IMG/VR virus record: IMGVR_UViG_3300028874_000370
Location: 38,154 to 102,153 of that record
DNA: 64,000 nt
Direction: 5' to 3' (one strand)
DNA from: a virus
Part shown: piece after piece, positions 1 through 64,000 of the stretch
Layout of the letters: each line of letters opens with the position of its first letter
Position numbering within the stretch: position 1 is the stretch's first letter
The notes under the pieces: generated by a model
Database searches by the model: none
What the model was told of the DNA's origin: nothing
What the model saw: only the letters and a program-made list of their open reading frames with translations
Translations under genes and position numbers: made by a program

Positions 1-15
1 ACTCTCCAATTGCGG

Positions 16-52
16 CTCATTCCTGACCAAAGTATTTATAGTCAGGAATGAG
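16..52 (-). promoter_or_regulatory. T4-type late promoter TATAAATA (33-40) in the loop of a 12-bp hairpin
   Basis: ctcattcctgac (16-27) and gtcaggaatgag (41-52) flank tatttata. Confidence 0.6.
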
Positions 53-71
53 ATTTTGGAGTTTAATGCGA

Positions 72-587
72 TTAATAAAGTAGTTCAGCAGCACTCATAT
101 CTTTGAGATATTTTGAATAAAGATCATGCGGGCCAATCATCACACATAGAATATTTTCGATATCATCACGCCTAACTTCGGGGCCTATTGGGTGACACAT
201 CATTGTTCCTTTAGCGACCATTGGATGATAACATGAATACACTGGATGTAAATCAACAACACGAATTTCACCCTTTCGGATTTTAGAATCATGTGCAGAC
301 ATCAATAAAACTTTATGGCTACCAGTAGCACAATTTGAAATAGGAACAGTATCAATCGTAGTTGTCTCATCATCAACAACCAAAATATTCCAAGATGCAG
401 GGATTATGAAAGTAAACCCTTCTACCATAACTTCAATAGAAGGACCTTTTGTTTCCTCAATATATGGGATAGTTGAAAGTTTAAAATCTTTCATTGATCC
501 TGAAAGAACCCAATGGTGTCGAGTCACCAAAGGTGTATCCAATGAATCCACGATAAGTGGGCGGGCGTAATCGGTGAAAATCAACAT
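72..587 (-). CDS. hypothetical protein
   Basis: 171-aa ORF tightly packed in the uvsW operon. Confidence 0.75.
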   Translation of the reverse strand: MLIFTDYARPLIVDSLDTPLVTRHHWVLSGSMKDFKLSTIPYIEETKGPSIEVMVEGFTFIIPASWNILVVDDETTTIDTVPISNCATGSHKVLLMSAHDSKIRKGEIRVVDLHPVYSCYHPMVAKGTMMCHPIGPEVRRDDIENILCVMIGPHDLYSKYLKDMSAAELLY

Positions 588-592
588 CAGGT

Positions 593-955
593 TTAGTATC
601 CTAGGGTTACAGCAAGTGCATCTGACATTTCTTCTAGCTTTTGTGATTCATCAATTTTAGGATTCATAGCTCTTTGAAGTTCATCAAAATTAAATGGAGT
701 CATATACACAAAATTAGACGGTTTGATTGGATTTATTGACAGACGGATATCACGATGTTCGATATCGAATTCTAAGGAAAAGCCTTGTATTTGATTAGAT
801 AAAACTAGTTTATCTAAGTCATTTTTCATATCTTGTAGTGTAATATCGTCCATAGGTTCCATCATGTATTTAGTTAGGAGTTGGCATCTTAAACTTAGTC
901 TAAGACGCTCAACATTCATTTTGTTGAGCGCGGTCATATTAAATCCCCAATGCAC
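593..955 (-). CDS. small protein resembling the tail-sheath C-terminal domain
   Basis: EPMDDITLQD...SINPIKPSNFVYM resembles sheath EPNDQITRDN...ALQPVIAAEFIYI (53402-55066); the start may be the ATG at ~937. Confidence 0.5.
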   Translation of the reverse strand: MHWGFNMTALNKMNVERLRLSLRCQLLTKYMMEPMDDITLQDMKNDLDKLVLSNQIQGFSLEFDIEHRDIRLSINPIKPSNFVYMTPFNFDELQRAMNPKIDESQKLEEMSDALAVTLGY

Positions 956-1565
956 GCACTAAGGTTTCTGGCATTTCTTTGTATGTTGGAGTATTCATTG
1001 AAAGAATCGCCCCAGACATTTCTGCTTCTAAATCAATCCCGGTAAACTTACCAACTTCGAGTTCATCGTCTGTTTTCTTGACCTGCCATGCCCCACCCGA
1101 TAATGAAACATCTGAAGTGTTCTCCACTGAAGCTTTTATATTTTCTAAGAATTTCTCAATTGCAAATTCTATTTCACTACGAACGTCAATAGAAAACACA
1201 TTGCGTTCAGGTATTGCATCGACTGTAGCTTTTCGTTGAAAGAACAGAATGCTGATATCCGGGTTATATCCGTTAATACCAGGAGCAATTTTAAATTCGC
1301 CAGTAAATGAAAAATTATCTAATACAAAAAGAGCATCGATATTCAATTGTCCTTTGTCAACAACTTCACTTGGATTATTTGATTCATCGCAAATTACTAT
1401 AGCTGAACGAGTTTCTTCAAAGCCATAAAGGTATTCGGTAATCAATGCGGTGATTGTTTCTCGTGTATCTTCATCATTGTAATAACCGACTACATGTTGA
1501 AGTAAATCTGTTAATTCAAAATGAATTTCTTCTACGATGACTTCTATTCTTGCTGGAATGTTCAT
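939..1565 (-). CDS. protein with an N-terminal tail-sheath C-terminal-like domain
   Basis: NDEDTRETI...ICDESNNPSEVVDKGQLNID versus sheath NDQITRDNL...LCDTSNNTPALIAQNQLWCD. Confidence 0.65.
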   Translation of the reverse strand: MNIPARIEVIVEEIHFELTDLLQHVVGYYNDEDTRETITALITEYLYGFEETRSAIVICDESNNPSEVVDKGQLNIDALFVLDNFSFTGEFKIAPGINGYNPDISILFFQRKATVDAIPERNVFSIDVRSEIEFAIEKFLENIKASVENTSDVSLSGGAWQVKKTDDELEVGKFTGIDLEAEMSGAILSMNTPTYKEMPETLVRALGI

Positions 1566-1580
1566 TATTTTTATCCTTAT

Positions 1581-2987
1581 TTAGTAGACGACTTTTCTTG
1601 GCTTAGAACGTGGATAGCCTGCTTCGTCATACCATTTGATACGTTCTTTCATATGTTTCTTCGAATACTTCAACGAAGAAGAAACATCTTTAACATAGAT
1701 TTTCTTTTTGTCTGATGCTAATCGTAATCCGCGCCCTAGAGATTGGATAGCTTTAATAAAAGATTTACCGGCATCGATTAGATACAAACAAAAAATCCGG
1801 TCAATAGAAATCCCAGTTGATGCAATTCCGGATGTTGCAATAACAATCACATCATTATGATCTTCATAGTTTTTATAATTATCTTTACGAAGATCTTTAT
1901 CACTTTCCCCAGAGAGGAAAACAGAATCTGGAATTAGCTTCTGGAGTTTTCGACCGAACTGAATACTATTTACAAGAACTAAAGTGTTCCCGTATTTGTT
2001 CATATCATTTTGAATTTCTTCTGCTAAATAATCAAGACGATCTTCAGCTCTAGCAAGATATGATTTTTCAGAACTATAATCAGGGAGGTCTACAGATTCT
2101 TGTGTTTGACTAAGATCAATTTCAATCTCGGCTAAGTAACCATTTTCAATTAGCCATTTTGATGGTATTGTTTTTAATATTTGGCCAATAGAACATTTCA
2201 AACTCATTTGATCTATAGGAGCTTTAGGGAATGTTCCTGTTACTCCAAATCGAAATGGGATATGGGACCCATGATCGTTAATTAGAGATTTTATCACCGT
2301 TGCAGCAGCTCCATGTGATTCATCAATGATCACAACTTGGAATAATTTCATGATATGAGGATTATTCTGAAGACTTTGCCACGTAGCAATCATATGAGTT
2401 GTATCTAATTCTTTTTTATCTCCAGAATATTCGCCAACATCCATTCCACACATCCGATAAGTGTCCGCTGTTTGCGTTACTAGGTCCCCAGATGGCACGA
2501 TGACTAGAGTCTTATAACCACTGCGGCCATACACTTCGGAGAGCCCTGCGGTCATAATTGACTTACCTGCCCCAGTTCCGGCGATAACAAAGCCAGAGCC
2601 TTCTTCGACTAGAGCATTAATAGCATCAACTTGATATTGTCGAATTTCTAGTGGTTGATTTTTATATCCGATGATGTGGCCGAACATATCAGTTGTTGCT
2701 CTGATAGTTGGATGGAGTGCAGATTTACGGTGATCTTCTAAAGTGATATCATATTCCCATTCTACTAGATAAGGAACAATATCAGGAAGTAAGCGACTAA
2801 AGGTTTTGCCAGTGGCTTCGAAAAATCTGATTCTACCATCCCACCGACCTAACTTAACAGCAGGAAGAAAAACTGCACCCTCAACTAGAATACCGAATTT
2901 GTTATACAGAATTTCTGTATGGGCTTTAGTGAGGCCTGTAATTGTACAAACTACTTCGTCTTTTATTGATATTTTTGCTGATGCCAT
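1581..2987 (-). CDS. uvsW: UvsW-like SF2 DNA helicase
   Basis: GRWDGRIR N-terminal motif, GTGAGKS, DESH, QSLGRGLR; adjacent to uvsY/uvsX. Confidence 0.92.
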   Translation of the reverse strand: MASAKISIKDEVVCTITGLTKAHTEILYNKFGILVEGAVFLPAVKLGRWDGRIRFFEATGKTFSRLLPDIVPYLVEWEYDITLEDHRKSALHPTIRATTDMFGHIIGYKNQPLEIRQYQVDAINALVEEGSGFVIAGTGAGKSIMTAGLSEVYGRSGYKTLVIVPSGDLVTQTADTYRMCGMDVGEYSGDKKELDTTHMIATWQSLQNNPHIMKLFQVVIIDESHGAAATVIKSLINDHGSHIPFRFGVTGTFPKAPIDQMSLKCSIGQILKTIPSKWLIENGYLAEIEIDLSQTQESVDLPDYSSEKSYLARAEDRLDYLAEEIQNDMNKYGNTLVLVNSIQFGRKLQKLIPDSVFLSGESDKDLRKDNYKNYEDHNDVIVIATSGIASTGISIDRIFCLYLIDAGKSFIKAIQSLGRGLRLASDKKKIYVKDVSSSLKYSKKHMKERIKWYDEAGYPRSKPRKVVY

Positions 2988-3080
2988 TACACATATTTTT
3001 ATTTTTATTGTTGTGTTTCATAGCAAAATAAGGAACTTCTTTGAGTCCCTTATTAGGTACTACTGTAGAAACTTATTTGA

Positions 3081-3251
3081 TTAGCACCAGAGTATGATGC
3101 TAACGAAAATGATGATACACCAAATAACGAATTTCACTGCCCAATAAGCCAGACCTAAAAGAAAGGTCCCAAGAACAATTATCGCAAACCATTCAAACAA
3201 AGACGGGGTTGGAGCCTTGGCTGGTTCGCGTTTTGCTAATGTGGTTCTCAT
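3081..3251 (-). CDS. small membrane protein (56 aa, absent from ORF track)
   Basis: MRTTLAKREPAKAPTPSLFEWFAIIVLGTFLLGLAYWAVKFVIWCIIIFVSIILWC; upstream promoter-like TGTACT-N17-TACTAT (3309-3281). Confidence 0.6.
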   Translation of the reverse strand: MRTTLAKREPAKAPTPSLFEWFAIIVLGTFLLGLAYWAVKFVIWCIIIFVSIILWC

Positions 3252-3316
3252 GATGTTCTCTTAATTGGAGTAGTTAATTCATAGTATCATGAATTAAAGT
3301 GAAAGTACACAGTTAT

Positions 3317-3775
3317 TTACACGACTGCATATTCTAATTCTTTAACACGGAGTTCAGTAACATGTTTGATTTGGAATCCCATCGATTCTAATCCTTTTGA
3401 ATAGGCCTCTAATTCTCTGCGGACTAAGAGAATTTCGTGTTTTAATTCCATCATATCTAGATAATCTTGCTCGCCACCAATATAAGCAATGATATCTTTT
3501 TGTGATAGTTTCACATTATAATTTTCGGTATATTTTTTCCAAAGAGGAGCTTCTACTTCTTTCAATCTAACATCAAATGTATCTTCCAATGATTTCATTT
3601 GAGCTAAATGCCTATTAGTTTGCCATACACACTTGGCATGCTCTTTACTAACTTCTTCTAATAATCGTCCATAAAAATTAGTACATTCATCAGCTTTTGA
3701 TAAGTGTATACGCGCCAACTCTATTTGTTTGTTAATAGAATTTATGTTGGCAAATGCTTCTGTGACAATTGACAT
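3317..3775 (-). CDS. uvsY: UvsY-like recombination mediator
   Basis: helical 152-aa protein ending KGLESMGFQIKHVTELR; lies between uvsX and uvsW. Confidence 0.75.
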   Translation of the reverse strand: MSIVTEAFANINSINKQIELARIHLSKADECTNFYGRLLEEVSKEHAKCVWQTNRHLAQMKSLEDTFDVRLKEVEAPLWKKYTENYNVKLSQKDIIAYIGGEQDYLDMMELKHEILLVRRELEAYSKGLESMGFQIKHVTELRVKELEYAVV

Positions 3776-3790
3776 AAAATTAATTTAAAT

Positions 3791-3823
3791 AAAAAAGAGG
3801 CTATTTTGCAAAATAGCCTCTTT
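3791..3823 (-). terminator. intrinsic terminator
   Basis: aaaaaagaggctattttgcaaaatagcctcttt inverted repeat. Confidence 0.7.
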
Positions 3824-3830
3824 AGTTGTG

Positions 3831-4019
3831 TTATTCTTCTTCTTCCATACGTTCAACGATAACTAGATCTTGGCCACTATGAACATATTGTTCTGTTCTT
3901 TCGCCTTGCTTTAAAGTAGCAAGAATTGAAATCAACAAACCATTTTTATCCATTGTGAAAATATCGATCTCATCAGCATGATTGTTATCCGGCAATTCTA
4001 TTATTACGCGAGTTGTCAT
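3831..4019 (-). CDS. hypothetical protein
   Basis: 62-aa ORF directly downstream of uvsX. Confidence 0.6.
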   Translation of the reverse strand: MTTRVIIELPDNNHADEIDIFTMDKNGLLISILATLKQGERTEQYVHSGQDLVIVERMEEEE

Positions 4020-4021
4020 TA

Positions 4022-5092
4022 TTATTCCTCTGTATTAGCTTGTTGTGTTTCTACAATCAAAGCATCTAATTCAGCATCAGCTTGTTCGAAATCTTCTTCC
4101 ATCTTTCGGATCGTTGGATGTTTAATCAATTTCTGCCAAATCTCGTCGGTCAGTGTAGATTCTTTAAACTTAAGAACTTCACCATTCACTGTGGTAGTCA
4201 CACTATGTCCTTCTTTTGTTACGATGCCATCAGATTCTAGAAGTTCTACTACTCCGCTAAACTTATTCATTCCTGTTGAATATGGAACTTCAACTTCGGT
4301 CTTAGTCTTTGGTTTAGCAAATCGGGACTTATATGATTCAACTCGCAGTTTGATCCCAATAAAATTAGCATCTTCTTTCAAATTCAATTTAGTAAGTAAT
4401 GCAATTTGTGATGTTGAATATTTCACACCATTAGTAATGGCCCATGGGCCATCGCCTAACATCGGATCTTGTGGATATACCTGATCAGTAAACAACATCG
4501 GAATATCAAGACGCGCAAAACGTGCTACCAATGAACGAAGTAAATGTTTTTTAAGCTTTGCAGATTGGCCTTGATCACCAGTCTGAACACCCTTTTCAAA
4601 TTTCTCATCTTCACCAGCAGTTAATAGATTGCCAAGTGAGTCTAATACTATAAGAACATCGAGTGCATCTTTGTTGTAACGTCCAAATTCTTTTTCATAT
4701 CCAACCAAAAAGTCCGAAAGAACTTTAGTCACATCTTGAATAGTAACGACTTGGATGTATTGAAGTTTATCTGGTGAAATATCAACACCAATTTTCTTCA
4801 TGAATACCGGATCTAATGCATTTTCTGAATCAATAACTAAAATGAAAGCGCCTTCGTTCTGTGCTTCGCGAATTGCATTACATGTTAGAAATGATTTACC
4901 TGATGCTGAAGGACCAGCGAATAGCGATAGGCGACCTGCTGGATATCCGCGAATATATGAACCGGATAAGACTCGATTGATCGCATAATTGCCTGTTGAA
5001 TACCACTTCTTTGGCGGTTGGAAAATAGTAGAAACATTCTCCATTTTGTCCAACTTTTTTCTGAACTCTTTTAAGAAACTAAAGGTTGCCAT
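4022..5092 (-). CDS. uvsX: UvsX/RecA-like recombinase
   Basis: GPSASGKS Walker A, IDSENA, VLDSLGNL, KSRFAKP. Confidence 0.93.
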   Translation of the reverse strand: MATFSFLKEFRKKLDKMENVSTIFQPPKKWYSTGNYAINRVLSGSYIRGYPAGRLSLFAGPSASGKSFLTCNAIREAQNEGAFILVIDSENALDPVFMKKIGVDISPDKLQYIQVVTIQDVTKVLSDFLVGYEKEFGRYNKDALDVLIVLDSLGNLLTAGEDEKFEKGVQTGDQGQSAKLKKHLLRSLVARFARLDIPMLFTDQVYPQDPMLGDGPWAITNGVKYSTSQIALLTKLNLKEDANFIGIKLRVESYKSRFAKPKTKTEVEVPYSTGMNKFSGVVELLESDGIVTKEGHSVTTTVNGEVLKFKESTLTDEIWQKLIKHPTIRKMEEDFEQADAELDALIVETQQANTEE

Positions 5093-5205
5093 GAGATTTT
5101 CTCCTGAGATTATTATTTTATTTTTATGGAGTAAAAATCTAGAGATCTTTTACAATCTCTAGATTTAATATGCATATGCTAATTACAACTTAGCACAGAT
5201 ATTTC

Positions 5206-6189
5206 TTAGGCAGTTTCAGCTGCTGCGGCAGCCGCTTTATTAGCAGCAGCACGTTCACGAATTTGAGCTAAGACATCAGTCACTTTACCTGGAACTTGTG
5301 CTGAAATAGAGGTGGTATCAACATCAGGAGTTTCAACAGCTTCCATCACTGAAGATGAAGAAGTGTAAGCGCTAGGAGTAGCTTCACTAGGAGTTGATTC
5401 GTTAGAAGCCTTAGTTGGCAAAACTAGTGGTTGACCGGTGCGATCAGCAAGAAGTAATGCTTCTACTACAGCTAAATCAGTCTTCCGACTACGAAGAGTT
5501 GAAAGATCATACAAATTCAAATTAGCAATTACATCATCATCTAAGTCTGATTGCTTTGGAGCGAAAGATGACAAGGTGTAATTAGCACTAGTGCCTTGCA
5601 TTGACTTCTTGATACGGAAATCATATCCGCCTTTTTCTTCGAACGGAACATTTTCAAGATCCCCAGAACCAAAAGCAGCTTGGATCAAATTGAAAATTTG
5701 AGGTCCTAACTTAATAGGAGCTTCATGTTCATGTCCTTCATTACCAGCAAAATCAACAGTTGATGATTGGATCTTAACTTGAGCTAAATATTCGCGCTTG
5801 CGGAAGTACTTCTTACCCAGTGTGGTCAAAGGACCAGCAAAAATACCTTTAGCCGGATCTGGTTTTGGTTCGCCAGCAGCTTTTGCTTCGTTGTAATATT
5901 GACGGGAGAGTTCGCAAACAGGACATTTTTCACCATACATTTCAAGACATGCCACTACACGTGTCTTACCACCGATGTTGAATGAGTGCGTGAAATTTTC
6001 TACTACGAATTGGCGGGGATTATCTGGGTTAGCATCGCGGAGGAAACGAACGACGTTAGTTTCGCCTTCCAACATTTTCCAAAAATCAAAGTACTGAGTA
6101 TAAACAATCTCATTCTTTGCCTTTGGCAAAAGTTTTTCTTGTAATGCTTTTAGTTGTGCTAGCTTTTCTTCGCGGGTTGAATTTGACAT
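5206..6189 (-). CDS. gp32-like single-stranded DNA-binding protein
   Basis: VVRFL, CLEMYGEKCPVC Zn site, GYDFRIKK, NYTLSSF, low-complexity tail. Confidence 0.85.
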   Translation of the reverse strand: MSNSTREEKLAQLKALQEKLLPKAKNEIVYTQYFDFWKMLEGETNVVRFLRDANPDNPRQFVVENFTHSFNIGGKTRVVACLEMYGEKCPVCELSRQYYNEAKAAGEPKPDPAKGIFAGPLTTLGKKYFRKREYLAQVKIQSSTVDFAGNEGHEHEAPIKLGPQIFNLIQAAFGSGDLENVPFEEKGGYDFRIKKSMQGTSANYTLSSFAPKQSDLDDDVIANLNLYDLSTLRSRKTDLAVVEALLLADRTGQPLVLPTKASNESTPSEATPSAYTSSSSVMEAVETPDVDTTSISAQVPGKVTDVLAQIRERAAANKAAAAAAETA

Positions 6190-6266
6190 AAAATGTTACT
6201 CCAAAATTAGTTATTAAAATTTTTATAAAATAGACTACAAAGTTTTGTCACGTTGCATGACAAGAG

Positions 6267-6274
6267 TATTTATA
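6267..6274 (-). promoter_or_regulatory. late promoter TATAAATA upstream of SSB
   Basis: tatttata on the + strand. Confidence 0.5.
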
Positions 6275-6461
6275 GTAGATTTTTGGATGTAACGGAAAAC
6301 CGAATAAGATTTATTTTGAATAAATCTTAGGCGCATTATTACCGTTTGTTATTATTGGTTTTGGTTAAGCGTGTATTGTACTACGTATTTTAATTATTCA
6401 TCAGGATCGGTGAGAGGGTTCACCGTCCTTGAGTTTTTAATATGGTTTAGACCATGAAGCT

Positions 6462-6490
6462 ATTCTACTACGGGACCAACGGAATGTACA
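6462..6490 (-). promoter_or_regulatory. early-type promoter TGTACA-N17-TAGAAT
   Basis: same pattern as other putative early promoters in the window. Confidence 0.55.
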
Positions 6491-6507
6491 ATAATATGTT
6501 CTTGGTA

Positions 6508-7698
6508 TTATTGGATTTTACATTTTGTTTGGCCATCAACATTAGTCATAACAAGTTCTACGTAATCTGTTTCTTTGCCTAACCAAGGCATAGAAATTCT
6601 AGAATACTGATCCATCACAGCGACCATAGGTACACACTTATCTGTGCGGGCCTTTTGGCGACCCGCCAATTCTTTACGAGTGATAGGAAACAAAACACAA
6701 ACAATGTCATATCCGCTTTTTTTGGCCTCATAGATATAATCACCCCGAGCATCACTTGATACATTAGTGTTATCTACTATGATTGACACATTAGATTTAA
6801 CAAGATCTCGGAATATTCTATCAGCGTATTGCCTAAATGGTCCGCGATGCTTGCCACAATATGCAAAGGCTCTTCCATATGCATCAACAGGATTACTTCC
6901 TTTGACTCCATTATCCGCAGCGTATGAAAGCCTAGAGGCATCTAATGAAAAATATGATGCTCCATCTTTAATTTTTTTATCAGAATATGTTGACTTACCG
7001 GATCCAGAGGCCCCGATTAATACATACAGTTTAGGAGCACTACACCCAAGAACTTGAAGATCAGATCTCTTAAGAGAATAATTAGCTTTAAGTTTTTTAA
7101 TCCCATCAACAAAAGCAAATACTTCGGCCAAGTTCTTTTCATGATCATCCGAAATCCGACCAGATTGATCGGAAATAATTTGGTCATAATATACATTAGC
7201 TAACTCACCAAATTCAAATGGCTCTGAATCAAGTTGATTGCGAATATGCTGCAAATCTTCTGGAGTATCCAGATCATGAGGCAAATGGTTTTCTATGATC
7301 CATGAGATCACATAGATATCAGAATCTTTAAGACCAAATGTCTTCTTCAATTGTTTCCATTTGTTCCAATTCTCGACAGCGTATTCTTCCCACAAACGAG
7401 CAGACTTATGTTCATGGCCACCAAACGAAGTATATGTTCCTCGAGATTCTGAAGTCTTTGTTTTAGCTGCACTAGGTTTTCCCGTATCATGAAAGACCAC
7501 GGATAGAAAGGTCAAGGCTTGCTGGCGGTCAGTCCGATGTTGAGCAAAGTTCTCGAAGTAATGATCTAAGATCATTTCAACATGTTTTGAGACAGAAGAT
7601 TCCCGGTGCCAAGGTGAATTTTCGCATGTGGCTTCCATATCTGTCCACAGCTTAGTAACCTTGAATTCATCAAGGAATTTTTGAAATTTTGGTAACAT
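6508..7698 (-). CDS. HD-domain phosphohydrolase fused to P-loop (polynucleotide kinase-like) kinase
   Basis: PWHRE, FHDTGKP, ENHL, D..GR; then GASGSGKST and VDNTN. Confidence 0.85.
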   Translation of the reverse strand: MLPKFQKFLDEFKVTKLWTDMEATCENSPWHRESSVSKHVEMILDHYFENFAQHRTDRQQALTFLSVVFHDTGKPSAAKTKTSESRGTYTSFGGHEHKSARLWEEYAVENWNKWKQLKKTFGLKDSDIYVISWIIENHLPHDLDTPEDLQHIRNQLDSEPFEFGELANVYYDQIISDQSGRISDDHEKNLAEVFAFVDGIKKLKANYSLKRSDLQVLGCSAPKLYVLIGASGSGKSTYSDKKIKDGASYFSLDASRLSYAADNGVKGSNPVDAYGRAFAYCGKHRGPFRQYADRIFRDLVKSNVSIIVDNTNVSSDARGDYIYEAKKSGYDIVCVLFPITRKELAGRQKARTDKCVPMVAVMDQYSRISMPWLGKETDYVELVMTNVDGQTKCKIQ

Positions 7699-7781
7699 GA
7701 TATCCAACTTATTATTATTTTATTATTGAGGATTGTTGCTCCTCTTTTATTTCATTGTAATGTAGTTGTGGATATCCGTAA

Positions 7782-8126
7782 CTAGATAAATGGATTCCAC
7801 GCAAACATTTTCTTATATCCCGGTTTTACTACATCTTTGTTTCGCCAAGTAAATAACCAAGTTGGTCTACAAGGACTAGTCTTATCAATACAATCCTCAG
7901 GACATGTATACGTAACAGTTTTCTTAAACGGGAGTTCTATCCGGATAAATGTTCCTTCTTGAACAGGCATTCTATGAAAAGCAGAAACATCTCTACCGTC
8001 TTCACTCCGCTTAATCTCTTCTACATCCATATTACGGTGTATTTTACCAAAGGCAAAAATGATCCCTAGTTTATATACATCGCCATATGCCGATAAATTT
8101 ATATCATATTTCTTAAATAATTTCAT
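7782..8126 (-). CDS. hypothetical protein
   Basis: 114-aa ORF with AAGGA RBS. Confidence 0.65.
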   Translation of the reverse strand: MKLFKKYDINLSAYGDVYKLGIIFAFGKIHRNMDVEEIKRSEDGRDVSAFHRMPVQEGTFIRIELPFKKTVTYTCPEDCIDKTSPCRPTWLFTWRNKDVVKPGYKKMFAWNPFI

Positions 8127-8137
8127 TATAGTTCCTT

Positions 8138-9664
8138 TTAAAATATCATTGGTGCAGCTTCATTACCATAAGGATCATCGCTATCAAGAAGATCATCATC
8201 CTCAGTCGAATACATCATCTCAAATACTGATTCTTCATAATCCGCTGCTTTCTTTAATACATTCATAACAATCAACATGGCTGCTACTAAGTCATCTGTT
8301 GCACCGGGTTTAGCATGATATGTTGTCTTACCATTCGAAATATAATTCTTGAGTTCCATCAATAGTAATTCAGAATTAACAGTGAGACCTCCAGTAGTTT
8401 TTTCTATTAATCGTTTTAATTCTAGGCAAGCTAGTAATTTGGATTTGGCTGAAGTATTCATTCCAATCCGATCATCATCGCTAAGCAGGACGGCGTCAGG
8501 GAACTTGTCTTCATTTTGGTATAGTGCAACAATAGAAGCACCAACGCCGTTGTTCTCGAAGCTCCAGTAGACCTCAGGGGACTTTCCTCGATCAGTCTTA
8601 GGTGCCTTTAGATAAGTCAGTATCCATTTGATTCTGGCATACAATTGTTGCGGTGTAATTGTATTAGATCTAAATTCAGCGAATTGTTTCATTGATGGAA
8701 ATTCAAGAACTTGGATAGTCGAATAATCCCCAGAGACGCCTACTGAAATATCAACACCAACATAGTATGAATTTCTGACATCGACCTCACCCCAGAATTT
8801 AAATCCGCGATCTTCCATAATAGGCATAGAAGATTTAAGTTGTTGGAGCTTAATTGAATTAATCAATAATGGATCCGATGATAAAAATTCACATCCATAC
8901 TCTTGGCGAAATTTCAATTCGCCAATTTGGCCAATCATTTTATCTTTGAACGTCGCATCTCTTTCCGGATGTGCATCCCACGAAGTTTCGAATGGAGTAA
9001 ACCCATTTGTCCCAAGAACTGCGCCGCGCCATAAGGTAGCAAACAATTCATTATCGCCATTAGGCGTTGATGAAATAATTAAATCGCCACCAGTTGATAA
9101 TGTTGGCGCCATCGAAGTCCATAAATCTTCCTGAATAGATTTACGAACGAAAGCAATTTCATCAATGAAAATTTTAGCACAAGCAAGACCACGACCAGTA
9201 TTAGCTGTTGTCGCTTGTGATATCATTCTAGAATCATTATCAAATTCTATTGAAGTCTTATTGTAGCTCTTAACACCCGGTTTCAGCCAATGTGGAAGTT
9301 CTTCATACGCATATTGAATTCTCTGCATAATTTCAATAGCATTACTGAATTTATTACTAGCAACAAGAACCAATTTATCCGAATGGAAAATAGCAAACCA
9401 AAAGAAATAAATTGCAACAGTCAATGTTTTACCTTGTTGACGCCCAACTTTCAGAATATTAAATTTATTGGCATGCAGTTGTTTAACCATATCTATTTGA
9501 TATGGGTATAAAATAAACTTTACTTTCCCTCTTACCGGATGTTGTATGTAAACATAATTCTCCATAAAGTACACAGGATCTTTCTTACACTTAACTAATT
9601 CTTGGATTAATTCTGGTGTATATTCAGAAAGAGCATTTGGCGCTTTTAAATAATCATTCGCCAT
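8138..9664 (-). CDS. terL: terminase large subunit (T4 gp17-like)
   Basis: GRQQGKT, IFIDE, SSTPNG, GVDIS/DYST nuclease motifs, DDLV. Confidence 0.95.
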   Translation of the reverse strand: MANDYLKAPNALSEYTPELIQELVKCKKDPVYFMENYVYIQHPVRGKVKFILYPYQIDMVKQLHANKFNILKVGRQQGKTLTVAIYFFWFAIFHSDKLVLVASNKFSNAIEIMQRIQYAYEELPHWLKPGVKSYNKTSIEFDNDSRMISQATTANTGRGLACAKIFIDEIAFVRKSIQEDLWTSMAPTLSTGGDLIISSTPNGDNELFATLWRGAVLGTNGFTPFETSWDAHPERDATFKDKMIGQIGELKFRQEYGCEFLSSDPLLINSIKLQQLKSSMPIMEDRGFKFWGEVDVRNSYYVGVDISVGVSGDYSTIQVLEFPSMKQFAEFRSNTITPQQLYARIKWILTYLKAPKTDRGKSPEVYWSFENNGVGASIVALYQNEDKFPDAVLLSDDDRIGMNTSAKSKLLACLELKRLIEKTTGGLTVNSELLLMELKNYISNGKTTYHAKPGATDDLVAAMLIVMNVLKKAADYEESVFEMMYSTEDDDLLDSDDPYGNEAAPMIF

Positions 9665-10406
9665 TATCTAAGTCCCACTCAAACTCTCTATACCAGGCTT
9701 TCTGTCCAAGTACAGCCATCATATTTTTTTTGAATTCTTGTCCTCTTTCAGGATGCTCATCCCATCTAATATGACACTGTTCCAATATCGAACTATCACA
9801 CAGTGTTTTAGCGATTTCATCATCATCAGACATAGTAGATAAGATTGCAACACTGCCACCTCGGTCATAAGTTAAACCAATATTACCTAGTAAATATTGC
9901 TGAACAGATTTCCTAACAAATAAAAATTCATCAAAAATTAAATATGATACTTTAATTCCTCTACCAAAATTATCGGAGGAGCATGCATTAGATATAATCC
10001 TGGAACCATTAAAAAATTCCAGTTTTTGCATTGTATTAATATTTACTTTTGGAATTAACCATGTTGGCAATTCCTTGAGTGCGATTCTAATAATGCTCAT
10101 TATGTGTTGTGCATTATTGACATTGATTGTGCCAATCAAGATATTTTGGCTGGGCCAGAAGATTGCTAACCAAAGAGAAAATAGTGCAGAGATAAGAGTT
10201 TTACCAACCTGTCTTGGCCCAATAGAAATAATATTGCCACGATGCATAGCATTGATTAAATCAATTTGGTATGGGTATAGATTGATAGACACCAATCCAT
10301 TAATTGGATGTTGAAACTTGCAATACTTGTTGATGAAATAAACTGGGTCTGTTTCGCAGAGGAAAAACTCATTAATAAGTTCTTCAGAATACCCTATTGG
10401 TAGCAT
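9654..10406 (-). CDS. stand-alone terminase ATPase-domain paralog (no nuclease domain)
   Basis: DPVYF, LYPYQ, PRQVGKT, IFDE, WDEHPER; ends at WYREF, matching TerL FRQEY. Confidence 0.85.
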   Translation of the reverse strand: MLPIGYSEELINEFFLCETDPVYFINKYCKFQHPINGLVSINLYPYQIDLINAMHRGNIISIGPRQVGKTLISALFSLWLAIFWPSQNILIGTINVNNAQHIMSIIRIALKELPTWLIPKVNINTMQKLEFFNGSRIISNACSSDNFGRGIKVSYLIFDEFLFVRKSVQQYLLGNIGLTYDRGGSVAILSTMSDDDEIAKTLCDSSILEQCHIRWDEHPERGQEFKKNMMAVLGQKAWYREFEWDLDNGE

Positions 10407-10441
10407 ATAAATAAATCCTTTTAGATAGATTTATTTATATG
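10404..10441 (-). promoter_or_regulatory. 14-bp hairpin sequestering the ATG, with late promoter TATAAATA in its 5' arm
   Basis: catataaataaatc (10404-10417) and gatttatttatatg (10428-10441). Confidence 0.65.
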
Positions 10442-10523
10442 GCAGGAAAGTGATGTCAAAAATTGATGTACATTCCAAAAATATCAAGTTATAATTTCTT
10501 TAACTTAAACATGGAGTTCAATC

Positions 10524-10658
10524 ATGAAAGAATTAAAAGCCATTGCTCGTGACTTCTGTCTTGGTGTTGGTATTGTTGTAGTCATTGCTTCGATTGGCAA
10601 TCAACTGGATCTGTGGAATGCAACCTTCATGATTTGCTTCCATCATTTGACTTGTTAA
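10524..10658 (+). CDS. small hydrophobic protein (44 aa), the only convincing plus-strand gene
   Basis: TGTACA-N17-TATAAT (10467-10495), GGAG RBS, MKELKAIARDFCLGVGIVVVIASIGNQLDLWNATFMICFHHLTC, downstream hairpin at 10662-10692. Confidence 0.65.
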   Translation: MKELKAIARDFCLGVGIVVVIASIGNQLDLWNATFMICFHHLTC

Positions 10659-10709
10659 AATAAATTCTAATCAAAGCATTCGATTAGAATTTCATTTCAT
10701 TACTTTCAT

Positions 10710-10930
10710 TTATTTTCCACTTTTCTTTTTTAAACGGTTCATCAGAGTGTCATACTCTTTATGTGCGTCATCTGTGATTTTGACTTTATCGATTGCGGGG
10801 ATGCCTTCTTTTTAGTACTGACAATCTTACTGGCATTTTTACTGACTTTAGCTAAATATTCTGGAAGATGGGCTTCAAGATACTGGTATAACATATATGC
10901 TCTTAATCCGCTAGCAACTTTAGCCTCATG
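10710..10930 (-). pseudogene. frameshifted C-terminal remnant of an unrelated gene
   Basis: out-of-frame protein-like stretches EHEAKVASGLRAYMLYQYLEAHLPEYLAK... and GIPAIDKVKITDDAHKEYDTLMNRLKKKSGK*. Confidence 0.4.
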
Positions 10931-11313
10931 TTCTGTTTGGTTTGCTGTACTATGCCAATCTTAAACATATCTGGAAGATGTTGATATGCGATTTTTATAA
11001 TTTCCATCATGTAAACTGATGCATGAAAATTATGTGCGCCTAATAAAATATTTTTTTCGTAGTAAAATATCGCATACCAAAGAGCAAATAAACATTCAAT
11101 TGTCGTCTTACCAAACATTCTTGGAGCCTCAATGATAGCATTTCCTTCTTGCATTGCACGAATCATTGCTATATGAGAGTCATTCAAATTAATAAAATCT
11201 AAACCTTTATCTCTATTTACTATTTTGCAATACTTTGAAATGAAGTGAACTGGGTCAGCTTGACATTTGCGAAGCTCATTTATTGGCAGTCTTGTGTATT
11301 CTATATTTTCCAT
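10903..11313 (-). CDS. second, shorter terminase ATPase N-terminal paralog (possibly a pseudogene)
   Basis: KCQADPVHF, APRMFGKT, IAYQHLP; stops before Walker B. Confidence 0.75.
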   Translation of the reverse strand: MENIEYTRLPINELRKCQADPVHFISKYCKIVNRDKGLDFINLNDSHIAMIRAMQEGNAIIEAPRMFGKTTIECLFALWYAIFYYEKNILLGAHNFHASVYMMEIIKIAYQHLPDMFKIGIVQQTKQNMRLKLLAD

Positions 11314-11342
11314 AAACAATCCTTAAAAAGATTATTTATGGA
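11309..11342 (-). promoter_or_regulatory. start-codon-sequestering hairpin with CATAAATA late-promoter variant
   Basis: minus-strand tccataaataatc...gattgtttatgga with one G-U wobble. Confidence 0.55.
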
Positions 11343-11359
11343 TCCTGAAAGACATCAGT

Positions 11360-12070
11360 TTATTCTGCTGATTCACCAAACTTTTGTTTCTTAAGTTGTT
11401 TTAACGAATCAACTAGATTTTTTAAGAATGCTGTAATTTCATCGATAGTATCTTCACAAGCTTTCCAATTTTTGTCAAGTGTTTTTGTTGACTCGCCTGC
11501 TGTTTTCATTTTTTCTAGTCTATGAGACATGACTAGATTGTCTGTAGATGGAGAAATCGAATCAGCTTCCGTTTTTACCTTGTCGTATTGTTCTTTTAAT
11601 TCATCTACTAATTTCGATAAAATTAATTCCGGATCATTAATTTTTACAGTCTTTAACCAATACTCTAACAGGCCGTGAGCATCATGTCTTTCAGAAACAT
11701 CAATAACAGTTGATAGATCAGAAAGCATTTTGTCAATTCTAAATTCTGCTCTATCTACTTTAGGTAGATATTTGCTTAGTAATGATTTGATAAAATCTTC
11801 TAGATATGCTTCTAATGCTTTTTCTATAGAACCTTTATCTGAGTATTTGCTAAATCCTTTTAATGCTAAAGATTTTGGCATATCGCCATCATTGTAATAA
11901 CGATAGTATGCTCTAAAGATCGAATCCTTTTTAGCCTTTTCGCCCTTTGTAAGAATGTCTTTGTCATACATCCATGCTAAAAGCGCATCAATCTTTTTCA
12001 ATTTGCCTTCCCAAGCTCTTCCAGCCGTTGAAGCTTCATTCAACAACAATAATTCTTTAACTAATTCCAT
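11360..12070 (-). CDS. hypothetical protein, putative head-internal protein
   Basis: likely start MELVKELLLLNE; YYRYYNDGD motif. Confidence 0.7.
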   Translation of the reverse strand: MELVKELLLLNEASTAGRAWEGKLKKIDALLAWMYDKDILTKGEKAKKDSIFRAYYRYYNDGDMPKSLALKGFSKYSDKGSIEKALEAYLEDFIKSLLSKYLPKVDRAEFRIDKMLSDLSTVIDVSERHDAHGLLEYWLKTVKINDPELILSKLVDELKEQYDKVKTEADSISPSTDNLVMSHRLEKMKTAGESTKTLDKNWKACEDTIDEITAFLKNLVDSLKQLKKQKFGESAE

Positions 12071-12119
12071 TTTATAAAAAAAAGATGTAAAAATGATACT
12101 TAAGTGTAATTGATACAAA

Positions 12120-12560
12120 TTAATGCCAGTATTCCATGTCGTTAATCTGACTCAATGTAAAATGAATACTCTGTTCAAGCAGCAAGCTTAGCATTTCTTC
12201 AATGACCTTAAGTTTATCGTGCATCAGTTTGTTCATGATTTCAAACTGTTCATCAGTATAAATAGTGCGTTTTGGAGCTTGCCCATAGGGCACCTCAAAT
12301 GCCTCTCCAGTTTGTCCATTAAATGTCACCCCATAAATAATATCGGGGGTCATGATGGTCGCCAGTTTTTCCTGTTCACGTTTAAGTTCACGCCGCAATG
12401 CCTTAGTCATTTTGGCAGCAATGGCGGGATGTTTGGAATTATCAAAAATAACTTCAAAGGCATCTTGAAGATCGAGCAGTTTGCCTGAAAAAAGTGCAGT
12501 TTTTTCAACCTTCGCCGGTTGAGCCAGAACACCACTAAACTGGTAACGATGAATGCTCAT
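12120..12560 (-). CDS. hypothetical protein (paralog of 12660-13310)
   Basis: shared C-terminus TIY..EQ...KL...E..SL.L.Q; GAGG RBS and TATAAT promoter upstream. Confidence 0.7.
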   Translation of the reverse strand: MSIHRYQFSGVLAQPAKVEKTALFSGKLLDLQDAFEVIFDNSKHPAIAAKMTKALRRELKREQEKLATIMTPDIIYGVTFNGQTGEAFEVPYGQAPKRTIYTDEQFEIMNKLMHDKLKVIEEMLSLLLEQSIHFTLSQINDMEYWH

Positions 12561-12631
12561 GTGTGCCTCTATAAATCAAATGGAATAGTCCATTATACCA
12601 TACATATAGCAATGTATCATGATAAAAAATA

Positions 12632-12661
12632 AAAAAGCCTGCAATGAGAATTGCAGGCTTT
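12632..12661 (-). terminator. intrinsic terminator
   Basis: aaaaagcctgcaatgagaattgcaggcttt. Confidence 0.7.
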
Positions 12662-13310
12662 AGTTCATATAAAAATTTTTTAAATGCTTAAAAAAATTAG
12701 ACTCATAAAAGTTACACTCAAATCCATTGAATTCCTGAATTTTGAAAACCACAGTTTGTCCTAGTATAAGGCTACTTAGTTTTTCAACCAGTTCAAGTTT
12801 GGCACTCAGTGCATCATGTTTTTCCTGCATTTGTTCAAAACTATAAATCGTGGGAGCAGGGCTATAATCATCTTTAATATTCCACACACCACTTACACCA
12901 TTAAGGCAATCACACAATTCATTTTGATTACTGATAATGCTGCGCACCTTCCATGAATCTTTTTGCAATTCATTTAAAGTAGTATCACTCACCAGAGTCT
13001 TGATTTTATCATGCTCTGCATTGTCAAGATAGGCAACCTCGCCAATTGCTCCAAGTGTCCGGCCAGTTGTAGCATCAACATGAACCATGATCTTACCATC
13101 ACCCATATCAGTGATCTTAATATCCTCATATCCGGGAATTTTCATACTAACATCACCAGAGGTAATTGCAGTTTTGCGACTAGGACCCCATCCGTTACCA
13201 GTAGCCTTTTCTATAGCCAATGGCCAATTTGGAAGCTCCATTTTTTTCATATATTCAGATGCGGTTTTTACATCTTTGAACATGAGGTGGGTTGGATGTT
13301 CTTCAGCCAT
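12660..13310 (-). CDS. hypothetical protein; frame open 51 codons further upstream with no ATG
   Basis: 216-aa ORF; frame open to 13463. Confidence 0.7.
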   Translation of the reverse strand: MAEEHPTHLMFKDVKTASEYMKKMELPNWPLAIEKATGNGWGPSRKTAITSGDVSMKIPGYEDIKITDMGDGKIMVHVDATTGRTLGAIGEVAYLDNAEHDKIKTLVSDTTLNELQKDSWKVRSIISNQNELCDCLNGVSGVWNIKDDYSPAPTIYSFEQMQEKHDALSAKLELVEKLSSLILGQTVVFKIQEFNGFECNFYESNFFKHLKNFYMN

Positions 13311-13437
13311 CTTAGCTAATTTTTCTTTGGCTTGTTTCTGTAGCTTAGTTAGGACATCTTTAGAAAATTCATGATCATTCTTAATATCATATATTTCCCC
13401 AAGAACTATTCTGGCCTTGTACTCACCGCTCTTAGCC

Positions 13438-13975
13438 CAACTCGACCATATGGTCGAGTTGCTTCAGATAATATTTCTGTTACTTTAATTTATGTTTAAT
13501 TTATGTTTCTTTTATTTATTAGTATTTTCGGGATAGCCGAGCTTCTTCTCTATCACCTATAATAGAAAGAATATAGGATGAAAAAGTTCAGAATCAAAAA
13601 GATTCTGCTACGAAATTCTATTGACAAAATGGTCTGTGGTGAATAGTCGTAAAGCGGACGACAGTATATTTCGACTTACCGAAGGTCGAATTTTGGCCGC
13701 CAATTATCAGCAGTGGAACGTACCACAATGAATACCCGTTAGGGAAGGATTTAAAGAGTTTTGCTGTTTATTTCTGATGCGCTTACATCAGTGTGCCCCG
13801 AAGCTCGGATGACTTTAGTTTTTATAATGTCGAGAGGGCCGCCATAATTTACTATTACTAGTGTGCTAAGGCCTGTAGCACATACGCTTTCATACTCCAC
13901 GCACGCACATATTGAACGTCTTAATTAAAGGGTTGGAGTCCCTAAAAAATTTCTTAAATTAAGATCATGAAAGAA
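13438..13975 (-). ncRNA. candidate large structured non-coding RNA (or structured origin)
   Basis: no long ORF; many local stems, long-range pair 13537-13545/13800-13808, two CUUCGG hexamers on the minus strand, 24-bp palindrome 13438-13461, upstream TGnTATAAT at 14054-14062. Confidence 0.5.
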
Positions 13976-14027
13976 AGATCACAAACAGAAGTGTTACAAA
14001 AATGCAGAGATACAAATTCGATATCAT
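13965..14027 (-). CDS. putative 20-aa hydrophobic peptide
   Basis: MISNLYLCIFVTLLFVIFLS follows a promoter and an AAATAATAAATTT leader. Confidence 0.35.
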   Translation of the reverse strand: MISNLYLCIFVTLLFVIFLS

Positions 14028-14082
14028 AAATTTATTATTTTAATTATGTGAATATTATAACACAAAAGGTATTTTACGTTTG

Positions 14083-14508
14083 TTATTTTTCTAAGATGGC
14101 CAAGAGTTTTCTGTATGTTGCTTTATCATGTGGTTGGCCATGCCCATCACCGCCGCCAACAGCAGATTCATGGCCAGCATCGTCTTCATATGTGCTTGTA
14201 TGAAAATTAGAGCCTTTATTGAATTTGACTGGTTGGTATTCATATTTGTCATTCAGTTCGCCTTGCCCATCATAGAGTTTGCCATTATACTTGACTACGA
14301 TATGAGCTAAGTTTTCATCTTCATCATCACTTAGAATTCCATAGTACTCGAACTCAGAATTAAGGAGATGATACATGAATGCGGCATCTCCACATTCTCC
14401 ACCATCTAAAGAATTACCAGTTTCTTTATACAATTGAGTGAAAGCTGCAATAACTTGTTCTGGAGGATATTGTTTACTTTCACTCAAAAATTGTTTAAAT
14501 GTTTTCAT
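14083..14508 (-). CDS. hypothetical protein with T4 capsid-targeting-like N-terminus
   Basis: starts MKTFKQFLSE (compare T4 IP MKTYQEFIAE). Confidence 0.7.
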   Translation of the reverse strand: MKTFKQFLSESKQYPPEQVIAAFTQLYKETGNSLDGGECGDAAFMYHLLNSEFEYYGILSDDEDENLAHIVVKYNGKLYDGQGELNDKYEYQPVKFNKGSNFHTSTYEDDAGHESAVGGGDGHGQPHDKATYRKLLAILEK

Positions 14509-14518
14509 ATTGATACTT

Positions 14519-14974
14519 TCATTGGTTGGCGTAGCTCTTAGCAAGTTCAGCAATACTTTCTTCTAATTTTTTATTAGCTTCGTCGGAAGTATGTATGACT
14601 TCAAGTAATTTTTGTTTGGCTACATTAGTAAAAGCAATACTCATTTTAGATAATACAGCAGTCACTTCTTTTATTTTGTTGTTCATTAAATCTCTATGAG
14701 TAGATCTTAATTCTGCTAAAGATTCACTATTAAACTTTTTTCTAGTTTCTTCAAGTTCTTTATCCGAAGCACCATTATGCTTCATAATTCTTTCCAATTC
14801 TTTCCAATTTTTATCTCTAGAGTCAACATATACATCAAATGTATCTTTAAATGGATGTTCTATTTCTGTTGGAAGTTCACTACCAAATCTTAATGTAATA
14901 TTGTCCATGGAAGAAAATATTGTTAAGGGGCTAGTTCCATATGTATTAACTTTAAATGCTTTGTTTTCACTCAT
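14519..14974 (-). CDS. hypothetical protein
   Basis: 151-aa ORF with TAATG coupling to the upstream gene. Confidence 0.7.
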   Translation of the reverse strand: MSENKAFKVNTYGTSPLTIFSSMDNITLRFGSELPTEIEHPFKDTFDVYVDSRDKNWKELERIMKHNGASDKELEETRKKFNSESLAELRSTHRDLMNNKIKEVTAVLSKMSIAFTNVAKQKLLEVIHTSDEANKKLEESIAELAKSYANQ

Positions 14975-16152
14975 TATACTTCCTCTATTTGTACAACTTT
15001 AGCTTTACTTGCATCTATTAAAATTTCTTTTTCATTGTAAGCAGTACCAAGTATATATGTTACTAATACAATCGAATTAAAATCAACTTCATATTCAATT
15101 AGATAACCAAGTTCAGAACGTCGTACTGAATCTAGATGTCCTTTTTGAAGAGCAAAATTCATTGCAGCATGTTTACTTGGCGAGGTAGCAACAACTTTTT
15201 CTTTTTTATCTAATAATACTGCTTTGGCTGATGAAATGGTACGTTCGTCTTTATCAGCCGGAACTCCACGATAAACTGTTTTAATTTTCTTTTTAGCCTT
15301 ATTATTAGCATCCCGGATTTCAGGATGATCTTCAATATAAGACATAATTTTAGGAATCAAGGTCTTATTATTTGATTGAAGATAATTTTGAACTAGATCC
15401 ATTAATGTTTTATATGAATCACTACCTGCTTTAGATAACATTAAATATTTTCTAAATTCATCATTACTATCAATTCGTTTTGGCTTATCAGTGGTTGACA
15501 AATTGAGCATAAATGCGATAAGATATTTTAGATTTTCAGCCATCTTATTAACTGGGAAATTTGTGTATGTAAAAATATCACTTGTGAAATCAAGTTCGAT
15601 AATCTTTTTATACATATTGCCATCAATGATATCTATAATATCTGTTGATCCACCACTAAAGAAACCCATATTCTCTCTAGTGAAAGTTTGTTTCATTTGG
15701 CGTTTTGCTTTCTCGTTGACATCTACGTGTGCATCTATTTGATCTAATAGTGCACCTAATGCAGTCGAAACATCATGAACTTTATCTAAATCTCCAGCTA
15801 ACATAGCAGCAAGAATATCATCTGAATGTTTATTCATCTTAGTTCGATGCTTAACCATATTCTCACGAGCTTGTCCCATCTTACCAAATGCAGAAATACA
15901 GTCTTCTAGTTCTTTGATAGCATGGTCCATAAATGTGAAACGTTTGAATTTTTTAAGGGACCTAATTAATTCTTTAACATGTTGATCGGTCCATGATTCT
16001 TTTGATTTATCACCAACAATATAATCATGGATAACTGAACATAGACCTTGGAATTCTTGAGCTAGTTTAGCTTCCATTTTATTTAATGGACGAGCTAGGA
16101 CTGTCATAATTTCTTTAGATTCGGCAAGGAGAAAAATATCTGATACTTTCAT
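14974..16152 (-). CDS. putative ADP-ribosyltransferase (R-S-E type, C-terminal domain)
   Basis: TVYRG, VATSPS, NEKEILI; likely start MKVSDIFLLAE. Confidence 0.7.
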   Translation of the reverse strand: MKVSDIFLLAESKEIMTVLARPLNKMEAKLAQEFQGLCSVIHDYIVGDKSKESWTDQHVKELIRSLKKFKRFTFMDHAIKELEDCISAFGKMGQARENMVKHRTKMNKHSDDILAAMLAGDLDKVHDVSTALGALLDQIDAHVDVNEKAKRQMKQTFTRENMGFFSGGSTDIIDIIDGNMYKKIIELDFTSDIFTYTNFPVNKMAENLKYLIAFMLNLSTTDKPKRIDSNDEFRKYLMLSKAGSDSYKTLMDLVQNYLQSNNKTLIPKIMSYIEDHPEIRDANNKAKKKIKTVYRGVPADKDERTISSAKAVLLDKKEKVVATSPSKHAAMNFALQKGHLDSVRRSELGYLIEYEVDFNSIVLVTYILGTAYNEKEILIDASKAKVVQIEEV

Positions 16153-16180
16153 TGGCGTATTATTATAGTGTGCCAAGTAT

Positions 16181-17296
16181 TTATCGTATAGCAAAAAGAA
16201 ATCTTTTCAAATCTTGTTCAGAGGGTTCACATTTAAATTCCATAGCATGATTTCTAACATCAGTTAATAACAATCTAACTTGTCTTTCAGTAGGAAATAA
16301 TCCAAGCAACTCATAGGCTTTACGAATACCCTGAGACCCAGAATGCTTACCAAGTACTATCGAATGTGTCCGGCCAAGTTCAGCCGGATCGAATCCTTGA
16401 TATGTCAAAATATTCTTAGCCAAACCATCAGTATGAATTCCAGCCTCGTGAGAAAAGACTCCAGCACCTACAATGCTCTTATTAGTCGCTACACTGCGCC
16501 CTGAGGCTTTCTCGACGAGCCGTGATATACCAAGTAAGGCTTTTGGATCGATCCCACTATCGGTGTTATAGAGATGCTTAACGCCCATGACTATTTCTTC
16601 TAGTGCAGCATTACCGGCACGCTCGCCAAGTCCATTTACTGTGGTATTAGCATGAGTAGCTCCAGCTTTTAAAGCTGCCAAGGTATTTGCTGTTGCTAAT
16701 CCAAGATCATCATGAGCATGAATTTCAAGCTCAATATCAACAATCTCTAATATTCTAGAAATACTTTCATAGGTAGAAAATGGATCTAAAACACCTAGAG
16801 TATCAGCAAACCGAATTCTGGAAGCTCCAACCTGTTGAGCTCGTTTAGCAACCTTGATTAAAAATGAAAGATCTGCTCTTGATGAATCTTCAAGACCTAG
16901 GGATATTTTATATCCTGTCTTGACTGCTTTACCAATAACCCTGGTAATTTCATCAAGAACCCATTCTCTAGATTGTCTGAGTTTATATTGGAGATGAATA
17001 TCCGATACAGGAATAGAAAGATGGATAATGTCTGGTGTACATTGTAATGCCGCATTAAGATCCGAATCTGTTAGACGACCCCAGACCATTAATTTGGAAT
17101 TGAGATTTAATGAAGTGATAGCTTGAATACATTCAATCTCATCGTCGCCCATAATAGGAATTCCTATTTCTAATTCTGGAACTCCAGCATCAGATAAAGC
17201 TTGAGCTATATCACATTTTTCTTTTGTTGTGAAGGCTACACCAGCAGTTTGTTCACCATCACGAAGAGTTGTATCATTAATAATTGGATTTTGCAT
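16181..17296 (-). CDS. nifV: homocitrate synthase, NifV-type
   Basis: [59 protein letters not shown]; ~370 aa with no LeuA regulatory domain. Confidence 0.88.
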
Positions 17297-17320
17297 AACT
17301 TGTATTGTAAGTATATGCAA

Positions 17321-17328
17321 TATTTATA
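17321..17328 (-). promoter_or_regulatory. late promoter TATAAATA for nifV
   Basis: tatttata 25 nt upstream of the ATG, just after a terminator. Confidence 0.6.
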
Positions 17329-17334
17329 TGCCCG

Positions 17335-17360
17335 AAAAGAGACCTGATCAGGTCTCTTTT
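17335..17360. terminator. bidirectional terminator
   Basis: aaaagagacctgatcaggtctcttt. Confidence 0.65.
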
Positions 17361-17396
17361 CTAGAAATTATTCTGGCTTTCAACAAACAAAGATCA

Positions 17397-17756
17397 TTAT
17401 TGATTGACGAATTCATTCAGAAAATCAACAATCAACATACTAAGGCTGCGTGGCCGATTAGAGATGAACGCAATGCCGCGCTGTTTCAAATGTGTTTGTA
17501 ATGCAATACCATTCGCATCATCGGTAACACCGCCGCTGCTCATCATTTTGAGGTACACCATCTTTTTTGTATAATCTTCTTCATCTTCATCATAATCAAT
17601 TTCGATAGATGGGTGGCGTCCAGGCGGTTTGTGGGTCAAAATCATCCCAGGCAATGCCATAATCGATTTTTCTGCTTGAGCCCATATCGGCTCAGCTTTT
17701 TCAGATTCGACTAAAACATCAAATTCTTTAACTGTAAGATTCGTTTTATTTGACAT
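17397..17756 (-). CDS. hypothetical early protein
   Basis: 119 aa; upstream TTTACT-N16-TATAAT (17813-17786). Confidence 0.7.
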   Translation of the reverse strand: MSNKTNLTVKEFDVLVESEKAEPIWAQAEKSIMALPGMILTHKPPGRHPSIEIDYDEDEEDYTKKMVYLKMMSSGGVTDDANGIALQTHLKQRGIAFISNRPRSLSMLIVDFLNEFVNQ

Positions 17757-17816
17757 GATATTTCCAGGATTGTTGATGTTGATTCATTATATACTATATC
17801 TTGAAAAAGTAAAACT

Positions 17817-18272
17817 TTATTTTGTGTCATCCCATTTAGACAAGATGTCTTTAATATCATTAGCATAAGCTTCACGTTTGTCTGGGGTTTCGGAATGATA
17901 TGCACCAACTGCGGCCCAAGTATTCCCGTGTTTTACCATCTTTTGTTTAAGAAGCCAAGCCGCAACATAGACATTGGTGCACTCATTATACAGTTGATCT
18001 GATTTAATACCATACTCAGAAAGTTCTGAGAAATGAATTGAATTAATCTGGGATATACCAATGTCGACTGAGCCATCATCATTTTTATGAATGGCATCAG
18101 GTTTATTATGGGATTCTTTCCATGCAATAGCTTTCAGTAAAAGCTGATTGACATGTTGATAATTAGCTGCCTCTTCAAAGCAATCGGCATTTGAAGAGGC
18201 ACTAAATAATAGACAGAATAAAGTAATACAAATTTTCAGGCAGTCCATGATAAACACCTTTAAATAAGTCAA
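17817..18272 (-). CDS. secreted lytic transglycosylase (SLT, IagB-like)
   Basis: signal peptide ending SNA-DC, IAWKES catalytic Glu, GISQINS, AVGAYHS. Confidence 0.88.
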   Translation of the reverse strand: MTYLKVFIMDCLKICITLFCLLFSASSNADCFEEAANYQHVNQLLLKAIAWKESHNKPDAIHKNDDGSVDIGISQINSIHFSELSEYGIKSDQLYNECTNVYVAAWLLKQKMVKHGNTWAAVGAYHSETPDKREAYANDIKDILSKWDDTK

Positions 18273-18315
18273 CCATACTTTATCTTACCAAAAACTTTTA
18301 AAAACGAAACTGGAA

Positions 18316-18510
18316 TTATTTCTTTTCGGCGCGGTTGAGATTTTCCATTGCATCCCAGAGTGCATCGCCCCACCGAATTAGGCCATTCCATTCACAATAC
18401 TCGCGAAATGCTTTTTGTGGATCCATATCTGCAATAGCCTCGAGCGAGTGGCCTCGCTCTTGCAGATCACTGATAATTTGTTTCGGGATGTGAGCAATAT
18501 TGAGTGCCAT
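18316..18510 (-). CDS. hypothetical protein
   Basis: 64 aa, AAGGA RBS, small-gene operon. Confidence 0.65.
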   Translation of the reverse strand: MALNIAHIPKQIISDLQERGHSLEAIADMDPQKAFREYCEWNGLIRWGDALWDAMENLNRAEKK

Positions 18511-18522
18511 GATTTCACTTCC

Positions 18523-18786
18523 TTATTTAGCTTTTCGACCTGTTATAGCTACGTAAGTTTCCTTACTTGTATTGAGTCCATAGAACGGAGTCATAATGAT
18601 TTCATGATCTGCCGGATATCCAGCATCAACCACCATTTGGCGCGCTTCTTGAACAGTATCGCCAGTCGCCATACCGATCCACCAATCATTCCGCCATAGA
18701 TCAAAAGTCAGCTTTGACAGTTCAACCCATTCAACCCGGCCACTTTCGGCTTCTTCTGTTATAACGCCTTGAGATGCAATACTCAT
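18523..18786 (-). CDS. hypothetical protein
   Basis: 87 aa, AAGGA RBS. Confidence 0.65.
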   Translation of the reverse strand: MSIASQGVITEEAESGRVEWVELSKLTFDLWRNDWWIGMATGDTVQEARQMVVDAGYPADHEIIMTPFYGLNTSKETYVAITGRKAK

Positions 18787-18798
18787 GATTTTATTTCC

Positions 18799-19053
18799 TT
18801 ATTTAGCAACAGTTGTTGGGAGTGCACTAGCACCTTTCCACTTGCACACTATTTGACGAGTCCCAGTCATCACGATGTCACGAGTAATGCTGCTGATTGC
18901 TCCAGATGGAGTGAATAGTATCCAGTCCGGATATACATTGTTTTTAATCACCAAATCTCCATCCCAACACGTGAAGTGAAAGTTCATCGCTCCTTCCTTC
19001 TTGAGCTTACGAATTTGAGCAATGAAGGCTTTCTGTTCGGTGGTCAGTTTCAT
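18799..19053 (-). CDS. hypothetical protein
   Basis: 84 aa, downstream of TGnTATAAT promoter at ~19085-19093. Confidence 0.65.
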   Translation of the reverse strand: MKLTTEQKAFIAQIRKLKKEGAMNFHFTCWDGDLVIKNNVYPDWILFTPSGAISSITRDIVMTGTRQIVCKWKGASALPTTVAK

Positions 19054-19138
19054 GATTTACTTCCAAGTTCGTTACGTTAGAATCATTATAACATAAACTT
19101 AAAGAATGTGTAGGAAAAAGTGTAACAAAAAAGGAGAC

Positions 19139-19282
19139 TCATTGCGAGTCTGGATCAATGTCCGCGCCTTTGTGCAAGATGTCAACGCATACCTTTATTG
19201 CGCCGGCATTACCATTTGCCATTTTCAAAATAGCATCCATTGCACTATCTTCTAGCATAATACGAGTTTTGGCCATTTGCAT
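19139..19282 (-). pseudogene. short 47-aa ORF apparently truncated by a terminator
   Basis: AGGA RBS, MQMAKTRIMLEDSAMDAILKMANGNAGAIKVCVDILHKGADIDPDSQ*; stop lies inside a terminator hairpin. Confidence 0.45.
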
Positions 19283-19342
19283 TTCCTATTTTTTAATTTT
19301 GGAAATGCAATTATACACAAATCACACTCCTAAAAACTAGAA

Positions 19343-21007
19343 TTACATGTAGATTACCAATTCTTGCCAATTTTCCGCGCCTGATCTGACAATGTCCAAA
19401 CCTTTTACAAATTCTCGGATCGTCACTACATCAAGGATTTTCTTTTTATTGAGATCTAAAAGAACACCTATCAATTTTTCTTTGTCTTCGATAGAAACAT
19501 CAGTCCCGCCAAGTGTAGGAAGAATAGAACGGATACGAACTAGTGTTTCTTCTGGTGTCAATGACATATCAATCTTAGCAGAACGTGAAAGAATAGCTTT
19601 ATCGAATTCTTCTTTCTTAAGATTTGAAACGAATACTACCCGCCCTCTGAATTCGAAGGTAGACGGGAATTTCATTTTATCTTCTAGACCGGTATCTCTC
19701 TTTGAATCGCCTTCTTCCTCTTCTTCAGTTTCATCTTCTTCATCTGGCTGAGTCCCAGCTAGATAATGATCCATTGAAGTATTATACTTTTCACGTTCAT
19801 CATCTGTCCATTTAGATACATTTTTAGTTTGTGCATTTGCCGAAGAAATTTCACGAACTGGCGAAGTATCTAATGCAGCTTTTAAATAATTAGCAGCATC
19901 TTGATTCTTCCACATTGAATCGCAATCATCAAATAAAATTAAACCACCTTTACGAAACATAAACAATGTCTTATACAATTCAGTAGGAGTAATCTTACCA
20001 GAAAGTTTAACATAATCTTCACCTTTAACTAATCCGGCTGCCTTGATAGCTTCCATAATCGTAAAGGTTTTACCAGTCCCTGGCCCGCCATATATCAATA
20101 ACGCTTTAAGTTTATCTTTACATGCTAAGGTCACTAATTGAAATAAGTGACCATATAGCATATCGACATCACGCATTTCCTCTTCAGTTGGATTAGCAGC
20201 AAGCTTATCTTGGATTTGATTATATAGAGCTTGGGCTTGTTTATTTTCACCAGCCGAAATAAATCGTTTTGTTACTGGGTCTTGCGCAGTAACTTTAATA
20301 TAAAGAATTGGTTCCGCTTTACCTGAAGATTTAGAATCTGGTTTATTTGGTTCATCTGATTTCGATTCTTTTTCTGATGAACCGCCAGGAATTAGAGACC
20401 AACGACCGCGACCAACTTTCTGGCCATCAAGATATTTTTTGCTTGGAACACCAACATTATTATCACGAGCAATTTTAACAATCTGATCAAAGGTAACATC
20501 TTTAACTTGGGCATCACTCAAGTCTTTCTTAGCAAGCTTTAGAAATTCTTCAGGAGAAACACCTTTAGCTTCAAATAGATCAGCACCAATCTCTAGTGAA
20601 ATAGATTTAGCTTCTTCTACAGCAGTAATTTCTACTTTGCCTTCTTTAGGAGATTTAATCAATTGAGCAATCTTCTTTAGCTCGGACGCAATTGCTGCAA
20701 CACTGAGATTTTCAGTGTGAATTGTGTAATCTGCTGTTGCATTCATTCCGTATTTTGTCCATACGTCAAATGCAATAATTGTACTTCCTTTAGTTCTGAT
20801 TCTGAAAGCTTTTCCCTTACCAAAGAAATACAAATACCCGACTCCAGATTTTAGTTGTTCGGTACCATCTTTACCGCCGAACCTATAGAGCTTAGTATTT
20901 AGTAATGCTGGTAAACGTTTTTCGATTGCATTAAGAACACGATCTAGACCTGATCCATGTTCTTTGTCTTCTACAACGAATAGCTTAAATGATGATAGTG
21001 TTGACAT
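19343..21007 (-). CDS. AAA+ ATPase with large N-terminal region
   Basis: GGPGTGKT, LFDDCD, FVSN, AILSRS. Confidence 0.85.
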   Translation of the reverse strand: MSTLSSFKLFVVEDKEHGSGLDRVLNAIEKRLPALLNTKLYRFGGKDGTEQLKSGVGYLYFFGKGKAFRIRTKGSTIIAFDVWTKYGMNATADYTIHTENLSVAAIASELKKIAQLIKSPKEGKVEITAVEEAKSISLEIGADLFEAKGVSPEEFLKLAKKDLSDAQVKDVTFDQIVKIARDNNVGVPSKKYLDGQKVGRGRWSLIPGGSSEKESKSDEPNKPDSKSSGKAEPILYIKVTAQDPVTKRFISAGENKQAQALYNQIQDKLAANPTEEEMRDVDMLYGHLFQLVTLACKDKLKALLIYGGPGTGKTFTIMEAIKAAGLVKGEDYVKLSGKITPTELYKTLFMFRKGGLILFDDCDSMWKNQDAANYLKAALDTSPVREISSANAQTKNVSKWTDDEREKYNTSMDHYLAGTQPDEEDETEEEEEGDSKRDTGLEDKMKFPSTFEFRGRVVFVSNLKKEEFDKAILSRSAKIDMSLTPEETLVRIRSILPTLGGTDVSIEDKEKLIGVLLDLNKKKILDVVTIREFVKGLDIVRSGAENWQELVIYM

Positions 21008-21066
21008 GTTTATAATTATTATTAGTGGATAAAACTATTTATTCATAATTTGAATTGCTTCTTACT

Positions 21067-22851
21067 TTACATTAACAATCCATACCTGGAACCATTGAAG
21101 TCTTGTGATGTTAAAAGAGTTCCATCTGAACCAATAACAACAATATTATTCTTTCCTACTACTATTTGGACATATGCAGCCGCAAATGGCATCGCATAAC
21201 TTTTCCAACTCTTTCCATCATAGCTGAGAAGCATAGTTGATCCAGCTGTTGCGACTGCCATGAATGAACCAAATACGAATTGTAAATTTGACCAAACTGC
21301 ACTAACCGGTAATGTAACTGGATTCCAAAATAATCCATCAACAGAAACAGCTCCAGCTGTAGTAGTATTCATAGCAACAAATACTCCTCGTCCATATGCT
21401 ATACACCCCCAAGTTGTTGATGACGGCATTGCACCCGCTCTCGGAAAAGCGTTCTGTGGTGTTCCAGTTGATGAACATACCGATGTTCCGGTTGTTATCC
21501 CAGCAAATAAATTATTCCCAAATGTATTAACAGAAACACCTGTGGCTACTTGAGATCTAGCATACCATTCTATTCCATCTGTACTATACATTGCCTGTGC
21601 AGCGGTAGCACCAGTAGCAAGAAATCTACCATTACCGTATGCAATACATGCGCCTGCCGTTAATGTGGTTGGTAACGTAATAAGTGTCCATTCAACTCCA
21701 TTTAATGAAACCATACCAGTAGTTCCAGTTACCGGAAAGGCGACAAATATTCGGCCGCCCCATATAATAGAACTCCAAATTTGAGAAACAGGTAATGGGA
21801 TTTGTTTCCATGTGGATCCGGTGCTTGATATAAATGCATTACTATTATTGTTAGATAGAATTACATAAGTTGAATTACCATATGCTCCACATGCATATTG
21901 TTGTGCATAATTATTAGCAGTCCAAACAGAAGCAGTAGGACTAGATACTGATAAAACACCAGTACTAAATACAATAATGAATAAACCAGATGTTGGTAAA
22001 TATGTAATTCCACTAGCACCGGTATATGATAATGTTGTTCCGTAAGTATTTGCAATACCATTTGTACTAAATTCATTATCACCAGATGTTGCACAAGCCA
22101 TGAACATACCATTACCATAGCAAATACTAGTGTAATCATCATTATCCCAGGCTTGTGCTGTCCAATTGATCCCATCTGGGCTAGTATTAATAGTTGCAGC
22201 ACCATTTGATACACAGACAAATAACCCGCCGCCATAAGTAATGGACCACCATTGTGATGTAGTCGTCATTGTACTAGTTGTCCATGTAGTTCCATTTGAA
22301 CTATATGCAGCTATTGTTGTATCAAATGCACAACATACGAAAATACCATTACCAAAAGTTAATGCTTGCCAGGCTTGTGAACTTGGCATAGACATCAGCG
22401 TCCAATTGATCCCATTTGGTGAAGTTGCTCCAACCGAATTTCCATATTGTATAGCAACAAAGGTACTATTTCCGTATGCTATATTAACAGCCCCAGTAAG
22501 AACACTAGTCGCTAATGCCCACGTCATTCCATCTGGTGATGAAATGACATTTGTTGTAGTACTACTAACAGCTACGAAAATACCATTGCCATATGTAATA
22601 GAAGACCAAGTATCACTAACTGGTAAAGCGACTAATTGCCAGTTAGTACCATTTGATGTAATAGCACCTTGTGCAGTTCCGCTAAATAGAGTAACAGCTA
22701 CAGTTCCATTATTAGTAATACATGAAGCATTAGCTGAAGTAAATGGTGCAGAAATATTACTAAATTTTGGAGGTTGCTCCCATACATAATCAATACTCTC
22801 TGATTTCACTGGAGGATTTATTGAATTGATTGGAGTATGAAACATTTCCAT
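21067..22851 (-). CDS. beta-propeller (S-x-D/N-G-x-x-W repeat) putative virion/receptor-binding protein
   Basis: many ~39-aa repeats YGNG.FV...SxDGxxW. Confidence 0.75.
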   Translation of the reverse strand: MEMFHTPINSINPPVKSESIDYVWEQPPKFSNISAPFTSANASCITNNGTVAVTLFSGTAQGAITSNGTNWQLVALPVSDTWSSITYGNGIFVAVSSTTTNVISSPDGMTWALATSVLTGAVNIAYGNSTFVAIQYGNSVGATSPNGINWTLMSMPSSQAWQALTFGNGIFVCCAFDTTIAAYSSNGTTWTTSTMTTTSQWWSITYGGGLFVCVSNGAATINTSPDGINWTAQAWDNDDYTSICYGNGMFMACATSGDNEFSTNGIANTYGTTLSYTGASGITYLPTSGLFIIVFSTGVLSVSSPTASVWTANNYAQQYACGAYGNSTYVILSNNNSNAFISSTGSTWKQIPLPVSQIWSSIIWGGRIFVAFPVTGTTGMVSLNGVEWTLITLPTTLTAGACIAYGNGRFLATGATAAQAMYSTDGIEWYARSQVATGVSVNTFGNNLFAGITTGTSVCSSTGTPQNAFPRAGAMPSSTTWGCIAYGRGVFVAMNTTTAGAVSVDGLFWNPVTLPVSAVWSNLQFVFGSFMAVATAGSTMLLSYDGKSWKSYAMPFAAAYVQIVVGKNNIVVIGSDGTLLTSQDFNGSRYGLLM

Positions 22852-22852
22852 T

Positions 22853-23263
22853 TTAGTAATTACCACCAATAACGGATACCGCATATCCGGCTGCAACAGT
22901 TGTACCGATAGTTACCGCTAATGTATATCCAGCAGGCAAAGCAAATCCCAAATAAATTTCCTGATTCAACAACTGGGTAGTTTGAGATAGTGTTGTTGCT
23001 GGTAGTGTTATTTCTTCCCATAAAATATTGTTTGTTGCAGTAGCCAAAGTGGACCCATTATTAATGAATACCCGTGCCACTGTTGCAACGTTTGTACCAA
23101 GTGCACGAAATCGAATTTTCTCAACTCGACTTCCGTTAGATCCCGCAGTAAAAACGTTTGTTGCACCAACACCAGTTACCGCGGTTACTGCGGTTACTAG
23201 TGCGGCTGTCGCCCAGCTTATATTTGCTGATACACTATAAATCGGAGCTGTATTTGCTGTCAT
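22853..23263 (-). CDS. small beta-rich virion/fibre-associated protein
   Basis: Thr/Ala-rich 136 aa within the fibre operon. Confidence 0.65.
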   Translation of the reverse strand: MTANTAPIYSVSANISWATAALVTAVTAVTGVGATNVFTAGSNGSRVEKIRFRALGTNVATVARVFINNGSTLATATNNILWEEITLPATTLSQTTQLLNQEIYLGFALPAGYTLAVTIGTTVAAGYAVSVIGGNY

Positions 23264-23275
23264 TTGTAATTCCTT

Positions 23276-26200
23276 TTACATGAAAGTGTTTGCTGTTAGT
23301 AATGCTGTTAATAATCCTAGTGAAGGCCCAGTTGGAGCTGTTGCACTGGTTAATACTGCTGTGAAATATGTATTTGTCGCTACTGCGCTTAGTGCTTGAC
23401 CAGTAGTGACATAACCCCATAATTCGATATAATCCGATGATCCATTTAAATAAACTACAGATGAAACTGTTCCGGTTGTTGAAGATGCGGCTTGAACACC
23501 AGCAGAAAAACTAGATCCGTTTTTATAAATTGCACTAATTATTGCTGTTGTTGAAGATCCAATAGTTATTGCACCAGACACACTGTAATAACCTGCAACC
23601 AATGGCTGATACCGATAATTTGTTACATTATCAAATGCCACAGTTGTATCAAAAGTTTTTGTCTGTAACTGAATCTTAGTAAACGTAGTACTAGAAAGAG
23701 TTTGTGCAGAACTTTGATATGCACTGAAAGCTACTGGTGTTCCAATAGCTGCAGCAATTGCCGTAGTGACGTATTTGGTACTTGCTATTTTATCTGTACT
23801 ATCGCCAAGTGATGCCAATGGAGTAGTATTAGAAGATGCAACCATCCCAGTAGAACCTAGTGATATAATCTCTTGGCTTCCATTCTGATCAACTGTAGTA
23901 ATATTTGAACCAGAACCATTAGTAAGGATTAGTGAATATCCACCAGTAGTACTGTTATATATAGTCCACTGTCCGGACGTTGGAAATGTCAATGTTGCAT
24001 TACTAGTTAATGTTCCAGACACTACAATAATAGCACAGCCATATTGGGATGCGCTTAATATCGTAGCTCCGCCAGTTGTACTAACTGATGAACTTACTTG
24101 AGTTGCATTATATACGAAAGCAGTAGATGATACTTGGGTTGTATTATTCCCTAATGAAGCTGTTGTCGTTGTTGGTGTTCCTGATAATGCTGGGCTAGCT
24201 AACAATGCATACGGCGATAAAATAGAAGTAAGTGCAGTATTTGCACTCAACGAAGTATTAATCCATTTAGAACTTGATGAATTATATGTAAGCACTTGTT
24301 GGTTTATTGGACCAGATACTGAAACATCACCAAGACCTATAGCAGCAGATCCAGCCGAACTAGCCCAGGCAGAATATCCTGAAGGTATAGTTTCGGTAAA
24401 TGATCCAGCTAAATTGATAGTCCATACAGAAGCAGAATCAGAACAGAATGCCGGATAGATTGTTGCGGTTCCACCAATCGGGATACCACCAGTATCAGTT
24501 GCTGGATTAGCCGTTCCGCTACCATTCCAATTACCTGTCCCAGTTCTAAACCAAACTAATCTATTTGTAGCATCAACAGCAACACAAACTATATTTCCTG
24601 CTGTTGAAAAGTTTTCTGCTGTACCATCAGCAGTTCCGCCATTATAGTAAATATTACCAGATGTTTGGAACACACCAGTGCTTCCAACCCCATCATTATA
24701 TCCGATTTGTGCTGTCAAACTTTCTGTCTGTGGAACAACACCAACTGCGGCATTACTACTGGATGTCCCAGAAACAAATGTTAGTTCATAATAATATTTA
24801 CCACCAGTTAAACCAGTATTACCGAGTGTTACGCAAACGCCAGTGCCACCAGCAAATGTTGCTGTTAAATTACTATTTGATAATGTAATCCCGGCTTCTG
24901 TATGAGTTGGATCTAATGCAGGTGTTGCTGCAGACCCTAGAAGAATAGAGAAATTACCAAGAGTTGAATTGCTGTTATAACCAATCGCAGTACTTGCCAT
25001 AGAGGCAATACCAAGTGCAGTTGCAACATCTGAGGTTGTTAATGTAATAGCCCCGGTTCTTGTATTAAATGCTGTTACACCGGAACTTATTCCGGATATA
25101 GCAGACATGACATATGCGGTTGTTGCTATTTGAGTTGTATTAGTCCCAGATGTTGCTGTTGGAGCCAACGGAGTTCCAGTCAATGTTGGTGAGGCCAACG
25201 GAGCATAGGCGGATATGCCAGACATGACATATGCGGTTGTTGCTATTTGAGTTGTATTAGTCCCAGATGGTGCTGTTGGAGCCAATGGAGTTCCAGTCAA
25301 TGTTGGTGAGGCCAACGGAGCATAGGCGGATATGCCAGAAATATCAGTTGTTGATAACACAACTGTGCCAGCGCGCCCGGCTACAGTTTGGACATTTGCA
25401 CTTAACGAACCTGAACTAATAGTTAAACCGGTACCTACTATAATCCCACCAGATGTTGTAGTTGTTGCAGCTGGAAGTACATAAGCCGCTGTACTAACAG
25501 CTGATGTAACATATGCCGTTGTTGCAATTTGTGTTGTATTAGTGCCAGGCGTTGCTGTTGGGGCTAATGGGACTCCGGTTAATGTTGGTGAAGCTAATGG
25601 AGCCACCAATGAAGCATTAGCCGGTGTAAACCCTAAAGCCGATGAAACATCAGAAGACATTAAAACTACTGCGCCAACTCGTCCAAAAACTGAAGATACT
25701 TCAGTTGACTGACCGTCTATTTTATCCCATGTAGTTCCATCAAACGCAAGCATATCGCCAATATTCCATGACGAAATTCCATCGACCGTTGTAGTCCCAG
25801 CTACAGAAACTTTATATAAACTTCCTTTGGTCCCTGTTCCAGATGTGATAGTTGGAGTATTAGTAGAAGCATTCCAAGTTCCGGTATAATTCAATCCACC
25901 AGCCAATGCAATAATCGTATTTGCGACGAATGCAGTAGTTGCAATCTGTGTAGTACTAGTCCCAGTAGTTGCTGTAGGTGCAGTAGGTATACCTGTTAAT
26001 GATGCACTTGAAATTGGTGCATAAGTAGAAGCCGCTGAAGATAATGTAAGATAAGTCGAGGCCGCAATAGTACTGGTTAAATAATTAACTAGATTATTTT
26101 TTACATACGCCGTAGTCGAAATAGTAGTAGAACTATCTGATGTGCTTGGTGTAACAGAAGTAGGTGTTCCAGTCAATGCTGGTGATGCAAGAGGTGCAAC

Positions 26201-27295
26201 CAATGTAGAATTAGCTGGTGTAAATCCTAATGCTGTAGTAATATCTCCTAGGTTTAAAATGATATCGCCAAATCGAGTATTGAAACTAGTAACAGGAAAA
26301 TAATTGCCATTTACCTTATTCCAATTACTTCCATTGTAAAAAACAGTATCACCAACACTGAATTGAACATGTCCATCCAAATAAGTAGGATAGAATGTTA
26401 GATTGCCAGAGATTGATCCTGGGTTATTGACTGCAGTTAAAATAACAATATTGCCAGAAATACTACCAACATATCCTAAAAATGTAGTACCAAAATACAT
26501 TGCCATACCAACAACAATACCTGTTACAGAAGTCACAGTAAAATGTTGTCCATCACCAGAGTAAGTTCCAACTAATGGAGCGTTGATTGGAATAACACCA
26601 GTACTAACTGTATAAAGATTTCCTGTTGATCCAGTCCCAGATACAAGAGTTGGTGTATTGGTAACCGGGTTCCATGTTCCTTTGTAAGTCAATGATGTTT
26701 GGTTGACTGGAAGCCATGTAGAGCCGCTATACGATAGGAGTTGACCTATTGTTGGTGTTCCAATAGTGACATCAGTCAAAGATGCTAGGGCGGCCGTAGG
26801 CGGCGCAGAATTAATCCAATTTGTTCCGTTATAAGTTAAATATTGACCGGTCGATGGACTAGACAACGAGATACCAGACAATCCACTAAATGCATATGTT
26901 GGTGCTGGCGAATTGATCCAGTTGGTTCCATTGTAGGATAAAAGTTGATTCGCGCTAGGGCTTGTGATAACAACACCGACTAATGAATCAAATGCTGTTG
27001 CACCGCCATCTCCAGAGAGAGTTGAATTAATCCAATTTGTTCCGTTGTATACTAATGACTGGCCTTCAGATAAATCATTAAGTGAAACATCGACCAGTGT
27101 AGCTAATGTCCCAAGAACATTTGAAGTTAATATCCAAGTTGTTCCATTATAGACATAAAGCCCAGGAGCAGTTTCCGTTAAATAGAAAAGTTCACCTAAA
27201 GATGAATTTGATGTGGATGGTAATGATGAACCACTCTCAACCACCGCATTATCTAGAGTAGCACCAGATGTAAATGAAAGTGTATCTACTAACAT
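23276..27295 (-). CDS. long tail fibre (shared anchor, LASP.LTGTP repeats, SPRY-like and C1q-like domains)
   Basis: MLVDTLSF N-terminus; repeated GQ.L.YNGTNWIN and LASPTLTGTPLAPT; GKYYYE SPRY-like motif; C-terminal AFSAY...AGYY C1q-like motif. Confidence 0.82.
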   Translation of the reverse strand: MLVDTLSFTSGATLDNAVVESGSSLPSTSNSSLGELFYLTETAPGLYVYNGTTWILTSNVLGTLATLVDVSLNDLSEGQSLVYNGTNWINSTLSGDGGATAFDSLVGVVITSPSANQLLSYNGTNWINSPAPTYAFSGLSGISLSSPSTGQYLTYNGTNWINSAPPTAALASLTDVTIGTPTIGQLLSYSGSTWLPVNQTSLTYKGTWNPVTNTPTLVSGTGSTGNLYTVSTGVIPINAPLVGTYSGDGQHFTVTSVTGIVVGMAMYFGTTFLGYVGSISGNIVILTAVNNPGSISGNLTFYPTYLDGHVQFSVGDTVFYNGSNWNKVNGNYFPVTSFNTRFGDIILNLGDITTALGFTPANSTLVAPLASPALTGTPTSVTPSTSDSSTTISTTAYVKNNLVNYLTSTIAASTYLTLSSAASTYAPISSASLTGIPTAPTATTGTSTTQIATTAFVANTIIALAGGLNYTGTWNASTNTPTITSGTGTKGSLYKVSVAGTTTVDGISSWNIGDMLAFDGTTWDKIDGQSTEVSSVFGRVGAVVLMSSDVSSALGFTPANASLVAPLASPTLTGVPLAPTATPGTNTTQIATTAYVTSAVSTAAYVLPAATTTTSGGIIVGTGLTISSGSLSANVQTVAGRAGTVVLSTTDISGISAYAPLASPTLTGTPLAPTAPSGTNTTQIATTAYVMSGISAYAPLASPTLTGTPLAPTATSGTNTTQIATTAYVMSAISGISSGVTAFNTRTGAITLTTSDVATALGIASMASTAIGYNSNSTLGNFSILLGSAATPALDPTHTEAGITLSNSNLTATFAGGTGVCVTLGNTGLTGGKYYYELTFVSGTSSSNAAVGVVPQTESLTAQIGYNDGVGSTGVFQTSGNIYYNGGTADGTAENFSTAGNIVCVAVDATNRLVWFRTGTGNWNGSGTANPATDTGGIPIGGTATIYPAFCSDSASVWTINLAGSFTETIPSGYSAWASSAGSAAIGLGDVSVSGPINQQVLTYNSSSSKWINTSLSANTALTSILSPYALLASPALSGTPTTTTASLGNNTTQVSSTAFVYNATQVSSSVSTTGGATILSASQYGCAIIVVSGTLTSNATLTFPTSGQWTIYNSTTGGYSLILTNGSGSNITTVDQNGSQEIISLGSTGMVASSNTTPLASLGDSTDKIASTKYVTTAIAAAIGTPVAFSAYQSSAQTLSSTTFTKIQLQTKTFDTTVAFDNVTNYRYQPLVAGYYSVSGAITIGSSTTAIISAIYKNGSSFSAGVQAASSTTGTVSSVVYLNGSSDYIELWGYVTTGQALSAVATNTYFTAVLTSATAPTGPSLGLLTALLTANTFM
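25103..25338. repeat. near-perfect 117-bp tandem duplication within the fibre gene
   Basis: gacatgacatatgcggttg... at 25104 and 25221; two mismatches seen. Confidence 0.85.
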
Positions 27296-27344
27296 AGTTT
27301 TCCTATAAAGATTATTTTATCGAACTATGTTAGCTAAAACATGA

Positions 27345-27374
27345 ATCGACTCCTATATTTATATAGGAGTCGAT
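27345..27374 (-). promoter_or_regulatory. late promoter TATAAATA at the apex of a 13-bp hairpin
   Basis: atcgactcctata-ttta-tataggagtcgat. Confidence 0.6.
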
Positions 27375-27387
27375 CTTTAAATCAATA

Positions 27388-30153
27388 TTATGTTGATTGG
27401 TAACTTAACTTATTTCCTTCCTTAAGCCATATCAATAGAAGGCCTAAAGCTCTTAAAATTTCACCACCCCAGAAGCCATAAAAATAAAACCCGCCGACAT
27501 AACTAGAATATGAACCACTCATATGTTGATATGTGCCTTGTTCAATAACATAAGTATCTTGTAATTGATACCAGCATCCATTAATAACTTGGATAGGAAT
27601 TCCAGTATTATCTCCAGCATTTAACATTTCTATACACCCAGCCATAAACAATGCAGTCATATGTCCAACATTAGATGGATCACTAGTTTCTGGATCTGAA
27701 GTATATCCATCATTAAATGCTGGTGCATTAGATGGAAAATCTGAAGGAGTTAATCCTCCATTATTCTGCTGAAAATTTAATAAGTAAGCTGCATAATTCT
27801 GACAAACCGTAATTAATTTTTCATTAACTGGCTGCCCCAATCTAACTTGAGTAGCCCAAAGATGACAAGCCGACCAAAATGCTCGCGCTTCATACCCACC
27901 CCATGGATAAGGACTATCTGTACCCCATGAAAATGTATCAACCGGGCCTGCACCTAAATCATCGTATCGTGGCCAAACATAAACTGGGCTGAATGGACCA
28001 AGCACCCCAATAGTAGAATGGTATGATTGTTGAGCATCATAATAAAAATCTACACAATTATCAACATATGTCGTTAAATTTTGATTAGCCCAATTAACCG
28101 GATATTGATAACCTGCATAGGGTGTTCCGCGCCAAAATTCATTTCTTCTAACTGATGGCGAATATTGGTTTGAAAATGGAACAACACCAGGAGTATAATT
28201 TAATCCTGCCGGATATTCATTTTGAATTACTACATTACCAACAGTCCATGTAAATGCATTAACATCCGAGACATGGAGATAATATGTGGTCGACCAATCG
28301 GTTGATGGGACATAATATCGTGGTAATTCGCCCCAACAATATACTGCAATTGATGCGGCATCAGCAGAATCTGTTTCGAATATTATCTGCTCCATTAATG
28401 TATTAACCGATGGAACAATTTCAGTAGGAGTCGGAGTTTGATATGGAACCAAAGTAAATTCAGACCAATCTGATGATAATGTAATAGTGGTCCATTCTGC
28501 ACTATATGGAAGTGGATACCACCATTTAACCCCTGCAGTATCAGTCAAAGTTAAATACATAGTATAAGTATTTAGACTTTTATATGTCAATGATTCAAGT
28601 GGTAATAATGTTATTGAATTATCCCAAAATCCAATCACCATACCAGAATCAACATCAGGGACAGTTAGAACACCAACCCAATCGGTATAAGTTGTTCCAT
28701 TAACAGTGAATGTTTGATATTCACTGGATCCGTATGCACTACCAAATGGAACAAAGCTCCCACCATCTAACATGACATTATCGTTACCACTAGTTGCAGT
28801 AACAGAAATCATTTGATTGAAAGGAATATTGAGAGGAGTAATAGTAGAAATTATTCCTGGATGATACGCATATCTATATTCAACTCCTGCATCATTTAAC
28901 GTAGGTTGGATTAATGTAAAAAATTGAATTCTAGCTGTGGGACTTGATAATGACATATTAACCTGCATTGATGTTTCAGCGACAATTCTATTAAAAATAG
29001 CAATCTGTTCCATAGCAACCGTTCCAGCACTAGTTCCAGTTTCGGCTGTTTTTGTAGCGACTGTGTTCCCATAAATATCACGCACCATTGTAGTAACACT
29101 AGTTGATGGACTATAATCCCACCAATATGAAATTCCATAATCAAATAATTGTCCGCCAACTTCCTGATTAAAATATGTAGTTACATCATCAACTATTGAA
29201 GCCTGAACACATGTTTCAAATGAACTTAAATAAACATTATTGTATAGTTCATTTCCGGTTGCTTGATACATCAATAAACAAATTTCGCAGAACCATTGTT
29301 CCGAGTCTATTGAATTGCCCCATTGATCTGGTGTTAATGCGCGCCATGTTGGCCATACATCAAATAATGCATTTCTTTCTATTACACCACCATCTGCAAT
29401 AACATATGCGACATTTGCAGTCCCATTATAGGTCAAATCAGATAGAACAATATTACCGACTATAGCACCTTCTGGTGTAGAGACAGAATCACCATTCGAA
29501 TCCCAGCTTCCGTTGGTCGCTGTATATGACGTAAAAGGCAAATCAACTCCGCCATCCGTTGGATTAGCTTGAACAGAAACATACCCTAATTGGCCCGTAT
29601 AGACTTGGTAAAGTCTAACTAATTGATCGCCAAACGTTGTTCCACCTGCTGGTATATTTCCTACTCCATTAGTGAATGTAACAGGGATGCCTAGATATCC
29701 AGGACTATCTGGGTTTTGGATACTGGTTGGTCCATATGCAGTAAATGGATTTTTCGCATTGATCATCCAATTAGATGCATAAACATCTGGCGGATTTGGT
29801 GGAGCTATACCGCCATAAAAATATGTAATATATGCATTAAGATATAGTTCTGCTTTAGCTAAATATGCTGGATTCCCAGTGGCCTTCCAAATATAATAAT
29901 ATCCCTGGATTAATAATGCTTGACCTTCAGTTGTTCCACATTGAGTTGGTGAATATCCTTGTGGCCCACCCTCAAAGTGGAGATTGTTTGCAATAATCCC
30001 TTGGTTATTGATAATATAAGCATTGGCTACATTATCACCATCATCATCGACATCCCCTGTTGCATTAGCTAAAAAGGTATCTAAACCATTTATAATACTC
30101 AATACATTCTGTTGATTTACATCTAGTGCAGAAGCACGCAAACTTTGTAACAT
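27388..30153 (-). CDS. putative virion glycoside hydrolase (GH8-like alpha/alpha barrel)
   Basis: GTTEGQALLI resembles the GH8 SEGQ motif; located in the fibre operon. Confidence 0.5.
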   Translation of the reverse strand: MLQSLRASALDVNQQNVLSIINGLDTFLANATGDVDDDGDNVANAYIINNQGIIANNLHFEGGPQGYSPTQCGTTEGQALLIQGYYYIWKATGNPAYLAKAELYLNAYITYFYGGIAPPNPPDVYASNWMINAKNPFTAYGPTSIQNPDSPGYLGIPVTFTNGVGNIPAGGTTFGDQLVRLYQVYTGQLGYVSVQANPTDGGVDLPFTSYTATNGSWDSNGDSVSTPEGAIVGNIVLSDLTYNGTANVAYVIADGGVIERNALFDVWPTWRALTPDQWGNSIDSEQWFCEICLLMYQATGNELYNNVYLSSFETCVQASIVDDVTTYFNQEVGGQLFDYGISYWWDYSPSTSVTTMVRDIYGNTVATKTAETGTSAGTVAMEQIAIFNRIVAETSMQVNMSLSSPTARIQFFTLIQPTLNDAGVEYRYAYHPGIISTITPLNIPFNQMISVTATSGNDNVMLDGGSFVPFGSAYGSSEYQTFTVNGTTYTDWVGVLTVPDVDSGMVIGFWDNSITLLPLESLTYKSLNTYTMYLTLTDTAGVKWWYPLPYSAEWTTITLSSDWSEFTLVPYQTPTPTEIVPSVNTLMEQIIFETDSADAASIAVYCWGELPRYYVPSTDWSTTYYLHVSDVNAFTWTVGNVVIQNEYPAGLNYTPGVVPFSNQYSPSVRRNEFWRGTPYAGYQYPVNWANQNLTTYVDNCVDFYYDAQQSYHSTIGVLGPFSPVYVWPRYDDLGAGPVDTFSWGTDSPYPWGGYEARAFWSACHLWATQVRLGQPVNEKLITVCQNYAAYLLNFQQNNGGLTPSDFPSNAPAFNDGYTSDPETSDPSNVGHMTALFMAGCIEMLNAGDNTGIPIQVINGCWYQLQDTYVIEQGTYQHMSGSYSSYVGGFYFYGFWGGEILRALGLLLIWLKEGNKLSYQST

Positions 30154-30163
30154 TAGAATATCC

Positions 30164-31801
30164 TTATGCTGGGTTTATTTGACCGACTGGAAAACCATAA
30201 TATGTAATGCCATCAAATGTCTCCCATTCAATTATGGTTTTTGAACCAACAGTAAAACCTAATATTGGTGGACCACCAACCCATAATACTGATGTTGGAT
30301 AAGTCAATAAACTTGAGCCAACGCCTTGTTCGATATATGTGGTGAATCTTTGTGTAAACCCAGAAGGAACAGAACAATTAGCAAATGCTAATACTGCAGA
30401 AGATTCATTCAATATCAAATGATAGATTGGAGTATTCAATGATAAATCTATTGTTGGGGTAGATCCAGCTGGACTTAATGTTGTTACACCGGTAAATTTG
30501 CTTGTTGTGACTTGGCCTGATGTAATAGATAATCCTGAACCAAATGATGCAACACCTAAAGAATTCGAAGTAGCAATATTAGGATTTAATACACCAAGCG
30601 GAGTCACATTCATCAATGAACCAGTAATGACACCACCAGCAGTAGCAGTAGTACCAATTGGCATAATATAGGTATATGGATTAGCACCCCAAGCATTAAA
30701 TCCTGATGGGCATGTAGTCACGAAACTTCCATCAAAATTTGCAGTCATTACACAAGCTTCATCTGTAGCAACAGCTAAATACATCAAGCCTGTATTAGTA
30801 TATGCTAGGCCGCCAGTGCCTGTACTTGGATTTGCTGTACCACTTCCATTCCATTCACCACCACTTGTGCAAAACCAAATCAATTTATTCGTGAAATCGA
30901 CAGCAACGCCAACAGTGTTTCCAACTGTTGAAAATGGAGAACCGGATCCAACCGATGTTCCATTGCGATAAATATTTCCGCTATTTTGGAATATCGCAAT
31001 AGCACCAGAAGAATCGTTATATCCTATTTGGCTAGATAATGGCTCTGTAGAAGGAGCAAGACCTATCGAACAATCACCACTAGCTGAACCACTAACAAAT
31101 TTTACTTCGGCATAATATTTACCACTATTATACCCGATAGTACTTAATACTCCGGATTGGGTTGCTATAAAAGTCGCAGTTAAATTATTATTAGAAAGAA
31201 CAATAGAAGAATTAATAGTCACTGTGCTGAATGTGACTGGGTTTGCATTGACCTCTTGAGCAATATTCGCCCAATATTCTGCTTGTGCTTCATAATTTGG
31301 AATATCTTGATTTGTCCATTCGGTCCCACTATACATCAATGCTTGGCCTGTTACAACATCAGTAATCAATACATCGCTTAATCCAGTTATTGGTGTTGAA
31401 GAAATAGACTCAACAACGAAAGCGGTTGTTGAGATCTGTGTATTGTTGGAGCTTGATATTGGAGTTGGCGCTGATGGTGTTCCAGATAATACCGGTGATG
31501 CTAAAGTGGCATATAGAGAAATGTTAATAGATGGCGTATTAACCCATTTAGTACCATTATAGATTAATGTTTCACCGGTAGTTAGTGATGTAATTGATGT
31601 ATCTGATAATGTTGCTAGTGTACTATCTCCACTAGATATCCAAGATTCGCCGTTGAAAATATATAAACCAGCAAGCCCAGAAGTCAAATAAAATAGTTCG
31701 CCAATGTCTGCACTATCAACCGTTGGAAAAGCCGGTCCGCTTTCGACTGGAGCATTCCCTAAGGTTGCTCCAGTCATAAATGAAAGTGTATCTACTAACA
31801 T
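30164..31801 (-). CDS. tail fibre with shared anchor and SPRY-like domain
   Basis: MLVDTLSF N-terminus; GKYYAEV...GVAVD SPRY-like domain paralogous to 23276-27295. Confidence 0.8.
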   Translation of the reverse strand: MLVDTLSFMTGATLGNAPVESGPAFPTVDSADIGELFYLTSGLAGLYIFNGESWISSGDSTLATLSDTSITSLTTGETLIYNGTKWVNTPSINISLYATLASPVLSGTPSAPTPISSSNNTQISTTAFVVESISSTPITGLSDVLITDVVTGQALMYSGTEWTNQDIPNYEAQAEYWANIAQEVNANPVTFSTVTINSSIVLSNNNLTATFIATQSGVLSTIGYNSGKYYAEVKFVSGSASGDCSIGLAPSTEPLSSQIGYNDSSGAIAIFQNSGNIYRNGTSVGSGSPFSTVGNTVGVAVDFTNKLIWFCTSGGEWNGSGTANPSTGTGGLAYTNTGLMYLAVATDEACVMTANFDGSFVTTCPSGFNAWGANPYTYIMPIGTTATAGGVITGSLMNVTPLGVLNPNIATSNSLGVASFGSGLSITSGQVTTSKFTGVTTLSPAGSTPTIDLSLNTPIYHLILNESSAVLAFANCSVPSGFTQRFTTYIEQGVGSSLLTYPTSVLWVGGPPILGFTVGSKTIIEWETFDGITYYGFPVGQINPA

Positions 31802-31846
31802 AATTTTCCTATAAATGTCTCTCCTATATTTATTAAATGGATGATA

Positions 31847-32083
31847 TTAGAAAGAAATTTTTTGTTGGCCTACATTAGGAATATCTCTTTGTGCCGCTTG
31901 TGTAGCAAGACGTTGCGGAAATACTCTAGTATTAAATGATCTATATGTATATCGATGTAAGTCATTAGCATCTTCAGCTACAACTTCTCCAGATCCGGTA
32001 ACTCTAACGTGTCGAACTACTAAAACGATAGGCGGATTTGTAAAAAATGGATTAGGACCCGCTGGGGTATTTGACACAGCCAT
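31847..32083 (-). CDS. hypothetical protein
   Basis: 78 aa, closely packed. Confidence 0.6.
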   Translation of the reverse strand: MAVSNTPAGPNPFFTNPPIVLVVRHVRVTGSGEVVAEDANDLHRYTYRSFNTRVFPQRLATQAAQRDIPNVGQQKISF

Positions 32084-32084
32084 A

Positions 32085-35036
32085 TTAATAAGTCTCCAAT
32101 TGAATACGAGTAAAATTGTTTGTTGTGATAGGTAATCCTGGAGTAGTCACTACACTATTTGCTGCCGGATTATTCAAATCTATAGTGGATTGCCAAGATA
32201 GATATCCTTTTTTAGCATCTTCTGATCTACAATATGCTTGTATTGTTTCACCTGCAGAACCAGCATCACAATAATTTAAACTGTATACGTCAAACACATT
32301 AGTCAATCTGAGTTCTTGTAATTGTGCATTAATAGAATCATTAAATGACAATGATGGTTCATCAGTCACTATCGAATAAACGCCGGTATTTTCATCCCAA
32401 TCTACTAACCAAGATTCAAACATAACACCATGGCATGATTGGATATAATCATTTAAATTAGTAAATCCGCGATTCGATAATAGCATAACATCTTCACCAA
32501 CGTATGATTTTAAACTATTAATCATTGAAGACATTTCACTTCCTATTGCTGGATATACATCAGCATCATCAATAGTATCCATGAAAATACCATCCATTGT
32601 GTGACCCTTCTTAGTATAGTTAATAGTCAATACTTGTCCAGATATAACAGCTGGAGTAATCCCGGTGTTAAATACAAATGCACCAGTTTTCATATCAAAA
32701 GTAAAATCAACATTTGCTGTATAAGTCACAGCATCACCCGCAGTCATAACAGAAATAGTTGCGTCCGGATCAATTGGATATTGCGCAGTATTAAATACAA
32801 ACACCGAACCAGATGAAATTGTAGCTTCAGAAACAGTGATAGATTCTCCTGTGACTATAATAGGGCCACCCAATACTGTTGGTGCATAATAAGATTGGAT
32901 TCTGCTTAACCAACCACTTGAGCTAGATTGATTTGTATAATAAGAAGCAAAGACCCCATTTTGATCTGGAGTATCCGGAGATGATATGCTAAAATCCTGA
33001 AGATATGCGCCATTTGATAAATTAGCAGCTGCCGAGTATGTAGGGCATTTAGTTCCTGTTTGAATTTGGTGAATTGGATAATATGAAGGACATGATGTAT
33101 TAACACATGCTGAATTAGCCGATGCTCGTTTCCAATTATTAGCACTAGTGAATCCCGCACCACATGCACCACCAGTAGAAAATGCTGTATATCCATCTAA
33201 GCTATCAAACTTACAAGAAGATGAACATCTTCCTAATGGTTGATAATACATTGGCTGAGATAAGGCACAAGTTTTTGTTCCTAGGATAGCTTGATTATCA
33301 TTAGCACACTCATTACATTCTCTAGATTGGAATCCACCTTTCAAATAATATCCAGCTGTTCCTCCAGGTCCTTCGCCATTTCCTACATATGGCCCTGCAG
33401 CCGAAGTAAAATCATATCGATTAGAATAGAACCCATCTTCTTCACCAAGGGAAATATACCCGAATACTTTAATACCAAGTGCTTGCCAAGCTAAAACATC
33501 AGCAGCATGAGCAGCAAATGGATCAACAATCAAAATATCATATTGAGATAAAATATCTGCAAAACCTGGTTGATAGCATACTGCAAATGTTGGAAATCTA
33601 CTTAGGACTTCAGTGTATGCTATATCAGTATTCAATTGAACTGGTGTTGCTGTTAAATTTGATGATGATTCAATTGGCTGATTGAATGTCATATTGAATT
33701 CGCCAACGGCTACACCTAAAACTGGAGTTGCGACTGGTTGTGATGCATTGATTACCAAATTAACTGTTTCTGTGATTTCGGTAAATGTTTCAGAAATAGG
33801 CCATGATGCGGATACGAAGACTACATATTCAGTCGTATCGGTTGTGGTTTTTCTAAGATGGACAGTATTTGTACCGGTACTAAAACCTGTAAAAGTCTCT
33901 GAATATAATTGATCGGCATCAGCACTACATGAAATAGAATACAATAAAGTATTAGAAGTGTTATAAATTCCTAATGTACCATATCCATAATTTTGTTCTA
34001 CTGTAATAGTCAAGGATGAACCAGGAAATGAGAATGTTAATTCATTAGTAGTGGACCCCTTTGCATCAGAATAAATTCTTGGAACTCCACCAGGTGCAGA
34101 ATTATCAATAGCCCAAGATGTTCCACCAAGAGTCAATAATGAACTATTGGCTAATAATGTCGCAGTTGAATTTTCTACTATGACCCCAGTTGGATCCGGA
34201 TATTGCCCAGACAAAGTTAATGCATAAGTGAATGCACCACTGACTTCACTCCCAGTAAAATTTGGTAATAGTTCTTGACTTGATGGTAATGAAGTTGTCA
34301 ATGCAGTATTACTTAATGTTGATAATGCTGTATTTGTTCCACTGACTAATCCAGATGGGAATGCTAATGTCACATTTTGGATAGTGTTTGGGCCCTTCAT
34401 TAAAACAGTTAGAGTAGTTTCATTTTGAGTTAGTTCATAACTTGGTGGCATGATATACATGCCCGTTTGATTAATATTTTGACTAACAAATCCAGCAGTT
34501 TTAAAACCGGCTAAAGAAAAGAAACTAGAGCCAGTTTCATTAACATAGATATCAACAGTGTGTGATGTATTTGTTAAACCATCTGCGATCAACACATCTA
34601 CATAAGCCGGACCAGGAAACCCATATGTTTCGCTATCACAACTTACGGAATTGACAGCTGTTAAAATACCTGATATACTTGTAGGTTGGACTCCATCGAT
34701 GTATACAACATGATCATTACCCCAACCATAATCGGTATTTAACCGGATTAATAATGTTGTTCCTGTAAAAGTAAAATTGACTTTACCAACTAAACAAAAT
34801 GCTCTAGGTTCTTGTTCTGAAATGGCCATAGTATTTGGCCCACTATCTGATGTCCAAGCGGCGCCATTTACTATTGTTCCACCTGGCAAGGTGAATGTTG
34901 GGCTGATCAATGATAGATTGGAATTATTTAAATTGAACCATTTGGTTCTGTTATCAATATAATTTGCGCCGACTCCATCCCAAGTTTGGTTACTTTGAAC
35001 ATATAAAACATCTGTGTAATTTACTAATGCTGTCAT
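32085..35036 (-). CDS. virion protein with PelA/GH114-like endo-alpha-1,4-polygalactosaminidase domain
   Basis: YDILIVDP, FGYISLGEE, DGIFMDTID, SNRGF, VMFES; Cys-rich insertion; N-terminal beta-sandwich modules. Confidence 0.72.
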   Translation of the reverse strand: MTALVNYTDVLYVQSNQTWDGVGANYIDNRTKWFNLNNSNLSLISPTFTLPGGTIVNGAAWTSDSGPNTMAISEQEPRAFCLVGKVNFTFTGTTLLIRLNTDYGWGNDHVVYIDGVQPTSISGILTAVNSVSCDSETYGFPGPAYVDVLIADGLTNTSHTVDIYVNETGSSFFSLAGFKTAGFVSQNINQTGMYIMPPSYELTQNETTLTVLMKGPNTIQNVTLAFPSGLVSGTNTALSTLSNTALTTSLPSSQELLPNFTGSEVSGAFTYALTLSGQYPDPTGVIVENSTATLLANSSLLTLGGTSWAIDNSAPGGVPRIYSDAKGSTTNELTFSFPGSSLTITVEQNYGYGTLGIYNTSNTLLYSISCSADADQLYSETFTGFSTGTNTVHLRKTTTDTTEYVVFVSASWPISETFTEITETVNLVINASQPVATPVLGVAVGEFNMTFNQPIESSSNLTATPVQLNTDIAYTEVLSRFPTFAVCYQPGFADILSQYDILIVDPFAAHAADVLAWQALGIKVFGYISLGEEDGFYSNRYDFTSAAGPYVGNGEGPGGTAGYYLKGGFQSRECNECANDNQAILGTKTCALSQPMYYQPLGRCSSSCKFDSLDGYTAFSTGGACGAGFTSANNWKRASANSACVNTSCPSYYPIHQIQTGTKCPTYSAAANLSNGAYLQDFSISSPDTPDQNGVFASYYTNQSSSSGWLSRIQSYYAPTVLGGPIIVTGESITVSEATISSGSVFVFNTAQYPIDPDATISVMTAGDAVTYTANVDFTFDMKTGAFVFNTGITPAVISGQVLTINYTKKGHTMDGIFMDTIDDADVYPAIGSEMSSMINSLKSYVGEDVMLLSNRGFTNLNDYIQSCHGVMFESWLVDWDENTGVYSIVTDEPSLSFNDSINAQLQELRLTNVFDVYSLNYCDAGSAGETIQAYCRSEDAKKGYLSWQSTIDLNNPAANSVVTTPGLPITTNNFTRIQLETY

Positions 35037-35773
35037 TATTGTATTTTGATTATTAGTACCGATACTGCTAAAGACATAGCATCAGCATCAATGTTTGTTA
35101 TTTGTACAAATAGATTTCCGGTACTAAGTGCAGGCACAAAGAAAGATCCAGTATCTATGTAAGTCTGTTGTGTAATTCCTGAAGCTTGGTACAATAAAGT
35201 TCCTGATGTACTACCATCATAGATACTAAGTGAATAATTTTGTGAAGTTAGTGAGTTGACTGCTCGAACCATCAATACCATGAATTTAGAAGTTAATCCA
35301 GTCGCAATGTTTCCGCTTGCAGTAATTCCGGCTGTCGCTGCAATAGTTAGTGTTTCAGTTAGATTGGTAGATTGAGGACCACCGTCTAGTTGTGTGACTA
35401 CGAACCCTGTTGTGGCTAGTTGAGAAGTATTAGTCCCAAACGCTGCTGTTGGCGCTGACGGCGTTCCCGTGAATGCAGGAGACAACAGTGGGGCTGATGT
35501 AGCCGCGTTTGCCGGGGTGAAGCCAAGTGTTGTAACAATGTCTGAAGTTTGGAGTGTAATAGCACCAATTCTATCCATGAAGGAAGTAATCAATGAAGAA
35601 GCACTGGTTTGCCAAGAAGCCCCATTAAAAATATAAAGACTGGAAGTAGATCCAGTTAAATAATATAATTCACCTATGTCTGCTGTTGATGTCGATGGAA
35701 GTGTGGAACCGCTTTCGACTGGGGCATTTCCGAGTGTTGAGCCAGTCATAAATGATAGTGTATCTACTAACAT
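35036..35773 (-). CDS. short fibre/adaptor with shared MLVDTLSF anchor
   Basis: same N-terminal ~55 aa as the other two fibres. Confidence 0.78.
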   Translation of the reverse strand: MLVDTLSFMTGSTLGNAPVESGSTLPSTSTADIGELYYLTGSTSSLYIFNGASWQTSASSLITSFMDRIGAITLQTSDIVTTLGFTPANAATSAPLLSPAFTGTPSAPTAAFGTNTSQLATTGFVVTQLDGGPQSTNLTETLTIAATAGITASGNIATGLTSKFMVLMVRAVNSLTSQNYSLSIYDGSTSGTLLYQASGITQQTYIDTGSFFVPALSTGNLFVQITNIDADAMSLAVSVLIIKIQ

Positions 35774-35829
35774 AATTTTCCTATAATGGGTAAATGAGAC
35801 GAAAACCCACCTATGTGAATAGATCGGAA

Positions 35830-35858
35830 TCGGCTTCAGTATTTATACCGGAAGCCGA
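35830..35858 (-). promoter_or_regulatory. late promoter TATAAATA in a hairpin loop
   Basis: tcggcttc-agtatttataccg-gaagccga. Confidence 0.55.
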
Positions 35859-35864
35859 CCTATT

Positions 35865-37031
35865 TTATAGTTTTGACATAGCCGTAATTACTGCACCTAT
35901 TTTTTTAGCATGCTTTGAAAAATCATCAGTGTTTTTCAGCGTTTTATTTGTTTCTCTAGAATTCAATTGGTGATATTTGTCACCAAGCATTCTTCGAAGT
36001 GGTTGAATAATTTCATCTGTTTCGGATGGCATAAATTGACGTAAAGCATCTACGCCGCCAATATCAAATTCTTCAATCTTATCAAAGTTTTTAGCATCTT
36101 CTATTTTCTTAAGTTCTTTGCCTAATGCCTTAACCATTACTAAGATCAACTTGTCTATTTTCTTTTGCATTGCTTCTGTTGATTTTTTATAAAGAATGAA
36201 GTCAAATGGGACTTTAGCATATACTTCTAATCGTAAAGAGCCATCGGTCTCGAATACTCTTTTTCTAAAATCACATGATATAGCTCTTTCAGCTAGTGTT
36301 GCGGCTGGAATAGAAAATGCTTTTTTGTTTGTATAATTAATCACCACATCGACTTGTTCAGGTGTTAATTTATTAATCCATGATCTTCTAACAAAATCAA
36401 CAAGTTTATCTAAATTCGAATTAGTTTCCTTTGCTTTTTTTAATTGCGATATAATATCTACAACTTTTTCAGGGGTATCGTATTTGCGATGGAATGGTTC
36501 AATTAATTCTTTCAATTTAATTTTGTAATGCCCATCAGGTAAAATTACTTCGTCTTCTTTAGAAAAACTACTTTTCCTTACATCACACCCGATATTTTTC
36601 CCGACTTTAGTTTCCATAACGATGCCACCATATCCAGTCATATGATCACCGCGGTCATTCATATCACGTTCAGCCTTCATCAATTCAAGAGTTGGAAAAT
36701 ATGATTTTTTAGATTTTGCAAATCCTATAGCAGTATTTAAATGCGTAGTCCATGAAGACGGTCCTTTAAAATCTACCGATCCATCTTCAATATCTTTGAG
36801 TAATTGATCATGTTGTTTTTGATTGTCAAAATGGAAGCCTCTATATAATGTTCCGCCATCATATGGATATCGTTCTATTAATGTATCAAGTGAACCATCT
36901 ATAGATGTAAATCCATCAGCCGTGTATTTGTATAGTGTTTGATCTGCATGATCAAGCTTATGATATTTGTCTTCATCAATTAATGATCCATAATTCATTT
37001 CAGCTAAAAATTGTGTTAATCTTTTTTTCAT
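35865..37031 (-). CDS. putative ADP-ribosyltransferase (N-terminal ART domain)
   Basis: TLYRG, PSSWTT, KEDEVILP; N-terminus MKKRLTQFLAE. Confidence 0.7.
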   Translation of the reverse strand: MKKRLTQFLAEMNYGSLIDEDKYHKLDHADQTLYKYTADGFTSIDGSLDTLIERYPYDGGTLYRGFHFDNQKQHDQLLKDIEDGSVDFKGPSSWTTHLNTAIGFAKSKKSYFPTLELMKAERDMNDRGDHMTGYGGIVMETKVGKNIGCDVRKSSFSKEDEVILPDGHYKIKLKELIEPFHRKYDTPEKVVDIISQLKKAKETNSNLDKLVDFVRRSWINKLTPEQVDVVINYTNKKAFSIPAATLAERAISCDFRKRVFETDGSLRLEVYAKVPFDFILYKKSTEAMQKKIDKLILVMVKALGKELKKIEDAKNFDKIEEFDIGGVDALRQFMPSETDEIIQPLRRMLGDKYHQLNSRETNKTLKNTDDFSKHAKKIGAVITAMSKL

Positions 37032-37067
37032 TTGTTTAGATTGAGTGAATGTGTGTATAGCTAGTAT

Positions 37068-37754
37068 TTACGATAAGTCTGATTTGAGAGATTTTTTAAA
37101 ATGCAAATCACCTATCATTTTTTTGAATACTTCAAAATGTTCTAATATTTGGCTTGTTGGTATTGCATAAAAATACTTGCATTCAATCATTAGCTCATGG
37201 CCTTTATCTGCGCACAATATCAAATCTTTATTATGAACAAATTCATTATCTTTAATAAAGGCTTTTACTATTTTATCTTTTGATTTTTCGGTATTATGCA
37301 TATCGAAATACAATTCGCCTTCTTGTTCATTATGGCCTAGACTAGAGTTCAAATCTTTTATTTTTTCAGCCCAGAGGAAATCAAATTTACCAATAGGAAA
37401 TATCAAATGCTTTATTCCATCTACCATTGTTGGATCACCAGAACATAATATAGCATCAGACCCAAATGCTCTTCCAAATTTGTCTGTAAAAACTTCACGA
37501 ATGGTATCTCTTATTTCTTTATCAGTCGATTCATTTTTAGGACTATGTCTGACTTTTACTTCATATTTAGGCCAAGGCGATTTAGTAAGTCCTCGATATA
37601 TAGGATGGAATTTTCCATTAGTTGCAGCTTTATGAAGAAATTGTTGACAGTCTTTTTTAACAAGATTTAATGCATCAATGAGGTGCCATTTATCTTCAGA
37701 ATCAATTTGTTTTGGCTTATCGACTTCAGTGATATATTGTTTGAATGTTTTCAT
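37068..37754 (-). CDS. capsid-targeting-tagged protein, possible divergent ART fold
   Basis: MKTFKQYITE; IYRG...ILCS...HELMI. Confidence 0.55.
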   Translation of the reverse strand: MKTFKQYITEVDKPKQIDSEDKWHLIDALNLVKKDCQQFLHKAATNGKFHPIYRGLTKSPWPKYEVKVRHSPKNESTDKEIRDTIREVFTDKFGRAFGSDAILCSGDPTMVDGIKHLIFPIGKFDFLWAEKIKDLNSSLGHNEQEGELYFDMHNTEKSKDKIVKAFIKDNEFVHNKDLILCADKGHELMIECKYFYAIPTSQILEHFEVFKKMIGDLHFKKSLKSDLS

Positions 37755-38185
37755 TTGTCTGAAGCTTCTCCAAGCATTTTCAAAAGTTCTGTTCGATCAG
37801 CAATTATTAAATTTTGATTAACTGTTCCTGGTGTTGTCCCATCGATTTTCATTTTTAATTTATTTTGCCTGATAGTAGCTCTTGATTTAATAGAGTCCAA
37901 TGCAATATTTAAATATTGTGCAGCCACTTCAGCATTCCGAGCAGCAAAACGAGGATCAACTTCAGAGACCATTTGCGTTTGTTGTTCAAATGCATCTATT
38001 GCATATCCATATACTGTAGCAAGCTGAGAAGCAACAGCTAAATCTTCTTCATTGATTAATGATGAAGTGTCAGTGTCATTAGTCGAGACTATTTCAGTCA
38101 TTGGTTTAGGATCTTGGACTTTAGAAATAGTTGTTCCGGGTTCTATACCAAATACAGACTCTAGATGATTATCTGTTAATTTCAT
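37751..38185 (-). CDS. putative terminase small subunit
   Basis: helical core PRFAARNAEVA and C-terminal NQNLIIADRTELLK, similar in layout to T4-like gp16. Confidence 0.5.
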   Translation of the reverse strand: MKLTDNHLESVFGIEPGTTISKVQDPKPMTEIVSTNDTDTSSLINEEDLAVASQLATVYGYAIDAFEQQTQMVSEVDPRFAARNAEVAAQYLNIALDSIKSRATIRQNKLKMKIDGTTPGTVNQNLIIADRTELLKMLGEASDK

Positions 38186-38628
38186 TTTATTTCCTTTTTA
38201 GGTGGTTTACCCGTCCTAAATAATGATTTTTCGGTGAGGACGCGGAATGACATACCATGATTTTCACAGAATTGTTTAGCAGCTTTCCATTTAGCCATAT
38301 TGATAGCAATCGCAACTTTGTCATATGTACTAGATTTTTTTGTTAACACAGATTCTTTATAAGGTTTAATCTCGATTATTTCTCGTATCATTTCACCTTT
38401 AGCATTTCTATACATAATAAAAAAATCCGGATAGTATCGATGTATTTTTTTAGTAGTAGGCTTCAAATACGGAATATGAATTTCTTCACTACCCCATTGC
38501 ATAATACTAATATTATTGTCACAAAACTCCATAAACCGTTTTTCCCAACTGGACCGATAGGTAATATTTTCTACATTACCTACATATTTTTCTGGATAAT
38601 TAGGATGGAATAAACCTTTTGATGTCAT
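38182..38628 (-). CDS. head completion nuclease (T4 gp4-like, TnsA-type fold)
   Basis: YRSSWE, WGSEE..IPY, HRYYPDF, EIKP. Confidence 0.88.
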   Translation of the reverse strand: MTSKGLFHPNYPEKYVGNVENITYRSSWEKRFMEFCDNNISIMQWGSEEIHIPYLKPTTKKIHRYYPDFFIMYRNAKGEMIREIIEIKPYKESVLTKKSSTYDKVAIAINMAKWKAAKQFCENHGMSFRVLTEKSLFRTGKPPKKEIK

Positions 38629-39821
38629 ACTGATGTATCCATAGTAAATACATTTGGCGAACTAGGTGTATATGTTTCCAAACTATTAATTTGTGCAGCT
38701 TGTCCAGATGTTGGCGGGATAGTAAATGGATTAGAAATTCCAGATGTGCTCTGATCAATCATTGGTGTAGCTGAAGAAATTGTAGCTCCGGCCATATCTA
38801 ATTCACTAGTAGCAGATGATACAACACCTGGTGTTAATTGAGGCATCCATGATGAAGGGCTAGATGTCAAAAATGGTTGTGATGAACTAGATGATGTATT
38901 ATCAGCGCCCATTAATGTATAACTAAAAGGAGTTCTTCCAACCGATTCAGCATTCCCGATAATATCAGATTGGCCCCATGCATATAATGGAGTCCCTGAT
39001 GTTGGCGAATCCATCATATACAATGCATCATAGCTAAATGAACAAGCTAAACTATTTCCTTCCGATGATTCATGTGTCAAATTATCAAAGTCAAAACTTT
39101 CAATTTTTGGATTACTAAAAATGAAAGTATTCATTCTAGATCCATTAGCATAAACCTGAACAACCTCAATGTAATTTAAAATGTTCTTATTTCCACCAGC
39201 CAGTAAACCCATAGAAGCACTATATGTTCCTGTAGTTCCGGGAGTAGTAAAACTCATTCCAGATGTTTCAAACAATGAACTTTGACTATATGATAATGAT
39301 GATACTGGCGAATATGCAGTTCGATATGCATTAAAAAAATCAGAAACCTTATTTTGGATATCATCATGAAAAACCATATTCAAAGGCTCATGCTTAATAG
39401 ACTTTAATATCCTGGTTTTAAAGTTATACATATTGACATCTTCATATTCGAAAGTGACTTTTGGCTTATCAATTTCTTTGATGACATACATGAATTCTCT
39501 ATTGAATTGACTGCTGTATGGATCGTTGAAAATGAATTTAACTTTAAATAAAAATCTAAATTTTGGTTGGAATTTAACTAAGTCTGCTGCATATCGAATT
39601 GAATTCCAAACACCGTTTCCGCTTGTGTTTGCTGTACTGACACCAGATGGAATTCCTGTTGGTGAACTAGCACCCGAAGAAAATATTCCATTCGACCCCG
39701 ATGCGTCATAAAGCTGACTCAAAGATTGTTGATTATTGAAATTTTGAACACTTGACCCAAACACACTAGTAGACTGTTGTTGAATACTAGCATTGGTAAG
39801 AAGCGAAGAAAGATCTGACAT
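38625..39821 (-). CDS. tail tube-like/baseplate protein (gp19/gp48/gp54 family)
   Basis: PKFRFLF, IDKPK, NMYN, FHDD, FSYD; late promoter at 39845-39852. Confidence 0.6.
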   Translation of the reverse strand: MSDLSSLLTNASIQQQSTSVFGSSVQNFNNQQSLSQLYDASGSNGIFSSGASSPTGIPSGVSTANTSGNGVWNSIRYAADLVKFQPKFRFLFKVKFIFNDPYSSQFNREFMYVIKEIDKPKVTFEYEDVNMYNFKTRILKSIKHEPLNMVFHDDIQNKVSDFFNAYRTAYSPVSSLSYSQSSLFETSGMSFTTPGTTGTYSASMGLLAGGNKNILNYIEVVQVYANGSRMNTFIFSNPKIESFDFDNLTHESSEGNSLACSFSYDALYMMDSPTSGTPLYAWGQSDIIGNAESVGRTPFSYTLMGADNTSSSSSQPFLTSSPSSWMPQLTPGVVSSATSELDMAGATISSATPMIDQSTSGISNPFTIPPTSGQAAQINSLETYTPSSPNVFTMDTSV

Positions 39822-39858
39822 AGTTAGCACCACTTATATTTCTATATTTATAGAAAAC

Positions 39859-39888
39859 AAAAAAGGAGCCATTAATGGCTCCTTTTTT
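39859..39888. terminator. bidirectional terminator ending the glyco operon
   Basis: aaaaaaggagccattaatggctcctttttt. Confidence 0.8.
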
Positions 39889-39906
39889 GAGTAGTGATAA
39901 AAAACT

Positions 39907-42066
39907 TTATGTGGTTCCGATGATCATATATCGATCATATAGCTCACATGGTAATGTTCCTTTATACAGAATATTACTAAAAGTACATTGGGCTTCGAAT
40001 GCTTCTAGGCTCTCTGAACTACTATGATGATCAATGTGTGAAAAATAATTATTGCTTTGTACAACTACGAGTTTGCCTTTTGGTATTTTCTCAAACCATT
40101 TAGGAATACTCTCCAAGTGTTCACAGCTAGTATTGATTAGGACGTTCCAAGAGATACCAAAGTGACCGGCAGCACTTAGACATGTAGTTCTTTCATAGTC
40201 TATGTCTAGCATGTCTCCTGTCGCCGCCTTAAACCTCCACCCATCAATGACATTATCGATGTTAAATAGGTCTGCTATCTTCTCGCATTTGGGGTCTTTA
40301 TCTAAGCTGACTATTTTCTGGATATTTTCTGGTTTATCATATAACTGAAATATGAAATTTGACAGTGAACCAATCCATCCGGCCAACACCAAGATATTTA
40401 ATTTGTCAACCAAATGTAGATTATTCAATTCATCAATGAGCCAAAATTTACTTAGCAATTGATCTCGACTTAAACAATCTCTGATCTCCGGTAAAGTAAT
40501 TTCAATAGATGGATCATATAAAAGACTAGTGAGATTGACTATTGTTTTTGTATCAATTTTGTTGTATCTGGTATACAGAAGTTCTTGTGTTTTTAGGTTC
40601 ATTAGTTGTTCTCTGAATTTTTTATTTAACCATTTAAAATCATTAATTTTAGATAGGTCATTTATACTATTAGCAAATCGTATTCCATATTCACCACCTA
40701 ATGTAGCACCCAATAACACAAAGAAAGAATAATCTCCTTTAGCTTCAGTTAGCCAGGTATTAAGACGTTGCTCTGATTGTGGATCGCTATTTTTAATCAC
40801 TCCACTAGCCAATTTGGTGCATTCTCTAAATGCACTACGAAAAGCATGAAATTCATCTGAATTAAAATGAGTAGTTGAGGCGACTTGATTTATAAGTTTA
40901 ACACCACTTCCTAATAATGTAGACATATCGACAAATTTATCACTAGCATTTTTGAACATTGACTTATGGAATAATTTAATGCCGCCATATCCGTATTCTA
41001 GGCCATTGACTGGATTTCTACATTTCCATATATGCACATATTGTTCTTCTTCAGCAAACCTAATATGGTCAAATTTAAAAAAATCTTCTACTATTGAATC
41101 ACCATCAACCACGTAAAAACTTGGAGTTGATGATAGAATACTTGCTTGAATGTGTGCATTTAGAATCCCATCGACTTTATGAACACACTTAGCATATGGA
41201 AATCTATTAATTAGATCTTCCCAATTTTTTTGTGCATTTGGCTCATCATATGATATGAAGATAATGTCATCCGATTGAAGAACATGACTGCATTTTATTT
41301 CATCGATTAATTTGATTTCAGCCCCACCAAAGTCATATTCGAAATTTGGTCTACTAGTATCTAAATTTTTAAAAGTGTTCTTATTGATTAAATACAATCC
41401 ATCATGAGTGAATCGCCTTTTGTGATCATAATCACAGGCCCAACTATGAATATATTTTTCATCATAAGAGTGAGGAACAAAACTAAAATCAAAATCTTCC
41501 GGGATGTAATCACAATGAATAACATAAAAATTATCCGTCTCTGCGATCTCACAAGCTTTTATTAACACTTCTTTCTTATTTGATGCGTCAACTCTTTTAA
41601 CTTCAGGCGCAATATTTTTAACAATATCAAAAGTTCTATTGTTTAATGGATCATTCTCTGATATAACCATAACATCAAGTAAACTTTTTTTAGATACTAT
41701 TCGGTCAATGTACTTTATATTTGTGGTGAACTCTGATAAAATTCTTTCTTTGTTGATTAAAAAAACTCCATCAAACCCGCTTTTATAATCATCACATGGA
41801 TTAGATTCAATCAACTCATATTGCCATGAATGACAATATTTTTCATCAAATTCAGCATACTCAAATTCAAAATCTAAAATTTCAAATTCATGATTAACAA
41901 CAAAGAAATTGGAAGTTAAAGAAAGTTTTGCTGCTTTCTTAAATGCAACAATTCCTTTATCTGAAGTAATCAGTTTTTTTAAGTGTGGATATTTTTTCTT
42001 ATGTCTGTTGAATCTGGATATGCTGCGTGCTGACCCATCTACTAAAAATATGATATCTAATGCCAT
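39907..42066 (-). CDS. three tandem glycosyltransferase-like domains fused to a class I SAM methyltransferase
   Basis: third repeat FISYDEP/VDGD/YGYGGIKLF; C-terminal LVLAGWIG, LDKDP, INTSCEH. Confidence 0.7.
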   Translation of the reverse strand: MALDIIFLVDGSARSISRFNRHKKKYPHLKKLITSDKGIVAFKKAAKLSLTSNFFVVNHEFEILDFEFEYAEFDEKYCHSWQYELIESNPCDDYKSGFDGVFLINKERILSEFTTNIKYIDRIVSKKSLLDVMVISENDPLNNRTFDIVKNIAPEVKRVDASNKKEVLIKACEIAETDNFYVIHCDYIPEDFDFSFVPHSYDEKYIHSWACDYDHKRRFTHDGLYLINKNTFKNLDTSRPNFEYDFGGAEIKLIDEIKCSHVLQSDDIIFISYDEPNAQKNWEDLINRFPYAKCVHKVDGILNAHIQASILSSTPSFYVVDGDSIVEDFFKFDHIRFAEEEQYVHIWKCRNPVNGLEYGYGGIKLFHKSMFKNASDKFVDMSTLLGSGVKLINQVASTTHFNSDEFHAFRSAFRECTKLASGVIKNSDPQSEQRLNTWLTEAKGDYSFFVLLGATLGGEYGIRFANSINDLSKINDFKWLNKKFREQLMNLKTQELLYTRYNKIDTKTIVNLTSLLYDPSIEITLPEIRDCLSRDQLLSKFWLIDELNNLHLVDKLNILVLAGWIGSLSNFIFQLYDKPENIQKIVSLDKDPKCEKIADLFNIDNVIDGWRFKAATGDMLDIDYERTTCLSAAGHFGISWNVLINTSCEHLESIPKWFEKIPKGKLVVVQSNNYFSHIDHHSSSESLEAFEAQCTFSNILYKGTLPCELYDRYMIIGTT

Positions 42067-42092
42067 ATGTTATTTTATTTTTCGTATACCTA

Positions 42093-42800
42093 TTATATCA
42101 TTGAATTGATATAGTTTTCTAAATCTTTTGGAGTTCCAACACCATGCATTTCATCCACTTGGCTTATTGCTATTTTATGACCCAATTCAGCATTTTGTGT
42201 ATAAATCGGAGCCACATAAAATTCATTATTAGTTCTGATGTTTTTATCAATCATCAATTCAGCGGCTTCAACAAACTTAGATCCATTAGACCAAAAATAT
42301 AATCCAGCAGTAGCGTGAGTTGAAATAGGATTTTTCTCTTCCACTTTAATAACTAGACCAGCATCATCTAGTAAGACAAAACTCCATTTAGGATCAACAT
42401 CTTCGAAAGTCATAATCAATCCATCATGAGTTAACAATAATGATAATGCTTTAGGATCCCAATGAATGATGTTGTCTGAATTCATTATAGCTAATACATC
42501 GTCATTGTTTATTAGATCTTTTGCTAATAACACAGTTCTGGCAGCCCCATCAGTAACATGGTCGATTAGTATTACATCAGAACCCAGCCAATTGGATGTT
42601 AAAAATTCTGTTGCATTATATAGAGCCTCATGTTCTTTCAATACCAGAAATATTTTATGTGACTCTACTGGAAAGGTATTGACCACATGCTCAATCATGG
42701 TTTTACCTAAAAACCTGATGAATGGCTTAGCATCTTCATATCCAGCGTTTTTAAATCTTTCTCCTTTTCCAGCCATAGGAATAACCAAATTTATTTTCAT
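42093..42800 (-). CDS. nucleotidyltransferase/GT-A protein (BcbE-like)
   Basis: VIPMAGKGERF, KPFI, GAARTVL, NSD, EFYVAP, GTPKDL. Confidence 0.85.
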   Translation of the reverse strand: MKINLVIPMAGKGERFKNAGYEDAKPFIRFLGKTMIEHVVNTFPVESHKIFLVLKEHEALYNATEFLTSNWLGSDVILIDHVTDGAARTVLLAKDLINNDDVLAIMNSDNIIHWDPKALSLLLTHDGLIMTFEDVDPKWSFVLLDDAGLVIKVEEKNPISTHATAGLYFWSNGSKFVEAAELMIDKNIRTNNEFYVAPIYTQNAELGHKIAISQVDEMHGVGTPKDLENYINSMI

Positions 42801-43399
42801 ATTTTTCTAAGTTGCTCTAATGTGATCAGTGTACGGTTATTTACAAATTCTACATTAGCTTTGGCCTCATGAGCTGCTTTCAATCCAGCAATGGAATCTT
42901 CGAAAATTATAGTATCTTCATTAGAAATATTAAAACGAGCCATTATAGTATTAAAAATCTCTGGATCTGGTTTTGATCTAAATACTTCATTTCCAGCAAT
43001 ACTAAAATCTATGAATTCTGATAGACCAAGTGATTGAATAATTTTATCAACATATACTCTTCTCGAATTTGATCCTATTGCTATACGTATTCCTTTGTTC
43101 TTAATCCTTGAGAATTCAGATATAAGCAATTCATTCTTTTGAATAGAACCGAAAGCATTTAATGTCAAACTTTCTTTGAGTTCATCTATTGATTTAACAA
43201 TTTCATCAGAGAGACCATACTGCGCTCTCAGGCATTCCAATTTGTTGGTAGTACGGATACCATCACTCGCTGTTAGGTAATGTTCCCTGGACGCTTCCTC
43301 GTGAACCCGAGTGTATACTGCATCTCGTAATGCTGAAGTATGAATATGAGTTGTATTTGCTAATACTCCATCCATATCAAAAATGGCAAGTTTAATCAT
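42797..43399 (-). CDS. HAD-family phosphatase
   Basis: FDMDGVL, SNS, KPDPE, FEDS. Confidence 0.9.
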   Translation of the reverse strand: MIKLAIFDMDGVLANTTHIHTSALRDAVYTRVHEEASREHYLTASDGIRTTNKLECLRAQYGLSDEIVKSIDELKESLTLNAFGSIQKNELLISEFSRIKNKGIRIAIGSNSRRVYVDKIIQSLGLSEFIDFSIAGNEVFRSKPDPEIFNTIMARFNISNEDTIIFEDSIAGLKAAHEAKANVEFVNNRTLITLEQLRKI

Positions 43400-43826
43400 A
43401 CATGGCTCCTACTAAATCAGAACATACTCCATATATATTGCTTTGGACATTATTTATACCCATACCGATTTCTGGCATGACCGCAATACTATTTTGGCAC
43501 AATTGTTTTCCTGGGTAGGTCCAAAAATAACCAGATGATGTTAATACTCGATCATCAGTATCGTGCCAGAAGAAGTGTTCGATTTGATTTTTATTTAGTT
43601 CTATCAATGCTTCTAAATTTTTAGCATGACACCAAAGGCCTTTCTTTTTTAAAAAAGATACCGGAACGGCATAAGTTGGAGTATCATGCCCGAGATAAAA
43701 TCCATCTTCGGTGTACCATACATCAATTTCGGTGTTGTATTTTTTTAAAGTGTTTACGACATATGTCGGATCATTCTCTAAAGTTGATGGGCCTTCAGTA
43801 TTACCCCGGTGCGATATTAAAATCAT
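43392..43826 (-). CDS. GDPD/PLC-like phosphodiesterase
   Basis: ISHRGN, EIDVW, LGHD, WCHAKN. Confidence 0.75.
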   Translation of the reverse strand: MILISHRGNTEGPSTLENDPTYVVNTLKKYNTEIDVWYTEDGFYLGHDTPTYAVPVSFLKKKGLWCHAKNLEALIELNKNQIEHFFWHDTDDRVLTSSGYFWTYPGKQLCQNSIAVMPEIGMGINNVQSNIYGVCSDLVGAMYD

Positions 43827-44581
43827 GATATGTAAAAGTCCTCATGGATTTTATTGATTTTATGATAATCGGTTATATGATGTAGACCACTAGCATTGTG
43901 CCGCACTATTGTTTCGTGCGCATTAGTTACATTCATTTGGATATTGCTATCCCGACAATATTTGTATAATAATGCCTCTGGGCTACATATCATCTCGTTT
44001 GATGGCTTACGTTTTAATAGTGTCATACAGTTATTATACTGGTTTGCTAAATGATCCATCACAATAGAATTAGCATAATATATACGATCATGCGCAAATG
44101 GATAATTGCCAGGTCGGCTAACAGAATTATTATAAGTATTGTCAATCCATGAAAAATATGCAGAATTATGAACAAGTTCAACAGGATCAAAAAATAAATT
44201 ATGATTCCATATCAAATCAAATCTACATTTGACTACGATATCATATTGGAATTCATTCACTAATTCATAATTCTTTTTTAGATTGTTAGCATGCATCAAA
44301 GAATATAATTGTGGAAGAGTACTAGAATAAATAAATTTTTTATCTTCATCTATTTTAATAGAAATAGGATTATAAAATTTAACAATCTTATTGAAGGTCT
44401 CTTTTTGGACTTGATTAGTAGTAACAACACCTTTCTTTTCTGCATCACGATATCTAGTGGTATCATGATTCCATACATGGATAAAATAATCCGGATTAGC
44501 CTTTGAAAAATATCTAAGAATTCCTGGAGCAGCCGTTTCAAATGTTCTTGGCTGTCCAGTTAATAATACAGCAACACGCAT
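43823..44581 (-). CDS. putative glycosyltransferase-like protein
   Basis: VAVLLTGQPR, FIHVW, YDIVVKCRFDL, PEALL. Confidence 0.55.
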   Translation of the reverse strand: MRVAVLLTGQPRTFETAAPGILRYFSKANPDYFIHVWNHDTTRYRDAEKKGVVTTNQVQKETFNKIVKFYNPISIKIDEDKKFIYSSTLPQLYSLMHANNLKKNYELVNEFQYDIVVKCRFDLIWNHNLFFDPVELVHNSAYFSWIDNTYNNSVSRPGNYPFAHDRIYYANSIVMDHLANQYNNCMTLLKRKPSNEMICSPEALLYKYCRDSNIQMNVTNAHETIVRHNASGLHHITDYHKINKIHEDFYIS

Positions 44582-44583
44582 TG

Positions 44584-46095
44584 TTATTTTCCTGGTTGAA
44601 TATAATCTTGTGAACCTGGATTAGCTTTACATGGCTCAGCAATCCATCCTTCAGTTTCGGAAATATTATTTATTAATTGAATCGGGATTGTTTTCGTAAC
44701 TGGGATAGAATCATACCATCCAGATAACATAGGAAAAGTCTTTTTGAAATCTTTTCCTCTTCGTTGATCATACTGAGTAAAGAAACTTTTGAAATCCCGT
44801 TGTCTTGATTCTATACTGGATGTATAATCATGCCCAACTTGAATTTCTCTAAGATATGCGATTAATCTTTCCAATCCTTCGTATTCCATTTGATGAAGAT
44901 TGCCTCTGCCTCTGCCTCTTTTTGTTTGGGGCTGATTAAACCAATTTTCTTTCAACCAAACCTCTAAATGATCTGCTCGTTCATGCCTAAAGTTTTCCGG
45001 TAAAGTTACTACACTTTGAAAACTTGGAAATCTCAATATATTAAAGCTCATAAAAGCACAATGATTGCCATATTCCTTTTTGATTTCAATCATTGCATCC
45101 ATGAATTCAGTAATAGAAAATAAACAAAGACTATTGATAGTCATCATCATATTCAACTGCTTAATATTTCCTTCACTTAATAATTTTTTAATATTCCCTA
45201 GCCAAGACCCCCAAACCAGTCCATCTCGGATATATTCGGCCGCATTACCAAATGATTCATTAGAAGTATACAATACAAATTTTTTAAAGCTATGAGAGGT
45301 ATCGCATAGCTTTTGGATTAGTTTTTGATTAACACCCAAATTAGAATTAACGGCAAATTGAACTTCGCACTCGGGGTGTTCTTTCCACCAATCAATAAGC
45401 TTCCAAAAATCTTGGCTCATCATTGCTTCGCCACCAGTTACCCGGAGTTCAGTCAATGTATATTGAAGATCTTTCTCCCACCATTCCATGAAAGCTACCA
45501 CATATGGATTATTTTCATTCTTGATTCCATATGGCTGTGCCCATGATCCATCAGATTGAAAAGCCGCTGCTCCATCGCTAACCAAATGTTCATACTGTCC
45601 GTTAACCTTAATATCACTCATCCAAGTTGTTGAGAATGAAGGACTACAATATGAACACGCAAAATTACAATTAGAATCAAATGCGATTTCTAATGTTTTG
45701 AGATCTACATCCTGTTCAGGATCCATCTTAGAAGCCAACTCAAGTTCTTTATCTGTGTAAATTACACTTTTGAATACCCGATCGCTAACATGGGTAATCC
45801 CCAGATCTTCTACCTTCCAGCAATAGTCACATTCATCCGGACGGACTCCATCTATCATTTGACCACGAAGTGTTTTTTTGTATTTGGTATTGTGGAGGGC
45901 CTTATAATTATCTTTTAATTCTTCTAACGGGATTTTATGGGCCGGTGGATGATGACATGATGTAGTCATCCCGTTCCCAAGCCAAACAGTGGCATTATAC
46001 CATTTGGCCCCGCAAAAACTAGGACTTAGATTATCTAAGACCCTAGTTTTATAATCTTGGTATGATTCAGTAATTGGTTTAGGCATTATCAACAA
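44584..46095 (-). CDS. radical SAM protein with N-terminal SPASM/twitch-like Cys cluster
   Basis: CNFACSYC, TGGE, N-terminal FCGAKW...SCHH...ECDYC. Confidence 0.88.
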   Translation of the reverse strand: MLIMPKPITESYQDYKTRVLDNLSPSFCGAKWYNATVWLGNGMTTSCHHPPAHKIPLEELKDNYKALHNTKYKKTLRGQMIDGVRPDECDYCWKVEDLGITHVSDRVFKSVIYTDKELELASKMDPEQDVDLKTLEIAFDSNCNFACSYCSPSFSTTWMSDIKVNGQYEHLVSDGAAAFQSDGSWAQPYGIKNENNPYVVAFMEWWEKDLQYTLTELRVTGGEAMMSQDFWKLIDWWKEHPECEVQFAVNSNLGVNQKLIQKLCDTSHSFKKFVLYTSNESFGNAAEYIRDGLVWGSWLGNIKKLLSEGNIKQLNMMMTINSLCLFSITEFMDAMIEIKKEYGNHCAFMSFNILRFPSFQSVVTLPENFRHERADHLEVWLKENWFNQPQTKRGRGRGNLHQMEYEGLERLIAYLREIQVGHDYTSSIESRQRDFKSFFTQYDQRRGKDFKKTFPMLSGWYDSIPVTKTIPIQLINNISETEGWIAEPCKANPGSQDYIQPGK

Positions 46096-47542
46096 TAGGT
46101 TCTACTAAGTTTTTGCATTCGTTATAAAACGGAATCAACTCTGGAAAGGTCGCATGAAAATCGGTATGTCGACGTTTATCATATTCTTTATGATATATGA
46201 AAAAATCTTTCATATTTTTATTTAACTCAGGATCTATCTCATTCATATAATCAACTAGCCGTTCTACCTGATCGATCTCTTCTAAATAAATCCGACCAGC
46301 TTTGTTAGGACTTGTATTTTTTGCATGAGCATAAACATACTCTTTCCATTTAGCTCCATATTCTTTTTTAATATCATCTGGTAAAGATCTTAAATTCAGA
46401 TATTGGGGCCAACGGATATAGTTAATCATCATTGGGATTCTATTATGCGCATCATTGCCATTGTATTCAGTTCTCAGAGTAAAAATAAGATCTAAAAAAT
46501 TATGGAAAGTAGTGACACATAATAAATTTGTAGCGACCATGAAATGTAGACGTTGTTGATCTTCGGTGTTTGATAAAAAATATCTAACATTAGAAACAAA
46601 TTCATCGTAAACCAAACCAAATCTAATATACTCGGCTTGAGACCCAGTTGCTTCTAAACTAGTAAACACATCAAACTGTTTTACTTTACCTTTGAGCTTA
46701 TGTGTGTACTCAACCAATTTGTCTATTAGTTTTCTAGGAACATTCAAATTCGTATTAACAGCGAGTTCTAAATTTGGCTGTGGATTTTCGATTAGATAAT
46801 CAAACACTGCCCAAGTATGTTTAGAGAGCAATGGCTCACCGCCAGTAATCCTAAATACATTGAGAGTTTGAACCAGTTCAGGCCACCACTTCCAGAAAGC
46901 TTCGACATATGGATTGTAATCATCTCGTTTAATTGGAAATCTTCCGGCCGATTTCATCCATTGGATATCATGAATCTTTCCATCAGACAAAGTATAAGGA
47001 CCATACCTCTCAATTTCTTCTGTCCACTTTGAAGACACATCTGGTGTACAGTATGTACATTTGAAATTGCAGGTATTCTCGAATGCTATTTCAACATAGG
47101 TTGGATTGATATATTTACCAATACCCGAATCAAGAACAGTCTTCATACTATCCATGGCCCAAGGAGAAATGCTTTTATACGTCCGATCACTTAAATGATT
47201 ACCAGCATTCTCGATGTTCCAACAGTAATTACATTCCGGTGTCTGAACCCCGTTAAGCATATCTTGTCTAGCAACAAACTTAATTGGAGTATTATGTAGG
47301 GCTTTAGGATCGGCTTCAACCGCAGAAGCTTCTACTTTGTGGGCCGATGGATGATGACATGAATGAGTATATCCATTCCATAAATAAATTGTAGATTGAA
47401 GCCACTTAGCAGTACAGAATGTAGGTGACACTTTATTAATCACCTCATCACGCATTTTATAATACCCATCCATCGCTATTTGGTTGGGGCTTTTTTCTTG
47501 TTCCATTATAATCCTAGTTCTGCTTCGATAGCCATAGACCAT
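46079..47542 (-). CDS. radical SAM protein with N-terminal SPASM/twitch-like Cys cluster (paralog)
   Basis: CNFKCTYC, TGGEP, FCTAKW...SCHH...ECNYC; likely start MEQEK at ~47506. Confidence 0.88.
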   Translation of the reverse strand: MVYGYRSRTRIIMEQEKSPNQIAMDGYYKMRDEVINKVSPTFCTAKWLQSTIYLWNGYTHSCHHPSAHKVEASAVEADPKALHNTPIKFVARQDMLNGVQTPECNYCWNIENAGNHLSDRTYKSISPWAMDSMKTVLDSGIGKYINPTYVEIAFENTCNFKCTYCTPDVSSKWTEEIERYGPYTLSDGKIHDIQWMKSAGRFPIKRDDYNPYVEAFWKWWPELVQTLNVFRITGGEPLLSKHTWAVFDYLIENPQPNLELAVNTNLNVPRKLIDKLVEYTHKLKGKVKQFDVFTSLEATGSQAEYIRFGLVYDEFVSNVRYFLSNTEDQQRLHFMVATNLLCVTTFHNFLDLIFTLRTEYNGNDAHNRIPMMINYIRWPQYLNLRSLPDDIKKEYGAKWKEYVYAHAKNTSPNKAGRIYLEEIDQVERLVDYMNEIDPELNKNMKDFFIYHKEYDKRRHTDFHATFPELIPFYNECKNLVEPIVDNA

Positions 47543-48441
47543 GGCGAATGTTGAATAGTTTGTACGCTTTTAAAGAATTTGCTTTGCGATGGATTATAAA
47601 TGCATAATTCCAATCCTATGTATTTTTTAATTTTACTTCCAAGCGCAAAGCACTCTTCGCCTAGTAGCTGATTGGTTTCAAGCCTAGACGAACTTTTGAA
47701 TTTGGCTAATTCTTCTTCACCAAAAGCTTTAAACCATTCATAATCACTAATGTTGGAAAGTTCAAAGTTTGGATCCAGATTAGTCATACAAATCCCGAGG
47801 CGAGTTCCGTAGATAGCAGCTACCCCATTATCGACATCTGCGCCAACACAGGACCACACCAGGAGACGTCGTAAATTTTCCTGATATACCACCTTAGAAA
47901 TCAACACGGGGTCCACTCTGGCTCCCTCGTTGAGTGTCATTTTACATCCTTCACGAAATCCTGCTCGAAAGGCTTGGAACATTGATCCTTCTGGGTGTGT
48001 TATCGATAGAACTGAATCTAATTGAAGATACGTTTTATCCCAACAAAAATCTAATTTTTCTTCTTCTGTTACTGCATTCTCATGAGATTTCATATTATGA
48101 ACCCAATCACGAGTCCACAATTTAACGCCGCCATTACCATAAACTAAACCGTTGATATTGTTGATCGAGTTCCAGCTGAATGCACAATTCTTATATTTTT
48201 CTGGAATATCTATAACCAAATCAAATAACTTTTCATCGACTATGTTATCACCATCTATTGTGATAAATCGGCCAGTTTCACTTTGGTCTGCGCAAGCTTT
48301 ATGGGCCGCATCAAATCCTTTCACACCATGAACCCGTTTAGCCCAGGGTGCTTTCTCTAATAGATTAGCCCAATTTTCTTCACACTTCGGCTCATCATAC
48401 GAGATATAAAATGTATCAAATTCTGATAGTTGTTGTTTCAT
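47506..48441 (-). CDS. glycosyltransferase-like protein (paralog of the third domain of 39907-42066)
   Basis: YISYDEP, IDGD, YGNGGVKLW, AFRAGFREGCK. Confidence 0.7.
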   Translation of the reverse strand: MKQQLSEFDTFYISYDEPKCEENWANLLEKAPWAKRVHGVKGFDAAHKACADQSETGRFITIDGDNIVDEKLFDLVIDIPEKYKNCAFSWNSINNINGLVYGNGGVKLWTRDWVHNMKSHENAVTEEEKLDFCWDKTYLQLDSVLSITHPEGSMFQAFRAGFREGCKMTLNEGARVDPVLISKVVYQENLRRLLVWSCVGADVDNGVAAIYGTRLGICMTNLDPNFELSNISDYEWFKAFGEEELAKFKSSSRLETNQLLGEECFALGSKIKKYIGLELCIYNPSQSKFFKSVQTIQHSPWSMAIEAELGL

Positions 48442-48461
48442 ATTATTTTTTTATTGAATAT

Positions 48462-49016
48462 TTATTTTATCACTAATCCATATGTCTCAAATACTTTCCT
48501 CGTGAAAATACTGACCTTAGTGATATCGTGTTTAAAGTCATAGACCATTATTCCATTGGATTGAGATAAGTCCATCATATTAACTTTAATAATTTCTATT
48601 AATTTGTTTGGATTGTTCTTAGACGAAACATAATATTCTATATATTGTTTAGTTTTTTCTAGTGTCCCATATAAAGACCAAGCATATTGGATTAATTCTT
48701 TTTTAAGCTCAATAGTCATTTGGTTAGCTTTTATAGTTACTGTTATTTCAGGATCAGGAACATTCTCTTTTAACAGAATCGGAGTATAAAAAAACTGATT
48801 GACCGCTTCAGATGTTTTTTCTTTTTCTATCAGGTGAGCTTTGTCACCATCAAAATATACAACATATTGATTTAATAAATGAGGAGAGTGAATCAGTTTG
48901 GAACCTAAATCTGGATCAATTCTGATAATATGACATTCATCATCTTGTTTTAGCATTGGTGAATTTCTTCTAATCCTCAATGATTTTTTTTCTACATATA
49001 GATACCAATCATTCAT
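48462..49016 (-). CDS. hypothetical protein
   Basis: 184 aa, ATGA overlap with the upstream gene. Confidence 0.7.
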   Translation of the reverse strand: MNDWYLYVEKKSLRIRRNSPMLKQDDECHIIRIDPDLGSKLIHSPHLLNQYVVYFDGDKAHLIEKEKTSEAVNQFFYTPILLKENVPDPEITVTIKANQMTIELKKELIQYAWSLYGTLEKTKQYIEYYVSSKNNPNKLIEIIKVNMMDLSQSNGIMVYDFKHDITKVSIFTRKVFETYGLVIK

Positions 49017-49888
49017 ATCCCGAGTTTCCGTTCCATGGTTTCGATCATTTGATCCGTGATAAAGTCTTTTAAGTGATAATGAAAAGGTAAAGTTTGTTTA
49101 TAATTACCAATAAACAATTCGCCATCTTCAGTAAAATAAGATTGGATTACACTATTCCAATCCTCTGGAATTTTAGGAGCTTTTACTTCTAGATTCCATT
49201 TTTGTAATTGAGTCTTCATATGTACAAAAGTCGGAATTTCTAAATATGAATTATTATTTAATTGTTCCGTATCTAAAATTTTAGCCGCTATAGCAAAGAC
49301 TACATCAGTACTAACAAAAGTAGGTCTTGTTTCTGGTTCCAAAAACTCTGCAAAATATGATTGCCAATTGTAATATATATGCTCTGCTAATTTGAATAAT
49401 TCGAATGCATTATCAGATTTATTAAAATAGAAAAAAGCAGTATATACATTTGGTAAATTATTAGCGGTAAAAACTTTTCTATAATAATCAGATTCTACTT
49501 TCTCATTCCGGTATGTAGAGGCTGATGTAGTAAAAACAATATCTGATTTGCTAAGACTATCCCACCATAAACTGATATCTGTAGTGAATAACATATCAGC
49601 ATCAAGCTTAACAGTCTCATCATACGGAGACATATGGATTGCTTTCCATTCATTCTCCAATTTCCAATCAGAGGAAGCCGCGTGATCACCCCAGGGGATC
49701 TCAATGACCTGATCAAATATGTTCTTATACTGAGGATCAATTGTAGTCCCAGGTGTGATTCCTATTGATAAGGATGAATATTCGAGTTGAGATAGCTTAA
49801 GTGATAAAGCCAAGGCATACGCTAATCTGATATATGCATCACCTTGAGCAATTGTGAAAAATCCTTTACTCATCTTTATAAATCTCAA
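49013..49888 (-). CDS. GT-A (GT8-like) glycosyltransferase
   Basis: SPYDETVKLDADML DxD motif, FVHMK. Confidence 0.75.
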   Translation of the reverse strand: MRFIKMSKGFFTIAQGDAYIRLAYALALSLKLSQLEYSSLSIGITPGTTIDPQYKNIFDQVIEIPWGDHAASSDWKLENEWKAIHMSPYDETVKLDADMLFTTDISLWWDSLSKSDIVFTTSASTYRNEKVESDYYRKVFTANNLPNVYTAFFYFNKSDNAFELFKLAEHIYYNWQSYFAEFLEPETRPTFVSTDVVFAIAAKILDTEQLNNNSYLEIPTFVHMKTQLQKWNLEVKAPKIPEDWNSVIQSYFTEDGELFIGNYKQTLPFHYHLKDFITDQMIETMERKLGI

Positions 49889-50765
49889 TCAATTGGTCAA
49901 CAAATTTCAATAATGATAACTTGTTCATGATATGAATATTATGTCCTTTAATTTTTGTAATATAAAAAGCATGTTCATGGTTTTGGTTTTTATATCCGAG
50001 ATCATTGAACATGATAGTAATACTATCTTTTTCTACTTTATGAAGACAATCCCGATCTGTTGAAGTCAAGATAAATGGAGTAGGTAATTTTTTAAATTCA
50101 TCATTTTCTAAAAACCCATTTAGTATATGCAGTGCTATAGAAAAAGCAAAATCATTCCTAAATACGTACCCGCCAAACCCATACAACAATTTGTAATAAT
50201 TCCAGTTATCTCTGATGTATGAGACAAGATCGAAAACCAATTTAACTTGTTCTGTTTTTTTAAAATAGATTGCGGTTGCCCAGACCATTTTGATGCCGGT
50301 CGGATTAAGCCTATATTCTTCACCGAGTAATGGACAATGATCGAGGCCTATAGCTTGATCATTGATCATGAAATCTTCTACACTACCCCAGATATTATTC
50401 AATGATGAATCTTGGATTAGAAAATCTACATCTAATAATAGAGTTTCATCATATGGCGAAAGCGCATAAGCCGAATTTCTATTTGTATTAATGAATTTAT
50501 CGTTGATTGACCAATACTGTGTATTAGAATATTTTCTAATGTTATCAGCACCAGTAGTCCTATCATCTATAATAATTTTATCAAAGATGGCTTCGATTTC
50601 TGATTTATCATTTAGATTTTCTTCTATACTTTTAGAAGAGGTAATTACCGAAATAGATAAATCTTTACCTAAATTTCGTTTACACATTAGTGCATTAGCA
50701 TATGCGATTTTTAGATAATTGACATTTGTATTATTAGAAGCAAAAAATAATATTCCTTTAGACAT
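49866..50765 (-). CDS. GT-A (GT8-like) glycosyltransferase paralog
   Basis: SPYDETLLLDVDF, RNDFAFSIA, HIMNK. Confidence 0.75.
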   Translation of the reverse strand: MSKGILFFASNNTNVNYLKIAYANALMCKRNLGKDLSISVITSSKSIEENLNDKSEIEAIFDKIIIDDRTTGADNIRKYSNTQYWSINDKFINTNRNSAYALSPYDETLLLDVDFLIQDSSLNNIWGSVEDFMINDQAIGLDHCPLLGEEYRLNPTGIKMVWATAIYFKKTEQVKLVFDLVSYIRDNWNYYKLLYGFGGYVFRNDFAFSIALHILNGFLENDEFKKLPTPFILTSTDRDCLHKVEKDSITIMFNDLGYKNQNHEHAFYITKIKGHNIHIMNKLSLLKFVDQLIEIYKDE

Positions 50766-50771
50766 ATAAAA

Positions 50772-51140
50772 TTACCATTCTAATGCTGGAGAAACACTCC
50801 GGGCTGATCTGATTTTTTTATATTCTAACAAATATTCATTAGTGGCCTGATAGTATCGATCAATAATCTTATCAATAAATGATTCTAGATTTTCTATGAG
50901 AATAGGATTATTATTAATGTCAATCAAAATTGCTTCTTCTTGATTCCTTTGGATCAATGTCCCAACAAATGAAATCAATGATTCAGTGATATGAAATGTC
51001 CCGCCATTTTCAGCAAAGGCTAAAGCTTGCTTATATTTTAGATTGCAGTTTTGGCGTTGGAGAGTGAGAGTATACTTATATCGACTTTTATCAAGAGCTT
51101 GTTCTAAACGCTCGTCATGGTATTTTTGTTCTTCTGACAT
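50772..51140 (-). CDS. hypothetical protein, first gene of the glyco operon
   Basis: GAGG RBS; TGGTATAAT promoter at 51173-51181. Confidence 0.7.
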   Translation of the reverse strand: MSEEQKYHDERLEQALDKSRYKYTLTLQRQNCNLKYKQALAFAENGGTFHITESLISFVGTLIQRNQEEAILIDINNNPILIENLESFIDKIIDRYYQATNEYLLEYKKIRSARSVSPALEW

Positions 51141-51182
51141 GTTATAACCTCTTATGGGCTTTTATGTTATATATTATACCAC

Positions 51183-51206
51183 AAACCCTAGACTGAGCTA
51201 GGGTTT
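51183..51206 (-). terminator. hairpin/terminator
   Basis: aaaccctag-actgag-ctagggttt. Confidence 0.55.
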
Positions 51207-51230
51207 GTAAGATTATAAAACTACAAAATG

Positions 51231-52565
51231 TTATGTAGTGATTGCTGAAGATGTTACCGTAGGCCAAGCAATCACAGGATTATCAAGTATTGTATGTAAA
51301 GGACGAACTACAGAAGTCACTGAATGTAGTGTTCCACCCACACCACCATATAATGTTCCAGCACTACCATAATTAATCACAAAATTAATTTGATCAGTCC
51401 CAACCAAATATGCATTAATTGAATATGTATCTTGACCATCTGGATCACCACTAGAACCAGAAAATGTAAATATTTGCTGTGACGTAGTTGTCAAATTATA
51501 CAAACCAATTGATCCAGTATCACTAGCCGAATCGACTGTCCCGGTTACACTGAATGTAACGGTTCCGCGTGCTGCTAAGAATGCCTGAACATCAAAATCA
51601 CGACCGGTCAACGGACTAGTTAATGATGGAATAAATTGAATTTGGCCGCCAGCATTAAAGAAAGCATTCATTGCTGCTTGATTAGCCCATGTCACGGAAA
51701 TATCATGAACTAAAGGACCGTTCCATGTAGAAGAATATGTTTGAGTTCCGGCCGAAGGAGTTTCGGATTCTAATGAACCAGAAACTGGTTTAAACCGAGT
51801 TGTTCCGGCACTGAAACTATTTACCACCGTAAGAGTGTTTGCATATTGGGTTAGCATTGTCACTATACCAATAGGGATCACATTACCTGGCTGATACATA
51901 AACCCATATGGCGAAACATTAGTTGTACTTAAACCAAGATATGTACAAATGCTATTGATTTGTGCAATCAAAGAAAGCCACATAGTATTTGTTAGATTGC
52001 CAACAGTAGCATTAGGAATAACTGCGCCAGTTTGTCCCCAACCAAAGGCCGTAGCTAATGTAGAACCGACTGGGGATCCAATGATTTGATTAATCAATGC
52101 GGCCATGGCATTGTATTCCGTCACATATGCTACATTGACTGAAGTTGTGCTAGGATAAACTTGATCCCATTTTGTGCCATCATATATACTGAGGACACCA
52201 TTTGATGTATTGTACCATAGTTGACCAACTGTGCCTGGGCTTGGTTCTGTTGTTCCGGTAGAAACTCCACCACCACATTCAGCCCAGGGGCCATTAGATG
52301 TATCAATGTTTGCTGCATTATAAACCATCAACGATTGAGTTGTGGTATCATACCAGAGTTGTCCTGTTGTTGGAACAGCTGGTGCTGTACTGTCAGCAAA
52401 ATTTTCTAATAACCATAACAAATTTTCTTGGAGTTGTTGACCCCAATTTGCACTTCCTCGACCAGTCAAAGTAAGTGATGTATCTGATGTATCTGTTGTT
52501 TGTGGAAGTACAGTAAATGATGGCTTACTAGAACTTGTCCAGGTAAACGTATATTGATCGCTCAT
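51231..52565 (-). CDS. virion structural protein (tail/baseplate fibre-like)
   Basis: ENLLWLLENFA, GQLWY repeats; downstream of the tube gene. Confidence 0.7.
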   Translation of the reverse strand: MSDQYTFTWTSSSKPSFTVLPQTTDTSDTSLTLTGRGSANWGQQLQENLLWLLENFADSTAPAVPTTGQLWYDTTTQSLMVYNAANIDTSNGPWAECGGGVSTGTTEPSPGTVGQLWYNTSNGVLSIYDGTKWDQVYPSTTSVNVAYVTEYNAMAALINQIIGSPVGSTLATAFGWGQTGAVIPNATVGNLTNTMWLSLIAQINSICTYLGLSTTNVSPYGFMYQPGNVIPIGIVTMLTQYANTLTVVNSFSAGTTRFKPVSGSLESETPSAGTQTYSSTWNGPLVHDISVTWANQAAMNAFFNAGGQIQFIPSLTSPLTGRDFDVQAFLAARGTVTFSVTGTVDSASDTGSIGLYNLTTTSQQIFTFSGSSGDPDGQDTYSINAYLVGTDQINFVINYGSAGTLYGGVGGTLHSVTSVVRPLHTILDNPVIAWPTVTSSAITT

Positions 52566-52655
52566 GAATTATCCTTTGCGCCGACTCACAAAAATTGAAA
52601 TCATTCAACTCGTCGGTATAGTGAGTTGAATGATTGTAGATCTATTTATTACTGA

Positions 52656-53237
52656 TTACAATGTACCGCCAATTGCTGTTCCTAGACCAGGTTGAACAAT
52701 AGTCTGTGAAGCTTGATCAAAGCGAATTTGTAAACTAATAGTCACAACTTCAGATGCACCATAATCTAGTTCGCCGTAATCACTACCAGTAATCCAGCAA
52801 CCTTCAATAAGCCATTCTTCTAGAACTGTATCATTACCATCTAGTTGATCTAGCTTAATACCAAATTTATAGGCAGAAGCTGTCGCAGCTGTAGCAAGGT
52901 ACGGACCTGAAGCACCAACCAAAAGTTGTTGTGCATCTAATTGTGATTGAATAATAGAAGTAGCAAGACCAGTCACATCATCTTGTACAACCAAATTCAT
53001 TGCTTCCCATTCATGCTTACCAGCCACATAGGCTGTTGAGTTATATCGATCAAGCTTAACTTGTTCGAATGTTAAATTGGGACGAGTTACAGTAATTGCT
53101 TGCATTGATAAATCAGACGAATTACCACCCGCACTAGATCCAATTCCTTGGAATAGCACGCGCCATTTATTTTTCAACTTAGGCATTAATATACCGAAAC
53201 CTACGCCAGGGATTCCGACTTGACTTAGGGTAGCCAT
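52656..53237 (-). CDS. tail tube protein (gp19-like)
   Basis: PKLKNKWRV, YVAGKHEW, GELDY, IRFD; follows the sheath gene. Confidence 0.88.
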   Translation of the reverse strand: MATLSQVGIPGVGFGILMPKLKNKWRVLFQGIGSSAGGNSSDLSMQAITVTRPNLTFEQVKLDRYNSTAYVAGKHEWEAMNLVVQDDVTGLATSIIQSQLDAQQLLVGASGPYLATAATASAYKFGIKLDQLDGNDTVLEEWLIEGCWITGSDYGELDYGASEVVTISLQIRFDQASQTIVQPGLGTAIGGTL

Positions 53238-53284
53238 GGATTTTTACTCCTTATTTATAGTACGAAAATGTACTTATTCAGGAG

Positions 53285-53292
53285 TATTTATA
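53285..53292 (-). promoter_or_regulatory. late promoter TATAAATA
   Basis: tatttata (second copy at 53252-53259). Confidence 0.6.
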
Positions 53293-53352
53293 GAGAAAGA
53301 CTTTAAAAGTTGGTCTTTTTCGACAGTGCATTTTAGAAATTTCTTGGCAAAC

Positions 53353-53384
53353 AAAAAAGGAGACTCGCAATGAGTCTCCTTTTT
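53353..53384. terminator. bidirectional terminator
   Basis: aaaaaaggagactcgcaatgagtctccttttt. Confidence 0.8.
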
Positions 53385-53401
53385 ATTAAAAACTAATTCA
53401 G

Positions 53402-55066
53402 TTATGAATTGTTTGAGCTTGAACCAGTAGTACCGCCACCTGGCATTGCTGCACCGGTTGCTAATACTGTGATTGGGATGTAAATAAATTCTGCAGCAAT
53501 AACTGGTTGTAGTGCAACATCACACCACAATTGGTTTTGTGCAATCAAAGCAGGAGTGTTATTACTTGTATCGCATAACGAAACAAAGTCATACAAACCA
53601 CGTTTGATCAATACATCACCAAGGAATCCATCTACTGCGGCTTTCAAATTATCACGAGTGATTTGGTCATTCGGTTCAAACAAGAATGGGAAAGCGCCAA
53701 TACGTAATGCACGTTTGATATACATCAACAAACGAACTACGTTAACACGATCCAATGCTGAATCTGCTGAAGCTGAAGTTTTCTGACCAAACACGAAGAA
53801 GCCTTGGCCTGGGAAATATGCAAATGGATTAATATTTGCAAAGTCCTGATACAACACATCTCGTTGACCTTGATTCAAATTGACTTGATTGAATGTGGTT
53901 GCAGTTCCGATGGTTCCGGAAATATAACCAAAACCAGTATCAACACATGTGATCAAACCACGATTCACACCAGCTGGAGCGAACCAAACTTCTGATACAT
54001 TATCCGAATACGCATAAGTTGCTAAAGCAACACCAGATGCAGCTACGAATACTTCAACACCATTTAGGTTTGAAGTCATTGCATTTGGGTAGTAATAAGC
54101 AATGCTAGTACCATTTGCTCGTGCCGTTGTCGCTGCCCAGGTTGCTGTTGCTTCCGGGGTCAAAGTGAATGGAGTATCAGCAATAACAAATGCTTCTCCA
54201 TAAACATCAGCTGACAAATTAACTAAGTCTTCAGCAACTTCAAAATAGCCAGGGCATAGAATCAAGTTGTATGGGTAAATATCAGTTGTACGAACTTCAG
54301 AATTTGAATTAATCTGAGCAGCTAATGCAACAACGATATTAGCACGCTTTGCTGCATCACCAGTACCAAGCACACTAGTTACTACGGTTTCCGATACTGT
54401 GAATACGAATGTATCACCGATTTCAAATGCACCAGATCCTGCTGTAATTGTAAATCCGACTTTTGTGTTATCATATACAACACCAACTGAAGCTGCAGCT
54501 TTCGATCCAGATACAGAACCAACTACAGTAAATGTTTGTGGTGACCCAGTAGAATTACATGTTAATGTCCATGTTTCTGCTACTTCAGCAATATCAATGT
54601 TTGGTGTCGAAATTGTACCCTTTTGTGCATTTAGCCCTGATGTAACACCAGTAAAAATAGGGGTACTTGGTAGAAGTTCTGTGACTGGCAAATCAGCCAA
54701 ATCAACATCAGCACGAACTACATAGGCTTGATTACCAATACCTAGATATTGGTTGAGCGCAAATAATCCATATTCATTACGTGAATCACCATGTAATTGG
54801 GTCTGTTGAGCAAGCGGTAATGACGATGTTGATGGATCGATTCTGAATGCTGGAACACCATATGAAGTCACTGACATGCCTAGCGAAGTAATCGTGCGGA
54901 CGATCCCGCTTTCAGCAGTGTAAGCAGCAAGTGTCACTCCATCAGTCTGTTTTTTATTTGCTTGTGTAGCAATAAAAAACAAAGGCACTGTTGGCGACGT
55001 TACTGGGATGTAGAAGCTCTCGTCGATAATCGTCACGCTTACGCCGGGCGATACTAGAGTAGACAT
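53402..55066 (-). CDS. tail sheath protein (gp18-like)
   Basis: LVSPGVSV, WFAPAG..RG, GQKT, RVNVVRL, FEPND. Confidence 0.93.
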   Translation of the reverse strand: MSTLVSPGVSVTIIDESFYIPVTSPTVPLFFIATQANKKQTDGVTLAAYTAESGIVRTITSLGMSVTSYGVPAFRIDPSTSSLPLAQQTQLHGDSRNEYGLFALNQYLGIGNQAYVVRADVDLADLPVTELLPSTPIFTGVTSGLNAQKGTISTPNIDIAEVAETWTLTCNSTGSPQTFTVVGSVSGSKAAASVGVVYDNTKVGFTITAGSGAFEIGDTFVFTVSETVVTSVLGTGDAAKRANIVVALAAQINSNSEVRTTDIYPYNLILCPGYFEVAEDLVNLSADVYGEAFVIADTPFTLTPEATATWAATTARANGTSIAYYYPNAMTSNLNGVEVFVAASGVALATYAYSDNVSEVWFAPAGVNRGLITCVDTGFGYISGTIGTATTFNQVNLNQGQRDVLYQDFANINPFAYFPGQGFFVFGQKTSASADSALDRVNVVRLLMYIKRALRIGAFPFLFEPNDQITRDNLKAAVDGFLGDVLIKRGLYDFVSLCDTSNNTPALIAQNQLWCDVALQPVIAAEFIYIPITVLATGAAMPGGGTTGSSSNNS

Positions 55067-55152
55067 GTTAAATCTCCTTTTTTAATTTTGCACTTTAATA
55101 AGCACAAATTCTCTTTTGATCTTATAGTTCTATTTATTCATTTAGGCAGTTT

Positions 55153-55923
55153 TTACGGCGAATTAACTGTCACTTGAGATTCATCAATTGTTGTAGTAGC
55201 CCAGATATCACCAGCAAATGGTTCTAAATCCCCGGATTCTCCATATGTATCCAATGAAAATCCTTCAATGTCACCAAAACGTTGTATAATGGTTCTAACC
55301 AAATCATCTTTTAAGGCGCCTGGAGGACTAATCCAAGTCGACATTCTAAAATTCAAATTCCAAACTATGATTCGTTTTTCTGGTCCAGTTGGATAATTTT
55401 CTTCTGATGCTAAACTTAACAATTCAACCGAACATTGTCTAGCCCAATCAAACGGAGAATCATTAATCTGCAGTTGTAAAACAGGATCAAACACAATTAA
55501 AATCTGTTCTAAAATCTGAAACATTTGATCCATATTGGAAGCATAAATTGCCAACTCAAAAGTCAAGTCATATGGGATTGGCATTGCACGTTCCAAAACT
55601 TTTAAGTCTGTCGGAAATACTCCGCCGGCCGGCATAACAGTTTTTCTTTGAGTCATCCCAACACCCATTCTTCGTTCTGGCGCTAATTCAATTTCTAACA
55701 AATAGGTCGACATAACAGGAAGAACAAGCATTTTGTTCTGTGTAAAACCATTCGATATAGCAGCAACAACACGATCAATTGATCCATACCTAACAGGAAC
55801 ACTAATCATATGTTGGGTCCCGTCATCTTGAACCCCCGTCTCAACTTGTAATCCAGCAAAGATCGAAGAAAACTGCGTGATTAAAGTTTTAAATTGTTCA
55901 TTATAAAAATACCCGGTAATCAT
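55153..55923 (-). CDS. tail sheath stabilizer/terminator (gp15-like)
   Basis: YFYNEQ, VPVRYG, PIPYDL, QILEQIL. Confidence 0.85.
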   Translation of the reverse strand: MITGYFYNEQFKTLITQFSSIFAGLQVETGVQDDGTQHMISVPVRYGSIDRVVAAISNGFTQNKMLVLPVMSTYLLEIELAPERRMGVGMTQRKTVMPAGGVFPTDLKVLERAMPIPYDLTFELAIYASNMDQMFQILEQILIVFDPVLQLQINDSPFDWARQCSVELLSLASEENYPTGPEKRIIVWNLNFRMSTWISPPGALKDDLVRTIIQRFGDIEGFSLDTYGESGDLEPFAGDIWATTTIDESQVTVNSP

Positions 55924-55933
55924 TTAAATCCTT

Positions 55934-57448
55934 TTATAGTTTATCTGCTAGATTGATTCGTTGACTCGAATCAATCAATCTACGCATTGATGGCTTATAT
56001 GAAGATTGTTGAAGTCTTCTATCTGTTTCTAAATAAATCCAGCGATTTTTAACTTGGTTCCATTGATACAATTTAGGAGGTAAATATGTATCACTCGTAT
56101 AATTCATTCTGAAATAATCTTCATTTGACGGCGAAGTTGGAAATGATGTTCCTTCAGTGTATGCTTGATTATTAGGAGGTAATCCATCTTCTACTGAATA
56201 ATCTCGACCATCGTATTTACCTCTCAAATGATCATCCGTCCAAATCAACGGCATACCACTACGCAAACCAGTGGTATCAGAACCAGTCAATGGAACTTCT
56301 TCTTCAGCTGTTTTTATAATAATTTCATTTGCTTCTTGAACAAGTTGATTCAATGGTGAATCAGACACCATAAATTGATCATCGGTTAATGTGGTATATC
56401 CTTTATCCGATTTAAACAAACTCATATTTTCTTGTGATGCAATTGCTGGTGTGGCCGTAATTCTATATAAAATAGGTCTCCAACCTGGCGCATATCCTTC
56501 TGTACTCCAAGTCGTATCAGTCACTTCTAACCATTTACGAACTTTAATTAGATTATTGTCATATTGCGCTTCACTTGGTAATTCGATAATGTCACCAATC
56601 ACGACAGGACGCCCCAATAAAGTCACCATCCTAGCGTATGATACTGTAAACAAATATTGCTGTGGTAAATCAATACCAAACTTAGTTAATTCTGTTTCAA
56701 CATCTATTAAATCGTAATGGCCTCTAAGCTGGATAGAAATATTTGCATAATCACGATCTCTATTTTCTAAGAAGATTAAATCTTCTATGTTACCCAAATT
56801 AGTCTGTGTGTAATTCATCATCTGGACCTGAACAACAATCCATCCATCAGAAGAGCCGCCAGCAAACATCAACGGAACTATTCTCCACATTTGTGAAGGT
56901 CCGGATTGTTTAACCGAAATCAATTCCAGTTCAGCAGTATTTGGTAGATTAACTACATCAGCTCTGAGCCAAGTTACACCGCCATCATCAGATCGTTCTA
57001 TACGAGCTTGGAGAACTCGATTTTGTGGATTGGGGCCTTGTTGAATATTGATTGATGTAATTTCTTGTCTAATAGGCTGTGATGGATTATATTGTTCTGA
57101 ACCTGAAGCAGTTTTCAATGTTCCGAAGTTATATCCAATGAATGAATTAAGTACAGAAGGTCCCACTTGTAAAGATTCCCATCCAGCTGTACTAGAGGTA
57201 AACGCATCAGCAAGAACATATCCACCAGCAGTACCAGATGATAAAGGATTTCCGGCACCGGTTAAATCTTGGAGTTGACCTTGCTCATGAACTCCTAACA
57301 TACGGAATACATTAATTTGAGCGCCAGCAATCTGCAAAGCTTCAGCAGCAAGATCTTCGGCGTAATATGTATCAGCATGATCACCGGAATAACTATTTAA
57401 ATCCCAATCACCGAAATGAAGTGGTGGCGGAACATATTTTTGAATCAT
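55934..57448 (-). CDS. neck/head closure protein (gp14-like) with insertions
   Basis: FLENRDRDY, LTKFG, GDIIELP; gp13-gp14-gp15 synteny. Confidence 0.75.
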   Translation of the reverse strand: MIQKYVPPPLHFGDWDLNSYSGDHADTYYAEDLAAEALQIAGAQINVFRMLGVHEQGQLQDLTGAGNPLSSGTAGGYVLADAFTSSTAGWESLQVGPSVLNSFIGYNFGTLKTASGSEQYNPSQPIRQEITSINIQQGPNPQNRVLQARIERSDDGGVTWLRADVVNLPNTAELELISVKQSGPSQMWRIVPLMFAGGSSDGWIVVQVQMMNYTQTNLGNIEDLIFLENRDRDYANISIQLRGHYDLIDVETELTKFGIDLPQQYLFTVSYARMVTLLGRPVVIGDIIELPSEAQYDNNLIKVRKWLEVTDTTWSTEGYAPGWRPILYRITATPAIASQENMSLFKSDKGYTTLTDDQFMVSDSPLNQLVQEANEIIIKTAEEEVPLTGSDTTGLRSGMPLIWTDDHLRGKYDGRDYSVEDGLPPNNQAYTEGTSFPTSPSNEDYFRMNYTSDTYLPPKLYQWNQVKNRWIYLETDRRLQQSSYKPSMRRLIDSSQRINLADKL

Positions 57449-57508
57449 TATTTCAATCCTTTGTAGTTTTTATAAACAGAGTTCTAATTTGGTAATGGCT
57501 CAATCAAA

Positions 57509-58996
57509 TCAGCCAATTACAAAGCTGTAATTTCCGGCGTTATAGCCTCCGTTCCCAACTTCCATGTCCATGATTTGGCGTAGTAATTCTGTTTGGTCTT
57601 CGAATGCTGATTGTAGGAGTTCTGATCCGTTAAGATTTATACCGCCACCAGCACCAGGTAAAGAAGCAAACTTGGAACGGATATGCCCCAACATCATTTT
57701 AGCTTCAGAAACAGCCCAGCCTTGAATCCATTGAGTTGAATAGCGATCAACAAGAAGTTCTTGCTCGGTTCGCTCAGTCATTGCCTCTAATAAAACATGT
57801 TCGCGGCCAATGACTTGTCTAAAGGTTTCTAATAAGCGAGTTGCTTCATTAAATCTAAATGCGATTTCTCCAGCAAAAATCTGCGAGAATTGTTCAGCAT
57901 ATGCATTCATCATATAAATCGAAGTCAAATCGACAACACCTTGAGTGTATAACTGGACCAAAAATGATTGACCATAAATTCCATTTTCACCCTGAGCAAT
58001 CAATCCAAGCCCAGAGACGCGCCAAATCTTAACAATGTCTGTGATTTTATCTGTTCCGGCAACTGGATCATTTAGATAATATTTTTGCTGTTTATCTTCT
58101 AACCGAACAGCAAAATATTTTAAAGAGTATGCGTTATCCGCGCGACGTCTAAATTCTTGAAGTGCGTTATTGATAGCAATCTGGTAATGTTCTTCGTCAA
58201 GTTCAACAGAAATTCTAGGCCATCCTAATTGTCTTTTGATTATAGTAATTAAATTAGCACGTTCATTAAAGCTCCCATCTGTCCCTGGCGCTTTACTATA
58301 CATTGGGGTTCCAGCATCTGTTGTATTAACAACAGAATATCCTGTCCCAGTCCAGCAATAAAGCAATTTGGTCACTTCATGATAAAAGAATTGACCTATT
58401 TGGATATACGGAGCTTCTGGAAATTCAATCCCGACAAGTGTTCTATCTACACCAGCAAGAACCCAACCAGTCCCAGTCCACATACTGGTTGCGCCAGTTA
58501 AAGTGTTATAGTAAACTTGGCCTATAGAAGGTGATAGGGGCGGCGAGGTGGCTTGAGCGATATCACCTGAATAGGTATTAGAGTCTATCTGTAACGCATA
58601 GCTCTGGTTGCCCCTAGTGTAATATTGAAGTGTATTTGTAACTGGATGTCCGGATGCAAAATAGACTGAATCTGGATTCAGTCCAACAACATTAATCGAA
58701 GTGGAAATTTTATCGCCATACATAGCACCAACAACTTGAGCATCTCCAATCATTGATTGTGGGACACCCAGGTCTTGGGAAGCTATATAAGTTTGGCCAT
58801 CAACCGGGAAATTTTCAGGAAGGATTTGAGAAGTCTTTAATGTTGCCACTATCCCGTTATACAAAGAAAGGTCACGTGGCAAAACCCAAGTCAACACACC
58901 ATTAGTTGGTGATGTTCTTGTAAAGACTACTCTGATTTGATCACCAACAGAATCAATAGCTTGTTGGGTGAGAGGTGTTGAGTAAATTTGACTCAT
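57509..58996 (-). CDS. neck protein (gp13-like) with N-terminal extension
   Basis: RQLGWPRISVEL, GHIRSKF, PGAGGGINLNG. Confidence 0.85.
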   Translation of the reverse strand: MSQIYSTPLTQQAIDSVGDQIRVVFTRTSPTNGVLTWVLPRDLSLYNGIVATLKTSQILPENFPVDGQTYIASQDLGVPQSMIGDAQVVGAMYGDKISTSINVVGLNPDSVYFASGHPVTNTLQYYTRGNQSYALQIDSNTYSGDIAQATSPPLSPSIGQVYYNTLTGATSMWTGTGWVLAGVDRTLVGIEFPEAPYIQIGQFFYHEVTKLLYCWTGTGYSVVNTTDAGTPMYSKAPGTDGSFNERANLITIIKRQLGWPRISVELDEEHYQIAINNALQEFRRRADNAYSLKYFAVRLEDKQQKYYLNDPVAGTDKITDIVKIWRVSGLGLIAQGENGIYGQSFLVQLYTQGVVDLTSIYMMNAYAEQFSQIFAGEIAFRFNEATRLLETFRQVIGREHVLLEAMTERTEQELLVDRYSTQWIQGWAVSEAKMMLGHIRSKFASLPGAGGGINLNGSELLQSAFEDQTELLRQIMDMEVGNGGYNAGNYSFVIG

Positions 58997-59015
58997 CGTG
59001 TAAACCTTGTATGTA

Positions 59016-59041
59016 TTCTAGATAAACATATTTATCTAGAA
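59016..59041 (-). promoter_or_regulatory. hairpin containing GATAAATA late-promoter variant
   Basis: ttctagataaa-cata-tttatctagaa. Confidence 0.45.
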
Positions 59042-59104
59042 ACCCATAAAGGATCACAATGACATTCACTTACTTAATTTGAGATACGCTGAGTTGGAGA
59101 AACG

Positions 59105-59134
59105 AAAAAAGGAACCTTTCGAGGTTCCTTTTTT
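59105..59134. terminator. bidirectional terminator
   Basis: aaaaaaggaacctttcgaggttcctttttt. Confidence 0.8.
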
Positions 59135-59149
59135 CCTGGTGACATCCCG

Positions 59150-59722
59150 TTATACTGCCGGGTTGTGCTTATAGGTTTTCGTTTCTTTGTTCTTCAGAAT
59201 CGGCATTTGGAACCGGTCGCTGGGTGAACGAATGATCGAAATGTACTGGTGAGCCATACCATCAGTTAGTGGATCTTTTTCTTTACTACAGACTTCCATG
59301 AGTTCCTTGATGGTCCATTCTTTGTAGTCACCGCTTTCGGTACGTTGACGGAATGCTGCAGCCATCCGTTGGAGCTTCGAATCACGGATCTTCGGTTTGC
59401 TTTCCGGAAGTGCTGCGGCGACTTCGACGATCTTTTCTTCTTCCTTGATGTCCAGAAGGATCAGCTTTTCGAGATCAGATGCTTCCATGGCGGCGAAGAC
59501 CTTTTCAGCGCTTTGCAGCTTGGAAGTCTTGAACACATTCTTCGTTTCACCAGTCACATTGTTATACAGTTCAGTAAGCTGGGCATTCGAGAAGACATGC
59601 AGATCTTCAGCTTTGGCAATGATGATCTGGTCGTTGCCAAAGAGATCGATATTCTTGACATTGGACACAACACCAATAATGGCACGAGTCACTTGGCTTA
59701 CAACGAAAGTGGTCTTCGACAT
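59150..59722 (-). CDS. early protein with putative winged-helix-like domain
   Basis: shares RDSKLQR...YISI.RS..DRF with 59815-60186; promoter TGTACA-N17-TAAAGT (59807-59779); AGGAG RBS. Confidence 0.7.
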   Translation of the reverse strand: MSKTTFVVSQVTRAIIGVVSNVKNIDLFGNDQIIIAKAEDLHVFSNAQLTELYNNVTGETKNVFKTSKLQSAEKVFAAMEASDLEKLILLDIKEEEKIVEVAAALPESKPKIRDSKLQRMAAAFRQRTESGDYKEWTIKELMEVCSKEKDPLTDGMAHQYISIIRSPSDRFQMPILKNKETKTYKHNPAV

Positions 59723-59814
59723 TTTAATTCTCCTGAAAGTTTAACTTCGTAAGTTTAATTCGTTTGGATCATGTAACTACTTTAACTTGTTTTTTAGAAC
59801 TTGTACAATGCTTT

Positions 59815-60186
59815 TTAAACCTTGTTCAAAAATTCAATGATCTTTGCATCTGCTTTTTTGGAAGCCATTTTGAACTGGCTGATGACAGTATCAAGGCCTG
59901 TTTCTTCCATCAAGACATGAAGCAGCGCAACTTTGTCTTGGTTGTTCAGTGCTTCCAAGGATGGAAGCGGACGATATTGGAAGCATCCGTCATGCTTGAC
60001 AATACGCATCTTAAACCGATCGTGTTCACTTCTGAGAATCGATATATACATATTCGCCATCATCTGATTTCCGACAATTTCGACAAGTTCATCGAAGGTC
60101 CATTTCTTGTATTCACCATCAGCCAATTGGTGACGGAAGGCTTGGGACAGGCGTTGAAGTTTGGAATCACGAACTTGGCTGGTCAT
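59815..60186 (-). CDS. early protein, paralog of 59150-59722
   Basis: same domain at the N-terminus; promoter GTTTAC-N17-TATAAT (60247-60219); GGAG RBS. Confidence 0.7.
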   Translation of the reverse strand: MTSQVRDSKLQRLSQAFRHQLADGEYKKWTFDELVEIVGNQMMANMYISILRSEHDRFKMRIVKHDGCFQYRPLPSLEALNNQDKVALLHVLMEETGLDTVISQFKMASKKADAKIIEFLNKV

Positions 60187-60359
60187 GGTGTTTCTCCGTT
60201 TAGTTTGTCGATAGATCCATTATATCAAGTCCTGGAAAAAAGTAAACTTTAATTTTCAAGATTATTAAAGAATTTTCTGGATATGGAATACACAACAATT
60301 TTTATATTGTACAGAGAACCAAGGTCATTGTAAATTGGATTTTAGTGATGATAGAAAAC

Positions 60360-60392
60360 AAAATAGGATCTCAAATTTGAGATCCTATTTTT
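60360..60392. terminator. bidirectional terminator
   Basis: aaaataggatctcaaatttgagatcctattttt. Confidence 0.7.
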
Positions 60393-60549
60393 TCATAAAA
60401 CATTATTGATTGGCGCGTATACAATATACTTGGGCTTCATCGCACCACCAATCAACCAACCAACCAACCTATCACTGCAAAAATCTGGGTGGCCGTACAA
60501 TGAAACAAAAATTCGCATTCGCATTCTAGTATAAAGATTCCTTTTTTGT

Positions 60550-61596
60550 TTACGTAGATTCAACACTATAGCCTTCGTTGTATTTTTCAATGTACCACTT
60601 GCGGGCTTTATTAGAAATTGGTCCACCAAGCTTTTTGACTTCCAATTCAGACGCTACAATAGTGTCATGTTCTTCTTTGACCACATCATTAAAGATCCAA
60701 CGAATGAAATCACCAAGACTAGCCATTTCGAATGGCTTGAGTTGTTCGCGAACAAGATTTTGCAGACCTTGTTCTAGACGAGATTCTGTTACTGACATAT
60801 CAACGAAATCATTGATCGCAGTAATAGCTTCAACATCAACAGCAGCTAGAGTTTTAACCTTAGAAGCAGAATGCTTATCTCCTTTTACTTTAAACCAATA
60901 TTCGGAACTCCACCATCCTGGTTCAACGCACTGCCAGACTATTCCCTCGCCAGTCCCGATGTTACCAAATGCCTTACCCACTGGACATTCATTCTCGACT
61001 GCAGTAGTTAGTTCAATTAGTTGGTTTTGGATCAATTCAGGCTTAGCAAAATCAATTTCAATATCCCATTTAGCAAATCGTAGAATATTAAAAATTTGAT
61101 CTGATTCAACTTCGCAATACTGAATCTTTTCTAGATCAACCCATTTATCATCAATCTTAACAGCAAAGATGACAAACATTTTAGGCAAGCCATTTATAGC
61201 AACGCCGCTTTGAATATTACCACCACACCATTCACCAAAAATTGCAACTTCGGGAATACTATGTTCTAGATGAAACCCACATTCGATAATAATGTCTTCG
61301 ATCAATCGTTTGATAATCGGAAGACGATTTGCCATGAATGCATAAAATCCGGCATTGTCAGTCTCTAAAGAAAGAATTCTCTCACGAGATTGGAATTGTA
61401 GGGTGCCATCTACTTTCTGGATAATCCCGGCATTAGTCCCATGGAGTTTAGTTGTGCCACGGTACTTTAGCGTTGGAAGATCTTTGGTATGGATATACTT
61501 AGGTTTGCCTTCTTCATCAACACCATCATATCGTGTTTGATGCGTTACTTGTTTAATGACATTTCGGAACTGCTCGATACTAGGGAATTTTTTCAT
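60550..61596 (-). CDS. RNA ligase (Rnl2-like nucleotidyltransferase)
   Basis: KLHGTN motif I, QSR, FGEW, GEGIV, FKVK; likely start MKKFPSIEQF. Confidence 0.85.
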   Translation of the reverse strand: MKKFPSIEQFRNVIKQVTHQTRYDGVDEEGKPKYIHTKDLPTLKYRGTTKLHGTNAGIIQKVDGTLQFQSRERILSLETDNAGFYAFMANRLPIIKRLIEDIIIECGFHLEHSIPEVAIFGEWCGGNIQSGVAINGLPKMFVIFAVKIDDKWVDLEKIQYCEVESDQIFNILRFAKWDIEIDFAKPELIQNQLIELTTAVENECPVGKAFGNIGTGEGIVWQCVEPGWWSSEYWFKVKGDKHSASKVKTLAAVDVEAITAINDFVDMSVTESRLEQGLQNLVREQLKPFEMASLGDFIRWIFNDVVKEEHDTIVASELEVKKLGGPISNKARKWYIEKYNEGYSVEST

Positions 61597-61715
61597 TTTA
61601 GTGTATAAGATGTGATACATTTTGGATGAAATGTATAATGTGTGATACATAATTAATAGACACCCTAAAGCCTATTAAGTCAAATAAAGCTTCTTAATAG
61701 ACTAAATAAGATCTA

Positions 61716-61967
61716 TTACGTGGAAATGTTTTTGTCTAGGTAATCACCTAAAAATTCGAGTTCTGTATTGACTCTATATCCAGTAACGTCCAAGCCAGAA
61801 GAAATAAGAATGCCATCAGCATACTCATTTGCTAAATCTGATTTATTGTAGTGGATTCGTTTGTCGGCTAAAAAAGCCATTCTCTTATCATAATAATAAG
61901 TTCGCAACTTTTTTAAATAATCTCTCTGCTCGACTAGTCGGTCGAATCGTTCTTGTGATAGTAGCAT
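61716..61967 (-). CDS. hypothetical protein
   Basis: 83-aa ORF. Confidence 0.6.
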   Translation of the reverse strand: MLLSQERFDRLVEQRDYLKKLRTYYYDKRMAFLADKRIHYNKSDLANEYADGILISSGLDVTGYRVNTELEFLGDYLDKNIST

Positions 61968-61981
61968 TTTTTATTTTTATA

Positions 61982-62014
61982 GAATCAAAAGGCCTAATTT
62001 AGGCCTTTTGATTC
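61982..62014. terminator. terminator hairpin
   Basis: gaatcaaaaggcctaatttaggccttttgattc. Confidence 0.7.
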
Positions 62015-62034
62015 TTGATTACTTGTGTTGCGTA

Positions 62035-62520
62035 TTACTTTTGTGTGGCGCTATACAGAAACTTGGATTGCGAGCTAACTGTATTTTCATCCGTCATCGG
62101 ATTCTTGGAACGATTGATAGGGTTCTTCTTTGCAAAGACCAAATCTTGCAGAGCACCCTGAACTTGAACTCGAGTAATTTGAGGATTCAGAGCATGAACC
62201 TTTTGAAAAACATCGAGACTGTCCGCGGCATCAACAGTTAGAACAGTGCGGACCAGTTTAGCCACACTGATATTCTTCCATGTCCGTTTTGTCATCTTAA
62301 CATTAAAGCCAGGAGCATAGGCAAATTTTGCTTTTCCTTCACCTGAAACCGGGATTTTTACGAGGCCACCAATCTTTGTGATTGTGCTGAGTGTGGTATT
62401 GATAGTATCAGCTGAAGTCCCGGGGCGTTTCTTTGCAACAATAGTGTGGATTTGGTGAGCGCGAAGAGCGCGTTTTGCGTTTGCTACTGCGGTGACAATG
62501 ATGGAATTCAGAGTTTGCAT
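62035..62520 (-). CDS. basic hypothetical protein
   Basis: 161 aa, Lys/Thr-rich, AGGA RBS. Confidence 0.7.
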   Translation of the reverse strand: MQTLNSIIVTAVANAKRALRAHQIHTIVAKKRPGTSADTINTTLSTITKIGGLVKIPVSGEGKAKFAYAPGFNVKMTKRTWKNISVAKLVRTVLTVDAADSLDVFQKVHALNPQITRVQVQGALQDLVFAKKNPINRSKNPMTDENTVSSQSKFLYSATQK

Positions 62521-62677
62521 TTCAGGACTTTCCTATTATTTTAAATTGATGCGGTATTTGAATTACCGTGATGTGCATCATATCATTCAAAAATTGAAAA
62601 GTGCGTTTTATTCACTGGATATTTACATTAGCGAAATGGGAATCTCACGATTCCCATTTCATTAAAAGATAAAGTTT

Positions 62678-64000
62678 TTACATATCGCTTGGACGTGGAA
62701 TTTTCATCTTAGCATTAAATGCTTTTAGTTTATCACTTGCGCTCTTTGCCTTCTTCATAAGCTTATCATCATGCGATGGTGGAGTACCAGCAATACAAAG
62801 ATTATCAATCTCATCACTGTACTTTCTAAATTCATCTTTCAATACAGTAAGTTTACGCATATCAGCATTAGAAATTAAAGAACCAGGAGCCTTGTATTTT
62901 TCTTCTGTTGTTTTAGCTTCACTAACTGCTTCATGACGCCATTTCTTAGAATTTTTAGCAAACTCGGCCATTTTGACGACATGTGGATCATCAGACTTTA
63001 AGCCTTTAGCAATATCTGAATCCGTTAGTTTGTCACCTTCTTTCTTACCAAGCCATTTGTGGAATGCGCCTTTGTCTAAATCTAGATCTAGAGATTCAGA
63101 TTGTTGAGAAGGAGCTTGAGCTGTTCCAGTCTTACCATTCCAGCTTCCAACTAATACGGTTTGGCCTTGTTGGAAAGGCTGTTCACCTTGATACGCTGAG
63201 CATTCAGTATTGTCACCATCAAACCATACTTGTGAACGGCCTTCTGAGCAAGCTGATTTCCACTGGTTGAAGTCAGTATAGTTTTGATCTTCTAAAACAA
63301 GACTTTCTTCAACTGTGTCTGGAGCCTTAACAGCCTTCACTAGCGCATCTACTGCCTTATCAGATGCATCGATAGCTTTAAACACCGGTTTGAATACGGT
63401 TTTAAAACGTCTAACCAAATTCTTAATTACTTTAGAAAGATTTTCTTCCACGCCTTCTTTAAGTTCGCGTTTCACAGAATTAGTAAACAATTTTGGAAGC
63501 TTGGAAAAAACAGTTCTAGCCATAGAGCCCATTTTTCTAAACATATCCATACCAGAAACTTTCTTTACTTGAAGTAAATGTTTTTCTATTTCTGGGTCTG
63601 TTATAACTAAAACATCTCTGAGTTCGCCGGGGTTTGTTACAGTCTCAACAAATGCCAATATTACCCTCTGTTGAGCTTCATTGACCATTTTTAATGTATA
63701 GTCCAGCGCTTCTTTATACTTGACTGTTTTATTTCCTTTTTTCTGAATAAACTCGATAATAACACCGTCAACTACAGTTTTTTTACTATTCATTTGTTTT
63801 AGCATGTCAGCCATATCAGTTTCCAATTCACCAACTCTACTGGATACCGCTTTAGCAATTTTATCTATAACAATAAAATCTTTTTGTAATTGTCTCCATT
63901 CAGCGATAGTCTCTTTGAGAGCATCATCAATTGGATCTTTGCCTTCTTGTAAAATTTGATCAAGAATGCGATTTTCTAAGTCTAAGATCATGTCTGACAT
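62678..64000 (-). CDS. hypothetical protein, possible head-internal protein (may be 5'-truncated by the window edge)
   Basis: 440 aa; several hydrophobic-x-E sites resembling prohead protease cuts (ILQE, LVLE, AVSE). Confidence 0.65.
   Translation of the reverse strand: MSDMILDLENRILDQILQEGKDPIDDALKETIAEWRQLQKDFIVIDKIAKAVSSRVGELETDMADMLKQMNSKKTVVDGVIIEFIQKKGNKTVKYKEALDYTLKMVNEAQQRVILAFVETVTNPGELRDVLVITDPEIEKHLLQVKKVSGMDMFRKMGSMARTVFSKLPKLFTNSVKRELKEGVEENLSKVIKNLVRRFKTVFKPVFKAIDASDKAVDALVKAVKAPDTVEESLVLEDQNYTDFNQWKSACSEGRSQVWFDGDNTECSAYQGEQPFQQGQTVLVGSWNGKTGTAQAPSQQSESLDLDLDKGAFHKWLGKKEGDKLTDSDIAKGLKSDDPHVVKMAEFAKNSKKWRHEAVSEAKTTEEKYKAPGSLISNADMRKLTVLKDEFRKYSDEIDNLCIAGTPPSHDDKLMKKAKSASDKLKAFNAKMKIPRPSDM

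Follow-up and report, generated by a model that had tools for sequence, protein, structure and literature searches.

The window analysed here, a 64,000-nucleotide stretch of the IMG/VR virus record IMGVR_UViG_3300028874_000370, contains a gene for a complete large terminase subunit (TerL) with two nuclease-less paralogs of its ATPase domain, P1 and P2, lying upstream of it. This arrangement had been described in an initial annotation, and the open reading frames were confirmed. The features of the locus are as follows.

7782-8126, minus strand: 114-aa ORF directly 3′ of TerL, its position kept in close relatives (43% identity)
8138-9664, minus strand: TerL, large terminase with ATPase and RNaseH-like nuclease domains, 508 aa
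9654-10406, minus strand: P1, nuclease-less TerL ATPase-domain paralog, 250 aa
10403-10443, minus strand: predicted translational-lock hairpin of P1, stem of about 14 bp (-14.3 kcal/mol, z -6.8)
10656-10699, minus strand: terminator-like hairpin followed by a U run (-14.8 kcal/mol, z -5.4)
10742-10894, minus strand: 50-aa Lys-rich ORF directly 3′ of P2, part of the P2 transcription unit
10903-11313, minus strand: P2, truncated paralog of about 136 aa when read from the ATG with SD support; further in-frame TTG at 11319
11309-11342, minus strand: predicted translational-lock hairpin of P2, 15-bp stem with one G-U pair (-16.4 kcal/mol, z -4.0)

TerL matches the Pfam families Terminase_6N and Terminase_6C (PF17289, nuclease), and T4 gp17 with an E value of 1e-56. 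P1 aligns with TerL residues 15-256 at 39% identity (E 1e-56) and ends at the boundary between the ATPase and nuclease domains. The Q motif, Walker A, arginine finger, Walker B and C-motif of the ASCE ATPase domain are complete in both proteins. In P1 the Q motif (YPYQ), the P-loop Arg, Walker A (PRQVGKT, with its Lys), Walker B (LIFDEF, with Asp-Glu) and the arginine finger (R149) are intact, and the C-motif reads LSTM where TerL has SSTP, with S-T retained. An AF2 model of P1 (pLDDT 87.8) gave the T4 gp17 ATPase domain, 2O0H, as its best fold match (TM 0.86). P1 is a whole gp17-type ATPase domain, sharing fold, motif order and the Terminase_6N family with that of T4 (2O0H, 3CPE). It differs from gp17 in being a separate, stand-alone gene without a nuclease domain, and in lacking the first ~90 residues, which are likewise missing from the TerL of the window. 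No nuclease domain was found in P1 or P2 with Pfam or in a search for remnants, so that neither is a terminase in the full sense.

The P1 TGA (9654-9656) lies 8 nt past the TerL ATG (9664-9662), giving an overlap of 11 nt. Judged from the sequence, P1 is co-transcribed and translationally coupled with TerL. The earlier description of P1 as a diverged TerL ATPase copy was borne out at each point: the Walker A and B motifs, LSTM, the end at the domain boundary and the 11-nt overlap. A frameshift fusion of P1 to TerL was rejected by inspection, because the overlap contains no slippery site. Recent gene conversion from TerL as the source of the intact motifs of P1 was also rejected, because P1 resembles its own TerL (39%) no more than it does foreign TerLs (34-39%). 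Apart from the query itself, a word-based protein search with P1 returned a single protein (302 aa, 31% identity), and a scan of close relatives in IMG/VR gave no match.

P2 is 47% identical to P1 (E 2e-31) and 30% identical to TerL residues 14-141 (E 2e-19). It spans approximately TerL positions 14-138, or N-domain positions 6-135. As the initial annotation had stated, it is a further, shorter copy with Walker A only: alignment and motif checks found PRMFGKT and no Q motif, arginine finger or Walker B. P1 and P2 are sisters in the tree (SH-aLRT 98). P2, the truncated member of this tandem pair, carries a copy of the regulatory hairpin and a terminator of its own. That terminator, the hairpin at 10656-10699, ends the P2 unit and sets it apart from the P1-TerL unit. 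In the 500 nt between P2 and P1 (10407-10902), profile and DNA searches found no further remnant of TerL or P2, and the 50-aa ORF in this interval had no homologue. P2 is most likely a decaying duplicate whose role is reduced or nil.

Two ORFs upstream of P2, of 252 and 146 aa, had no family match in Pfam or PHROGs; an atlas search with the 252-aa ORF gave no usable match, and this ORF had no convincing similarity to Xoo-sp13 gene 242. The locus is the late operon for packaging in a jumbo phage from peat, uncultivated and kin to XacN1, Xoo-sp13, RsoM2USA and the Rak2-like phages. In a blastn search against phage records the sole match was 77 nt in RsoM2USA. The sequencing runs containing this DNA are peat metagenomes from a single year. 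Contigs from four runs represent a near-clonal population, with four single-contig differences, all within TerL, and no structural variants, at a depth insufficient for gene-by-gene comparison.

The start codons of both paralogs lie in predicted hairpins. In the P1 stem the TATAAATA motif (10432-10439) pairs with the region ending at the ATG (10404-10406), and an SD-like AAAGGA is placed at the junction of the loop and the 3′ arm. The P2 stem holds CATAAATA (11333-11340) in its 5′ arm, and its 3′ arm takes in the ATG (11311-11313) together with a portion of the SD; compared with the stem at P1, a base pair has been deleted, on both arms. The initial annotation had proposed a start-codon hairpin containing a late promoter at each gene, one of them with a G-U wobble. 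Both hairpins were found, with a single G-U pair at P2; one correction concerns the P2 motif, which is CATAAATA and not TATAAATA. The idea of selected, late-timed expression holds. The hairpins are significant at both starts: none of 200 shuffles was as good for P1, and none of 200 for P2. The ATAAATA motif occurs 27 times in the 64 kb, and only the two copies at P1 and P2 are in a strong hairpin. On the coding strand nine of ten TATAAATA motifs are intergenic, and seven sit 14-60 nt before a long ORF; by its placement, TATAAATA appears to behave like a promoter motif. The TerL start has no significant hairpin (z +0.3) and no promoter motif of its own.

On read-through RNA, both paralog starts are masked by a predicted hairpin with a late-promoter motif in its 5′ arm. 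RNA begun at the promoter within the hairpin would be without the 5′ arm, and its start would hence be translatable, by the logic of T4 gene e. In the lock of T4 gene e and I-TevI, the ribosome binding site is concealed by a hairpin with a late promoter inside its 5′ arm (PMC3014915). The architecture predicted at the P1 and P2 starts is the same; here the putative lock is on packaging genes and not on a lysin or a homing endonuclease. In relatives, the same promoter-in-hairpin lock is placed on TerL itself.

The initial annotation had suggested an undescribed system, and this was wrong. The hairpin lock is known from the work on T4 cited above, and a truncated TerL beside TerL has been described as characteristic of Rak2-like jumbo phages, and also in phiM12/phiN3, with no function given (PMC5259590; PMC7760394). 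What is new here is the presence of the paralogs in relatives, their speed of evolution together with purifying selection, the pattern of degenerate motifs, the coupling to TerL and the lack of a detectable small subunit (TerS).

The survey of related jumbo phages that had been proposed for such paralogs found them. In Xoo-sp13, Serratia phage BF, CBB, GAP32, XbC2 and Yen9-04 the gene directly upstream of TerL is an N-domain-only paralog; the Xoo-sp13 copy is gene 242, annotated as 'terminase small subunit'. Within the IMG/VR clade of the window itself, a paralog is present in 11 of the 15 informative loci, meaning those with at least 1 kb of upstream flank. Loci L032 and L033 have two copies each, and the distal copy of L032 spans N-domain positions 75-177. 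Between the paralog stop and the TerL start there is an overlap of 11 nt (the window, BF and L032) or 14 nt (CBB and GAP32); in L036, L041, L046 and XbC2 the two lie 1 nt apart. The truncated terminases of the Rak2-like phages (CBB_274, GAP32_268, BF_0272; phrog_5989) likewise consist of the N-terminal ATPase part only, lie directly upstream of the full TerL on the same strand, with the same 11-nt overlap in BF, and are fast-evolving. The best PHROG for P1 (E 7e-38), for P2 (E 3e-27) and for the Rak2-like copies is phrog_5989, a match that is not discriminating as this family also matches true TerL N domains. P1 differs from the Rak2-like copies, to which it is only 22-25% identical, in retaining the Walker A Lys and the Walker B Asp-Glu that they have lost, and the window differs in having two paralogs.

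A recognisable paralog is absent from XacN1, RsoM2USA, Phosso, L037, L042, L047 and L048, and also from all TerL relatives at 33-43% identity. The paralog is therefore dispensable, replaceable or diverged past detection in those relatives. XacN1 ORF256, which occupies the same slot, was considered as a hidden paralog and rejected: BLAST, HMM and hhalign comparisons all failed to show similarity, and five related genomes yielded no homologue. The ORF upstream of TerL in RAS14 was likewise not accepted, as its motif order aligns without reaching significance.

Conservation of motifs was followed in a search of 1.84 billion proteins, from which the best 150 clusters were analysed. Among these, 74 are N-domain-only (330 aa or less), and 41 of the 74 lack a catalytic residue (the Walker A Lys or the Walker B Asp/Glu). 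All of the 41 (100%) retain G78 and G159; the P-loop Arg is present in 93% of them, the Q motif in 83%, the arginine finger in 80% and Lys79 in only 20%, and Glu169 is mostly substituted. These figures carry some ascertainment bias, since the profile used for searching had been made from paralogs. All these residues are retained in 63 of 64 full-length TerLs. The conserved Arg of the paralogs aligns with R139 of P74-26, a trans-acting arginine finger (PMC5389665). The family appears to be large, with at least 41 distinct 50%-identity clusters with degenerate motifs, and fast-evolving.

Paralogs are 46-58% identical in amino-acid sequence where the TerLs beside them are 93-99% identical. Their dN is 0.32-0.44, compared with 0.01-0.04 for TerL, and at the protein level they diverge 10-40 times faster. 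For the paralogs dN/dS is 0.22-0.36, with dS near saturation, and their ORFs, 155-250 codons long, remain intact in AT-rich DNA; the initial annotation had suggested this measurement as a check for neutral evolution, and it shows purifying selection. In an ML tree all paralogs form one group (SH-aLRT 91-93, with long branches involved), and their subclades mirror those of TerL. Trees with lineage-specific origins were not rejected (AU p 0.38 and 0.25). The tree favours a single origin of the paralogs, which would include the Rak2-like copies.

These data bear on whether the paralogs are left over from partial duplications, recurring at a TerL 5′ end prone to recombination, and do little or nothing of their own, as might apply especially to P2 and the other distal copies. 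Splits, inserts and fragments cluster in the TerL genes of this group (e.g. Atu_ph07), the distal copies are cut at differing points (6-135 in P2, 75-177 in L032), catalytic motifs have decayed, the gene has been lost in several relatives, and the AU results are compatible with independent, lineage-specific duplications. However, dN/dS is well short of ~1 in reading frames that have stayed open while dS approached saturation, a particular subset of residues is conserved at 80-100%, and both the length classes and the stop/start coupling with TerL are conserved. The ML tree unites the paralogs in subclades that follow TerL, and even P2 retains its SD, its promoter motif and a hairpin preserved through a two-sided deletion. 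We consider this explanation rather unlikely.

The rapid divergence of the paralogs beside a near-invariant TerL and their patchy occurrence among close relatives are typical of conflict genes, and most members can dispense with catalysis. One form of conflict would be anti-defence, in which a mimic of the TerL ATPase soaks up Avs (STAND) receptors, or masks monomeric TerL until it enters the motor. In the Avs3-terminase complex 8DGC, the terminase chain can be superposed with P1. KpAvs2 is predicted to touch the TerL ATPase domain, and Ksap2, a small phage protein with a weakly TerL-ATPase-like structure, interacts with the KpAvs2 system (PMC11564622). Ksap2 is an activator, however, and from a protein resembling TerL one would expect activation of Avs, not a blunted response. 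The paralog is also made from the same late mRNA as TerL, and so would have no head start over it; the retained arginine finger, the P-loop and the tight translational coupling are left unexplained, and terminase decoys were not described in the literature found. Such a decoy or shield seems distinctly improbable.

The paralog could instead be a weapon against co-infecting relatives: as a dominant-negative subunit it would poison terminase rings in rival phages and spare the co-evolved TerL of its own phage. An interface residue kept (the arginine finger) and catalysis lost, in a protein that diverges fast beside a conserved TerL, is the expected look of a ring poison. However, the TerLs are 93-99% identical among phages with the most different paralogs, so that a self-sparing poison would have almost no sequence difference to exploit, and no precedent was found in the literature searched. 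We regard this as very unlikely. Taken in general terms, the proposal that the paralogs are conflict proteins, terminase mimics co-expressed with TerL that blunt Avs (STAND) immunity or poison the motors of competitors, is in our view unlikely. If it were true, paralog turnover would reflect an arms race and not packaging needs.

Regulation of the packaging motor, one of three functions put forward in the initial annotation, fits best, given the TerS slot, the coupling to TerL, the trans arginine finger and the failure to find a TerS. We give somewhat less than an even chance to the paralog family being a non-catalytic or regulatory pseudo-subunit of the motor, encoded in the slot that TerS has in T4. 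Members would bind nucleotide, with the P-loop Gly and Arg, the Q motif and the Walker B Asp kept, and in most cases would leave it unhydrolysed, having lost the Walker A Lys and the catalytic Glu. They would dock on the TerL ATPase domain by way of the ring interface, presenting the TerL active site with their retained trans-acting arginine finger. The outcome would be tuning of the TerL ATPase, of assembly or of packaging initiation, as gp16 stimulates gp17 in T4. P1 would be an unusual member that could still hydrolyse ATP, and P2 would fall outside the mechanism because the arginine finger and half of the fold are missing. Non-catalytic paralogs that still donate an arginine finger are known in ring and oligomeric P-loop ATPases, namely the F1-ATPase alpha subunit and the inactive clamp-loader subunits. 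The shared pattern, loss of the catalytic Lys/Glu with the nucleotide pocket and arginine finger kept, is an analogy only.

A search for gp16 (PF11053) in the window record and five complete genomes (BF, Xoo-sp13, XacN1, RsoM2USA and RAS14) gave no match, nor did one for Terminase_2 (PF03592) in the window record, BF, Xoo-sp13, XacN1 and RsoM2USA. RaK2 has been reported to be without gene 16 (PMC3622015). The paralogs share with T4 gp16 the slot immediately upstream of TerL, predicted late expression and a proposed role as modulator of the TerL ATPase. They differ from it in having no kinship in sequence or fold, no DNA-binding HTH and no ring-forming coiled coil, and Pfam TerS models do not match them. 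P1 is not a TerS by family: Pfam and PHROGs give TerL-type matches only, and its model is an ATPase fold. Predicted late expression, coupling to TerL and the retained arginine finger support a role in the motor; against it, the paralog fold is unrelated to known TerS folds, and the very fast evolution and patchy distribution would be just as natural for a gene in an arms race.

Jumbo phages of the Rak2/XacN1 group, with genomes of 300-400 kb, have no recognisable TerS. A family in the TerS slot that is coupled to TerL and keeps the nucleotide pocket and arginine finger is a concrete candidate for the missing packaging regulator, and cultured carriers of the paralog exist (BF, CBB, GAP32 and Xoo-sp13). 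If the paralogs turned out to act as decoys against immunity, they would be the first mimics of a terminase. On either reading, the labels 'terminase large subunit' and 'terminase small subunit' on these genes mislead.

The terminase locus comprises a full large terminase (TerL) and two nuclease-less paralogs of its ATPase domain, P1 and P2:

8138-9664, minus strand: TerL, 508 aa, with both T4-type terminase domains
9654-10406, minus strand: P1, 250 aa, immediately 5′ of TerL
10903-11313, minus strand: P2, covering only the first ~135 positions

The alignment with T4 gp17 spanned the whole of TerL (E 1e-56). P1 matched TerL residues 15-256 with 39% identity (E 1e-56), and its AlphaFold model (pLDDT 87.8) superposed on the gp17 ATPase domain with a TM score of 0.86. 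The Q motif, P-loop Arg, Walker A Lys, Arg finger (aligned with the trans-acting R139 of P74-26), Walker B Asp-Glu and S-T C-motif are all intact in P1. P2 is 47% identical to P1, the two are sisters in the tree (SH-aLRT 98), and no TerL-like remnant was found between them. Identity, tree, fold model and motifs therefore bore out every material point of the initial annotation's description of TerL with two nuclease-less ATPase-domain paralogs. P2 has no Arg finger and only half of the ATPase fold. The most fitting view is of a tandem duplicate in decay; even so, with an open frame, an SD, a promoter motif and a hairpin that has been maintained, it may still have some residual role.

The virus record is 102 kb long (~30% complete) and near-clonal across peat metagenomes. 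The closest matches of its TerL are from the jumbo phages Xoo-sp13, XacN1, RsoM2USA, RAS14 and Phosso, and the gene order TerL, small ORF, then gp32-like SSB is common to the window and its jumbo-phage relatives. A 399-aa protein (6508-7707, minus strand), kept 3′ of TerL in close relatives with 63-66% identity, has a C-terminal AAA_33/zeta-toxin-like kinase domain and an N-terminal region with many His/Asp motifs, and may be a polynucleotide-kinase-like enzyme.

A paralog lies directly 5′ of TerL in Xoo-sp13, Serratia phage BF, CBB, GAP32, XbC2 and Yen9-04, and in 11 of the 15 IMG/VR loci with sufficient upstream flank in the window's own TerL clade (TerL identity 48% or more). Two copies are present in L032/L033, as in the window. 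Paralogs were undetectable in XacN1, RsoM2USA, Phosso and every TerL relative at 33-43% identity, the last frequently having split TerL genes instead. Although GenBank lists Xoo-sp13 gene 242 (L004:4241-4936) as 'terminase small subunit', it is in fact one of these TerL ATPase-domain paralogs, and both its Walker A (RESGTS) and its Walker B (LLDV) are degenerate. In RAS14, a 161-aa ORF 5′ of TerL (L022:4421-4906) aligned to the paralog profile with its motifs in the correct order (Q motif, R..G.S, GR...YE), though without significance (hhalign probability 0.4%, E 0.14); it may be a hyper-diverged family member. TerL is often split or interrupted in distant relatives (L086, L087, L092, L104, L093-L095, L105, L091/L102, L049, L097 and Atu_ph07, L024:3953-6144). 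In some, a separate ORF encodes the N domain up to position ~79 or ~163; others have ATPase and nuclease domains in two ORFs 0.8-3 kb apart. Oversized TerL ORFs (664 and 893 aa) also occur, carrying an insert around N-domain position 75 that is possibly an intein or homing element.

A truncated large terminase adjoining the full one has already been described as CBB_274 (Buttimer et al. 2017, PMC5259590), and the locus is thus not the undescribed system first proposed. The feature has been reported for Rak2-like jumbo phages and for phiM12/phiN3 (PMC5259590, PMC7760394). No function for the truncated protein is given in that paper, in Kim et al., in a jumbo-phage overview (PMC7824862) or in the Avs literature examined. 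The window locus is a further case of a known, functionally unexplained kind, unusual in its two copies and the intact catalytic site of P1.

A profile built from the paralogs was searched against 1.84 billion representative proteins, and the best 150 clusters were analysed. They included 64 full-length TerLs, all but one (63/64) with every catalytic residue, and 74 proteins made up of the N domain only (at most 330 aa). A catalytic residue (Walker A Lys, or Walker B Asp/Glu) was gone in 41 of the latter, which therefore cannot be fragments of real terminases. Allowing for some ascertainment bias from the paralog-built profile, these 41 clusters kept the P-loop Gly and the Gly after the Arg finger (both 100%), the P-loop Arg (93%), Q motif (83%), Arg finger (80%) and Walker B Asp (78%); the Walker A Lys was kept in 20% and the catalytic Glu was mostly replaced. 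The conserved Arg (TerL R158, P1 R149) lies 11 residues N-terminal of the catalytic Glu. P1 and the TerL-adjoining copy of L032 are exceptions with every catalytic residue.

Evolutionary rates were strikingly unequal. Identities of TerL and paralog were 98.6% and 56.6% for L013/L014, 96.5% and 58.2% for CBB/GAP32, and 92.9% and 46.9% for BF/Yen9-04, with dN of 0.01-0.04 for TerL and 0.32-0.44 for the paralog. Paralog ORFs are intact with dN/dS of 0.22-0.36, indicating that they are coding, constrained and non-neutral. That the paralogs are junk by-products is thus improbable, since proximal copies combine dN/dS below 1 with selective residue conservation; for P2 it is still plausible. All paralogs form one group in the ML tree, with subclades mirroring those of TerL, and lineage-specific duplications followed by acceleration were not rejected by the AU test (p 0.38 and 0.25).

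The P1 and P2 starts both lie inside hairpins whose stability greatly exceeds that of shuffled sequences (z -6.8 for P1 and -4.0 for P2); of the 27 ATAAATA motifs in the window, no others lie in a strong hairpin. The 5′ arm holds TATAAATA at P1 and CATAAATA at P2, and the 3′ arm the start codon together with some of the SD. Nine of ten coding-strand copies of TATAAATA are intergenic and seven sit 14-60 nt 5′ of a long ORF, a placement suggesting that it acts like a T4 late promoter. A transcript beginning a few bases past this motif would be missing the 5′ arm, following the logic of the T4 gene e/I-TevI translational lock, with its promoter motif within the hairpin 5′ arm (PMC3014915). The P1 and P2 stems are distinguished by one base pair lost from both arms and by one G-U pair, a pattern indicating that the hairpin was preserved after the P1/P2 duplication.

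The same lock is found on the TerL start itself in XacN1, RAS14, L013 and L014, and in XacN1 on the start of ORF256 as well (z -4 to -7), with a promoter-like CTATA(A/T)A(T)A as part of the 5′ arm. The hairpins lie at L005:4125-4186 and L005:4903-4964 (both XacN1), L022:4909-4970 (RAS14), L013:6321-6382 and L014:6335-6396. Packaging genes thus seem to carry this lock throughout the clade. The window TerL start has no such signal; its ATG lies 8 nt ahead of where P1 stops, so the most likely source of TerL is translational coupling on the P1 late mRNA. P2 shares a unit of its own with a 50-aa ORF, and a terminator-like hairpin closes it. A 44-aa hydrophobic ORF located between P2 and P1 but on the plus strand (10524-10658) ends at the same strong hairpin (10656-10699), which may therefore be a bidirectional terminator.

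The paralog stop is coupled to the TerL start in several lineages. The slot 5′ of TerL, filled by TerS in T4, is here filled by the paralog. No gp16-type TerS was detectable in the window's record and five complete related genomes (BF, Xoo-sp13, XacN1, RsoM2USA and RAS14), and no Terminase_2-type TerS in the record and the first four of these genomes. Gene 16 is reportedly absent from RaK2 (PMC3622015). A decoy against Avs immunity would fit the fast evolution and patchy distribution; it is nevertheless quite unlikely, since TerL coupling and specific residue retention do not fit and a mimic of TerL ought to activate Avs, not suppress it. Less likely still is a poison against the terminase of competitor phages, as there is almost no TerL sequence difference on which to discriminate. 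Apart from its novelty, the initial interpretation is partly supported, with a motor regulator fitting best. Retention of the pocket and trans Arg finger, loss of the catalytic Lys/Glu, TerL coupling, the TerS slot and the undetected TerS lead us to propose tentatively, from sequence, that the paralog could be a non-catalytic or regulatory pseudo-subunit of the TerL ATPase motor. It would dock on the TerL ATPase domain and might thereby tune TerL activity, assembly or initiation.
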